Assembly (NCBI RefSeq): GCF_963921235.1
Contig: NC_086108.1
Span: 85,500,001-85,564,000 of the forward strand
Source of the DNA: Mobula hypostoma
Taxonomy: Eukaryota
Reading direction: 5' to 3'
Length of the DNA: 64,000 nucleotides
Under the pieces are notes generated by a model, which was given only the letters and a program-made list of their open reading frames with translations, ran no database searches and was not told where the DNA came from. How positions within the stretch are numbered: the first letter of the stretch is position 1; each line of letters opens with the position of its first letter. The position numbers and the translations under genes were made by a program. Shown one piece after another: positions 1-64,000 of the stretch.

Positions 1-750
1 TCAAATATCTTACTAAAATCCATATAGACCATATCAATTTGTTTTGTCACTTCTAAAAATCAAGCTTGTGAGGCACAACCTGCCCCTCATAAATTCATGC
101 TAACTATCTCCAAGCAGAATGTGCTTCTCCAAATTCTCATGAATCCTGTCTCCAAGAATCTTCTGCAGCAGTTTGCCCAGCACTGATGTAAGACTCTCTG
201 GTCTCAGAGCTATTCCTAGTGCCATTATTGAACAAAGACATAACATTTGCCATCCTCCAATCTTCTGGTACTACCCTAGTGAGGACACAAAGATCAATGC
301 CAATGGTGCGACAATCTTTTCCCTTATTTCCCATGGTAACCTGGGGTGTATCCCATGTGGCTCTGGGGATTTATCAATCCAAATGCTTTTCAAAAGTTAC
401 AGTACATCCTCTTTCTTAACCTTGACATGTTCCAGCACATCAGTTTGTTCTACACTGATTTCACATTTGTCTAGGTCCCGCTCACTGGTGAATACTGAAG
501 CAAAGTACTCATTAAGGACCTTTCCTACCACTTTCGACTCCAAGCATATATTTTCTCTTTTATCCCTAATCTCTCTCACCTCACTGCAGTCATCCTCTTG
601 TTCTACATGTATGTGCAAAATACCTTGGGATTTCCTTAATCCTACTCACCTAGGCTTCTCACGTCTCCTTCTAACCCTCCTAAATCTGTTTTTAAACTCC
701 TTTCTAACTTCCTTATAATTCTCAAGAGCCGTGTCTTTTCTTTGTATCCT
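1..750 (-). mobile_element. CR1-clade LINE ORF2 fragment (degraded)
   Basis: Minus-strand ORF pieces 'VLNEYFASVFTSE' (397-618) and 'VPEDWRMANVMSLF' (137-334) are CR1 ORF2 motifs just upstream of and inside the RT domain. Confidence 0.85.
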
Positions 751-774
751 AGATTTTAATTATGCTTCCTTAAG

Positions 775-1078
775 GGGCTGCCAGGTAGCATAGCAGTTAG
801 GGTAATACTTTACAGCACCAGCTGTAAGATTGGGATTGAATTCCTTCTGCTGTCTGTAGGAAGTTTGTATGCTTTCCATGCAACTGTGTAGGTTTCCTCT
901 GGGTGCTCTGGTTTCCTCCCACATTCCCAAGGTGTGTGAGTTAGGGCATGCAACGTAGGTGCTGAAATCATAGTGACACTGTGAGCTGCCTCCAGCACAT
1001 CTTGGACTGTGCTGGTTGTTGACGCAAACAATGCATTTCACTGAAGGTTTTGATGTATGTGTATAAATAAAGCTAATC
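775..1078 (+). mobile_element. tRNA-derived SINE with V-SINE-like core
   Basis: Head 'gtagcatagcagttag...gattgaattcc' (degenerate A/B boxes) and core 'ggtttcctctgggtgctctggtttcctcccacattcc'. Related copies at ~30860, ~43875 and ~55905. Confidence 0.7.
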
Positions 1079-2661
1079 CCTCCATTACAGTATTTTGGCG
1101 TGCATGATTCAAGTTACTCAATGTGTAGTATTGGTTAAGGAGTTATAGAAACTACTTAACCTAATTCTGAATTCTGATTCTATGAACATAGAAAGCAGGC
1201 TGATACCACCGAAATGCAAAACCCATTTCTCTAATTCTGAAGCACAATACTGCAACCCTGTTGCCCACTCCTAACCTTGCGTGGATCAATACACATTTAG
1301 TAGGTGCAAGGAATCTGATTCAATGCCACTTAAAGGAATCAGGAGCTGTTCAGCTGCTGCTTAATTTCTGTGGCTTTTGGTGTCATTCTACAACAAGCTG
1401 GTTCTTTCTAAATTTGACTCAAGTGATACGTAGTCATTGGCTACTATACTGCCGCTTCCCAGTCATGAGGACGTAGCCCTTGTGACCAGAATTACAGGTA
1501 TGGAGGAGTTGCTTCACACATCTGTACTCACTAAACTTAAAAGGATAGCCACCCACACAGTGCAGCAAGATAAATCCAAATCATAAAAGATTCAGTCAGC
1601 TTCAACTACATACCAAGCTATAAGGTACTAAAGATTTCATGGAATAGTCTTTTCGAATCAAAATTTAATTTTGTTTAATGACATTTCTCTTACATTATAT
1701 AGCCTACAAAAGGATCACAGGCATGTTTTGGCACAGGGGTAAGCCATCTGGCGCAATCAGGCCTGTGCTGAGTCTTCCAGTCTGTCCTATTCCTTCTTTC
1801 CTCAGATTGTTTTCCCTAAAGTGCCTTTTCAATTTCCTTTGGACTCTGTATTTACGACACCTACAGGCAGTGAATTCCATCTAGATCATAACCACTTGAT
1901 ATAAAGTAGTTTTCTATAGCATTTCTCTGCAGCCTATATCTTTACACACTTTTCAAGCAACGCTTGCTCCAAAAACAACTTCTCTAACCCCACAGCTGAA
2001 ATCCCTCCCCTCTGGATCCATTGTCCTCAGGTAATCTCTCTACGTCCTAAGCAGTGGTGTGAGAATTGCTGCATTTGTGGCTAAACCAGATCTTCCATCA
2101 ACATTGTCACTACTTATTTCTTTTATTACAAAACTGATATAGTCACTGGACCCAGGCTCTTTGCCCTAGTGAGTCATACCAGATACCTACACTAACCCTA
2201 GTTCCCATCGTTCACTGCATAGCTTCTATCTATGGCATTTCATGTACTCGTCTAAAATCCATCTACCAACCCCTCAGGCTGTGAGTTCAGATTTCAAACA
2301 CCCGCTGCATGAAAATGATCTTCCTCAAATCTCCTTTAAATATCCTACCTTTTAATCCTATTCTCTCTGCTCAAGGGAAAACTATCTACTCCATCTATGC
2401 CACTTATAATTTTGTGGACAATGTATCTCTAATTTTGCAAGTCACCCTTCAGTCTTTTCTGTTCGAAAGAGAACACAGCATGTCCAGTTCTTTTTGATGT
2501 ATACTATTAACCCATCACAGTTAATTGTATCGGATATTTCCAGTTCAAGGAGTTTTCCTATCCTATTATTATCACTGCTTTTAGATTAAGCTTGTATTGA
2601 CTTCCTTTAAAACATTGAAACTATTTTGTCTGTTTGTGTACAACATAAACAGTAAAATAAA

Positions 2662-2876
2662 TGTAGGGTAATGTAATGGGTGACAGATGACAGATATTGT
2701 TCATAATAGAAACTGTTCTACATAATTCACAAACACCATCATTGTTGTGTTTACTTTAAGAGACAGGGTCTGACGTAACAATGTCAGTGTAAGGCGACTG
2801 CCTTTGATTTGTAAAGGGCTGTGGATTTTGTTAAGCACATAAAATGACTCGCATGTTTTCTTCACAAAATCCTACA
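2662..2876 (+). repeat. 5' LTR of the Gypsy element
   Basis: Starts TGTAGG and ends CCTACA (terminal inverted repeat); aligns with 9803-10037. Confidence 0.9.
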
Positions 2877-2877
2877 C

Positions 2878-2886
2878 TGGTGACCC
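2878..2886 (+). promoter_or_regulatory. Primer-binding site complementary to the tRNA-Trp 3' end
   Basis: TGGTGACCC lies 1 nt after the LTR; tRNA-Trp ends ...GGGGUCACCA. tRNA-Trp priming is typical of CsRn1/Kabuki Gypsy elements. Confidence 0.8.
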
Positions 2887-5690
2887 TGGAGTTTTAGGAC
2901 CAGCATTCTGCTGGATGGTTTGCACAGGCAGAAACCCAGTTTGCTCAGCGAGAAATCACCGCGGACAATACCAAATTTTACTACGTTGAAGCATCACTAA
3001 GTAGTTCTGCTGCAGCTAGTCTTACTAGGAGACCTGCCTGCACATGATAAATATGTTCTCTGAAAACTCAACTATTCCAGAATTTTGGACTGAGTGAGTC
3101 TGAGCGCACCAAGCAGTCGCTCTCCTTGCCCAGCCCGGGTGATGCTGGGCTTTCATAACCAGTGGGCCACATACTATCTCTCCTGGGCAAGCAGAATCCT
3201 TGTTTTATTTTTAAAGAACTCTTTATGCAACAAATGCCTGTTCAAGTTCACACCACCCTCACTAATACACTGGTGAAGGACTATAGGGAGCTTGCTAAAA
3301 TGTCCGATAGTCTACACTCAGCCAGGCAGAAGTGATTTGTTCCTCATATTTTCCCTGTCTCAATAGGCCCTCTCAGCAGACTCAGGCCTGCAGCTCTGAA
3401 CCAGACAACGCTAGGTTATGTTTTTACCACATACAATTTGGCACATATGGTACCATGCAGCTTCAACAGTGCCAGTACATTGGGACATCCGAAGTCTCCG
3501 AACACCATGGGTTCCAGCTGCCATTGTTCATTACAGACACTCTTTCAGAGCAACACATCCTGTGTGACACATGTGCTGAAGTGAGTGTGCTGTCTGCATC
3601 ACCCGTTGATTATATGGCAGAGAGTGAAGGATCCTCACTAGGACATGGCACATGGTGCTCTGCTTCAGTAGGTGATGCTACACATGGGATTTGCTCTTAG
3701 CTAAAGCTGATAGACCTCTGCTCGGTGCAAATGTCCTATGTGCTAAGGAAATGTTAGTAGATCTTAAGAACTGCCGGCTTGTGGATACAAAGGACTTCAG
3801 ATCATTATCTTATACCCCCCCCCCGTAAATTCCCCAACATGACTCTCAAGAGCATGCACCACCACGTGAATTTGCTCACAAGCTGATATTGCTCACTTGC
3901 AAATTCCCAAACCTCACCAAGCCTACATTATCCATCACAGAAACAAAGCCTGGGGTCGAGCACTGTATTTCCATAACTGGCTCACTGGCTCGTGCCCATG
4001 GGCGTAGGTGCACTCAGAAGAACTGGCCAGTGTGAGGGCTGAGTTTGCTAACATGGAAATGCTTTGCTTTGTATGCAGGTTGAATAGCCCTTGGGCTTCA
4101 CCCGTCCAGGTGGCCCCTAAGCCCGATGATAGTTGTCATTACTGTGGCCTTAATGAGGCCATTACCTAGTCCCACATATTCAACACTTTTCAGCACGTTT
4201 AGCTGGAGAAGTAACTTACTCTAAAGTGGAATTAGTCATGAGCTACCATCAGGTGCCTGTGTGTGTTGAGGATGTTCCCAAAACCGCAGTTATAATCCTG
4301 TTCGGCCTATTTGAGTTTCTGCACATGCCCTTGGGCTGCAAAATGCAGCACACTTGCCAGTGACAAATGGACTCAGTGTTAAAGGACTTAGATTTTCTTT
4401 TTGCTTACCTATGACATACTTGTTGCCAGTGTATCCAAAACTGAACTCTTATCACATCTCCGCATATCTTTCAAGCGTTAAACCAACATGGGCTGATTAT
4501 TAATCCTGCTAACTGCCAGTTCCAGTTGTCTTCAATTGATTTTCTTGGTTACCACATCTCTGCAGAAGGTGTGATGTCCCCCTGCCATCCAAAGTTGCTG
4601 CTATCATTGTCTTTCCACTGCACTGCACAATCAAGGCACTGCAAGATGTTTTAGGTTGGGTGAATTTCTATCATAGTTTTATTCTGTCAGCTGCTAAACA
4701 GATAAATATGTGGCTGAGAAGCTGATGCACGGGGCAGGGCTTCAGGTCCTTGGATAATTGGGATCTCTTCTGGGGGAGGTATGACTTGTTCAAAAGTGAC
4801 GGGTTGCACCTGAACCGAGGGGGACGAATATTCTCACGGGCAGGTTTGTTAGAACTGTTGGGGAGGGTTTAAACTAATTTGGCAGGGGGTGGGAACCAGA
4901 GTGAAGGGACTCAGGAAAGGACGGATGGTAAAAAAGTAAAGATAGCATGCAGTCAGATTGTCAGGAAGGGCAGGCAGGTGATGGGACATAGTTGCAGCCA
5001 ACAGTCTGAGTATCAAATCATTAGGGATGCAGAATCAGAAAGAATAACAAATACAGTACTCAAGATGCTGTATCTAAATGTGTGTAGTACAAGAAATCTA
5101 GCGGATGATCTTGTTGTAATATTACAGATTGTCAGGTCTGATGTTGTGGCCATAAATGAATCGTGGCTGAAAGATGGCTGTAGTTGGGAACTGAATGTCC
5201 AAGGTTACAAGTTGTATTGGAGGGAAAGGAATGTAGGCAGAGGGATTGGTGTGGCTCTACTGGTAAGGAGTGGCATCAAATCAGTAGAAAGATGTGACAT
5301 AGGATCGGAAGATGTTGAATCCTTGTGGGTTGAGTTAAGAAACTGCAAGGGTAAAAGGACGTAGATGGCAGTTATATACAGGCCTCCCAACAGTGGTTGG
5401 GAGGTGGACCACAGATTACAACAGGAAATCGAAAAGTTGAGTTAAAAGGGCAATGTTATGGTAGTTGTGGGAGATTTTAACATGCAGGTCGATTGGGAAA
5501 ATCTGGTTGATAATGAATCTCAAGAGACTGAGTTTGCTGAATTCCCAAGAGATGGCTTTTTAGAGCAGTTTGTCATTGATCCTACTAGGGTATCAACTAT
5601 AATGGATTAGGTGTTATGTAATGAACTGGAGGTGATTAGGGAACTGAAGGTAAAAGAACCCTGAGGAACCAGTGATCACAATATGATTGT

Positions 5691-5801
5691 AGCAACACAC
5701 ATCAAAGTTGCTGGTGAACGCAGCAGGCCAGGCAGCATCTATAGGAAGAGGCGCAGTCGACGTTTCAGGCCGAGACCCTTCGTCAGGACTAACTGAAGGA
5801 A
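5691..5801 (-). mobile_element. 111-bp non-coding Penelope pLTR-derived insertion carrying a hammerhead motif
   Basis: Perfect 14-bp TSD cacaatatgattgt (5677-5690, 5802-5815); nearly identical to the terminal repeat of the GIY-YIG element at 10212-10864. Confidence 0.9.
5755..5790 (-). ncRNA. Minimal type-I hammerhead ribozyme motif (intact core)
   Basis: Minus strand reads AGUC-CUGACGA-AGG(GUCUCGG)CCU-GAAA-CG-UC-GACU: stem I AGUC/GACU, conserved CUGANGA and GAAA, GUC cleavage triplet, and a vestigial palindromic stem III as in Penelope minimal hammerheads. Confidence 0.8.
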
Positions 5802-8800
5802 CACAATATGATTGTGTTCAACTTGAAATTTGATAGGGAGAAAGTAAAGTCTGACATAGCAGTATTTCAGTGGAGTAAGGAAAAATTACAGTGGTATGAG
5901 AGAGGATTTGCCCAAAGTAAACTGGAAGGAGCTGCTGGCAGGGATGACAGCAGTGCAGCAATGGAGTGAATTTCTGGGAAAAATTGAAGAAGTACTCAAA
6001 TGGTAAAATAGTACAACTGTGGCTGACAAGGGAAGTCAACACTATTGTAAAAACAAAAGAAAGGGCATACAACGAAGCAGAAATAGTGGGAAGATAAAGA
6101 GAGCAACTAAAAAAACTATTAGAAGGGAAAAGATGAAATATGAAAGCAAGCTAGTAAATAATATTGATGTGGATAGCAAAAATTTTTTCATGTATGTTGA
6201 AAATAAAAGAGAAATGAGAGTGGATATAGGACCGCTAGAAAATGAGGCAGGAGAAATAATAATGGGGGCCAAGGAGATGGCCGATGAACTAAATGAGTAT
6301 TTTGTATCAGTCTTCACTGTGGAAGACACTAGCAGTATGCCTGATGTTGTAGTGTGTGAAGGAAGAGAAGTGGGTGCAGTTAATGTTATAAGAGAGAAGA
6401 TGCTCAAAAAGCTGAAAGACCTAAAGGTACATAAGTCACCTGGACCAGAGGAACTGCACCCTAGGGTTCTGAAAGAGGTAGCATTAGAGATTGTACTAGC
6501 ATTAGAAATGATCTTTCAACATCATTGGACTCTGCCATGGTGCCAGAGGACTGGAAATTTGCAAAAGTTACTTCACTCTTTAAGAAAGGAGGAAGGCAGC
6601 AGAAGGGAAATTATAGACCCATTAGTCTGACCTCAGTGATTGGGAAGATGTTAGAGTCAATTGTTAAGGATGAGGCTCTGGAGTACTTGCTGATACAGGA
6701 CAAGATAGTACAAAGTCAGCATAGTTTCCTTCAGGGAAAATCCTGCCTGACGAACCTGTTAGAATTCTTTGAAGAGATTACAAGTAGGATAGATAAAGGG
6801 GATGCAGTGTATATTGAATATTTGGATTTTCAGAAACCTTTGACAGTGTGCCACACATGAGGCTGCTTATCAAGTTAAGAGCCCAAGGTGTTACAGGAAA
6901 GTTACTAACCTGGTTAGAGCATTGGCTGATTGGTAGGAGGTGGCAAGTGGGATCCTTTTCTGGTTGGCTGCCAGTGACTGGTGGTGTTCCACAGGGGTTG
7001 GTGCTGACACCACTTCTTTTTATGCTGTACATAAATGACTTAGATGATGGAATAGATGGCTTTGTGCCAAGTTTGCAGATGATACAAAGATTGGTAGAGG
7101 AGCAGGTAGTGTTGAGGAAACAGGTAGGATGCAGAAGGACTTAGATTAGGAGAATTGGCAAGAAAGTGGCAAATGAAATACAATGTTGGAAAAAATGCAT
7201 GGTCATGCACTTTGGTAGTAGAAATAAATGTGTAGACTATTTTCTAAATGGGGAGAAGATCCAGGAATCTGAGATGCAGAGGGACTTGGGAGTGCTTGTG
7301 CAGAACACGCTGAAGGTTAACTTGCAGGTTGAGTCAGTGGTGAGGAAGGCAAATGCCATGTCAGCATTCATTTCAAGAGGTCTAGAATACAAGAGCAAGG
7401 ATGTGTTGCTGAGGCCTGGTGAGGACTCACCTTGAGTATTGTGAACAGTTTTGGGCCCCTCATCGTAGAAAAGATGTGCTGGCATTGGAGAGGATCCAGA
7501 GGAGGTTCACGGGGTTGATTCCAGGAATGAAAGGGTTATCATACGAGTATCATTTGATAGCTCTGGGTCTGTACTTGCTGGAATTCAGAAGGATGAAGGG
7601 GGATCCTATTGAAACCTTTTGAACGTTCACAGGCCTAGACAGAGTAGATGTAGAAAGGATGTTTCCCATGATGGGAGAGTCTAGGACAAGAGGGCACAGC
7701 CTCAGGATAGAGAGGCACCCTTTCAAAATAGAGATGCGGAGAAATGTCTTTAGCCAAAGGGCAGTGAATTTGTGGGATTTGTGGCTACATGCAGCTGCGG
7801 AGGCCAGATTGATGTGTATATTTAAGGCAGAGATTGATAGGTTCTTGATTGGACATGGCATCAAAGGTTACTTGGAGAAAGTCAGGAACTGGGGTTGAGG
7901 AGGAGATTAAAAAAAAGGATCATCCATGATTGAATGGCGGAGCAGACTCAATGGGCCTGATGGCCTAATCCCACTCCTATATCTTATGGCCCCCTTGTAG
8001 ATTGCCCTTAAAGGCAGTGCCCCTAACTGCAAGCTTGAGTTGTTAGTAGACATGACAGAAGTATTTGATGACCCCAAATAAGCTCCTTTAATTGCAACCC
8101 TACTGGTGTACCTGCTTCCCAATGCGCTTATAGCCATCATTATTAATGCCCCAGACAATGCTGTGCACAAACAGTTGGTTGGAGGCCCGCAGCAGCCCCT
8201 CGGCTCCTTCAGCCAGCAGCTTGACCCTTATCTCTGAGAGCAAGCGCAGCACGTTTGACTGTGACATTTTTGGTCTCTATTTGGCCATCTATCATTTTTG
8301 TTTTCTACTTGAGGGTTAGCATTTCGCAGCGCTCTTCGACACAAAACCCTCGTGCGCGTGATGGCCAAAACGTTCGATCCTAGGTCTGCATGGTGGCAAT
8401 GCCACCTGGCCTACATTTCAGAATTTATGACTGGCATAGAACACATTAAAGGGAAAAATGATGCTGTGGCTGGTTGCCTCTCATGGCTTGCTGTCGACAC
8501 CACACACATCAGGGTTGACTATGCCGGTATGGAAGTTAACCAAGCTATTGACCCAGAGGTCTAGGCTTACAGGACACCAGTCACGGGCCTGTGGTTGGCT
8601 GATGTCAAGTTCGGGGACACTGGAGTTTTTCTCCAGTGTGATGTCTTAATTGATTGTCCTAACCTCCATACTGCCTGCTTACTGTTTTTAATTCCATTCA
8701 CAGCCTCTCTCATCCAGGCAGGAAAACTTCACAGAAACTGATTGCTTTAAAGCTTGTGCGGCAATGGCCTAAGGAAGAATTTGAAAGACTGGAGCACAGC

Positions 8801-9790
8801 CTGTTTTGTGTGTTAGCAGGTGAAAATTAACCATCGTGTTCAGGCATCATCTGCATTTTCGAGGTTTCTGAGCAATGGTTTGACCACATCCTCTTCTTCT
8901 CTCCCGCAGTTTCATGCATCTCCTTACTATGGGGGACTGTACTACCAGATGGCTAGAGATTGCCCTGATACCGTTGATGACGGCTGCTGATGTGGCTCGG
9001 GCATTCATCAACACCTGGGGCGCTTGGTTCTACACCTCACCTAATAGTTCTTCCGACCGCGGTAACCAATTCACGTTAGACCATTGTGGCCAGGAACCTG
9101 AGTGTTAAATTGCATCACATCATGGCGTATCACCTGCAGTCCAATGGCCTGTGTGAGCGGTTTCACCGTTTCTCAGAGGCTGCTCTGAGGGCCTCCCTGA
9201 TGGATGAGTGGTGACATGGTCCTATCCCGCAGGTCCTGCTGGGGCTCAGAATGGCTCCAAAAGAGGACCTGCAGTCCTCCACGGCTGAACTGGTGCATGG
9301 GCAGCCACTACGGGAGCCAGGTAATTTTATTCCTGATGCCACAACCACCTGGTTGGAGTCTCAGCAGTGCTCCGCCCTCCTCAGTAAACTTAATTCTTTT
9401 ACACCTACTCCTACCTCCCATCATAGTGTACGTCACTCCTTGGTTCCAGTTGACACACATGCTACCTCATTCGTTTTGGTCTGCCATGATGCACATCAAC
9501 ACCCCCTTAAGCCCCCTTATGATAGCCCCCTCCGTCTTTTGGAACAGGGCATAAAGACTTTTATTGCAGATAAGAAGGCTAAACCTGAATGTATTTCTGT
9601 AGATCGCTTCAAACTGACCCACCAAGACCTGGCTGCTTCCACGACGGTACCCCCTGCATCACAACATGTCAGCACACCCCTGGATGAGCCAGAGGCACTG
9701 GCTGTTACTCCAACCAAGGCACAGACGACCTGAGCTGAACAGCTCGTATGAGCTCCAGACAGACTCGAGATGCTGCTTTTCGTGAATTCT

Positions 9791-9799
9791 GAGGGGGAC
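9791..9799 (+). promoter_or_regulatory. Polypurine tract of the Gypsy element
   Basis: 'gagggggac' a few bases before the 3' LTR. Confidence 0.7.
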
Positions 9800-9802
9800 T
9801 GG

Positions 9803-10037
9803 TATAAGGTAATGTAATGGGTGACAGATGACACGTATTGTTCAGAATAGAAACTGTTCTACATATTTCACAAACACTGTCACTGAGTTGTTGTGTTCAC
9901 TTTAAGAGATGGTGTCTGACATAATGACGCCAGTGTAAGGCAACTGCTGTTGGTGTGTTTGTAATGGAAGAAAAGGGCTGCGGCTTTTGTTAAGCACATA
10001 AAACAACTCTCGCATGTTTTATTTACATAATCCTACA
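9803..10037 (+). repeat. 3' LTR of the Gypsy element
   Basis: 'tataaggtaatgtaatgggtgacagatgac...tcctaca', homologous to the 5' LTR with substitutions and indels. Confidence 0.9.
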
Positions 10038-10211
10038 ATGGATTCATTTTTTAATGTGATCAGACAATAAAAGATTCAATTAGTTTCAGACATGTATCAA
10101 CCCTTAGAAGACCACAGAGTCTGATGAAATAGTCTTTCCTAATTCAAGGCCGAAATTTTGCACATGGAAACAAAGATTAATTGAACTCTGAAAACATCTC
10201 TCACAGAAGGA

Positions 10212-10864
10212 ACACACATCAAAGTTGCTGGTGAACGCAGCAGGCCAAGCAGCATCTATAGGAAGAGGTGCAGTCGACGTTTCAGGCCGAGACCCTTCGT
10301 CAGGACTAACAGAAGGAAGAGTGAGTAAGGGATTTGAAAGCTGGAGGGGGAGGGGGAGATGCAAAATGATAGGAGAAGACAGGAGGGGGAGGGATAGAGC
10401 CGAGAGCTGGACAGGTGATAGGCAGAAGGGGATACGAGAGGATCATGGGACAGGAGGTCCGGGAAGAAAGACGGGGGGGGGGGTGACCCAGAGGATGGGC
10501 AAGAGGTATATTCAGAGGGACAGAGGGAGAAAAAGGAGAGTGAGAGAAAGAATGTGTGCATAAAAAAGAGTAACAGATGGGGTACGAGGGGGAGGTGGGG
10601 CCTAGCGGAAGTTAGAGAAGTCAATGTTCATGCCATCAGGTTGGAGGCTACCCATACGGAATATAAGGTGTTGTTCCTCCAACCTGAGTGTGGCTTCATC
10701 TTTACAGTAGAGGAGGCCGTGGATAGACATGTCAGAATGGGAATGGGATGTGGAATTAAAATGTGTGGCCACTGGGAGATCCTGCTTTCTCTGGCGGACA
10801 GAGCGTAGATGTTCAGCAAAGCGGTCTCCCAGTCTGCGTCGGGTCTCACCAATATATAAAAGGC
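10212..10864 (-). mobile_element. 5'-truncated Penelope-like element (GIY-YIG endonuclease C-terminus plus pLTR), young
   Basis: ORF 10602-10916 'GLLYIGETRRRLGDRFAEHLRSV...PVATHFN...LEEQHLIFRMGSLQPDGMNIDF'; 10-bp TSD cacagaagga (10202-10211, 10865-10874); hammerhead motif in the 3' repeat. Confidence 0.92.
10272..10307 (-). ncRNA. Minimal type-I hammerhead ribozyme motif (intact core)
   Basis: Same 36 nt as 5755-5790: AGUC CUGACGA AGGGUCUCGGCCU GAAA CG UC GACU. Confidence 0.8.
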
Positions 10865-11659
10865 CACAGAAGGATGGGGGTTCTAACACATGCATATCTG
10901 CAAACATCTTGATCATTGACAGGAGAGATCGTGTGAGATATTCAGGAGTTGATCAGAAGACAATAAATTCAACGTTCTCAGCTCTGGTCAGCCAGCTATA
11001 GGAAAGATGTAATTGAATTCCATGGGGTACAGAAAAGAATGACATGGACTTCCCTGGAAGTGGAGAGCTTGGGTTATAAAGAGAGGCTGGATAGGCTGGT
11101 ATATTTTTCTTGAGTGAAGGCGACGGCTTTAATTGGAGTTGCTGCTATGTGACTGACTGATTAGTTATTTGCATTGATGAGCAGGTGTACAGGTGTACCT
11201 AGTAATGTGACCACTGAGTGAAAATTAAGGTGTCCATTGGTCCTGTCAGGCTCAGGTCTTTCCTTTTGTCCTAACCTTTACCAGGACCAGTCAGTTGCAT
11301 GAAAGTATCACACTCAAACTCAACTGAACTCCAAGTTCAACACAACTCCAAGTCACTACAATTTAAAACAATGATATATTTTGTGAGCGGTTAGTTGGGT
11401 TTATTTCCTTTTTAAAGAAGTAGTGTAATGGCACCTTTATGAACAGAGAGTGCGCTGTGGTTTGACTCCAGAGCTTAGTACAGTGGTGTAGTCACTGTCT
11501 CAATGCCCGAAACCTGGGCTCAATACTGACCTGATTTGCTCACCACGTGGGAGTGTGTAAATTCTCCCCGTTATCATGGATTCTCAGCTTTGTCTTAGAT
11601 CTCCAGATGTTAAGCTTGACTCTGGATCATTATTGCCGACAGCACCAGTTTAATTCAAT

Positions 11660-12785
11660 AGAGTCATAGAGTCACAGACAGGTACAGCACAGAAACAAAT
11701 ACGGCACATTTAGTCCAGCCCAACCCGTTTAAGAGCCTTGTCCCATCGACCTGCACTGGGACCATAGCCATCCATACCCCTACTATCCATGTACCTATCC
11801 AAATTTCTCTTGAACTTTGAAATGGAGCTCACATGCACCACTTGTTCCACACTGTCACAACCTACTGAGTGAAGAAGTTTTCTCTCATGTTCCCCTTAAA
11901 CCTTTCACCTTTCACCCTTAACTCATGATCTCTAATTGTAGTCCCACCCATCCTCAGTGGAAAGACCTTGCCTGCATTTACTCTATCTATACTCCTCATA
12001 ATTTTGTATACCTCCATCAAATTGCCCCTCAAGCTTCTACATTCCAAAGAATAAAATCCTAACCTATTTAATCTATCCTTATAACTCAGGTTTACCAGTC
12101 CTGGCAATATCCTTGTTAATTTTCTCTGTACTCTTTCAACCTAATTTACATCTTTCCTGTTGGTAGGTGATCAAAACTGCACACAACACCCAAATTAGGC
12201 CTCACCAATGTCTTCTACAACTTCAACATAACAGCCCATCTCCTGTACTCAATACTTTGATTTATGAAGGCCCATGTGCCAAAACCTTTCTTGACAACCC
12301 TAAATACCTGTACCACCACTTTCAATGAATTATCAATCTGTATTCCCAGATCCCTTTGTTCTACCACACTTCTCAGTGCCCTAAGGCCTACCCTGATTGG
12401 CCCCGCCAAAATACCACACCTTGCACTTGTCTGCTTTAAATTCCATCTGCCATTTCCCAACACATTTTTCCAGATCCTGCTGCAAGCTCTGATAGTCTTC
12501 TTCGCTGTCCATGACACCCCCAATCTTGGTGTCATCTGCTAATTTGCTGATCCAGCTAACTGCATTATTATCCAGATCGTTGATATAGATAACAAGCAAC
12601 AATGGACCCAGCACTGATCCTTGCGGCACTCCACTGGTCACAGGACTCCAGTCAGAGAGGCAACCATCTACTACCACTCTCTGCCTTCTCCCACGAAACC
12701 AATGTCTAATCCAATTTAATACCTCATCTTGAATGCCAAGCAACTGAACTCTCTTGACCAACCTCCCATACAGAATCTTGTCAAT
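11660..12785 (-). mobile_element. CR1 LINE 3' fragment (RT C-terminus to tail)
   Basis: 'SGVPQGSVLGPLLLVIYINDLD...LADDTKIGG' and 'MPGLVNLSYKDRLNRLG'; (ctatgact)-type tail at ~11660. Confidence 0.88.
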
Positions 12786-12789
12786 ACAT

Positions 12790-13310
12790 TAAAAAATTAC
12801 CATAAGTTACAAGAAGCAGTATAAAAAATGAATAAGTAGTGCAACAAGAGAGTAAAACAGTAAGGTGGCTGTGATAGTTTATGATCCATTCAGAAATCTG
12901 ATAGCAGAGGCAAAGCTGTTCCTAAAACGTTGAGTAGGTATCTTCAGGTTCAATGAGAAGGGGGCAGGTGAGGGTCTTGAATGCTCAAAGCTGCCTTCTT
13001 GAGGCATCACCCTTTGAAGGTGTCCTTGATGTTGGGGAGGCAGGTGTCCATGATTGAGCTGGCTGAGTTTACAACCCTCTGCAGCTTTTTTTCTGATCCT
13101 GAGCATTGATGCCTTGATACCAGTCAGTGATGCATCTAGTCAGAATTCTTCTCACGATACATCTGTAGAAATTTGATAGTCTTTAAGGACAAACCAAATC
13201 TCTTCAAATTCCGAATGAAGCATAGCTGCTACTCTACCTTCTTCATAATTGTATCAATACGTTGCACCCGGGATCGATGTTCAGAGATGTTGGCACCAGG
13301 AACTTGAATC
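12790..13310 (-). mobile_element. Rex1/Babar LINE 3' fragment
   Basis: 'TQRFRNSFASAIRFLNG' C-terminal motif; similar to the 3' end of the Rex1 at 23253-26749. Confidence 0.7.
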
Positions 13311-13727
13311 TACTTGCCGTTTTTTGGTTGGATAATTGGCCACTGTAAGCTGCTCTCATTGAGTAGGTGTGTGGTGAAATCTGATGGAAAATGTAGAAAG
13401 TATATAGATGATATTTCTGTAGGACAAGTGCAACTGGGTGCTTGTTGGCCAGTGTGGATCCATGGGCTGAACTGCCTGTTACTGTGCTGTATCTCTCTGT
13501 GACCCCATTGTATCATCATTTAGCTGAGGGGTTATTGCCTTCAGTAAAGGTAGATAGATACCTTATTGATCCCAAAGAAAAATAACGTATGTTCTGACAG
13601 TTTTACCTCTTTATTGCCTTTGTAAACAGCAATATTAAAAATCAAATTTACACCACAAGTTGACTTAGCATCCATGAACCTTTGAAATTCTTGATGAAAA
13701 ACAAAAGCACTCTGGATAGTGGAAATC

Positions 13728-13870
13728 TGAAAGAAAAAACAGAAAATGCTGGAAAATATTTCTGGTCTGAGCTGGTGAAATGTCTTTGACATGAAACTTT
13801 AACTCTGTTTCTCTTTCTCGAGATGCTGCCTGATGTGTTGAGTATTTCCAGTATTTTCTGTTTTTATCTC
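13728..13870. mobile_element. Old Penelope pLTR fold-back remnant
   Basis: 'aaaaacagaaaatgctggaaa' is inverted relative to 'tttccagtattttctgttttt'; internal 'gatgctgcctga' as in the other pLTR copies. Confidence 0.55.
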
Positions 13871-15349
13871 ATGATGACTAAATCCTAATGTGCTTTTATG
13901 TTCTTTGAAAGTGTAAATGTGGCAGCAGATTTGTTTGCAAATAGCAGGCCTGGGGTAGATATTTTTTTCCTGTGTTCTTTGTATATGGAACTTTACTCCA
14001 CTGAAGTGAATGACATCAAATTTCAGAAGTGGTCAATGAGCATGTCCTTGGATCCCCTTAATACCATGTAATGATTCATCCCTGTCTTTGACATAATCAG
14101 CAACTGATGCTCTAGAACTCTCTCGTGTACTGACTTTCAAACATTTGCCAATCTCTTGAATTTTTTGCTCATCTCAGTCCTGAATGTCCAAACCGCTTAC
14201 ATAGAAAATGACTCCTCATTATAGATGCTCCAGCCAGAAATATCATCTCTACCTCTTTCCTTTCAAACCCTGTAAGAATTCTGTATTTTTCAAAGAGATG
14301 AACACTCATTCTTCTAAACTAAAAGGAATTTTGGACCAGCCTTCTTAATTATTTCTTACTAAGCAAACTTCCCCATCTCATGGATCAATCTGGCAAACCT
14401 GTGCTTGGTTCCATTTTAAATATATTCTTCTTAAGCAGTATGCACCAGACATGTACACAATGTGCCGGATGTAGTCTATAAATAGTAAGCCTTTATTTTT
14501 ATACTCAAATCTTCTTGCAACAAAGATCAACATACTGTTTGCTTTTCTATTACCTGTGTGTTACCTTTCAGTGGTTCAAGTTTAATGACACAACACTGTG
14601 AGGTGAAGAGCCTGGCCAGAGATCAATGTTCTGTGTAAGGTCATCCAGGACCCTCTGAATCAATGTTTCACTGTTTAAAAATTACTCTGCCTTTCTCATT
14701 TTTCTCTTAAAGTGGATGATTTCATAATTTTTCCACATTATATGCTGCCTCTGTCCATTAGCAGCCAGTAGCCCTATAAAACTTAGTCATAGTCATACTT
14801 TATTGATCCCGGGGGAAATTGCTTTTCGTTACAGTTGCACCATAAATAATAAATAGTAATGAAACCATAAATAGTTAAATAGTAATATGTAAATTATGCC
14901 AGTAAATTATGAAATAAGTCCAGGACCAGCCTATTGGCTCAGGGTGTCTGACCCTCCAAGGGAGGAGTTGTAAAGTTTGATGGCCACAGGCAGGAATGAC
15001 TTCCTATGACGCTCAGTGCTGCATCTCGGTGGAATGAGTCTCTGGCTGAATGTACTCCTGTGCCCACCCAGTACATTATGTACTTCTCAAAACTTCTCTG
15101 CATCCTCACAAGCCGCACTGCCACTTCCATTAGGAAATTCACTCCCTTTATCCAGATCACTAATTTGTATTGTGAATAGCTGAGGTCCTGTGGCGTTCCC
15201 ACTTGTCATATCCTCCTACCATGAAAATTGTGTATTTATTACTATCCAATGCTTCCTGTCCATTCGCCAATCCCAAATCTATGATAGAATATTAATCCCA
15301 ATCCCATGTGCTCTAATTTTGCTTAATGGACTTTCGTGTGTCACCATAT

Positions 15350-15840
15350 TGTGCAGGAATCCCTGAAGGTTAACTTGCAGGATGAGTCTGTGGTGAGGAA
15401 GGCAAAGGTGACATTAGCTTTCATTTCAAGAAGACTGGAATATAAAAGCAAGGATGTAGTGTTGAGACTTTATAAAACACTGGTGAGGCCTCACTTGGAG
15501 TATTGTGAACGGTTTGTGTCCCTTATCTTAGAAAAGGACGTGTTGAAACTGGAGAAGGTTCAAAAGAAGTTCATGAAAATGATTCCAGGATTGAATGACT
15601 TGTCATATGAAGAGTATTTGATGGCTCTGAGCTTGTATTCACTGGAATTCAGAAGAACGAGGGGTGAAAGGCCTTGATAGAGTGGATGTGGAGAGGAGGT
15701 TTCCTATGGTGGGAGAGTCCAGGATCAGAGGACACAGCCTCAAATTAGTGGAGTGTCCTTTTAGAGCAGAGAAGAAGGGGAATTTCTTCAGCCAGAGAAT
15801 GATGAATCTGTAGAATTCATTGCCACAGGTGGCTGTGGCC
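15350..15840 (+). mobile_element. CR1 LINE 3' fragment
   Basis: ORF 15336-15677 'LRLYKTLVRPHLEYCE...KMIPGLNDLSYEE'. Confidence 0.85.
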
Positions 15841-16235
15841 TCCTACCTCACCCATGCTGACTGAGATGCCAATCTATGCTAATCTCATTTTCCCCTAATG
15901 GTCCAGTACCCCTCTATGCCTTTTCTACCCTTTTCAATGTTGCAATTGTATCCGCATCCACTGCTTTCTCTGGTAGTTTGTTCCAGATATTCACCATCCT
16001 CTGTGTGGCTCTCTGATATCCTTCAAATTTCTCTTCTCACCTTGAACTTGCGCCCTCTAGTTTCGGTTTCCCATGCCCTGGGAAAAGGATTCTGACTATC
16101 TTATCAATTCTGCTCATAAGATTGTAAACCTCTATATAAGACCATCCTGCCTCCTGTGCTCCAAAGTGATTAAGGCCAGCCTAACCAATCACTCCTTAAG
16201 ACTACAACCCTTTATTCCAGACAACATGGAATTGA

Positions 16236-17152
16236 TTGCAGTTGATACAAAGATAGGTGGAGGGGTTGGTAGTGTTGAGGAAACAATGCGATTGCAGCAG
16301 GACTTAGACAAATTGGTAGAATAGGCAAAAATGTGGCAGATGGAATGCAGTGTTGGGAAATGTATGATCATGCACTTTGGTAAAAGGAACGATAGTGGAG
16401 ACTATTATCTAAATGGGGAGAAGGTTCAAACATCAGAGGTGCAGATGGACTTAGGAGTCCTTTTGTAAGACTCTCAGAAGGTTAATTTACAGATTGAGTC
16501 TGTGGTTAAAAAAAAGGCAAATGCAAAGTTGGCATTTATTTCGAGGGGAATAGAATATAAAAGCAAAGAGATAATGTTGAGCCTCTATAAGACACTGGTC
16601 AGGCCGCATTTGGAGTATGGTCAACAGTTCAGGCCCCATATCTCAGAATGTGTTGTCATTAGAGAGAGTCCAGAGGAGGTTCATGAGGATGATTCTGGGA
16701 ATGAAGGGATTAACCTATGGGAAGTGTTTGGCAGCTTTGGGCCTGCACTCACTGGAATTTAGAAGAATGCGGGGGAATCTCATTGAAACCTACCGAATGT
16801 CGAAAGGTGGATGTTGGGAGGATGTTTCCTATAGTGGGGGTATCCAGAACTAGAGGGCACTGCCTCAAAATTGAGGGGCGACCCTTTAGAACAGAGATAA
16901 GGAGGAATTTTTTTTAGCCAGAGAGTAGCGAATTTGTGGAATGTTCTGACACAGACTGTGGTGGAGGCCATGTCCGTGGATATACTTAAGGTGGAAGTTG
17001 ATTGTTTCCTGATCGGTCAGGGCATCAAAGGATATGGCGAGAAGGCAGGTGTATGGGGTTGAGTGGGATCTGTGATCAGCCATGATGGAATGGCAGAACA
17101 GACTTGATGGACTGAATGGCCTAATTCTGCTCCTATGTCTTATGGTCTTATG
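16236..17152 (+). mobile_element. CR1 LINE 3' fragment with intact tail, nested in an older minus-strand CR1
   Basis: 'DTKIGGGVGSVEE', 'LYKTLVRPHLEY'; tail 'ctcctatgtcttatggtcttatg'. Confidence 0.88.
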
Positions 17153-20100
17153 AACACACTGGTAAAGCTTTATCTCTCTGTCTCTGTCTCTCTCTGCCTG
17201 TCTCTCTGCCTCTCTCTCTCTTGGCAAGCAGAACTATATGCAGTATTCTCTGTGCAGCCTAACCAGTGTTTTGTACAATTACGACATGGTGTCCTTATAT
17301 CTCAGATTATGAAGGTAAGTATACCAAATGCATTTTTACCACTTTCGGTGAGCTGACATTTGGATCCCAATGTCCCACTGTACATCAATGCTTCTAGATG
17401 TCCAATCAAAATTTGACCTCCTATAGCACACTACTTCACACTTGTCTGGATTAAATTCCATCTGCTACTGCACTGACCAAAGTTCCTGTCAATCTATATC
17501 CTGATGTATCCTTAGATACATATATCCTTTGTTCTCTGTGATTTTTTGTTGTCTGCAAAATTAGTAATCATACCACCTGTATTCTTACTAAGTCATTTAT
17601 ATATTTCACAAACAGCGAAGTTTTCAGCACCAGTTCTTTTGAACACTCCTTGCTGCAGTTTTCCAATGAGAAAAGCATACATCCACCACTATCTTTGGTC
17701 TCCTATTACCCAGACAATTTAGGAGCAAGTTGGGCAATATTCCTCGGATTCCCTTCTGCATTAACTTTCTGGACCAGTCTGCCAGTCAGGACTTTGTCAA
17801 AATCCTTACTGAAATCCATGTAAACCACATTATATCTTCAGGTTTGTGGGACATGATCTTCCTTGCACAAAACCATGCTGACTCCTCCATCAATCCTGGC
17901 CTTTCTGTGTGAAGATAAAATCTGTCCCTCAGACTTCTCGGCAACTTCTTTCTGACTGATGTCACCCTTAATGTCCTGTAGATTCCAGGCTTAACCCACA
18001 GCCCTTTATGAAAAAGAAGACTTTAACTATCCACTTTACATTAGCTACCTACTGTATTTTTTCTTTAATAGTAGACTCCAGCATTTTTATGATGTCAGGC
18101 TAACTGGTCTAGTGTCTGCTATCTTCTCTCTTCCTCCTTTCTTATGTGGTAGGGTTACATTTGTTACCTTTCAATCTCCATGAACCATTCTAGGCTTTAA
18201 AGAAATTAGAACGATGGCAATCAGTGCATTCAATGTCTCCAAAGACATCCTATTCATGCAGAGCAAAATAACTGAGGAAGTTATTGGCTTTCAGTCTCAT
18301 TAACTTGTCCATTATCTTTTGCTTGATATCTTTTTCTCAGCTTCTCATTTACTATGTATCTACTATATTTAATTATAGACCTGTAATAATTATAATTATT
18401 CCCTATTTCTTCTGGAAGGAGCTCTGTTTCTTCTTCCATGAAGACACAAACAAAATATGACTTAATTTCTCTGCTATTTTCTTATTCCCTCATATAACTT
18501 ATCAATGTAAAGGACCTGAAGGAGACATCTCTGTCCCTGGAGCTGGCATGTAATGTTGTCTTGAACGTGGTGATGAGCAAAAATCCACTCTCTTTACCGC
18601 AGCTACCCTAAGGTCGACAATGGTTCTGTAAAATGTTTTTGAGCAAACATTCAAATCTCTTTGGGGGAGAGTTCAAGATATTTGCTATCTTTTGCCACAA
18701 TGTTGCAGCTTTTTCTTTTTTTTTGCAAAATCCTGTTCTCATTACAAAACTTACTGTTTTTCCTAACTTGAGGTAATATATAAATCTGGATCAATTGCTT
18801 TCAGTTTCCTCATCTAAAATGTTATATGCAAAATATGGGTCTTGGAAGAGAGCCTCAGGGAACACCACTTCTCACATTCTGCATGGTGGAACATCAGCCC
18901 TCTATTCCCATCCTTCCGACCAACTGCCAGACCTGGTGAAGGGATTGTTCACAATTGGCAACTCTTCCCATTTTTCCTAGCATTTGTAATTTTATTGAAT
19001 GCCTTTGGAATGCTCATTTTGATCATGTCCACAGACACTACTTATTGATCTTACTCAGCTTGTTATGTCAAGCATATTTTATCTAAGCAAAGTCATTTGA
19101 GTCTGCTACTGTCTAATATTGGGAGCCAATAGCCCCTTCACCACTGATTTTACACAGAGGAGCAGGAATTGTCAACTCTTTCTTGGCTGTTTCCTTCTTA
19201 AACAATGGAATGACTCTTAAACCCTTCCACTTTGATGGTACAATTCCTTAATTACAAGAGCTTTTGAAAATTATGACCAACGCCTCTGCAGTTTGTTTGC
19301 CTACCTATTACATTACTCTGGCATAGAAAGCAATTAGGCCTTGAACATTTAGCTATCCATCCTGAGTTCCAATGTTTTAATTTGTTTTTATCTTGTCCAA
19401 AATCCAACAAGATCTTACCCCTTAACACATTTCTAAATGTCCCTCTACGTCTTTGGGTATACTTTTTTACAATGAAAATGGAGACAGATTATTGTTCAAT
19501 AAATCTATCATTGGAGTTATGTATTATAGTGTCACCTGCATCTTACTGTACTAGGCCAATATCTCTTGTAGCCACTTTTACTCCTCAGATTTGTAGAAGC
19601 TTTTTAGTCATAACCTACATTATCTACAGATGTTCTTTCACCTTAGCTATTTTTGATACTAATTATTTTTGTACTTCTTTTGCCACTTGCACTATATTGG
19701 GTTAACGGCAGGGGAGAGAACGGAAATAATGGGAAGATGCATATGTGTCATCTGGATATGCATTGCTAATTCAAGTACTTACTAATGACTTAAATTTCAA
19801 TATAGTAGAAGAAAGCCATGTGTTAAAGTTTTCCAAAGGTGCAGAGAATAGTGGTTTTACAAGCAAAGCACTTAGGGTTTTAAAATTATAAGATTAATTA
19901 GAGTCATAACATCATTCCCTTGCCATATCTACATTGCCTTATAGCTAACTACAGAAATGCCATTTACCCACTTTGTTTCTGCTTTCCATGCTTCCTATTG
20001 CTGGTTATGCATCCCTTGGTTATATGTTCCTTTGCTCTGTCCATTCCACATTCACTCTACACAGTCTGCATAATGCTACACCCTGCCTCCATTCTTTCAT

Positions 20101-20314
20101 GTCCACTGGAGCCATATTCCTGATATGTCTACAAGAGCCATATGCTACCTTCTCCCTTTCTGGTCCATATGCTGCACACACTCCCCCCCCCCCCCCCCAC
20201 ACATCTCGGTCTGGGTTCTCTGCAGCTTGCTATCCCGGAACCTAAAGTGGTTTTGCTTGGTTTGGATCTACCTTATCAGCTTCTTCATGCTTCACTTAAC
20301 CTGGCATAAATGCA

Positions 20315-20970
20315 GCGCGTGTGGCCTCTCTGGTGATGAATATCTGTTATCTGTCAAGTAGGAGGCCATGCACAATTCTGATTTGATGGAGACAGACATG
20401 AGAGCACGGAGGAACATCTGGTGAAAACTTCTGAAATGCCTGCTATGCTGCCGCTGCTACTGTGTGATCCGAAATCTCCGGAGGGGAAGGCCCCAAATCC
20501 TTAGCTTTGCCTGTTGCTTGGCGGCCGGGGCCGGGAACGAAGCGCTTGGCATAGATGGTGCTCGGTGCTTGGTGTCGGAGGGCTGGTCGGAGTCTCAAAG
20601 TTTTTGGACGGACTCAGAGTCGCACTGTGGTCAGGTGCTTCCAGGATGCTGCATCAGCAAGTTTGTGGCGCTGGAAGCTTATGGCAGGGAGAGTTTCTCC
20701 CTTCTACTGTCTGCGTGAGATGATGGGCTATCGGGACTTTGAGACTTTTTTTTACCGTGCCCATGGTCTGCTCTTATCAAATTACAGTATTGATTTATAC
20801 TGTTGTAACAATATGTTATAATTATGTGGTTTTTGTCAGTTTTAGTCTTGGTCTGTCTTGTGTTTCTGTGATATCATACCGGAAGAACATTGTATCATTT
20901 TTTAATGCATGCATTTCTAAATGACAATAAATGAGGACTGAGTGTCCTCAAAATCTAATCTAATTTAATC
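20315..20970 (+). mobile_element. Non-coding retroposon (SINE-like) with Rex1-type (AATCT)n tail
   Basis: Perfect 18-bp TSD taacctggcataaatgca (20297-20314, 20971-20988); no recognisable ORF; ends 'atgacaataaa-tgaggactgagtgtcctca-aaatctaatctaatttaatc'. Confidence 0.8.
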
Positions 20971-21127
20971 TAACCTGGCATAAATGCACAATTTGCTGAA
21001 AATGGCTACAAAAGTAGACTGGGTGGTGAAGGAGATGTTCAGCATGCTGACCTTTAACAGAGAGGTCCATCGGATTTAGTGGTAGGGACATTATGTTGCA
21101 GTTATATAAATTGCTGGTGAGTCTGCA

Positions 21128-22035
21128 TTTAGATTAGATTAGGTTCAACTTTATTGTCATTGTGCCGAGTACAGATACAAAGCCAATGAAATGCAGTTAG
21201 CATCTGACCAGAAATGCAAAGAATAGTGTCATTGACAAAATAACTGTGAATAAAAAGTAAGTGCTACAGTACACAAATATAAAAGTACTGAGACAGTACA
21301 ATATGGATGCAATACTGCTTAGCGCTGTGATGTGAGGTTCAGCAGGGTCACAGCCTCAGGGAAGAAGCTCTTCCTGTGCCTGCTGGTGCGAGAGCGGAGG
21401 CTCCTGTAGCACCTACCAGATGGGAGGAGAGTAAGAAGTCCATGGTTAGGGTGAGATGCATCCTTGATAATGCTTTTCGCCCTGCCCAGGCAGCATTTAT
21501 GGTAGATGTTTTCAATGGTGGGCAATTGGGTGCCGATAATCCGCTGGGCAGTCTTCACCACACGCTGGAGTGCTTTGTGGTCTGATATGGGACAATTGCC
21601 ATATCACACTGAGATGCAGTTGGTGAGTATGCTCTCAATGGTACAGTGGTAAAAGTCCGTCAGTGTCCTGGGACAGAGGTGAGCTTTCTTGATACTCCAC
21701 AGGAAATAAAGGTGCTGTTGTGCCTTTTTGATCAGGATAGAGGAGTTCAGGGACTAGGTGAGATCCTCGGAAATGTGGACACCAAGGAATTTGAAGCTTG
21801 ATACACGCTCCACTGCAGCCCTGTTGATGTAGATGGAGATGTGAGTGTGGCTCCCAGCATGCCTGACGTCCACAATGATCTCCTTGGTCTTCTGGGTGTT
21901 AAGGGCCAGGTTGTCGTTGGCACACCATGCTGCCAGGTGCTGGACCTCATCCCTGTAGGCCGTCTCGTCATCCCCCCGATCAGGCCAACCACCGTGGTGT
22001 CGTCTGCGAACTTGATTATGGAGTTGGAACCATGT
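21128..22035 (-). mobile_element. Rex1/Babar LINE 3' fragment inserted in a CR1 fragment
   Basis: 'IIKFADDTTVVGLI', 'NLALNTQKTKEIIVD', 'FKFLGVHISEDLT', 'LLPSGRCYRSLRSRTSRHRKSFFPEAVTLLN'; tail (ctaat)n. Confidence 0.88.
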
Positions 22036-22202
22036 ACATTTGGAGTATTGTATACAGTTTTGGTCACCCTGTTTTAGGAAAGACATTAAAAAACTGGAGA
22101 GGGTGCAGAAGAGATTAACGAAGATGCTGTCTGGACTAGAGGGTCTGAGTTACAGAGAGGAGTTGGCCATGCTTGATCTATGAGGGGAATGGATAAGGTG
22201 AC

Positions 22203-22340
22203 TAGTCCTGATGAAGGGTCTCGGCCCAAAACGTCAACTGTTTACTCTTTTCCATAGATGCTGCCTGGCCTGCTGAGTTCCACCAACATTTTGTCTCTGG
22301 TGCTTGGATTTCTAGCATCTGCAGATTTTCTCTTGTGTGT
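22203..22340 (+). mobile_element. Penelope pLTR mini-insert with a mutated hammerhead motif
   Basis: 'agtc ctgatga agggtctcggccc aaaa cgtc aact' (GAAA mutated to AAAA), then 'gatgctgcctggcctgctgagttc...catctgcagattttctcttg'; sits inside a CR1 3' fragment (~21000-22650). Confidence 0.8.
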
Positions 22341-23252
22341 GGATGGTGGTTAGTCTTATTTCATTTTCCAGTATTTGGGAGTCCAAAACCAGAGGGCTCA
22401 GATACAAGAAAAGAAGGTAGTGATTTAACAGAGATGTGAGAAGTAACTTCTTTACACAGAGGGTAGTAAGTACAAGATGAGCTGCCAGAGGAAGTGGTCA
22501 AGGCGGGTATAATTGCAATATTTACTTGGATAGGTACATGGAGGGTAGGGGCTTAGAGGGTTATGGGCTGAACCTGGGCAATAGGGTCTATCAGGAAGGA
22601 TTCTGTGATCAGCGTGGACTCCTTGCATCAAAGAACCTGCTTCCACACTGTAGTGTCCTACGATTTTATAGCTTTAGGATGGTCCAAGGAAACATTAGAA
22701 TTAGAAAACCAGGCGGCAGAAAGCCAGATGTTTACTGCAGCAAAACAAGGCCGTAGTTAAACTAAACCTGGAGCATTGTATTCATTCCTGACCTTCAGAC
22801 TTTGCAGAGGACATATTGGTTTTAAAAGGTGTGCAGTGCACACTTTCCAAACTGAGCACGCTAGGCTTATATTCCCTGGAATTTAGAAGTTGCAGTGAGA
22901 AATTTAATAGAGGGTGAACTATGATGATTCACCATCTGCAAATGATGAGCGAGCCTCATTCAATTATTAGTTTTAATCATGACATTGGTAGATTTTGTTT
23001 ACCAGAGTTATTGAGGGATACAAGGAAAAAATGAGCACCAAAATCATTAAGTCGTGGAGCAGGCGTGATGAATGAAACAGTCCCTTATTGCTATATTTCT
23101 CTCGGTACAGTGGATAAGCATTTTTTCTGATGTCTTTATAAGTCATATTCATTGGTTTTATACTCTGAGCTCATGATGACCACCATAGGTTTGCTGGGGT
23201 GCCCTATTCATGCAAGCATCTTCCTTGGTATACCAGGGGTGCTTAACCTGTT

Positions 23253-26200
23253 AAGCAGAGGTGGAGGGGTATGCCTCATGATCAACTCTTCTCGGTGCTC
23301 AAATATATCAGTGCTGTCCCATTTCTGCTCACCAGACGTGGAATATCTAGCAGTTAAGTGCCGTCCTTTTTACCTACTGCGGGAGATCTTTGGGATCATT
23401 TTGGTAGCAGTTTACAGTCCACCTCAGGCCAACGTCAAGCAGGCTTTAGATGATCTGAGCAATGGGATCAATATGGATGAAACGGCGCACCCTAACGCCT
23501 TCACCATCATTTTGGGGTATTTTAACCAGGCCAGTCTGAAAAAGTCACTAAGCAATTACCATAAGCAGATCGCTCGTAATACGAGAGGAAACAACATACT
23601 GGACTATTGTTACACCACCATCAGGAATCCCTACCATGACATTCCACGCCCTCGTTTCGGGAAGTCTGATCATCTGGCTGTACTTCTATTCCCTGAGTAT
23701 GGGCAGAGACTGAAGACTGCAGCACCAGCTGTGAGGACCAAGAAGGTATGGACAAGGGAAGCACAGGAGTGCTTACCGGACTGCTTTGAATCGGTGGACT
23801 GGACTGTATTCAGAGATTCATCTTCAAATCAGGATGAGTATGCTGCAGTTCTTACTGACTTTGTTAAAACCTGTGTGGATGAGTGTGTGCCTACAAAGAC
23901 TTACTGCACATTCCCAAACCAAAAGCCGTGGATGAACCAGGAGGTACGTCATCTGCTGAAGGCCAGATCTGTGGTATTCAAGTCTGGTGACCCAGGCCTG
24001 TACCAGGAATGATTTCCGGAGGACTTCTTCAAGGGAGAAGAGACAATTTTGAATGAAGTTGGGGGCGACATCAGATGTATGACAACTCTGGCAGGGTTTG
24101 CAAGACATTACTTCCTATAAAGCGAAACCCAGTAACATGAATGGCAGTGATGTTTCACTACCAGTTGAACTCAATGCCTTCTATCTCTGCTTTCAAAAGG
24201 GAGAATATAACTACAGCTGTGAAGATCCCTGCTGCACCTGATGACCCTGTGCTCTCCATCTCAGAGGCCAATGTTAGGCTGTCTTTAAAGAGAGTGAACC
24301 CTCGCAAGGCAGAAGATCCTGACGGAGATCCTGGTAAGGCTCTGAAAACCTGTGCCGACCAACTGGCGGTAATATTAAAGGACATTTTCAACCTCTCACT
24401 GCTAAGGGCAGAGGCTCCCACTTACTTCAAAAAAGCAACAATTATACCAGTGCCTAAGAAGAATAATGTGAGCTGCCTTAATGACTATCGCCCGGTAGCA
24501 CTCACATCCACAGTGATGAACTGCTTTGTGAGGTTGGGCGTGACTAGAGTGAACTCTTGCCTCATCAAGGACCTGGACTCATTGCAATTTGCCTATCGCC
24601 ACAATTGGTCAATGGCAGATGCAATCTCAATGGCTCTTCACATTGCTTTAGATCACCTGGACAACACAAACACCCGTGTCAGGATGCTGTTCATCAACTA
24701 TAGCTCAGCATTTAATACCATCATTCCCACAATCCTGATTGAAAAGTTACAGAACCTGGGCCTCTGTACCTCCCTCTGCAATCAGATCCTCAACTTCCTA
24801 ACCTGAAGACCACAATCTGTGTCAATTGGTGATAACATCTCCTCGCTGACTATCAACACTGCTGCACCTCAGGGGTGCGTGCTTAGCCCACTGCTCTACT
24901 CTCTATATACACATGGCTGTGTGGCTAGGCATAGCTCAAATACCATCTATAAATTTGCTGATGAAGCAGCCATTGTTGGTAATGTTACATGCTCAAGGAG
25001 ATCCGTGGTTTTTTTTGTGAGAATGATGTAATGGTCTTTTGGAGGTCACCTAATGTGATTTTCCCAACGATGTGAGGTCACGTGATGACGTGCACCATGG
25101 GTATATAAGGGAAGATCCCAGATGATGCAGTTAGTTTTCAGTTTGTAAATTTCCAGGTAGAACGTGCTGTGTCTCCGTTTCTATTGCGTGTTTGTTTTTG
25201 TGACGCAGTTTCATTTTTAAAACGGAGTGTTGTGTTCTATTGCAAGATACAATATTATTTTGGACTGGAAATTTTTGCTAGATGTGCTGATTTACTCAAT
25301 TCCAACAGTAGAAGGGAGAGTGAAGACTTTATTGAAGTACAAGATCGAAGGATCGAGAGGAGTCGGCATTGTTTAGCAGTTTAATAAAGGATCGACCTTA
25401 TTGAGTCTTCGTTGGAGGAGTAGCTACCTGCATCGGAGATAACACTTGCCAAAAAGAGCAAAGAGTTCATGCAAAGGTTTGCTCTCTCTCTAAAAGAATT
25501 TAGGGTCAGTAATTTTTAATTGTTTATTTTCGGCATTGTGAATCCTGTGGACAGAATCAGCAGGAAAGTTGAGTCCATGAAGAAATCTTTCTCCAGAGAA
25601 GTCTCTCCCAATTGAACATATAAATCTGTTGGACTTTCAAATTTACCATTTTAAGAACTATATCTGACTTTATCGCCTTAAGAACTGTTTCCGCAGTTAA
25701 CGCTTTAAGAAACCAGTGCCGAGTGACGAGTCGCTGAACGGCTGCGTACCAGTTAACTTTCGGTTAAAGTTTTCGTTTGTTTTTTTTTCCCTTATCGTTT
25801 ATCCGTGTTCAATAAATGTTTGGTTGTTTTCATATAACCTGTCTCGATTGATATTCATTGTTGCTGTTTACGTAATAGTAGAATCTCAGGTGGTGACGAG
25901 ACGGTGTACAGAGGCGAGATATGACACTAGTGGCGAGGTGTCACAGCGACAACCTGGCACTCAACGTCAGTAAGACGAAAGAGCTGATTGTGGACTTCAG
26001 GAAGGGTAAGACGAAGGAACACATACTAATCCTCATAGAGGGATCAGAAGTGGAGAGATTGAGCAGTTTCAAATTCCTGGGTGTCAAGATCTCTGAGGAT
26101 CTAACCTGTTTGCAACCTATCGATGCAGTTATAAAGGAGGCAAATCAGCAACTATACTTCATTACGAGTTTGAAGAGATTTGGTATGTCAACAGATGCAC

Positions 26201-26749
26201 TCAAAAACTTCTATAGATGTACCATGGAGAGCATTCTGACAGGCTGCATCACTGTCTGGTATGGGGGGGTGGGTGGAGATGGGGGAGGGGCTACTGCACA
26301 GGACCAAAAGAAGCTGCAGAGGGTTGTAAATTTAGTCGGCTCCATCTTGGGTACCAGCCTACAAAGTACCAGGACATCTCAAGGAATGGTGCCTCAGAAA
26401 GGCAGCATCCATTACTAAGGACCTCCAGTTTCTAGGACATGCAATTTTCTCACTGTTACATCAGGTAGGAGGTACAGAAGCCTGAAGGCATACACTCAGC
26501 GATTCAGGAACAGCTTCTTCAGCTCTGCCATCCAATTCCTAAATGGACATTGAATCCTTGAACACTATCTCACTTTTTTAATATATATTATTTCTGTTTT
26601 TTGCATGATTTTTAATCTATTCGATATATGTATACTGTAATTGATTGATTTATTATTTTATTTCTTTATTATGTATTGCATTGAACTGCTGCTAAGTTAG
26701 CAAGTTTCACAACACATGCTGGTGATAATAAACCTAATTCTGATTCTGA
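23253..26749 (+). mobile_element. Rex1/Babar LINE, long 5'-truncated copy (APE endonuclease + RT), interrupted by a solo LTR
   Basis: 'RGGGVCLMIN', 'KCRPFYLLRE', 'GKSDHLAVLL', 'NDYRPVALTS', '[16 protein letters not shown]', 'YKFADEAAIVG', 'LNVSKTKELIVDFRK'; tail 'aataaacctaattctgattctga'. Confidence 0.92.
24983..25877 (+). mobile_element. Solo LTR (895 bp)
   Basis: TGTTAC...GTAATA termini; 4-bp TSD gtaa/gtag; splits the Rex1 motif 'AIVG|RISGGDET'; TATA box (25102-25108) and AATAAA (25811-25816). Confidence 0.8.
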
Positions 26750-26805
26750 GTTACTGATGAATTTCCAAAAGATTAGGGGATAGCTAAACAACAAACAACA
26801 GCTAA

Positions 26806-26910
26806 CTCTTCCTTCAGTTAGTCCTGACAAAGGGTCTCGGCCTGAAACGTCGACTGTACCTCTTCCTAGAGATGCTGCCTGGCCTGCTGCGTTCACCAGC
26901 AACTTTGATG
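26806..26910 (+). mobile_element. Penelope pLTR mini-insert with hammerhead motif (CUGACAA variant)
   Basis: 'agtc ctgacaa agggtctcggcct gaaa cgtc gact' at 26820-26855; otherwise near-identical to 5691-5801. Confidence 0.85.
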
Positions 26911-29219
26911 AGACGATAGTTAACGTTGCTCCATTGATCACAAAGTGTAGCAAGGACAAGCCAGGAACTACTAAATACAGTTTGTGAAAGTGTATAAAGT
27001 ACTCTGCAAAACAAGAAGACATGAATAAGGTGCACTGAACAGTCTGTTTCTCTGCTATAATGTTCTGTGACTTTAAGAACAATGTGGAGACAAACAGAAA
27101 GACACTAGGAGAGAGATTTTGGAAGAAAAGACGAGAAGCAATTTGTGCTGCTGCCTCAGAGACTGAGCGACATAGGTTTGTTCCTGAACTTGCATCCTGT
27201 CTGTGTAGAGTTTCCATATTCTCTGTTGGCTATGTGGGTCTCCTTTGAGGTTTTCCAATTCTGTCCAATATCCCAAACACATATTGGAAGGTTAAGCGAA
27301 TATTGTAAAATTGCTGTTACTAGTGGAACATAACAAAAGAATCAAAGGGGACTGTGGAAAGAGTACTCAAGCATTGCATGCAAATAATGTTGGGATTGAT
27401 GGCATTGCTCTGTTGGAAGCTGACAAGGGGTATGTGGGGACCTTCTGTGCTGCAATTATGAAGGAAATAAAATGTGTTGGCTCTGAGCTACTGGACATCA
27501 TTGTTATTAAACAAATAGAGAAACTTGAAGGTTTATAGGGCATGGATGGAGGACAAAAATAGTAGAAATACTCTAAAACAATGTAGAACCAAGGCTCTTG
27601 CGGGCTAAACTTTGCAAAACTTATAGAGGGTTGTCAGAGTGAATTGCTTCTGTGTTTCTTATCTTTAAAGAGCTCAGGGTCACATAGCTGGGAATTGTAG
27701 GCCTGTTAGTGTGGGACAAATCCTAAACTTCCTTGTAAAATAGACAATTCCAGAGCATTCCGGAATGGCAGACTAATAAAGTCAAGCAAATATAGTTTCG
27801 CAAATGACAGCTCCTAGCTAGGAACTCATTACAATTTATTTTCAGGACAAGCAGTGGGTGGGTAAAGGTGCAGATGATTTTCAGATGCATGTGCTAACAT
27901 CCCACAAGATTTGTGGCAAAAGTGACAACCCAAGGGACCTGATTTGAAGTAGTAAATTGTCTTATTAATTAGCTAGGTAATAGGAAACAGAAGGTAGTTA
28001 TTAATGGTAATAACATTAATTGACTGCTTGTGACCAGCAGAGCACTCAACAAAGAGTCCCAGAGAACTCCATCATCAACAAGTGTGCTATAAAATTTTTC
28101 TGAGGGGACAGATTATTAGATATGCCTCTAACATGAGAACAGATGAATTATAAATTGCACTTATCCTATTAGTCAATGTGCCTATACTGTGCGAAAATAA
28201 TGACTGTGAAACAATTGGCAGTTTAATGCTGTGCAAGTTGCATTTTGGAAAAAATATAAGTGTGTTAATGTGACGGATCTCAGGATCTATCCTGAGTCAG
28301 GTCATAAATATTTTAAATTAAATTTTAAACTGGGCCAATGCCCTGGAATTTTTTGCAAATGGAGTTGAGCCGGCAATTTTTTTTTAGACTGAGTTATTGT
28401 TTCTGTGGCTGGGATTACAATGCTGGATTGTTCACTGTGATGGTGTGCAATGCTTTGAAATCTGCCAATAAACTCCACATCCTTAGTAGAGTAATGGAGA
28501 CTTAAATTTAGCAAGGAAATGTAATAAAAACAAGGAAAACTGTCAGTTGCATGTGGTTTGATGGTGATTGCCTTGTCTTTGTGATATGGTTATCTCTAAA
28601 GGTTGGAGGAACAAAGGAGCTTGTTTTCCAAGATAAAGTCAGGTGCACGTTGAATCAGTATCTTTTGATGACACTGTTAATTCATTCGTAGAATATGGGT
28701 GTCACTGGGAATTCAGCCTATTAATACCTATCTCTATTTCCACTTGAACTGTCAATCAATATGGAATGTGAACCATCTCCTGTTACTGTTTCATTGTCTT
28801 ATTATTGATGGATGGATCCACCTTCAGAGGAAGTGCATGCTGTGAATAAAAGTGACAGCTGCTTTAGTTCATACAAAACAACTATGATGAGACAGAACAT
28901 TATGACTTCACAACTTAAATGTACCTTATAACTGGTCTAAAAACTGGTCCACGTCTCATGCTTATCCTCCCGCTTGTCCTGCAACTGCACCTATGTTTTG
29001 TGGACACAGTGCTCACAGCAATCTTGAGGAATTGCCACCAATGCTGTCGGACAAGGTGCGGCTGACAATGAGTGGCAACTGAGCATCAGGCACCACTAGG
29101 CCTTAGGTCTCACACCACTAGATTCAGGAGTAATTATTACCATTTGACCACTGGGCTTCTGAACCAGTGTGGATAACTACACTCACCTCAACACTGAACT
29201 GATTCCACAACCTATGGAC

Positions 29220-29503
29220 AAATGAGAAAATCTTCAGATGCTGGAAATCCAAGCAACGCATGCAAAATGCTGGAGGATCTCAGCATAGCCCAAAACATTG
29301 ACTGTACTCTGTCCTGACAAAGGGTCTCGGCCTGAAGCGTCGACTGTACCTCTTCCTAGAGATGCTGCCTGGCCTGCTGTGTTCACCAGCAACTTTGATG
29401 TGTGTTGCTTGAATTTCCAGCATCTGCATAATTCCTGTTGTTTGTGTCTTTACTATAGTTGCTGCCTGGCCTGCTGGGTTCCTCCAGCATTTTGTGTGTG
29501 TTG
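29220..29503. mobile_element. Penelope pLTR fold-back element containing a nested younger pLTR (~29310-29442)
   Basis: 15-bp TSD ccacaaccta(t/c)ggac (29205-29219, 29504-29518); inverted arms 'caacgcatgcaaaatgctggagga' / 'tcctccagcattttgtgtgtgttg'; inserted in a Rex1 3'UTR. Confidence 0.85.
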
Positions 29504-29576
29504 CCACAACCTACGGACTTACTTTCAAGGGCTCTACAAACCATATTTAGTATTATTTATTTATTTATTTACTTAT

Positions 29577-30041
29577 TGCTGTTTCCGTAACAATATTTTT
29601 TTGACTAGTCAGGGTTGTTAGCCATGAGCTGAACCACCAAACCCAGAGGACCACTCTTAGTCTGGCCTCTACCCTTTGACCTGTTTGACATGGATGGCCC
29701 TACTAAGAGTCAAAACACAAGGCCCTGACTCCAGCCAGCATAGCTCTCTGGGTCATTGAATCACACAAGCCTCCAAACTCCACCAACAAGATTGTGGTCC
29801 CCTTGGAGGTCAGAATTAAATGGCCACCATCTGAGGCTGTGATATCTGTTTCTCTACAGCACTTCATTGGACCCCTGAAGGTGAGAGATCAAAAACAATT
29901 TGGTGCTGTACTGTAGAGGCAGAAATGAGGACCCTAAACCACACTTGGGGCACAGTAGAGACAATGGCCAAGGACAGAGAGAGATGGAGGATCTTCATTG
30001 CTGCCCTGAGCACCAGTGGTGTAACAGGCAGTAACTATAAC
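29577..30041 (+). mobile_element. RTE LINE derivative: inverted 5'UTR-like segment joined to a sense 3' end
   Basis: Minus strand of ~29577-29805 resembles an RTE/BovB-type 5'UTR ('cttgttggtggagtttggaggcttgtgtgattcaatgacccagagagctatgc'); plus strand ~29860-30035 encodes 'TVEAEMRTLNHTWGTVETMAKDRERWRIFIAAL'. Confidence 0.65.
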
Positions 30042-30291
30042 TACTTGTATTTATTTTTGTTTGCACAGTTTTTCTTATTTTGCATATTGGTTGTTTGTCA
30101 GTCATTGTTTGTATGTAGTTTTTCATTAATTCCATTATATTTCTTTGTTCTACTGTGAATGCCTGTAAGAAAATCTCAAGGTAGTATATGGTGACATGTT
30201 CATACGTTGATAGTAAATTTGCTTTGAACTTTGAACTGGTCAGAGTAGGCCTTGACACCTTCTTTAATCTAAAACCTGATCATTAAGTGGG

Positions 30292-30495
30292 ATACAAAAA
30301 ATGCTGGAGGAACTCAGCTGGTCAGGTAGCATCTATGCAAGAGAATAAACTGTCAGCTTTTCAAGCCAAGGCCCTTTATCAGGACATCTTGGCCCAAGAT
30401 ATAAACTGTTTATTTCCCTCTATAGATTTTGCCTGACCTGCTGAGTTTCTCCAGCATTTTGTGCGCTGCACTGGAGTTCCTCTTTCTTGTGTTTA
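30292..30495. mobile_element. Older Penelope pLTR fold-back element
   Basis: 'aaaatgctggaggaactcagctggtcagg...' is inverted relative to '...cctgacctgctgagtttctccagcatttt'. Confidence 0.75.
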
Positions 30496-33259
30496 GCAAA
30501 AAGTGTGATGTCATTTATGTGTTTTGTTGCACAGCCTTAAGCATCTGTCTTGTTTTTCATTGACATGGTGATTATACATAAGGAGACTACATGACATGTG
30601 GATTTAATACCTACCTCTCATTCCTCTTGAACTAACAATCTAATGTTTCCAAGCCATTGCCTTTTACTGTTTCATTGTCTTAGTACTGATTGACAGCTCG
30701 ATTGCCAGACCTGGTGGATGATGGGAATAAAAGTGACAGTTGCTTCAGCTCATATGAATCAACCATTTAGCTCCTGGTTATATTAGTGAAATGGGAACAT
30801 CATGATCCTGCAGACTAAGTGGTTCTTGTAACAGGTAATGGACATTTTGTTGATGCTAGTGGCATGGTAGTGCAAGGCTACTACAGTTCAGGATGTCAGA
30901 GTTCAGAGTTCAATCCCAGCATTCTCTGTAAGGTGTTTGTACATCCTCCCTGTGCAACGTGTGGGGTTTCCTCGCACAGTCCAAAGATGTAATGGTTAGT
31001 AGGTTAATTGGTCACTGTAAATTGTCCCGTGATTAGGCTAGGGTTAAGTAGGTGTGTTGCAGTCGGGTGCAGCTCGAAGGGCTGGATGCAGTGGCATAAC
31101 CGTGGCTGATGAATGGCACATGCTGCCCTCAGAGGAATGTCCTAACTGGAGAACTGAAGCCTGCCTCACCAAGTCCTTTGCTATGGAGTCTGAGTTACTG
31201 ATCTTATCGCAGAGTGGTTTTCCTTGATCAAAAATAAACTGCTGGAGGAACTCAGCACATCAAAAAGCATGTTAGGAGACAGAGGGATAGTTGATGTTTT
31301 GGTTTGAGACCCTGAATCAGAAGTGAGAGCTATACACCATATAAACAGACCCTTCGGGCCAAACTTGTCCATACTGACCAAGGTGCCTTGTTGACCTGAT
31401 CCTATTTGCCTGCATTTGGCTCATATCCATGGAAATGTTTTCCATCCATGAATTGCTCCAAATATCTTTTAAATGTTGTAATTGTATCTGACTCTAAGAC
31501 GACTTCTGCCTGCTCATACCATATAGCCAGCTCCATCTGTGTGAAAAAGTTGCCTCTTAAATCCTCTTCAAGTTTGGATCTGTGCAGTTAAGCTTCTGGT
31601 AATGAAAACCTACTGTGAGATCTCATGATTTGTGATTTGGCCACGAGTGGTCAGAACAAGCCTCATCTACTAAAGCGTCCATCAAAGGCAACAAGTTTAC
31701 AATACATCTGAACATCTCCAACATTCAGAAGCATTGTGCCAAAAGACTGAGTAAAAGAAATTTATTTCAAAGTAATTTTTTAAATCATAGTTACGTGTAT
31801 GTCACCATACACCAACCTGAGATTGATTTTCCTGCAGGCAATCACAGTAGACACAACAAAACACAACAGAATCAAACCTTGCGGGCAGGTTTGCTAAAGT
31901 TGTTTGGGAGGGTTTAAACTATTTTGAAAGGGGGGTGGGAACCGGAGTGATAGTGCTGAGGGTGAGGTGGTTGGTTTACAAGCAAAGGTAATGCGTAGTG
32001 GGACTCCTAGAATGAAGAGGCCGATGACAGGGCAAAATTGCAGTCAACAGGATGAGTTGAAATGTAAAAGGTGGACAAAATCAAAGGATGAATACAGGAC
32101 TGAACGTGTTTGAATGCGCGCAGTATATGGAATAAGGTAGATGAACTTGCAGCGCAGTTACAGATTGGCACGTATGATGTTGTATGCATCTCTGAATCAT
32201 GGCTGAACGGAGATAATAGCCGGGAGGCTAACATCCAAGGATACATATTGTATCGAAAGGACAGGTTGGAAGGTGGGGAGGGGGCATGACTCTGTTAGTA
32301 AATATTGAAATCATTAGAAAGAAGTGACATAGAGATTTCCAGCATGTGCAGATTTTCTCTTGATCATGAAATAGGGTCAGAAGGTATTGAATCGTTGCGG
32401 GTAGAGCTAAGGAACTTCAAGGGTAAAAAGACCCTGATAGGAATTATATACAGACCCCCAAATTGTAGCAAGGGTGTGGTCTACAAGTTATAATAGGAGA
32501 TAGAAAATGCATGCCAAAAGGGCAATGTTACAATAATCATGGGGGATTTCAATATGCAGATAGATTAGGAAAATTTGGTTACTGCTGGAACCCAAGAGGG
32601 GTAATTTCCAGAATGCCTATGAGATGACTTTTTAGAGCAGCTCATGGTTGGGCCCAGCTATTGTGGACTTGGTGTTATGGAATGAACCAGAATTGATTAG
32701 CGAGCTTAAGATAAAACAACCATGAGGGAAAAGTGATCGTAATATGAGCAAATTCACCCTGAGATTTGAGAAGGAGAAACTAAAGTCAGATATATCAGCA
32801 TAACAGTGGAGTAAAGGGAATTACAGAGGGATGACCAAAATTGATTGGAAACAAACACTGGCAGGGATGATGGCAGGGCAGCAATGGCTGGAATTTCTGG
32901 AAGCAATTTGGAAGTGCAGTATATACATCCCAAAGAGGAAGAAGTATCGCAAAGGCAAGTTGACACAACCTTGGCTAATACGGAAAGCCAGCATAAAAGC
33001 CAAAGGGAGGGCATATAACAGAGCAAAAGATAGTCGAAGTTAGAGGATTGGGAAGCTTTTAAACACCAACAGAAGGCAACCAGAAAAGCCATTAAGAAGG
33101 AAAAAATGGAATACGAAAGTAAGTTAGTTAATAATATTAAAGAGGATACCCAGTTTCTTCAGATACATAAAGTGTAAAAGTGGACCACTGGAAAACAATG
33201 CTGGAGAGGTAGTAATCGGGGACAAGGAAATAGTGGACAAACTGTATAAGTATTTTACA

Positions 33260-34834
33260 CTATAAGACCATAAGACATCGGAACAGGATTAGGCCATTTG
33301 GCCTATTGGGCCTGCTACGCCAATCAATCATGGGCTGATCATTTTATTCCCCACCTTAACCCCATTTCTTGCCCTTCTCCCTGCAACTTTGATGCTAGGG
33401 CCAATCAAGAACCTATCAATCTTTGCCTTAAATACACCCAATGACCTGGGCTCCGCAGCTGCCTGTGGTAACATATTCCACAAATTCATCACCCTCCTGG
33501 CTAAATAAATTTCTCCTCATCTCTGTTTTAAATGAATGACCCTCTATCCTGAGTCTGTACCCCCTTGTCCTAGACTCCCCCACCATGGGAAAAATCCTTT
33601 CCACATCTACTTTGTCTAGGCCTTTCAACATTCAAAAAGTCTCAATGAGACTCCCCTCCTCCCCTCCTCCCTTCTAAATTCCGAAGTGTACAGGCCCAGG
33701 GCAATCTAAGTTCCTCATATGGTAACCCTTTCATTCCCAGAATTATCCTTCTGAACCCTTTCTAAAGCCAGCACATCTTTTCTTAAATAAGGAGCCCAAA
33801 ACTGTTCACAATACTCAAGGTGAGGACTTACCATTGCCTTATAAAGCCTCAGCAATATATCCCTGCTCTTGTATTCTAGACCTCATGAAATGAATGCTAA
33901 CATTGCATTTGCCTTCTTCACCACTGACTCAACCTGCATGTTAACCTTCAGGGTGTTCTGCTCAAGGACTCTCAAGTCCCTTTGAATCTCAAATTTTTGA
34001 ATTTTCTCCACGTTTACAAGATAAGAGGGGTGATTGATAAGTTCGTGGCCTAAGGTAGAAGGAGTCAATTTTAGAAAACCCAGCACATTTATTTTTCAAC
34101 ATAATCCCCTCCTACATGTACATATTTAGTCCAGTGGTCGTGGAACATACGGATCCCTTCTTTGTAGAAGTGGTCCACAGCAGGGGTGATTGATAAGTTT
34201 GTGGCCTAAGGTAGAAGGAGATGTTATTAACTTCAAACTTTCTGCATTATCATTCAAAGAGTTGAACTTCATGTGCATGTAACGAGAGTGCCTTGGACCT
34301 CCAGGTGGTCCACAGCAGAGTGATTGATAAGTTTGCAGCCTAAGGTAGAAGGAGATGAGTTATACAGCTCTTCTTACATGCATGTACAGTTCAACTTTTT
34401 GTGTGAAAATGCAGAAAGTTTGAAGTTCATAATTCATCTCCTTCTACCTTAGGCCACGAACTTATCAATCATCCCTGCTGTAGACCACTTCTGGAGGTCC
34501 AAGACGCTGACCTCTACAAAGAAGGGATTCGTATGCTCCATGACCGCTGGATTAAGGGTGTAAATGTAGGAAAAATAAGTGTGCTTGGTTTTCTAAAATT
34601 GACTTCTACCTTAGGCCAAGAAATTATCAATTACCCCTCATAGTTTGCACATTTATTTTTACTACCAAAGTGCACAACCATGCATTTTCCAACATAATAT
34701 TTCATTTGCCACTTTTTTGTCCATTCTCCTAACCTGTTTAAGTCCTTCTGCATCCTACCTGTTTCCTCAAGACTACCTGCCCCTCCACCAATCTTCATAT
34801 CATCAGCAAACTTGGCAACAAAGCCATTTACTCC
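33260..34834 (-). mobile_element. CR1 3' fragment nested antisense in the CR1 above
   Basis: 'GFVAKFADDMKIGGG', 'VESVVKKANAMLAFIS'; tail (cttatggt)n at ~33260; approximate TSD atttt(a/g)ca. Confidence 0.88.
34024..34640. mobile_element. Mariner-derived palindromic MITE with five TIR copies
   Basis: TA TSD (34022-34023, 34641-34642); TIR 'gaggggtgattgataagttcgtggcctaaggtagaagg'; transposase C-terminus on both strands ('FYKEGIRMFHDHWTKYVHVGGDYVEK*' minus, 'LYKEGIRMLHDRWIKGVNVG' plus). Confidence 0.88.
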
Positions 34835-35502
34835 ATTTTGCATCAGTCTTCACTATGGCAGACATTAGCAATATGATGTAAGTTCCATAGTGTTGGGGAT
34901 CAGCAGTGTGTGAAATTGCCATTACTAGGGAGAAGGTTCTTGGTACACTGAAAAGGTTGATGGTAGATAAGTCACCTGGACCAGATGGTGTACACCCCAG
35001 GGTTCTGAAAGAGGTGGTTGAAGAGATTGTGGAGATATTAGTAATGATCTTTCAAGAATTACTAGATTCTGGAATGGGTTTGGAAGACTGGAAAATTGTA
35101 ACCATATAACATCCCAGCACATCCTTTAGTTGTGTTGCTTGCTGACACAAACAACACATTTCACTGTATGTTTTGATGTACGTGTGGTGAATAAATGAAT
35201 CAGAATCTGAATCCATTTCTGACTCATCCCCAGTTCTCCCAGCATCTATTCCTATTCATTTACCTGACAATGTTGGTGCTAGGACTCAGCATTCTCAAAT
35301 CTATCCAAGCTCCACACTCCTACTTCTCTGTCATCCTCCCACTAAATAAGCTTCTAATCTGTGTCTGCTCTTCCAAATCTGACTTCTTGTGCATCCTTAT
35401 TTTAACTTATCCATTGTTGCTGGATGTTCTCAGATACTGAGGTTCGGCACAGCCAAGAAGGGCCAAAAGGCCCGTTTCTGTGCTGTAGTGTTCTATGGTT
35501 CT

Positions 35503-36893
35503 ATATAACCATACAACAATTGCAGCACGAAAACAGGCCATCTCGGCCCTTCTAGTCTGTGCCGAACGCTTGCTCTCACCTAGTCCCACTGACCTGCACT
35601 CAGCCCATAACCCTCCATTCCTTTCCTGTCCATATAGCTATCCAATTTAACTTTAAATGACAACATCAAACCTGCCTCAACCACTTCTGCTGGAAGCTCG
35701 TTCCACACAGCTACCACTCTCTGAGTAAAGAAGTTCCCCCTCATGTTACCTTTAAACTTTTGCCCTTTAACTCTCAACTCAATTCCTCTTGTTTGAATCT
35801 CCCCCCCCCCCATGGAAAAAGCCTATCCATGTTAACTCTACCTATCCCCCTCATAATTTTAATACCTCTTTCAAGTCCCCCCTCAACCCTCTACGCTCCA
35901 AAGAATGAAGACCCAACTTGTTCAGCCTTTCTCTGTAACTTAGGAGATGAAACCCAGGTAACATTCTCGTAAATCTTCTCTGTACTCTCTCAATTTTGCT
36001 GACACCTTTCCTATATTCAGTGACCAGAACTGTACACAATACTCCAAATTTGGCCTTACCAATGCCTTGTACAATTTCAACATTACATCCCAATTTCTAT
36101 ACTCAATGCTCTGATTTATAAAGGCCAGCATACCAAAAGATTTCTTCACCACCGTATCCACATGAGATTCCACCTTCAGGGAACTATGTACCATTATTCC
36201 TAGATCCCTCTGTTCTACTGCAATCTTCAATGCCCTACCATTTACCATGTATGTCCTATTTTGATTAGTCCTACCAAAATTAGCACCTCACATTTATCAG
36301 CATTAAACTCCATCTGCCATCTTTCAGCCCACTCTTCTAACCAGCCTAAATCTCTCTGTAAGCTTTGAAAAGCTGCTTCATTATCCACAACTCCACCTAC
36401 CTTAGTATCATCTGCATACTTGCTAATCCAATTTACCACCCCATCATCCAGATCATTAATATATATGACAAACAACATTGGACCCAGTACAGATCCTTGA
36501 GGCACACCACTAGTCACCAGCCTCCAATCTGACAAACAGTTATCCACCACTACTCTCTGGCGTCTCCCATCCAGCCACTGCTGAATCCATCTTACTACTT
36601 CAATATTAATACCTAACGATTGAACCTTCCTAACTAACCTTCCATGTGGAACCTTGTCAAAGGCCTTACTGAAGTCCATATAGACAGCATCCACTTTACC
36701 CTCGTCAACTTTCCTAGCAACCTCTTCAAAAAATACAATATGATTTGTCAAACATGACTTTCCACGCACAAATCCATGTTGACTGTTCCTAATCAGACCC
36801 TGTCTATCCAGATAATTATATATACCATCTCTAAGAATATTTTCCATCAATTTACCCACCACTGACGTCAAACTCACAGGCTGAAAATTGCTG
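35503..36893 (-). mobile_element. CR1 LINE 3' half (RT), relatively young, nested antisense in a CR1
   Basis: ORF 36242-36877 'SLTSVVGKLME...SQHGFVRGKSCLTN...SGVPQGSVLGPMLFVIYINDLD...YADDTKVGG'. Confidence 0.92.
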
Positions 36894-39364
36894 TAATGTA
36901 AATGCCACTTTACTCTCTAAAATGGGAGAGAGGCAGAAGAAAGGAAATTATAGGCCAATTATCCGGACCTCAGTGGTTGGGAAAATGTTGGAGGTGATTG
37001 TTCAGGACGTGGATTCGTGGTACATGGAGGCACATGATAAAATAGGCTATAGTCAGCATGGTTTTCTCAAGGGAAAATCTTGCCTGACAAATCTGTTGGA
37101 AATAACAAGCAAGATAGACAAAAGAGAATTGGTTGATGTTGTATACTTGGATATTCAGAAGGCCTTTGACAAGGTGTCACACATGAGGTTGTTTAACAAG
37201 TTATGAGCCCATGGTATTACAGGGAAGATTCTAGCATGGATAAAGCAGTAGCTGATTAGTAGGAGGCAAAGAGTAGGAATGAAGAGGGCCTTTTCTGGTT
37301 GGCTGCAGTGACTAGTGGTGTTCCACATGTGCCTATGTTGGAACTGCTTCTTTATATGTTATACATCAATGAGTTAGATGATGGAATTGATGGCTTTGTT
37401 GCAAAATTTTCAAACGATATGAAGATAGGTGGAGGGGCAGGTAGTTTTGAGGAAGTAGAGAGGCTACAGAAGGACTTAGACGTATTAGGAAAAGAGACAA
37501 AGAAGTGGCAGATGGAATACAGTGTCAGGAAATGTGCGATTATGCACCTTGGTGGTAGAATTAATAGTGTAGACTATTTTCTAATTGGAGAGAAAATTCA
37601 GAAATTGGAGGCACAAAGGGAATTGAGAGTCCTTGTGCAGGATTCTCTAAAGGTTAATTTGCAGGTTTAGACTGTGGTGAGGAAGGCAACTGCAATGCTA
37701 GCAATCATTTCAAGAGAACTAGAATATGAAAGCAAGTATGTAATGTTGAGGCTTTGTAAAACTCAGGCCTTACATGGAGTATTATGAGCAGCTTTGTGCT
37801 ACCACTGGTGAGTGTTTAAAGGAGGTTCATGAAAATAATTCCAGGATTGAACAGCTTGTCATATGAAGAGCATCTGATGGCTCTGGTCCTGTACTCATTA
37901 GAATTCAGGAGAATGAGGTGTGACCAAATTGAAACCTATCAAATGGTGAAAGATCTTGATGGAGTGGATGTGGGGGAGAATGTTTCCTATGGACCAGATG
38001 ACACAGTCTCTAAACAGAGAGATGTCCTCTTGGAATGGAAATGAAGAGGAATTTCTTCAGCCAGAGAGTGGTGAATCTGTGGAACTCTTAACCACAGCTG
38101 TGGAGACAAAGTCTTTATGTATATTTAATGCAGAGGCTGATAGATCCTTTATTAGTCAGGGCATAAAGGAATATAGGGAGAAGGCAGGAGATTAGGGCTG
38201 AGAGGAAAAGTGGATCAACTATGATGAAATGACGTAGCAGAATTAATGGATAAACGATGAAATTCTGCTCTTATATCTTATGGTCTTATGGTCTAAAACT
38301 ATACACACAGAGAGATAGACAAGCTGAGTAATTACAAAAAAGCAAATACTACTACTACTAATAATAATTAATAATGTTGAGAACATGAGTTGTGGAGTCC
38401 TTGAAAGTGCAGCCATAAGTTGTGTTGAGGTGAGCGAAGTTATCCATGATGGTTCGGGATCCTGATGTTTGAAGGGTAAAAACTGTTCCTGAATCTGGTG
38501 GTGTGGGATCTAAGTCTCCTGTACCTCCTTCCAGATGGCACCAGTGAGAAGAGAATATGGCCTGGATTTCAAACGATATGAAGATAGGGTCCTTGATGAT
38601 GGATGCTGCTTTGTTGTAGCAGCGCTCTATGTCGATGTGCTCAATGGTGTGGAGTATCTATTCCTGTGAAGGATTGGCGTGTATTCACTACTTTTTGTCG
38701 ATTTTTTTTTCACCATTGGTGTTTCCATACAAGGTTGTGAGGCAAGCAGCTAGGATACTCTCCACTGTGCAGCTATAGAAGATGCTTCCTTTGCATTTAC
38801 TGTCAAGATTTGCAAAAGCATTGCACTCATATATTTCAGCATGGCAATTCACTAGTCTGTGAAAAATACATTTAGTAAATCCAAAATTTATTAATGTGCA
38901 CTTTCATAGATGAGTTGCGTTGAATTGGTGAGTGGATGCCTCGTCATACGGAAACCAGACTGCCTCTGATTTTGTCACCAGATGAAATAAAATTAAAATT
39001 CTGTCTCAACAGCACAGGAGTGAATTGGATTGATGTTATTTGGCAACATGCCCAAAACTGAACAAAACAAAACTCAGTGTAAATATTTTTCTGATTTACA
39101 AACGTTGTGTATATGTTTGACTTTGGTACAATTCAGCTCAAAGGTTACATCAGGAAAAGTAATTTTAATTTTTAAGTCTGTTGGACAGATTTGGAGTCGG
39201 AGTCATAAAACACAGAAACAGGCTGCTTGACCTACTGAGACCCACTAACCACCAAGCTCCAATTTCCAACAAATTCATTTGATTTCCCACTAATCCATTT
39301 GATTTTATTCCCATCAACATCCCTCTGCACCCCCCTGCAACATTTTACCATCAAGCTACGGGTC

Positions 39365-39975
39365 GAAATCAGAATCAGAGTCAGAATCAGGTTTATACTA
39401 ACTTGGGATACGTCATGAAATTTATTGTTCTCTGGAAAAAATACAGAGCAATACATTAAAAAAATTACTGTAGGTTACAATAAATAAATAAATAGTGCTA
39501 AAGAGTGCTAAGTAGCGTTCATGGGTTGATGGACTGTTTAGAAATCTGATGGTGGAGGGGAAGAAGCCATTCCTAAAGTATTGAGTGTGCATCTTCAGGC
39601 TCCTGTACTTCCTCCTGGATGATAGTAATAAGAAGAAGGCATGTGAAGAAGAGGGTGGTGAAGGTCTTTAATGATGAATGCCATCTTTTGAAGATGTCCT
39701 CGGTGTGGAGACTAATACCCATGATGGAGCTGATTGAGTCCACAATCATCTGCAGCCTTTTATTTATCCTGTGAATTGGAGCCCCCCGCTAACCAGACAG
39801 TGATGCAACCAGTTAAGATGCTGTCCATTGTATATCTGTAGAAATTCACTCCAGTCTTTGGACACATACTAAATCTCCTCAGACTCCTAATGAAATATAG
39901 CTGCTTGTTTGCTTCCTTCACAATTGCATCAACATGTTGGGTCCAGGATAGACAAATCCTCTGAGAGATGTTGCC
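39365..39975 (-). mobile_element. Rex1/Babar 3' fragment
   Basis: 'LSWTQHVDAIVKEANKQLYFIRSLRRF...FYRYTMDSILTGCITVW'; (ctgatt)n tail at ~39367. Confidence 0.8.
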
Positions 39976-40301
39976 CCTCTGACATGAGAGGGGCAATTTA
40001 CTGTGACCAATTAACTTGTCAAATCACACATCTTTAAGACATTGTATGAAACTTGAGCATCTTGAAGAAACTTATGTGATCACATGCAGAATGTGCAAAC
40101 TCCACATAGACAGCTCCAGAGGAGCTTGGAGCTGAGATCCAACAGCTCTAATCCATTGTGCAGTGCTTGGGGCTGCCAGTGTTAACTTTCCATCCAATTA
40201 AAATTAATATATGCAATAATAATGTTTCCTTAAAAAATTAATATGTATCATCTGAAGTATAATAGCAACAATCTCTGAAACACTTGAAAGATAAACTAAA
40301 T

Positions 40302-40932
40302 ATGACATGGGTGATCATGGTCTTATGACTATGATTGTTCTTGACAAATTTTTCTACAGAAGTAGTTTGCCATTGCGTTCTTCTGGGCAGTGACTTTACT
40401 AGATGGGTGACTGCCATTATCAATACTCTTCAGAGATTGTCTGGTGTCAATGGTCACATAACCAGGACTTGTGATATGCACCAGCTGCTCACAGGACCAT
40501 CCACCATCTGCTCTCATGGCTTCATGTGACTCTGATCAGGGGAGGGCTAAACAGGTGCTACATCTTACCCAAGGGTGACCTGCAGGCTAACGGAGGAAGG
40601 AGTGCTTTATGCTCCTTTGATAGATACATATCTTCACCTCAGCACCCAAATATGGACTTAAATGACCAGTTAGAATACTCATACCAATAATAAGAGAAAG
40701 GCAATTCAGATTCCTGGGACACACCATGTGGAAAGATGAACTAGAAAAACTCATACTTTCTGGAAAGATCGAGGGGAGCAAACCTATAGGAAGACCTTGG
40801 CTTATGTACATCAAAAGCCTAGCCAGGTGGCTGCACATCGAGGAAATGGAAGTCATCCACAGAACGAAAGATAGATCTATATGGAAAACCGTGGTCACCA
40901 ACCTCCACATCGGATATGGTATCTAGACAGAC
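40302..40932 (+). mobile_element. RTE LINE insertion with inverted 5'UTR-like segment (~40302-40660) plus sense 3' end (~40665-40932)
   Basis: Minus strand 'gaagaacgcaatggcaaactacttctgtagaaaaatttgtcaagaacaatcat' (RTE 5'UTR motif); plus strand 'FLGHTMWKDELEKLILSGKIEGSKPIGRP' with (agac)n tail; TSD agataaactaaat/agattaacttaat (11/13). Confidence 0.75.
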
Positions 40933-41109
40933 AGATTAACTTAATTGGAACAAATTGTCACAGTAATATTTTATACAGGCATTCTCCAGTTTAAGGAGGT
41001 GCTGCTGAGGGCAAGAGACAATTTACTTGTGGTTTTAAAAGCATGAAGTACAACTACATATTTCATTAATAACACATTTTCTGTAAAGATTATGGTAAAC
41101 AATCACTGC

Positions 41110-41550
41110 AAACAATGAAGAGGTGAGCAAAAGCAAGGCTGAGCCAAGGGTTGAAGTGTGCAGGTGCGAGGCAAAGTCGGAGCAAGGTTGAGGCATATTT
41201 GAGATAGAGTCGAGGTGTGTGGAACAGAGGAGATTTGGGGCTCGTCCACCCAAACCACGAGTGAGGTCTGTTTGATCTAAGTGTTAGGATATTTACTCTG
41301 CAATGCACTGAACTGAGGGTGTGGGCCTGCTCTGGTTGTTCTGGGCTTCATGCCTGAGGACCAACTTTCATTCTAAACACTACTTGCTTACTTTTATTGC
41401 TTGCACAATTTGTGTTTTGTTCTCTCTGCACATTGGGTGTTTGTTGGTATTTTTTTAATGGGTTCTTTTGGGTTTCTTGTTTTGTGTTTGCCTGTAAGGA
41501 CATTGTATAATGTATACATTGACAATAAATGTACTTTGAACTTTGAAATT
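41110..41550 (+). mobile_element. Non-coding element with Rex1-type (TTTGAAC)n tail
   Basis: Shares blocks with 56500-57252 ('tgaactgagg..gggcct', 'gggttcttttgggtttcttg'); ends 'gacaataaatgtactttgaactttgaa'. Confidence 0.6.
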
Positions 41551-41699
41551 TATTGTTTATTATTGTCTTCAAAAGCACATTAATTGGGTAAAAGGGATGG
41601 ATAATTCTAGTTACAGAAGAGCAAACAATAAATGAGCCCCTTATAAATGTGGACAATTATCAAAATGCATGGTTAACAAAAAATATATAGAGCATTGAA

Positions 41700-42830
41700 C
41701 AGTAGAGTGCTGTGCATGAACAGGTTCAGCAGTCCATAGTGTTGTGCTCATTTAGTCAAGCTAATGACACCTAAGCCCTTCTGCCTGCACAAGGTCCTCA
41801 TCCCTCCGTTCACTTCATATTCATGAGCCCATCTAAGTGCCTCTTGAAAACCTCTACTATACCTACCTCCACAACCATCCCTGGCAGTGGAATCCAGCCA
41901 CCCACCACTCTTAGCAAAAACAACCTTGCCCCACACATCTCCCTTGAACTTTCCCACCCTCACCTTAAATGCATAATCCTCTAGAATTAGACATTTCAAT
42001 CCTAGGGAAAAGGAATCGCCAATCTATGCCTTCCTCATTTTTATAAACTTCTATTAGGTCACCTTTCAGCCTTTGCTGCTCCAGTGAAAACAACCCTCAT
42101 TTCCCAACCTCTATTTATATCTCCTATCCTCTAACTCAGCCAGCATCCTGGTAAACCTCTTTTGAACCTTCTTCGTAGCCTCCATATCCTTCTTAAAAAT
42201 GGGGTGAACAGACCTGAATGCAAAACTCTAGATGTTGTAGCTAAACAGTGGTTAAGCTACACCATGGCATCCTTACTCTTGAACTCAATGCCTCAAGCGA
42301 TAAAGGCAAGCATGCCATTCTCCTTTACTCCCCCGTACACTTGTGAAGAGCCTGGACTTTGGATCCGAAGAACGCTTTGTACATTAACATTGCTAAGGTT
42401 CCTGCCACTTAACTGTGTACTGTCCCTTTATATTTGACCTCCTAAACCGCAACACCTCACACTTGCCTGGGTGAAAGTCCACCTGCCATTTCTCCATCCA
42501 TATCTGCAGTTGATTGATATCCTGCTGCACCCTTTAGCGATCTTCCACACTGTCCACGTTGCCACCAATGTTTATCTCCTTGGTCAACATATTAAACCAC
42601 ACATCCATGTTTTCACCCAGGTTATTTATTTAGTTATTTTTCAAACAGCAGAGGTCCGGAGGTCAATGAGTCTTATTTTGACTGGAGTTCAATGGCTAGT
42701 CGTGTCTGCAGGACACCATTATTCATGGAACTCCATTCAAAATAAGACTCATTGACCCCTATCCTCGGTCTTCTATGGGAAAGCCAATTATGAATCTAAA
42801 CAGAGAAGTCACCAAGGATCCCGATGCATC
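41700..42830 (-). mobile_element. Old CR1 3' fragment
   Basis: 'FKVRVGKFKGDVWG' and degraded RT/3' sequence similar to other CR1 copies. Confidence 0.7.
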
Positions 42831-42979
42831 TTAACAGGTTCATTTCAAGGTTCTGACTGCTTGAACTGTTGAATGCAAATATTAATGTCAGCTTTCTTGC
42901 TGTATAGAAAAATGATTGGCTAATTATTTAAGAAGGCAATAGAAGGAATTAAGAAGGAATTATTTAAGAAAGGAATAAG

Positions 42980-43250
42980 AAGGGGGAAAAGTTTAAAGGG
43001 AACATTAGGGGGGGCTTCTTCACACAGAGAGTGGTGGGAGTGTGGAATGAGCTGCCAGACGAGGTGGTAAATGCGGGTTCTTTTTTAACATTTAAGAATA
43101 AATTGGACAGCTACATGGATGGGAGGTATATGGAGGGATATGGTCCATGTGCAGGTCAGTGGGACTAGGCAGAAAATGGTTTGGCACAGCCAAGATGGGC
43201 CAAAAGGCCTGTTTCTGTGCTGTAGTTTTTCTATGGTTTCTATGGTTTCT
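42980..43250 (+). mobile_element. Short CR1 3' end with (CTATGGTTT)n tail
   Basis: 'gggaacattagggggggcttcttcacacagagagtggtgg...ctatggtttctatggtttcta'. Confidence 0.85.
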
Positions 43251-43874
43251 AAGGGTGGGAGAGAGAAACCAGGTAATTACAGGCTTGTGAATTTTGTGTC
43301 AGCTGTCAGGAAGCTATTGGAATATATCACTATGTATATAAAGACAGAACATTGGAAAATAGGGACAGGAGCCTCAGGACTCACACCACCAAGTTCAGGA
43401 ACTGCTGTTACCCCTGAACCATCAGGCTCTTGAACCAAAGGGGATAACTTCAGTCTATTTCACTTGCCGCATCACTGAAATGTTCCCACAAGCTATGGAC
43501 TTATTTCCAGGGACTCTTCATCTCATGTTGTTGATACTTATTGCTTATTTACTATTAATGTTATTATGTCTTTCTTTTTATATTTGTACAGTTTGTTGAC
43601 TTTTGCACACTAGTTGTATGCCCAGTTGGTGTGGTCTTTCATTGATCCTATTATAGTTATTGGATTTATTGAGTATGCCCACAAGAAAATGAATCTCAGG
43701 TTTGTATATGGTGACATATATGTACTTTGATAATATATTTACTTCAAACTTTGAAATTTGAATTTGACATTATTTCACAGTGGAAATCATGGGCTAAAAT
43801 AAACATTTTCACTACCAGAACTTTTGACTTAGATGGAAAGTAGGTAGCAAGATGTAGGGTTACAGTGTAGGCAC

Positions 43875-44160
43875 AGCATGGTAGCAGAGTGTAGTGGTTA
43901 GCACAATCATTTACAGAGCCAGTTGTAAGGGTTCAATTCTCACTGCTGTCTGTAGGGAGTTTGTACATTCTCCCTGTGACTGCATGGATTTTCCCTGGGT
44001 GCTCTAGTTTCATCCCACATTCCAGAGATGTATGGATTAGGGTTAGTGAGTTGTGGTCATGCTATGCTGGTGCTGGTAGAAACACTTTGTGGGCTGCCCA
44101 GCACAGTCCTTGCTGATTTGTTTTGATGCAAATGATGCTTACAAAAAAGCTGATCTTCAT
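43875..44160 (+). mobile_element. V-SINE-core SINE
   Basis: 'gtgtagtggttagcac...ggttcaattc...ttccctgggtgctctagtttcatcccacattcc', homologous to 775-1078. Confidence 0.7.
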
Positions 44161-44924
44161 CTTTAGATGATCTGTTTGATAGGATGTCCCATTAAAAACC
44201 TTAGCCCTTCACCAAATTTAATATTAAGTTAGGGTCAGGAAGAGAGATATAATTTAGATTGAGGGAGTGGGCAAAACTATAAAAAGTGGATTCCATTATG
44301 GAGAATTGAAGGTCATTCAATCAGGAACCAAGGAGGATAAATTTAAGAGCCTTCTATGTAGTGGGAAGCTGGCAACTTCAGAACAGCAAAGTCCTGAGTA
44401 ATTTAATAAACCAAATCATTAAAATTGAGTAGGTGCAGGAACAATCAAAAATGATAATGGAATGTTAGCTTTAATCCCCAGAGACAGATGGAAATGGGAG
44501 GAAGAAATGTTTAGGCAGCTCAGACTCTTTATGAGACAGTATCTGCTTTCAATCTTAAGTATCATAACTCAGAAATTGATCTTGGAAGTGTATCATTCAA
44601 ATTCGCGACGATGATATTGTAGTTTAGCAGACTCGGCATAGTGATATTAAACTTGATCTTTGTACTCTTTGGCCATCTTCTTTATTGTGACTTCAATCCA
44701 ACTTCCCATAAGATGTGCTTCTAACATTTTGGGGTTAGTGTGACTGAACCATGTCAAGTGCATTGTGATGTATTCTGGGAAATTATTTACAGTTGCCTGC
44801 CTGATATGCCCAAATGATTCCATGATAACATTGCATTTCTTCAGAATCTCAATTTGTTCAGGCTCCACTGTGTATTGCAGTTATAATTGGCCTCAATTGC
44901 ACACTGGCTATTGAGTTTACATCA

Positions 44925-45822
44925 GAGATGTCCTCCTTCTTTAAACAACTGGGTTTCCCTCCCTCTATTATTGATGCCCATTCCAGAATATCAAAGATGT
45001 TCTCCTTCTTTAAAGAATGGGGTTTCCCTCAAACTACTATTGATGCTGCCCTCACCTGCATCATCTTCATTTCCCATACATCTGTGCTCGCCCCATCTTC
45101 CCGCTACCATAATATTGATAGAGTCCCTCTTGTCCTTACCTGCCACCCCATCAGCCTCCGCATCCAACCGATCATCCTCTGCAACTTCCTCCAAAGGTAC
45201 CCTACCACTAAACATGTCTTTACCTCCCCAGCATTCTGTTTTCCGCAGGGATCGCTCACTCTGTGATTCTCTTGTCCACTTATCCCTCCCCAATATCCAC
45301 CCTTCAGGCACTAATCCCTGCAAGTGGCCTAAGTACTACACCTGCCCATACACCTCCTCCCTCAGCTCCATTCAGGGCTCCAAACAGTCTGTCCAGGTGA
45401 GGCAGCACTTCACCTGCAAGTCTGCTGGGGTATTCGATTGTGTCCGGTGCTTCTGATGTGTCTTCCTCTACATTGGTGAGACCCTTTGTAAATTGGGGGA
45501 CTGCTTTGTCGAGCACCTCTGCACCATTTGCCAGAAACGGGACTTCCCTGTGGCCAAACAGTTTAATTCCAATTCCCATTCTCATTCTGACATGTCAATC
45601 TATGACCTCCTCTTGTGCCAAGGTGATGCCACCCTCAGGGTGGAGGAGCAACACCTCATATTCCGTACGCTACAAACTTGATGGTGTGAATATTGATTTC
45701 TCCTTCTGCTGATCAAATATTCCCACCTGATCTTCTCATCAGCCTATTACTTACCCCTGAGTCCCCTCCTCCTTCCCTTTCTACTCTGGAGCACTGTATT
45801 CTCCTCTCAGATTCCTTCTCCT
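44925..45822 (+). mobile_element. Penelope-like element fragment (RT C-terminus, Cys-rich linker, GIY-YIG; Neptune-like)
   Basis: 'FFKEWGFPQTTIDAA', 'RVPLVLTCHP', 'GTNPCKWPKYYTCPY', 'FTCKSAGVFDCVRC', 'LYIGET', 'FPVAKQFNS', 'RVEEQHLIFR'. Confidence 0.88.
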
Positions 45823-45975
45823 AACTATTCGAGGATGACACAACAGTGGTTGGCCGTATCAAGAACATTGATGAGGAGGTTCAGACAAACAATCCCCTCT
45901 GCGAATACTTGGTTCCTCCGCAGGGAGAGAGTTAGGTGCACCAAGTTCCTGGGAGTTCAGATCCGGATGACTTCA

Positions 45976-47064
45976 TCATCATCATCATCAGGTGCTGTGC
46001 CCAGTTTGAACTTTGACTGCCATGGCCCACACACTCCTGTTTCGAGTCAAGTGGATCAATTCATTGGTATTCATTTCCAGTTCTCTGGCTGCTGTCTCCA
46101 TCATCATTTGTCTTTGTCTTCCTTTTGCTTTCTTCCCTTCAATCTTTCCCATAATTACCGTGCATTCTAACTCCTCTTTCCTAATCACATGTCCAATGAA
46201 GTTACGTTGCCTTTTCATGATTTCTCTTTTTGTGTTTGCTCTGTTCATGACATCCTCATTAGATATTCGTTTCATCCATGATATTCTTTGCATCCTCCTC
46301 AAAAACCACATCTCTGCTGCTTCAATTTGTTTCCTCATGTTACTAGATATTGTCCAACATTCTGAGCCATATAACGTAACTGGATAAACGTAACATTTCA
46401 GTACTCTGAGGCAGGTTGTCATGCCTAGTTTAGTATTGGTCAGTATACTCTTCATTCTCGTAAAGGTGTTTTTTTTGCCATCCCTATTCTTCTTTTGATG
46501 TCCATGTCACACCTGCCATCTGATGTCACCCAGCTTCCTAAGTAGCAAAAGTTCTGTACTTGCTTTATGTCTTCCCCGTTTATTCTCAGCTTGCAGATAG
46601 GATTCTCCTTCTTTTTAGATATCACCGTACATTCTGTCTTTTTGTAATTGATAGATAGACCCATTTTTGCACTTTCTGCAACAATTATATCAATTAAGTT
46701 TTGTAGTTCTTCCTCTGTACTTGCAATTAACACAGTGTCATCTGCATATCTGAAATTATTGATGTTTTCACCACCAACTTTGATTCCCAAGATGTCTGTT
46801 ATTTTTTGTAATACTTGTTTCACTGTACACATTAAATAAATCAAGGGAGAAAACATAACTTTGTCTAATGCCTCTCTTGATTTTCATAAACTGACTCACT
46901 TCTCCATCTATTCTTACAGCGGCAGTTTGTTCCCAGTACAGATTTCTGATTAGGCGGAGGTCTTTCGAATCTAGATCGAGAGTTTTCTGTAATATTTCAA
47001 ATAACTTACTGTGCTTCACTCTATCAAATGCTTTTGTGTAGTCGATAAAACAAACAAATCTAAA
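45976..47064 (-). mobile_element. 5'-truncated RTE-clade LINE
   Basis: 'FIDYTKAFDRV', 'NNFRYADDTVLIA', 'LYGSECWT', 'GHVIRKEELECTVIMGKIEGKKAKGRQR'; (TGA)n tail; perfect 11-bp TSD ggatgacttca (45965-45975, 47065-47075). Confidence 0.93.
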
Positions 47065-47371
47065 GGATGACTTCACCTTGTCCTTTAATATCGCCTCCCT
47101 GAACAAGTAGGCAAAGCAGCGCCTCCACTTCCCAAGAAGATTGAGGCAAGCAAGGCCCCCACCCGACATCCTAACTGCGTTTTACAGGAGCACCATTGAG
47201 AGTGTCCTGACAAGTTGCATCTCCACCTGGTATGGGAGCAGTCAAACATCGGACCTGAAGTCCCAACAAAGGACTGCGAGAACAGCTGAGAGGATCATAG
47301 GCGTCTCCCTACCATTCATCGGGGGTATTTATCAGGAGCACTGCATGTGCAGGGCCCTTGGTGTAATTAAG

Positions 47372-48008
47372 TGTAATGCTCAGCTATATTGGCTTGTATT
47401 TATCTGGGGGAAACCCCGTCCGCCACCCAACCTTGTCTCCCGGTTACGTTGGTTGCCGTGCAAATGCCACCTGATTCAGCTTCAAACATCAATCATCAGC
47501 CAGCACACAATGTACGTTTTACAAATTACACTTTATAAATCATACTAGGACTATGAGATTAATAGATGTATAATACAAAAGGGAATGGAAAAAAGGCGCC
47601 AGGCTTATCAAAGTTCAATTTCTTCGTGCACACGTTGGAGCTCGGGACCTTCTTTCTTCCCCCTGCGATCCACTCCGACCCCCTCGACCCGCAGCACGGG
47701 ACCACCCGAAGTGATCCACCGGAGCACTCCCAGCACGTCCGTCGTCCTCCCGGTCTCTCCTCCAACTCCCCGGCAAAACCCGTTTCCCAGCCATATGAGA
47801 TAGCATATCACCCCAAGAAAGAATAACATGGACACACATTGGTTCATTTGCCCAGTTATCAATAATATCACCCAAGCAAACTGCTAGCCAGAGAACTTTT
47901 CAGCATTTAACATAACAAAGAAGCCATTTTGATTAACATACGCAGTAACATAAAAGATTAACATAACAAAGAAGCCATTTTGATTAACATACGCAGAAAC
48001 TCCTTACA
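47372..48008. mobile_element. Solo LTR (637 bp) with an internal 39-bp duplication
   Basis: TGTAA...TTACA termini; TSD taag (47368-47371, 48009-48012); identical 39-mers at 47907-47945 and 47958-47996. Confidence 0.82.
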
Positions 48009-48310
48009 TAAGGATCCCACCTATCCATCCAGCATCTTCTTTGACTTTCTGCCATCAGGAAGGAGAATCCGATGCATAAAAACAAGAACAGTCAGGATGG
48101 GAAACAGTTTCTTCCCTCAGGCCATTAGGCTTCTGAACTCCCAACCACATCATATTCGAAGTGTCTCTGGTTAATCTGTTCTGTACCTACAATAGTTAAT
48201 ATCAATGCACTTTAGTTTGCTATTTATGTGTGATTCATGCGTAGATTTTATCCTTACCTTCATTAGTTATCGTGTGTTACGTGCTTTACATCCTGATTTG
48301 AAGAAACTTT

Positions 48311-48520
48311 CACAAACAAGAGGAAATCCGCAGATGCTGGAAATCCAAGCAACACACACAAAATGCTGGAGGAACTCAGCAGGTCAGGCAGCATCTATGG
48401 AAAAGAGTACAGTCGACGTTTTGGGCTGAAGAGTCTCAGCCTGAAATGTTGACTGTACTTTTTTCCATAGGTGCTGCCTGGCCTGCTGATTTCTTCCAGC
48501 ATTTTGTATGTGTTGTTTCA
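48311..48520. mobile_element. Penelope pLTR fold-back (palindromic) mini-element
   Basis: 10-bp TSD aagaaacttt (48301-48310, 48521-48530); ~80-bp inverted arms meet inside the hammerhead region ('gtcgacgttttgggctga-agagtc-tcagcctgaaatgttgac'). Confidence 0.88.
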
Positions 48521-50475
48521 AAGAAACTTTGTCTCATTTCTATATACATTATATATGCTATATACATGTATGTAGTTAAAAGACAATAACTTGTCACTTG
48601 TTATAACTGAACAAATAGAAATTATTTTCTCTGGTGGAAAAAGCAATGAGCGAGACAAAATATTGAGGCATGAGGTAAACTATTCACAGATCAGTTCTGT
48701 TTCATCATTTCTATTTCCTCATGCACTGCCTGACCTGCTGAGTGTTTCTAGTATTTTCTGTTTTATGTCATATCCTGAGAGCGTTTGGAACCTGCCTCCT
48801 GAAGACTGGGAAAATGGAGATATCAAGGACTGATAAATTTATAAATCCTGCATGTCATCATGTTCAAGATGAAGCAGGCAGATGTAATGGGGACTCAGTT
48901 AAAATTAAAGGGAATATTCATGCATAAAGATAAATATAACTTTCATATGGGGGAAATTTAATAAAATTATTATGATAAATCAAGGTTGGAGGTTTGTTTG
49001 CTCAAAGAATATTTTATAGCCCTTCAAATTTTTTTTAATAAACATGACAAATTGCTTGAGTACTAAATGTCACAACCATTTGGATTCCAAGCATGGCTAA
49101 AAAGCTAGCAAAGAAATTATAATGTTGTTTAGATTATATACCATGGCCTCCAAGGAAGTTGTACCCTGCAGAATGAGATGTTCATCATTTCATGTAGCGT
49201 TTTTTAAAGGTTTGTGGGTTGGGGAGAGACACAACGTTATTGCCAAGTGGCGCCAGAATGCCAAAGGCTATTGTAAAGAGATTTCTAAACTTGAAATTAA
49301 TTATCATTTGTCCAATTCATAGTGGTAGTTGTTAGCTCAAAAATGATGTAATTTGCTGCTTCTTTAGGGATTTAACAATTTTGTTTACGTTAATTAAATA
49401 AATCACTTAAAATAATATAAGGTGATTATTTCCAAAATTGATTTCAGTTTAATTTCAAATATTGGTGTCTTACAATACATCATGAATGCTGAGGGTAATT
49501 CTGCACAATTTCAAATAGGCAAGTTTTTTGTACATCCTTCCATAGTTTATTTACAGTGGTTCCATGGTAAAATTCCCTGCAAGTACACATGAGCAAACTA
49601 AGTAGATAGGAAAGTGCAAACTAGATTGATGACAGGAAATTCCAAGCCACAATTCCGAAGGAATCACAGCTCTACCAATCAATTGAGATTTTTAATTTTC
49701 ATTGTGGGCTTGATATCAAGTTTTGTGATATTATTAAACCCAGATACCTTCACCCGCATTTTCTTTGTTGCAGTGGTATTTCTACCTGAGGGAAAGGGGA
49801 TTTGGAATCAATTTGCTACTTGGATAATAAGAAAAGAAGCCAAAAGAAATGCATTGAGACACAAGTGAAAACCAGGCTGAAAACTCATGGGGGAAGTGAA
49901 AAAGGAAAATAAAGGAGATACCAGAGAACGTGAGAATGGATTGAAAATTGCTGTGAAGTGAAAACCCAGAAGATTCATAGATAGGAAGCAAATAGTAAGA
50001 AGAATGGAGGGGGCGAAAAGGAATGAAAAAAAAGTTGATGAATGCACGGACAAAGCAGACATGCCTGAAATACTTAAGGGATGAGAAGCCTGCTGAGGTT
50101 TCTGTAATACATGGGGTAGTTGAGATATTTGATGAGACAAATCTGATAAGGAGCAGGTACTGAAAGACTGGTTATTTGAGGTATGTAAGTTACCCAGCAT
50201 TAAAGGGATAAGCCCAACATTACTTGGAGAGATGAGGGAAAATTGAATAGAATGACATTGTTCTCTTTCAAACTTTCTTTGGGACAGAGCTAGTGTAGGG
50301 GTTCCTAACCTTCGATGCCATTTTCCAATACTTTAAAGCAAGGAGTCCATGTAACTAGAGGATTCAAAAAAAGGAAACATTGCTACCTCCTTCAAAAAGA
50401 GGTGCAAAGATGTGCCTGGCAGCCGTGGACTAATCAGTTTAAACTTAGTGGAAATAATGGCTGGAAATAATCATC

Positions 50476-50480
<5 letters not shown>

Positions 50481-50521
<41 letters not shown>
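50481..50521. repeat. (CA)n microsatellite
   Basis: About 20 uninterrupted AC units. Confidence 0.97.
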
Positions 50522-50524
<3 letters not shown>

Positions 50525-51165
50525 TTACACTCTCCTGGGTAAATTTGTTTTACAAAGGAGAAAAATAATGCTTTAGAAAACCCTTTGTTACTCTATTGGC
50601 TATAGGCCTGCATGTATATTACATTTTAATAATTTTCAGTAGGTACATTTAACGTCAGAGAAATGTAAACAATATACATCCTGAAATTATTTTTCTTTGC
50701 AAACATCCACGAAAACAGTGGAGTACCCCAAAGAATGAATGACAGTTAAATGTTAGAACACCAAAGTCCCCCCAGCTCCACCTCCCACACACAAGCAGCA
50801 GCAAGGCAATGACCACCCGCCCACCCCCACCAGCAAGAATGCATCAGTGCCCTCCACTGAACACTCAAGCGTGCTGCAAAGCATTAATAAGGACACTGAC
50901 TTGCAGTACCCCAAAGACTACTCATTCACCCGGTAATTTGACATACCACAGGCTCTCTCTCTCCCTAACAAGGGAAAAAGAGGTGTTCCCATCTTACAGC
51001 GAGAGGGGAGACATAACAAGCAGCTCGCTGATTTATGATGCTAAAAGTCTGTTGTGTCGCTTTTTCCGAGGTTTGTGCTCAGAGAATCAGCTCTGGATAC
51101 ACAGCTCCCGATATTCTATGTCCTCCCACAACGACTCAGTTGGGGGCACCGACCTTGAATCAGTC

Positions 51166-53868
51166 CGTCTTAAATACACCCAATGACTTGGCCTCCACTG
51201 CTGCCCGTGGCAACAAGTTTCATAGATTCACCACCCTCTGACTAAAAAAATTTCTTCGCATTTCTGTTCTGAATGGGCGCCCTTCAATCCCTAAGTCATG
51301 CCCTCTCGTACTGGACTCCCCCATCATGGGAAACAACTGTGCCACAACAACTCTGTCCATGCCTTTCAACATTCGAAATGTTTCTATGAGGTCTCCCCTC
51401 ATTCTTCAAAACTCCAAGGAATACAGTCCAAGAGTGGACAAACGTTCCTCATATGTTAACCCTCTCATTCCTGGAATCATTCTAGTGAATCTTCTCTGTA
51501 CCCTCTCCAACGTCAGCACTTCCTTTCTTAAATAAAGAGACCAAAACTGCCCACAGTACTCCAAGTGAGGTCTCACCAGCGCCTCATAGAGCCCTCAACA
51601 TCACAACCCCGCTCCTATATTCTATTCCTCTAGAAATGAATGCCAACATTGCATTCGCCTTCTTCACTACTGACTCAACCTGGAGGTTAACCTTAAGGGT
51701 ATCCGGCACGAGGACTCCCAAGTCCCGTTGCATCTCAGAACTTTGAATTCTCTCCCTATTTAAATAATAGTCTGGTCGTTTATTTCTTCTGCCAAACACT
51801 TTCCAACATTGTATTTCATTTGCCACTTCTTTGCCCATTCTTCCAATCTATCCAAGTCTCTCTGCACACTCTCCATTTCCTCAGCACTACTGGCCCCTCC
51901 ACCTATCTTCGTATCGTCAGCAAACTTAGCCACAAAGCCATCTATTCCATAATCCAAATCATTGATGTACAATGTAAAAAGAAGCGGCCCCAGCATGGAC
52001 CCGTGGAACACCACTGGTAACCGGCAGCCAACCAGAATAGGATCCCTTTATTCCCACTCTCTGTTTCCTGCCAATCAGCCAACGCTCTATCCACGTATGT
52101 AACTTTCCCGTAATTCCATGGGCTCTTATCTTGTTAAGTAGCCTCATGTGTGGCAGCTTGTCAAAGGCCTTCTGAAAATCCAAATATACAACATCCACTG
52201 CATCTCCCTTGTCTAGCCTACTTGTAATTTCCTCAAAAAATTGTAATAGGTTTGTCAGGCAGGATTTTCCTTTAAGGAATCCATGCTGAGTTCTGCCTAT
52301 CTTGTCATGCCTCCAGGTACTCTGTAACCTCATCCTTGACAATCGACTCCAACAGCTTCCCAACCACTGATGTCAACAGGTCTATAATTTCCTTTTTGCT
52401 TCCTTGCCCCCTTTTTAAATAGCGGAGTGACATTTGCAATCTTCCAGACTTCTGGAACCATGCCAGGATCTATCGACTTTTGAAAGATCATTGATAATGC
52501 CTCCGCAATCTCCACAGCTACTTCCTTCAGAACACGAGGGTACATTCCATCTTGTCTGGTAGATTTGTCTACCTTTAGACTATTCAGCTTCCTGAGTACT
52601 TTCTCTGTCGTAATTGTGACTGCGCACGCTTCTTTTCCCTGCCACCCTTGAGTGTCCGGTATACTGCTGATGTGTTCCTCAGTGAAGACTGATGCAAAAT
52701 ACTCGTTCAGTTCCTCTGCCATCTCCTTATCTCCCATTAAAATTTCTCCAGCATCATTTTCTATCGGTCCTATGTCTACTGTCACCTGTCTTTTGCTCAT
52801 CATATACTTGAAAAAGTGTTTAGTATCCTCTTTGATATTATTTGCTAGCTTCCTTTCATAGTTCATTTTTTCCCTCTTAATGACCTCCTTAGTTTCTTTT
52901 TGTAAGCTTTTAAAAACTTCCCAATCCTCTGTCTTCCCACTAATTTTTGCTTCCTTGTATGCCCTCTCCTTTGCTTTAACTTTGGCTTTGACTTCTCTTG
53001 TCAACCACGGTTGCATCCTTTTTCCATTCACAAATTTCTCCTTTTTTGGAATATACCTGTCTTGCACCTTCCTCACTTCTCGCATAAATTCCCCACTGCT
53101 ACTCTGCCGTCTTCCCCGCCAGTGTCCCTTTCCAGTCATATTTGGCCAGTTCCTCTCTCATGCCACTGTAATTCCCTTTACTCCACTGAAATACCGACAC
53201 ATCAGATTTCGGCTTCTCTTTTTCAAATTTCACAGTGAACTCAATCATGTTATGATCACTGCCTCCTAAGGGTTCCTTCACCTCAATCTCTCTAATCACC
53301 TCCGGTTCATTACACAATACCCAATCCAGTACAGCCGATCCCCTAGTGGGCTCAACAACAAGCTGTTCTAAAAAGCCATCTCGCAGACATTCTACAAATT
53401 CTCTCTCTTGAGATCCAGTGCCGACCTGATTTTCCCAATTCACTCGCATGTTAAAATCCCCCACAATTATCATAACACTGCCCTTCTGACAAGCCTTTTC
53501 TATTTCCAGTTGTAGTTTGTAGTCCACATCACTGCAGCTGTTTGGAGGCCTATAAATAACTGCCATCAGGGTCCTTTTACCCCTGTGATTTCTTAGCTCA
53601 ACCCATTGAGATTCTGCACCTTCTGATCCCATATCACCTCTTTCTAATGATTTAATATCATTTCTTACCAATAAAGCCACGCCTCCCCCTCTGCCTACCT
53701 TCCTATCCTTCCGATACACCGTGTATCCTTGGACATTCAGCTCCCAGAGACATGCATCCTTTAGCCATGTCTCAGTGATGGCCACAATATCATATCTGCC
53801 AATCTGTAGCTGTACTACAAGATCATCCACCTTATTCCTTATGCTGCGTGTATTTAAGTATAACACCT
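51166..53868 (-). mobile_element. CR1 LINE ORF2, near complete (endonuclease + RT), few frameshifts
   Basis: ORFs 53099-53866 ('LYLNTRSIRNK','ITETWL','VGDFN','SDHNMI'), 52330-53139, 51959-52363 ('QHGFLKGKSCLTNLL','YLDFQKAFDK') and 51760-52014 ('FADDTKIGG'). Confidence 0.93.
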
Positions 53869-54099
53869 TATTGCTTATTTATTGCTTATTTGTTTACTAT
53901 TATTGTTTCTTCTTTTTGTATTTGCGCAGTTTGTTGTTTTCCATACTCCAGTCTTACACCCTATTTGGCTGATCTTTCATTGATTCTGTTATAGTCATTA
54001 TTCTGTGGATTCATTGAATGTTCCCACAAGAAAATGAAATGACGTATATATGTACTTTGATAATAAAATTTACTTCAAACTTTGGTATACCAGAGCATC

Positions 54100-55205
54100 A
54101 AATACAGCTTGGCATTTAGCACTATCATCCCCTCAAAACTAATCAATATACTCCATGACCAAGGCCTCAATACCACCTCGTGCAATTGGATCCTGGATTT
54201 CCTCACTTGTAGACACCTGTCAGTTTGGATTGGCAAACACATCTCCTCCACAACCTGTATCAGCATAGGAGCACTGCAGGGATGTGTACTTAGCCCCCTG
54301 CTCTACTCACTTTACACCTGTAACTGTGTGGCTAAGTACAGCTCCAACACTATTTACAAGTTTGCTGATGACACCATTGTGGTGGGCTTTATCAATGGTG
54401 GTGATGAATCAGTATACAGGAGGGAGGTTGAAAAAATTGGCTGAGTGGTATAATAACAACAACCTCTCAGTCAATGTCATTAAGCCCAAGGAATTGATTA
54501 TGGTCTTCAGGACAGGGAAATCAGAAATCATCAGAGGATCAGATATGGAGAGGTAGAGTAACTTTAAGTTCCTGGGTGTCACTATCTCAGAGGACCTATC
54601 CTGAACACATCATATAAATATCATTGCAAGGAAAGCACAACTGCACCTCTACTTCCTTAGAAGTCTACAGAGGTGTGGCATGTCTTCAAAAACCTTGGCA
54701 AACTTCTCTGGATATGTGGTGGATAGTGTGCTGACTGGCTGCATTACAGTTTGGCATGGGAAAACCAATGCCTACACAAAGCTAGTGGATTCGGCCAAAT
54801 ATATCACAGGTAAAACCTTCCCAACTACTGAGCACATCACCATGAAATGTTACTGTAGAAAAGTAGCATCCATCAACAAAGATTCTCACCACCCAGGCTA
54901 TGCCCTTTTCTCACTGCTGCCAACAGGTAGAAGGTACAGGTGCCTCAGGACTCGCACCACCAGGTTCAAGAACAGTTACTGCCTCACACCCATCAGACTT
55001 TTGAACAGAAGGGGATAACTACTCTCATTTAAGGACTCTTTTGTCTTCTAATTTCGTGTTTGTTATTTATTTATATCTGCATTTGCACAGTTTGTTGTGC
55101 ATTGTTCCTGTTTACAGTTACTGTTCTATAGATTTGCTAAGAATGCTGCAGAAAAGGAATCTCAGAATCATGTATGTACTCTGATAAGAAATTTTACTTT
55201 GACTT
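54100..55205 (+). mobile_element. Rex1/Babar RT and 3' end fragment
   Basis: '[17 protein letters not shown]', '[11 protein letters not shown]', 'LLPTGRRYRCLRTRTTRFKNSY'; tail 'actttgacttt'. Confidence 0.88.
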
Positions 55206-55486
55206 TGGCATCCACATCCCTTTGTGTATCAACATTTTCAAATTATTCACCTTTATTTACTTTGCTGTCCTTCTCTTTCTGCTACTGAAGTGGATAACAT
55301 CACTTTTATCCACTTTATAAGGCATCTATTATGCATTTACCCACTCATTTAACTTGTCCAAATTGCCTTGAAATTACTTTGCACCTTCCTAAGGAGGAGA
55401 TTAAAATAGGGATGTCTTACCTTAGCAAGACACAATACTTCATTAGCAGGCCACAAACAATTTGTTCCCCTTTTTAAAGGAAAATA

Positions 55487-56367
55487 CAGCCAATGGCCAC
55501 ATTATTAGGTATACCTGCACACCAGTTCATTAATACAAATATCTGATTAGCCAATCAAGTGGCAATAACTTAATGCATAAAAGCATGCAGACATGGCCAA
55601 GAAGAAGTTCGGTTGATGTTCAGACCAAGCATCAGAATGGGGAAGAAATGTGATCTAAGTGACTTTGACTGTGGAATGATTGTTGGTGCCAGACGGGGTG
55701 GTTTGAGTTTCTCAGAAACAGCTGATCTGAGACTCTCATGCACACCAGTCTCTAGAGTTTGCAGAAAATTGGTGTGAAAGACAAAAAAAAAATGCAGTGA
55801 GTGGCAGTTCTGTGGGCAAAAGTGACTTGTTAATGAGATGAGTCAGAGGAGGATGGGCAGACTGGTTCAAGCGGACAGGAATGTGAGAGTACCTCAAATA
55901 ATGTGCCAAAGTATCATTGCAGTTAGTAAGTCGCTATTACAGCTCGCGACACTGGAGTTCAGAGTTCAATTCCAGCATCCTCTGTAAACAGTCTCTGTAA
56001 GTCCTCCTTGTGGAATGAGTCGGTTTTCCCTGGGTGCTCTGGTTTCCTCCCACAGTCAAAAGACATACCAGGTAGGTTAATTGGTCAGCATAAATTGTCC
56101 CATGATTAAGTTAGGGTTAAATTAGAGTGTCAGGGATTGCAGGGGTGGCGTGGCTCAAAGGACAGGAAGGGCCTATTCCATATAGTATATCAAAATAAAA
56201 TAAAATTAAAAAATAACCTCACTACAGCAGTGACAAGCAGAAGTGTATCTCTGAACGCACAACACATTGAACCTTGAAGTGGGCAGGCTGCAGCAGCAGA
56301 TGACCATGAACATACAGTAGCTACTCTGTCAGGGAGAGGAGGTGCCTAATGGAGTGACCACTGAGTG
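55487..56367 (+). mobile_element. Internally deleted Tc1-like DNA transposon with a nested V-SINE (~55905-56215)
   Basis: TA-flanked TIRs 'cagccaatggccacattattaggtatacc' / 'ggtgcctaatggagtgaccactgagtg'; transposase N-terminus from 55637 'MGKKCDLSDFDCGMIVGARRGGLSFSETADL'. Confidence 0.85.
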
Positions 56368-56499
56368 TATTATGTAATCCAAGGCAGTTCAGAGAAGGTT
56401 CACTTGGATCATCTGATTTAAGATGGTGCTACTGAAGGTAGGTGGCAGCTTACTGGTAGTCCAAAAGGCAAGAAATTTGTCTGAAAGTAAATTGCGGTA

Positions 56500-57252
56500 A
56501 ACTATCACCATAAACAACGAAGAGGCAAGTGAAGGTGAATTTGATTGAAGAGCTGAGTGCTTAGGGCTGGTGCATTGCATAGTCAAAGCATAACTTGTTT
56601 TTGACGGGGGGGGGTCTCAGATGGAGTTGGAGTGGGTGATTCAGAGAGGAGTTTTGATGCCTGTCCAACTAACCCGAGTGAATGTTGGATCGTTTTAAGC
56701 ACCGAGCCAAGTGGGAGAGGTTGAGAATGGCTCTGGGCTGGTTTGCAAGGTCTAGGCCCAGAGCCTATTTCTGCAGCAGGGCCCGATTACTCATGTGAGG
56801 CACCATCCACTGCTTGAACAATTTAAACGCCAGTCCAGATAGGCTGGAAAGACAGGGTGTCCAGACCAGAGGTGAGGTTTGGGCGGCTTTTCCTCGCTCT
56901 TCTGTGGTGTTCACTCCTCTCTCTGCAGCGCTGAGGCTGTGGGACTACCCCAGCTGCTGTGCTTCATGTCTGCAAGCTTCATGCTTCATGGTGATTTGGC
57001 CTGCTGATATGATGAACTGAGGCTGAGATTTTGGGCCTACTCTGGGGATTTGGATCTAAGGACTCCATTTGGTTCAGAATGCTGTAGTTTGCTTCTATTG
57101 TTTGTGTGACTTGTGTTTTTTTCTGTTACTCTGCACATTGGATGTTAGTCTGTTTTTTAATTGGGTTCTTTTGGGTTTCTTGCTTTGTGGCTGCCAAGTC
57201 TCAAGGGTGTATAATTTATACATACTTTGATAATAAGCGTACTTTGAACCTT
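56500..57252 (+). mobile_element. Non-coding element with Rex1-type tail (same family as 41110-41550)
   Basis: Shared internal blocks; ends 'gataataagcgtactttgaaccttt'. Confidence 0.55.
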
Positions 57253-57449
57253 TGTATATAGAGGAACTGACCTACAGGACCAGGTTGAATCTCTACTCCA
57301 GGAGAGGTGATCTTATTGAAAGGATTCTTAGTGGGCTGTGCAGGGTAATCACTGAGAAATGTTTCTGCTCATGGGAGAATCCAGGACCAGAAAGTATGGT
57401 TTCAGAATAAGGTGACTGAGATAAAATAGTGAGATTAGAATGGATTGAT

Positions 57450-57990
57450 GATAGCATCATCTTCTCGCTGATTATCATTCCTGTTGCACTTCAAGGAAGT
57501 GTGGTTAGCCCACTGTTCTAATCTCTCTACATTCATGAATGTGCGGCTAGGCACAACTCAAGCAATCTCTATAAATTTATAGTTAACACAAGGCATATAG
57601 GAACGAGATAGATTGGTTGTTTGAGTCATGATGCAGCAACAACTCCACGATCAATATCAGCGAGACCAAACAATTGAAAGTGGACTTTAGGAAGGGTATG
57701 TTGGGAGAACACAAAGCTGTCCTTATTGAGGGGACAGCAGCAGTAAGGATGAGCACCATTATGTTTCTGGATGTCAACGTGTCAGTGGATCTGTCCTAGG
57801 CCCAGCACAGTGATGCAGCCATGAAGGAGGCACATCAGTGGTTGTCCTTCATTAGGAGTTTGAGGAGATGTGGTACGTCACCGAAGACTCTTGGAGATTT
57901 CTACGGATGTACTGTGGACTGACTGCATCACTGACTGGTATGGAGGCTCCAATGCACAGGATCACAACAGACTACAGAGTGTTCACTCAG
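57450..57990 (+). mobile_element. Old Rex1/Babar RT fragment
   Basis: Degraded nucleotide similarity to 24840-26340 ('ttagcccactgttc..tctctctacat', 'gtggactttaggaagggt', 'ttcattaggagtttgaggaga'). Confidence 0.7.
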
Positions 57991-58799
57991 CCAGCTCCAT
58001 CTACCGAATCTCTTGTGTAAAGGAATGAAGAGGATGGTCAGGAGAATGGACATGAGGATCTTTCGGACAGCCATGGTATCATTGAATGACACAGTCTGCA
58101 GGAGGGACTGAGTGACTTGCTCCTGTTCTTAATTTTTATGATCTTTCTTCTCAGAAGTGAGGGCATTCTGGTGGGTTTGTTCATTGAACAGCAGAGTTCA
58201 AAACGCTAATGCCTGCTATACATCACAAGCTAGTCACCTGGGGGGAAAAAACATTTATCCCTACTCCCTATTTCCTGTCCATCCACTAGCTTTCAGTTCA
58301 CAAGTCTCCTGGGCCTAAATGCTTTAATTTCACTTGATAAGTTATTTTGTGGGACTTCATCAGAGACGTCCTCAAACCTGATTGGACTGCATCCACTGGT
58401 TTTCCTTCAATACAATAGGTCTGTCAACCATTATTTCTCTTTTGTAAATCCAGATTGCCTTTGTCTAATCCCTTGCTGTGATGCCACATTTACTCTGTGA
58501 CATGTGGAAATATAATGAACAATGGGGTACATTTGACTTCATTGTCAGTGCTTTTATTGAGTTTGAAAACACAGTCGTGACTCAGTGTCTGAGTAGAAAA
58601 AGAGTTTTGGATTCCCTGTCCAAGCAGACATGCCAGGAACAATGAACAGTGCCAGCGTGGTAAGATTTACTTCGGATTTTTGGTCTGTGTGGGTTAGAAG
58701 GGACTTGGCTCTTCCCACTAAGTTCAGTATTCTTTACCTCATGCACTCCAACTCCCTGAATTGGCATTGCTGTTCTCTTGGTGCAACTATTTAAAGTCA

Positions 58800-59620
58800 C
58801 AGTGTCATGGAGCTTTACAGTAGAGAAACAGGCCTTTGGTCCGACTTGTCCATGCGACCAAGTTGCTTGACTCAGCTAGTCCCAACTGCCTGCATTTGGC
58901 TCATATCAGTCTAAACCAGGGGTTTTCAAGCTGGACTCCACAGACCCATTGCTTAATGGTATTGATCCATTTCGTAAAATAGATTGGGAATCCCTGCATT
59001 AAACATTTCTTATCCATGTAGCTGCCCAAATGTAATTGTACTTCGATCTACCACTTCCTTGAGCAGCTTGTTCCAGATACACATCGCCCTCTGCGTGAAG
59101 AAGTTGCCCCTCCTATCCTTTTAAAATTTTCACCTCTCACTTTAAATGTATGCCGTTTAGTTTTTGACTCCCTTAACCAGGGGAAAAAGCATGTCCCCCC
59201 ATGTTTTTATAAACCTCAGTCTCTCAAGGTCCAGGGAAAGCATTCCTGGTCTATCCAGCCTCTCCTTATAACTCAAACCCGACAGTCCTGCTAACATCCT
59301 CGTTAATCTTTTCTGCACCCTTTTCTGCTTAATGACATCCTTCCTGCAGAAGGGTGACCAGAACTGTTTTCAGTACTCCAGATACAGTAGGCCTTCCCTG
59401 CATCTTATACATGTGTAACATAATGTTCCAATTCCTGTACTCACAATCCTGACTGATGAAGGAAAATGTGTCAAACACCCTCTTCATCATTCCATCTACC
59501 TGCATTGTAATTTTCAATAAACTTTGTACTTGCACCCAGGGCCCAAACAATTACTGTGTAATCTTGGTTTGCCTTATCAGAATGCAATGCCTTGCATTTA
59601 TTTGTGTTGGTGTGTCATCT
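58800..59620 (-). mobile_element. Old CR1 3' fragment containing a hAT MITE
   Basis: Similar to the CR1 3' ends elsewhere in the window. Confidence 0.7.
58917..58996. mobile_element. 80-bp hAT (Charlie-like) MITE
   Basis: Imperfect TIRs 'caggggttttcaagct' / 'agattgggaatccctg'; degenerate 8-bp TSD gtctaaac/cattaaac; partial relative at ~50296. Confidence 0.55.
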
Positions 59621-60017
59621 GCCAGAGAATGATGGATATGGAAATAAGGCCAGGGAGTTACAGTCTCATACGGTTGCAATATGTGAGATTGTGACTAATC
59701 TACTGCCTCCCATTTGCACTAGTCCTTTCTTCAGTTAAAATCAGGGTCTGTATAGAGGATCTAAGTGTAAAAAATCTAATTGAGTTTAACGAATGGACAG
59801 AGGAGGTGGGTTGATTGAACAGCTGATTCAGGCAATCAGCAACAATTAATGAGCTGTAAAATTCTATGATGCCCTGGAATAAACACAAGTAAAAGGCAAC
59901 TTTCAGATCAGGGGCTTCTGAAGCAATATAGACATGAATGCAAAAGTGAGGCTGACATACCAGACCTATCTCATATTACAGATACTTGGTATTGCCAATG
60001 CTGTATTTTGCATACCC

Positions 60018-60745
60018 ATTTGGAAGTTTGGCTGATCGCCGAGCTTGGCAAAATGTTTGCAGATGGTTTGGCTCCAATCGAGAAACCATCATCAGTGCAC
60101 AGTTAAGGGTCCTGTCTCCTCAGAATGCTGGCTTATATAATCCCCCGGGGTCCGAATGGATATTGATTAGATGTGATCTGGTTGGCTGGTTTGAAACACA
60201 GTGAAGAGTTTAACAGTAGAAGTTTCAGATTGGCTAGCTTCGAGGGAGGTCCATTGGAAGTCTTTGCTTTCTGCCCATATCCAGAGATGACCATAAAACA
60301 GCATTACTGGCAATTACTGCCTCAAGCAAGAACAAGAAAAGAATGGGGATTTCTCAAATTGTGGTTCTCTACAGAAGGATCCATCAATAAACACATTGAC
60401 ATAGATCTGATATATGAGCCTTTACGGAGAAAAGAGAAGCAACAGCGCCAACAATCAATAAATTGCCAGTAATCTCTGGATCCAGACAACGAAGCCGATA
60501 CTTACAATGGACCTCCCTTGAAACCAGCCCATCAGAATCTTCTACTGCTAAACTCTTCACAGTGTTTTGAACCAGCCAACCAGATCACCATGTCTAATCA
60601 ATACCCATTTGGACCCCGGAGGAGTTATAAGCCGGCATTCTGAGGAGACAACACCCTCAACTGCACACTGATGCTGGCTTCTCGATTGGAGCTGAAACAC
60701 CTGCAAACATCTTGCCAAGCTCAGCGATCAACCAAACTTCCAAAT
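60018..60745 (+). mobile_element. Second Penelope family: GIY-YIG C-terminus flanked by ~290-bp inverted pLTRs, each with a hammerhead motif
   Basis: Arms 60018-60315 and 60461-60745 are reverse complements; spacer encodes 'QARTRKEWGFLKLWFSTEGSINKHIDIDLIYEPLR'; hammerhead-like motifs at 60057-60100 (-) and 60661-60706 (+). Confidence 0.82.
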
Positions 60746-62269
60746 AGCCAACTTGATCTACCAATATTCTGCAATATTTCAAATGCACACCTATCTCCAC
60801 CAACTCACCTCACCAACTTTACCACTCAGTGACTGCACAGTCTCCTGAGTGACATTTCAAAAGGGGATTTGTAGTCTGTCTCGCTTCTTTATGCCACTCA
60901 CAATGCTGTCTTCAGTCCACTATGTTCCATGAGAACTTATGAGATTAGTAGCTTATTTTTCAGAATTCACCTTCATCCCTTTTCAGTGTCCTCAGCATCT
61001 TTGCACTCATTGTGTGCAATGGCAATTTACTTCATCAAAGGATACCTCTAAAAAGAATTACACCTAGTTTCATTATATTGCACCTTGTATTCCTGTCTCC
61101 TGCTCCTTATCTAGGCAACCGGTTGATAGGGACTTGTCTTTTTTGTATTTTATAAGACTTCAATTAAATCTCATGGATACCCACGCTTATTTTCTTGTGA
61201 AAATACTGACTTTTCAAACCTACTATAGTATTCCAAGGCTTTTTGGCTATGAGTCATTTCCTTATTGTCCTCTGCACTTTTACTACAGTTTTATTTCACC
61301 CATTATGTAAAAACCACAACTTATACACAATATTCTAGACATAGAGCTTGGTCAGGGGCAGAATTACTTGTTTAGCATTTGAACTCACTGCCTGAGATTA
61401 TTTACTTTTAAGACACTTGTGTGGCAGTGGTCATGGGAGCTCAGTGATTCCTGTACTCAGATGGCTAGGTCCTGTTCCTGGTTAGTAGCCTTGAAAATAT
61501 AAATCTGCCTGGTGTTCAGATGATTGACCTTGTCTCTGGTCAGGTGTAGATCATTGCACTTATCTGTATTAAAAGGCATTGGAATGATGTGGGTCAATTT
61601 CCCTCTGGTTCTATTTGCAGACTATTTCTTCTGATTCAACACACACATTCACCTTTGTAATTATCCATGAATTCACAGGTAATATTCCTGAACTTTCATC
61701 TTGATCCTTAATAATAAATGAGGAAGAGCTCATATCAATCTCTGTGTGATTCATACTGAACCACTAAGAAAGTCGTAACCTTTCATTGTTCATTAATCTT
61801 TTTGTGAGTAACTTGTTTTCATGTTCTATTATCCAAACTAATATCTAAACAATCAATCATAAATTACTTTAATCCACATAATCATAACATCTGCTGAATA
61901 GAAAATCATGGCTAGATTTGAGGGACTTGGAACATACAGTATGAGCTGCCAATAAAAGAAAGTGTAACTTTAAAGAAAGTATGGACAACAACAGCAAGGT
62001 CAAACATTGTGTTTCATCACAGCTAGCTGTAAAGCATTCTACATAATGTTTTCCCAACTCTTTTAAATAGACTGTATTCTGCAATGTGGAGTACCTGTGG
62101 GATCCATAATCTTTTTGGTAATGCTGCTTAGTCAGGCAAGAACAGAAGTGGAGATTCTAACAAAATATTCTTTATTGAAAATTGTCAGTTGCCTGCAAAC
62201 CACCTGCTTTAGTTCAACACTGTGTCAAAATTCATACCATATTTACACAGAGCACTTAAAGGAACAGTC

Positions 62270-62860
62270 ACTCTCAGAGTTGTGTAAGACATTGCTAAGG
62301 TCTAATTTGGAGTGTGTGTGCTGTTTTGGTCACCTACCTACAGGAAAGTGGTAGATAAGGTTGAAAGAGTACAGAGAAAATTTACAAGGATGTTGTAGGG
62401 TCTGAAGGACCTGACTTATGTGGAAAGATTAGAAAGGTTAGGACTTTATTCCTTAGAATGTAGAAGATTGAGAGGAGATTTGATAAAGGTATGAAGGATA
62501 TAGGTTTTATATAAACCCTGCGTAACTGCAAGCAGGCTTTTTCCACTGAGCTGTGGTGGAACTACAACTAGAGGTCATGGTTTAAGGGTGAAAGGTGAAA
62601 GGTTTAAGGGAACAAAAGGGGGAACCTCTTCACTCAGAGGGTTGTGAGAGTGTGGAATGAGCTGCCAGTGCAAGTGGTGCATGTGAGCTCAATTTCAATG
62701 CTTAATTGACATTTGGATAGGTACATGGATGATAAGGATATGGAGGGCTATGGTTCCAGTGCAGGTCAATGGCAGTAGGCAATTTAAAGGTTTTGGCGTG
62801 GACTAGATGGGCTGAAGGGCCTGTTTCTGAGCTGTACTTTTCTATGACTCTATGGCTATA
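62270..62860 (+). mobile_element. CR1 3' fragment
   Basis: 'gaaagagtacagagaaaatttacaaggatgttg...gggaacctcttcactcagagggttgtg'; tail 'ctatgactctatggcta'. Confidence 0.85.
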
Positions 62861-63314
62861 GTTATACTACACTACCTTTAAAGGCAACAAACTCCATGAA
62901 ATTCGTCAGCTATCACATGAAAGTATATCAACAGTTTGTTGTTTACCAATTCATTGTTAAAATCATTGTTAAATTCATTGTTATATGTACTGTTGTGAAT
63001 GTAATTAAACACAATAGTACTCTTTTTATTTGTCCTTTTGACTACAAATTCTACACTATAAGATGAACTTAACATCTCTGCAGTAAACACATCAGCTACT
63101 AATAATGAATCATTTCTCTCAACAGGCTTCATATGTAACTAATCTCACAATCCACGCTTAATGATTAGCATATTAAAATTTCCCTTAGCTACGCATGCAT
63201 TGAATTGATTACTTTCTGAACATTAACAGTATGCCAGACACAACCCAGCTGATAACACTTAATTATGATGACTTTGTACACTGATACTTTGTTTCCCGTA
63301 TTGTGAACTCATAA

Positions 63315-63905
63315 ACTTTGTCAAGCGCCTCCACTCCATCCGCTAAAAACGGAATTTCCTGGATGCCAACCATTTTAATTCCTATCCCCATTCCCGCTCT
63401 GTTGTTAGTCCATGGCCTCCTTTTTGTTTTGCCACAATAAGGCCACTCTCAAGGTGGAAGAGCAACTCCTCATACTCCTTCTAGGTAGTCTCCAACCTAA
63501 TAGCATGAACATTGATTTCTCCTTCTGGTAATAATCCCCCCCCCCCCCCGTTTCCCTTGTCTTCTATTCCCTACTCTGGCCTTACCTGCTCACCTGCTTA
63601 TCACCTTCCCCTGGTGTGCCTCCATCTTCCCTTCTCCCATGGTCCACTCTCCTCTCTGATCAGATTCCTTCTTCTCTAGCCCTTTACCTTTCTCACCCAC
63701 CTGGCTTCACCTATCACCTTCTAGTTAGTCCTTCTTCCCCTTCCCTCCACCTTTTTTATTCCGGCAATTTTCCCCTTCCTTTACAGTCCTGAAGTGTTGA
63801 AAGCTTATTCATCTCCATAGATGCTGCCTGACCTGCTGAGTTCCCCCAGCGTTTTGTGTGCGTTGCTCTGGATTTCCAACATCTGCAGAATTCTTGTGTG
63901 TACAA
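63315..63905 (+). mobile_element. Penelope-like 3' fragment (GIY-YIG end plus pLTR)
   Basis: Homologous to 10212-10864 ('ccattttaattcc','ggtggaagagcaactcctcata','catgaacattgatttctcc'); pLTR 'agtcctgaag...gatgctgcctgacctgctgagttc' has its hammerhead core deleted. Confidence 0.82.
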
Positions 63906-64000
63906 TCTTCGGCTTGGATTCGTTTTTAAATCACCTCATCTTGGTACCTCCACATTCATTCTTTTGCATGTAGACGTCCTGTCGACACTGGACCTTTCTG

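Follow-up and report, generated by a model that had tools for sequence, protein, structure and literature searches.

The 111-bp insert at the centre of this study is probably a dead-on-arrival, 5'-truncated copy of a Penelope-like element (PLE), made by internal priming; the reverse transcriptase would have a favoured stopping region where the hammerhead ribozyme begins on its upstream side. It lies in a window, i.e. the whole stretch of Mobula hypostoma DNA analysed here, of 64,000 nucleotides. This reading draws on the agreement of its end with that of an ORF-bearing copy, on a common fixed 3' end, on its target-site duplication (TSD) and on the clustering of 5' ends within the window, which falls on the upstream half and edge of the ribozyme and not on its cut site. 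As a single insertion it matters little, being the shortest common product of a known element class; what deserves attention is the sharp drop in copy lengths at about 115 nt. The insert is of a known kind, and the preferred stop zone is a modest mechanistic lead.

The sequence-only reading had described a perfect 14-bp TSD enclosing 111 bp, inserted just after the SDH codons of a CR1 endonuclease, and the observation was confirmed. The two copies of CACAATATGATTGT matched at 14/14 positions with exactly 111 bp between them (Table 1), and the duplicated site was present once in two CR1 paralogs of the window (at about 53.1-53.4 kb and at 32.7-32.8 kb), so the repeat at 5677/5802 is duplicated host sequence. 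The first bases of the TSD form the His codon of the host S-D-H-N-M-I. The host copy has in-frame stops of its own and is a dead endonuclease, and the CR1 paralog at 53.1-53.9 kb matched Pfam Exo_endo_phos with an E-value of 5.8e-14. No long ATG frame was found in the 111 nt of the insert.

Table 1. Coordinates of the insert, its host site and related PLE copies in the window
Feature	Position	Strand	Remarks
Host, decayed CR1-type LINE endonuclease region	5560..5950	+	
Left TSD copy	5677..5690	+	CR1 endonuclease codons H-N-M-I
Insert, terminal 111 nt (tail-less pLTR) of a subfamily-A Neptune-type Penelope-like element	5691..5801	-	
Minimal type I hammerhead, core intact	5754..5791	-	predicted cut between 5759 and 5758
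Pyrimidine-rich leader ending CAG/TAG at stem I	5788..5801	-	predicted to pair with ribozyme core (sequence and fold)
Right TSD copy	5802..5815	+	
Longer 5'-truncated copy, subfamily A, 653 bp	10212..10864	-	3' portion of the GIY-YIG endonuclease, 3' UTR and a pLTR whose hammerhead is intact
Old head-to-head pair, more distant subfamily	13730..13860	.	edges approximate
pLTR with tail, subfamily B, core mutated	22203..22340	+	in CR1-like flank; no perfect TSD
pLTR, subfamily A, G8A	26805..26910	+	starts 4 nt further upstream than the insert, ends 9 nt short; no clean TSD
Four-piece insertion, subfamilies A and B	29220..29503	.	one minus arm and three plus pieces
Old head-to-head pLTR arm pair	30294..30480	.	
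Old single pLTR arm	31227..31322	-	start about at stem I
Head-to-head pair, tail on one arm	48311..48520	.	10-bp TSD, 48301-48310 and 48521-48530
Longer old copy	63316..63901	+	end of the endonuclease, UTR, pLTR (hammerhead partly deleted) and tail

Mobilisation by a Penelope-type RT, as had been proposed, and its endonuclease is supported. The insert is collinear with the terminus of the 653-bp, GIY-YIG-bearing copy situated 4.4 kb away and differs from it at 3/108 positions; two short subfamily-A copies differ from the insert at 4/102 and 6/99 positions. The longer copy has its own 10-bp TSD (10202-10211 and 10865-10874), and its protein showed 94% and 89% identity to ray proteins with the RT motif YIDD, a CX4CxxC linker and GIY-YIG. 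While the Pfam match to GIY-YIG in the window copy (E 0.014) was under the curated cut-off, the 94%-identical protein had both YIDD and GIY-YIG (E 4.6e-4), and a 55%-identical one matched RVT_1 (E 2.2e-6). The parent ORF hence combines RT with a GIY-YIG endonuclease at its C terminus, preceded by CX4CxxC in P0001 and P0002; a degenerate CX2-5CxxC linker is found in the window copy near 45.3 kb. This linker before GIY-YIG is given as the Neptune/Nematis signature in the available text of PMC8557442, and the insert would be the end of an EN+ PLE of this type, its clade being placed by the linker motif alone.

The pLTR arms end at one tail-less point or carry a tail of ~37 nt, and in contigs of the related organism A loose ends pile up at the tail-less 3' point (182 and 278 contigs, agreement 0.41-0.42). 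With EN+ PLEs of the Neptune/Nematis type the window copies have in common the pLTR, the fixed 3' end, an optional tail of 30-40 nt, TSDs 9-15 bp long, the loss of 5' sequence, partner arms in inverted orientation and the parent's CX2-5CxxC linker before GIY-YIG. The available portions of PMC8557442 and PMC3846280 report for PLEs truncation at the 5' end, tails that may be lacking, partners in inverted orientation, TSDs and pLTRs on their own; a favoured 5' stopping region at the ribozyme's upstream border, as in the window, is not featured in them. Exact-pattern scans of metagenome and viral contigs returned 0 loci, and a shorter pattern returned 32, all of which (32/32) agreed by chance, over no more than the core as typed, and lay in DNA not from fish.

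The insert was also said to carry an intact minimal hammerhead of the dimer type. We found it on the minus strand, composed of stem I (U/AGUC with GACU/G), CUGACGA, stem II, GAAA, a loopless C-G and UC, in agreement with the minimal type I motif (core CUGANGA, GAAA and UH, both helices I and II, the latter preceded by one additional base). Stem II needs a small redrawing, a bulged A with GGGU/GCCU (-7.7 kcal/mol) being better than AGG/CCU (-6.3 kcal/mol); its first pair is G-C in 2/7 copies. The cut is predicted after nt 43 of the insert, whose 5' edge thus lies 43 nt upstream of it. With at most one mismatch, the core pattern occurred 4 times in the window against 0.19 expected (0/100 shuffles), and across 7 copies 57/63 cells of the motif were paired, as compared with 13-43% in slid registers. 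Covariation in these 7 copies was not above shuffles (37 to 297 of 500), nor was the thermodynamic support for the fold (z -0.5 to +1.0). An Rfam search of the insert gave no match at the gathering score and only an irrelevant snoRNA (E=1) in e-value mode, which is expected because the motif is devoid of helix III. The palindromic 15.2-16.2 pairs without loop 3 and the ACGU self-duplex (-1.7 kcal/mol) support the dimer type, the monomer is predicted by folding to mis-pair its own core, and in a solo copy the ribozyme is predicted to be inactive.

With the minimal type I hammerheads of PLEs the insert shares the complete core, a helix I of 4-5 bp, the extra nucleotide before helix II, palindromic 15.2-16.2 without a loop and the mostly single, dispersed occurrence. 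It differs in that its subfamily has a G10.1-U11.1 wobble instead of G-C and a helix II of only 4 bp, and its cleavage is only predicted. Most such motifs are single and dispersed, and are 'probably' linked to truncated PLEs (PMC4209133).

Of the three further units that the sequence-only reading considered similar, at 22203, 26805 and 29311, the starts within about 15 nt of stem I stood (26805 at 15 nt upstream, 22203 at 1 nt upstream, 29311 at 1 nt inside), and the likeness did not, as ends, subfamily and architecture are not common to them. Together with the insert their 5' ends lie at unit nt -3, 1, 11 and 13, and the catalytic core is mutated in 3/3. The unit formerly placed at 29310 is the arm 29311-29446 of a four-piece insertion, itself inside a 14/15 TSD (29205-29219 and 29504-29518).

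A uniform spread of 5' ends, which had been held up as the mark of simple truncation, was not observed. Among the pLTR arms of the window 11/17 were 81-115 nt long, 0/17 measured 116-550 nt and 15/17 were short, a larger share than expected from a smooth decay; such clustering was reached in 0/400 simulations under each of two nulls after scan correction, with the reservations that the sample is small (17 arms), the length window was chosen post hoc and the edges of old copies are approximate. It held when one arm per insertion was counted (8/11 at 91-115 nt). The densest spot, with five arms, is at nt 10-13, the edge of the insert (nt 1) being upstream of it. Since the test rejects plain memoryless truncation, a preferred stop zone must be added to the model.

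According to the preferred reading, the GIY-YIG endonuclease would have nicked both strands 14 nt apart in the AT-rich CR1 relic, and the RT would have begun synthesis within the RNA, at the tail-less start that lies 68 nt downstream from where the ribozyme cuts, copied uncleaved RNA across the whole hammerhead and halted 11 nt past stem I. Repair would then have joined the cDNA end, the insert being likely copied once from element RNA by target-primed reverse transcription. In vitro, as far as the available text of PMC11167929 goes, the length of the PLE RT product tracks where the template's 5' end lies and ribozyme cleavage is unneeded, this work having been done with a Poseidon element, not Neptune. 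That element, PAc of Anolis carolinensis (Frangieh et al. 2024, PMC11167929), is described there as having two internal RT starts, giving ends with or without a tail, as here. Likewise in common are the AT-rich target (here also with ATT), the uncleaved RNA template and the lack of ends at the cut site. PAc differs in belonging to another clade and in that its ORF starts in stem II, where the window subfamily has ACG. The in vitro reaction depends on sequence from downstream of the RT start (PMC11167929), and the 111-mer ends at that start, the tail-less one.

As to what stops the RT, we tentatively favour run-off at a natural 5' terminus that the template RNA would have in the upstream pLTR; a pause or template-switch zone at the border of ribozyme and pyrimidine tract is only slightly less likely, and otherwise a splice junction or microhomology bias would come into play. 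Ribozyme cleavage was rejected as the cause of the 5' end, none of the arms (0/17) starting within 3 nt of the cut, and so was cDNA snap-back, the folds of which (-1.6 to -3.1 kcal/mol) were no better than shuffles. A depth drop across 10311-10322 was seen in the X15 contigs, from a run only guessed to be RNA, and was not counted toward an RNA end. None of the runs listed contained half of the words, and none is therefore taken as the window's species; run X22, with 214 reads aligned, was too distant to be informative.

Several other origins of the insert were weighed. Small numbers, the post hoc width of the length window and the approximate edges of old copies leave some room for ordinary 5' truncation at random positions, in which case the cluster would arise from small n, homology that stops at diverged UTR and missed very short copies; between species the UTRs do become divergent directly upstream of stem I (X21), and in organism A the summed contig depth at the ORF end is ~70% of that at the pLTR (5.2 vs 7.0-7.3 million), a crude hint that long copies are common. 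We consider it improbable, given the scan-corrected simulations, the arm edges checked, which adjoin CR1-like flanks or inverted arms and not diverged UTR, and the absence from the window of copies of 116-550 nt, which a search should pick up more readily. A full-length insertion might also have been reduced to a solo pLTR when its two pLTRs recombined, in the manner of solo LTRs; this is mechanistically possible, would keep a perfect TSD and would yield the length of the 5' pLTR. It is nonetheless very improbable: 111 bp is a short recombination substrate, the question of why 5' pLTRs have such a length is only shifted, and the arms that start in the same zone inside head-to-head and four-piece insertions are left unexplained. 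For some Adineta solo pLTRs such an origin is proposed in the available text of PMC3846280, there without TSDs.

The sequence-only reading had favoured a discrete retrozyme- or SINE-like family, non-autonomous and moved by the Penelope RT. Such a family, of ~111 nt, would be amplified from its own master copies, possibly through ribozyme-cut circles. The clustered arm lengths and the perfect TSD would suit it, and so would three changes shared by 26805 and 29311 and absent from both the insert and the window's one long subfamily-A copy, as well as rare head-to-tail pLTR joints in organism A. Non-autonomous PLEs are present in Chlamydomonas, and PLE-derived retrozymes or monomers in vertebrates, including one cartilaginous fish, are reported in the available text of a preprint (bioRxiv 10.64898/2026.07.22.740005). 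As pLTRs alone can, by the available account of Adineta, mobilise intervening DNA in trans (PMC3846280), a pLTR-only master is not impossible. We nevertheless regard such a family as unlikely: the ends are unlike among all four named copies, the insert is closest to the ORF-bearing copy, neither of its ends is at the cut site, and the stretch of 43 nt before the cut is UTR of the parent and not a circular permutation of the unit. Tandem pLTR arrays are absent from the window (0/9 TRF rows involve pLTR), and the head-to-tail joints listed for organism A have a depth of 48-81 against 7-11 million over the pLTR.

The metazoan non-LTR retrozymes (Cervera and De la Pena 2020, PMC7229834; Li et al. 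2026, bioRxiv 10.64898/2026.07.22.740005), as far as they are characterised in the available text of these sources, are similar to the insert in being non-coding and pLTR-related, with a type I hammerhead, a long TSD and presumed PLE mobilisation, and differ from it in being tandem, with at least two mostly canonical ribozymes, and in their linear and circular monomer RNA. The insert is a single copy, without two or more units in succession that each have a complete hammerhead, and is bounded by the RT start of its parent and a point of truncation. Its minimal motif shows neither the loop-loop contacts of the canonical type I hammerhead (2020 definition) nor an Rfam hammerhead match; minimal hammerheads are also admitted in the retrozyme definition of the 2026 preprint (bioRxiv 10.64898/2026.07.22.740005), by its available text. 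Of SINE features, the 3' end is common with the autonomous partner, whereas no tRNA- or 5S-derived head with Pol III A and B boxes was found (0 tRNA genes; best sense-strand boxes with 3 mismatches each), nor a fixed 5' end and lineage apart from the partner among the four subfamily-A copies available.

A variant of the preferred reading, which is rather doubtful, would have the copies of ~100-115 nt as integrated 'strong-stop' cDNAs, the Neptune RT priming in the 5' pLTR and running off where the RNA naturally begins, at the hammerhead's upstream border. This border also has a pyrimidine tract with AG, similar to the end of the intron that lies at helix I in Drosophila Penelope; for D. virilis Penelope a splice site is reported at helix I's 5' end. 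The upstream leader is predicted to keep the ribozyme core unfolded, so that a transcription start or splicing there would turn the ribozyme on. If so, genomic junctions would map the end of the element RNA in vivo. A template jump, or a circular or tandem RNA, would then be required for long copies to form. The role of PLE hammerheads in vivo is called 'still a mystery' (PMC7761336); this role and the formation of PLE terminal repeats are testable in the very abundant and recently active ray family, which suits such tests in that its 5' junctions pile up at the ribozyme upstream edge and avoid the cut site.

The leader itself presumably resembles a 3' splice site, and no joint with splicing at the AG before stem I was seen among the 15 listed for organism A contigs. 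As a selected switch the leader-core hairpin is a weak candidate, matched by 31/300 shuffled leaders and 13/271 other UTR 11-mers. A perfect 9-bp hairpin (z -4.45), mostly the target's own palindrome, spans the 5' junction, and the microhomology that it implies, 2/3 bases, may be due to chance.

The insert, a minus-strand copy of the last 111 nt (the pLTR without its tail) of a Neptune-type Penelope-like element (PLE) of subfamily A, is enclosed by a direct repeat identical at 14 of 14 positions of the window sequence. As the unduplicated target site is present once in each of two CR1 paralogs in the window, this repeat is a true target-site duplication (TSD), in agreement with the sequence-only reading, which had also placed the insertion correctly at the SDH codons of the CR1 endonuclease: the duplicated bases begin at the His codon of S-D-H-N-M-I. 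The host CR1 copy has further stops besides the insertion, which therefore did not kill a live gene. It should be added that the TSD is also readable as 16/17 and that the target site forms, with the insert's first three bases, a perfect 9-bp hairpin (0/200 shuffles). The open frame of the insert is not beyond chance; first ORF codons are included in pLTRs of other PLEs.

Coordinates of the insert, related copies and associated features
Feature	Position	Description
Insert	5691-5801 (-)	111 bp
TSD	5677-5690 / 5802-5815	14 bp
Target site	5799-5819	imperfect palindrome
Open frame	5692-5799 (-)	36 codons, without ATG
Hammerhead	5754-5791 (-)	complete, minimal; cleavage predicted after insert nt 43
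Long copy	10212-10864 (-)	653 bp; pLTR, pyrimidine-rich UTR, end of GIY-YIG endonuclease; own 10-bp TSD
Long-copy 5' junction	10865-10868	4 nt common to TSD and element (microhomology)
Hammerhead-only duplications	10306-10307 back to 10270-10273	35-37 bp, tandem; organisms A and F
Short copy	22203	different subfamily, with ~37-nt tail
Short copy	26805	5' start 4 nt further upstream, 3' stop 9 nt short, no clean TSD
Short copy	29311	one arm of a four-piece, two-subfamily insertion within a single 14/15 TSD
Four-piece insertion	29205-29518	an inverted, tailed arm followed by three pieces on a common strand
G8A core change	26829, 29319	unit nt 21
Older Penelope fragment	44921-45830	RT thumb, linker, GIY-YIG; 57-bp internal duplication (44921/44990)

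The 111 nt match positions 10208-10318, at the ORF-bearing long copy, with 96% identity. The protein of the latter shares 94% and 89% identity with proteins listed for Mobula hypostoma and Hypanus sabinus, both of which combine a YIDD motif in the RT with a CX4CxxC linker and GIY-YIG; this suggests a ray-like host. A linker of this type distinguishes Neptune and Nematis as clades (PMC8557442). Leaving aside the long copy's TSD, 3 of 108 positions separate the two copies. At two of the three (10311 and 10248) most of the depth from organism A, a relative, has the base of the insert, so the insert is near the current form of its subfamily. From the 26.8-kb and 29.3-kb copies the insert differs at 4/102 and 6/99 positions, respectively, and it lacks three changes common to both. 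Given this and its closeness to the long copy, the short copies, among the four compared, are not a single lineage distinct from that of the ORF-bearing copy. The three changes common to these two short copies of subfamily A2 include G8A in the hammerhead core, most other CpGs being intact; possibly a master whose ribozyme was dead could still move.

The insert is a real feature of a known kind: in the features tested it agrees with a truncated EN+ PLE and with the minimal PLE hammerhead. A discrete retrozyme- or SINE-like non-autonomous family, proposed earlier from this insert and the copies at 22203, 26805 and 29311, is unsupported: the latter differ in ends, subfamily and architecture, and their hammerhead cores are mutated in all three cases. 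Furthermore, the insert lacks tandem organisation, the canonical hammerhead motif, a Pol III head and a fixed 5' end, and is therefore classed neither as a retrozyme nor as a SINE. 5' truncation, an optional tail, inverted partners and solo pLTRs are known products of PLE integration (PMC8557442 and PMC3846280), and the three copies are such products; the four-piece structure reflects several template switches during one integration. The insert does resemble the 'monomer' class of a 2026 bioRxiv preprint, which itself describes the majority of PLE insertions as truncated at the 5' end and carrying one terminal repeat.

The grouping of 5' ends near stem I, on the other hand, was upheld within the window. 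A profile search for pLTR arms (single pLTR pieces of insertions) returned 20 rows with E-values no higher than 1. The weakest rows were dropped, namely CR1 or unplaceable matches at 16.6, 21.5 and 39.2 kb and, at 32.3 kb, a piece consisting of tail alone; the 45-kb copy (pLTR lost) was excluded and one arm at 13.75 kb was added by eye. The resulting 17 arms in 11 insertions, with approximate edges for old copies, measured 24, 36, 57, 57, 81, 83, 85, 91, 99, 99, 100, 101, 102, 111, 115, about 560 and 654 nt from the tail-less 3' end; 11 of them thus fall at 81-115 nt and none at 116-550 nt. Scan-corrected simulations under a geometric null, and likewise under a log-uniform one, reached this cluster in 0/400 runs each; the outcome was the same at either of the two widths and when every insertion was counted as a single arm. 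The test covers a small sample, widths picked post hoc, two nulls and a set in which short old copies are under-found. No published 5' junction peak at the upstream edge of the ribozyme was found in the open-access literature searched; subscription papers, Repbase and supplements such as Fig. S2 of PMC11167929, a plot of genomic ends, may bear on the point.

Data from relatives (4 of 23 listed runs) were aligned to 10144-10893. In contigs of organism A, loose ends accumulate with low agreement at the tail-less 3' end, the pattern expected when the end is fixed and its flanks vary. Its depth, which is not a copy number, is ~7 million in the pLTR, drops to 3.8 million at 10311, is 2.2-4.5 million across the UTR and reaches 5.2 million at the ORF end; it cuts both ways, with a step at the ribozyme edge, yet many long copies. 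Head-to-tail pLTR joints had a depth of only 48-81 among the joints listed. In raw Hi-C data of organism F, stem I's first base is the exact point at which 1619 reads depart from the reference; their agreement is 0.53, compared with 0.38 at a chimera point due to a restriction site and 0.83-0.92 in places where a single family continues. By our own arithmetic most of these reads continue into sequence that varies, a pattern compatible with a junction hot spot and also with the presence of several UTR subfamilies.

The intact minimal hammerhead reported earlier was confirmed: its core pattern occurs four times in the window against 0.19 expected by chance, and a search of Rfam did not cover it. 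Stem pairing was kept in 57 of 63 cells across seven aligned copies, far above slid registers, and covariation among these copies was not above shuffles. The insert monomer is predicted to mis-pair the core, and the 11-nt leader to sequester that core (stem probability 0.09 with and 0.94 without the leader; 0.04-0.05 in the two other leader-bearing subfamily-A copies); since ~10% of shuffled leaders do so equally well, the leader prediction is a weak hint. In subfamily A, the 63.8-kb copy and the loose-end consensus of organism F, the leader is a pyrimidine tract with AG at stem I, which we take to resemble a splice acceptor motif. The AG may be present only for stem I pairing; a precedent is found in D. 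virilis, where an intron ends at helix I (PMC4209133). The hammerhead-only duplications are rare (depth 32-65; 4 reads), and represent natural in-cis dimers, candidates for a cleavage assay.

For the Anolis Poseidon protein, PMC11167929 describes nicking of both strands at AT-rich sites by the purified protein, priming at two internal sites matching ends with and without tail, a requirement for RNA downstream of these sites, and products whose length tracks the template 5' end, ribozyme cleavage being dispensable. By analogy, both strands would have been nicked 14 nt apart, and the RT would have primed at the tail-less site, 68 nt past the cut site, and copied uncleaved RNA through the ribozyme, stopping 11 nt beyond stem I. 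Run-off from an RNA 5' end within the upstream pLTR, the site of transcription initiation for PLEs of Drosophila and Chlamydomonas, is the favoured cause of the stop, a pause zone being nearly as likely. Ribozyme cleavage fails as the cause of the 5' end, none of the 17 arms in the window starting within 3 nt of the cut; cDNA snap-back was tested and also fails. As a copy ending at the priming site would be without the downstream binding segment, and no promoter was seen in the insert, such a copy would be a dead end.

The older Penelope fragment is without pLTR because another LINE-like element comes next. A matching endonuclease end also lies within Hypanus RefSeq gene models (P0003, P0005, P0010) that bear host protein names (kinase domain 1C, mucin-2, ATP synthase subunit C3), which may reflect exonisation or annotation error.
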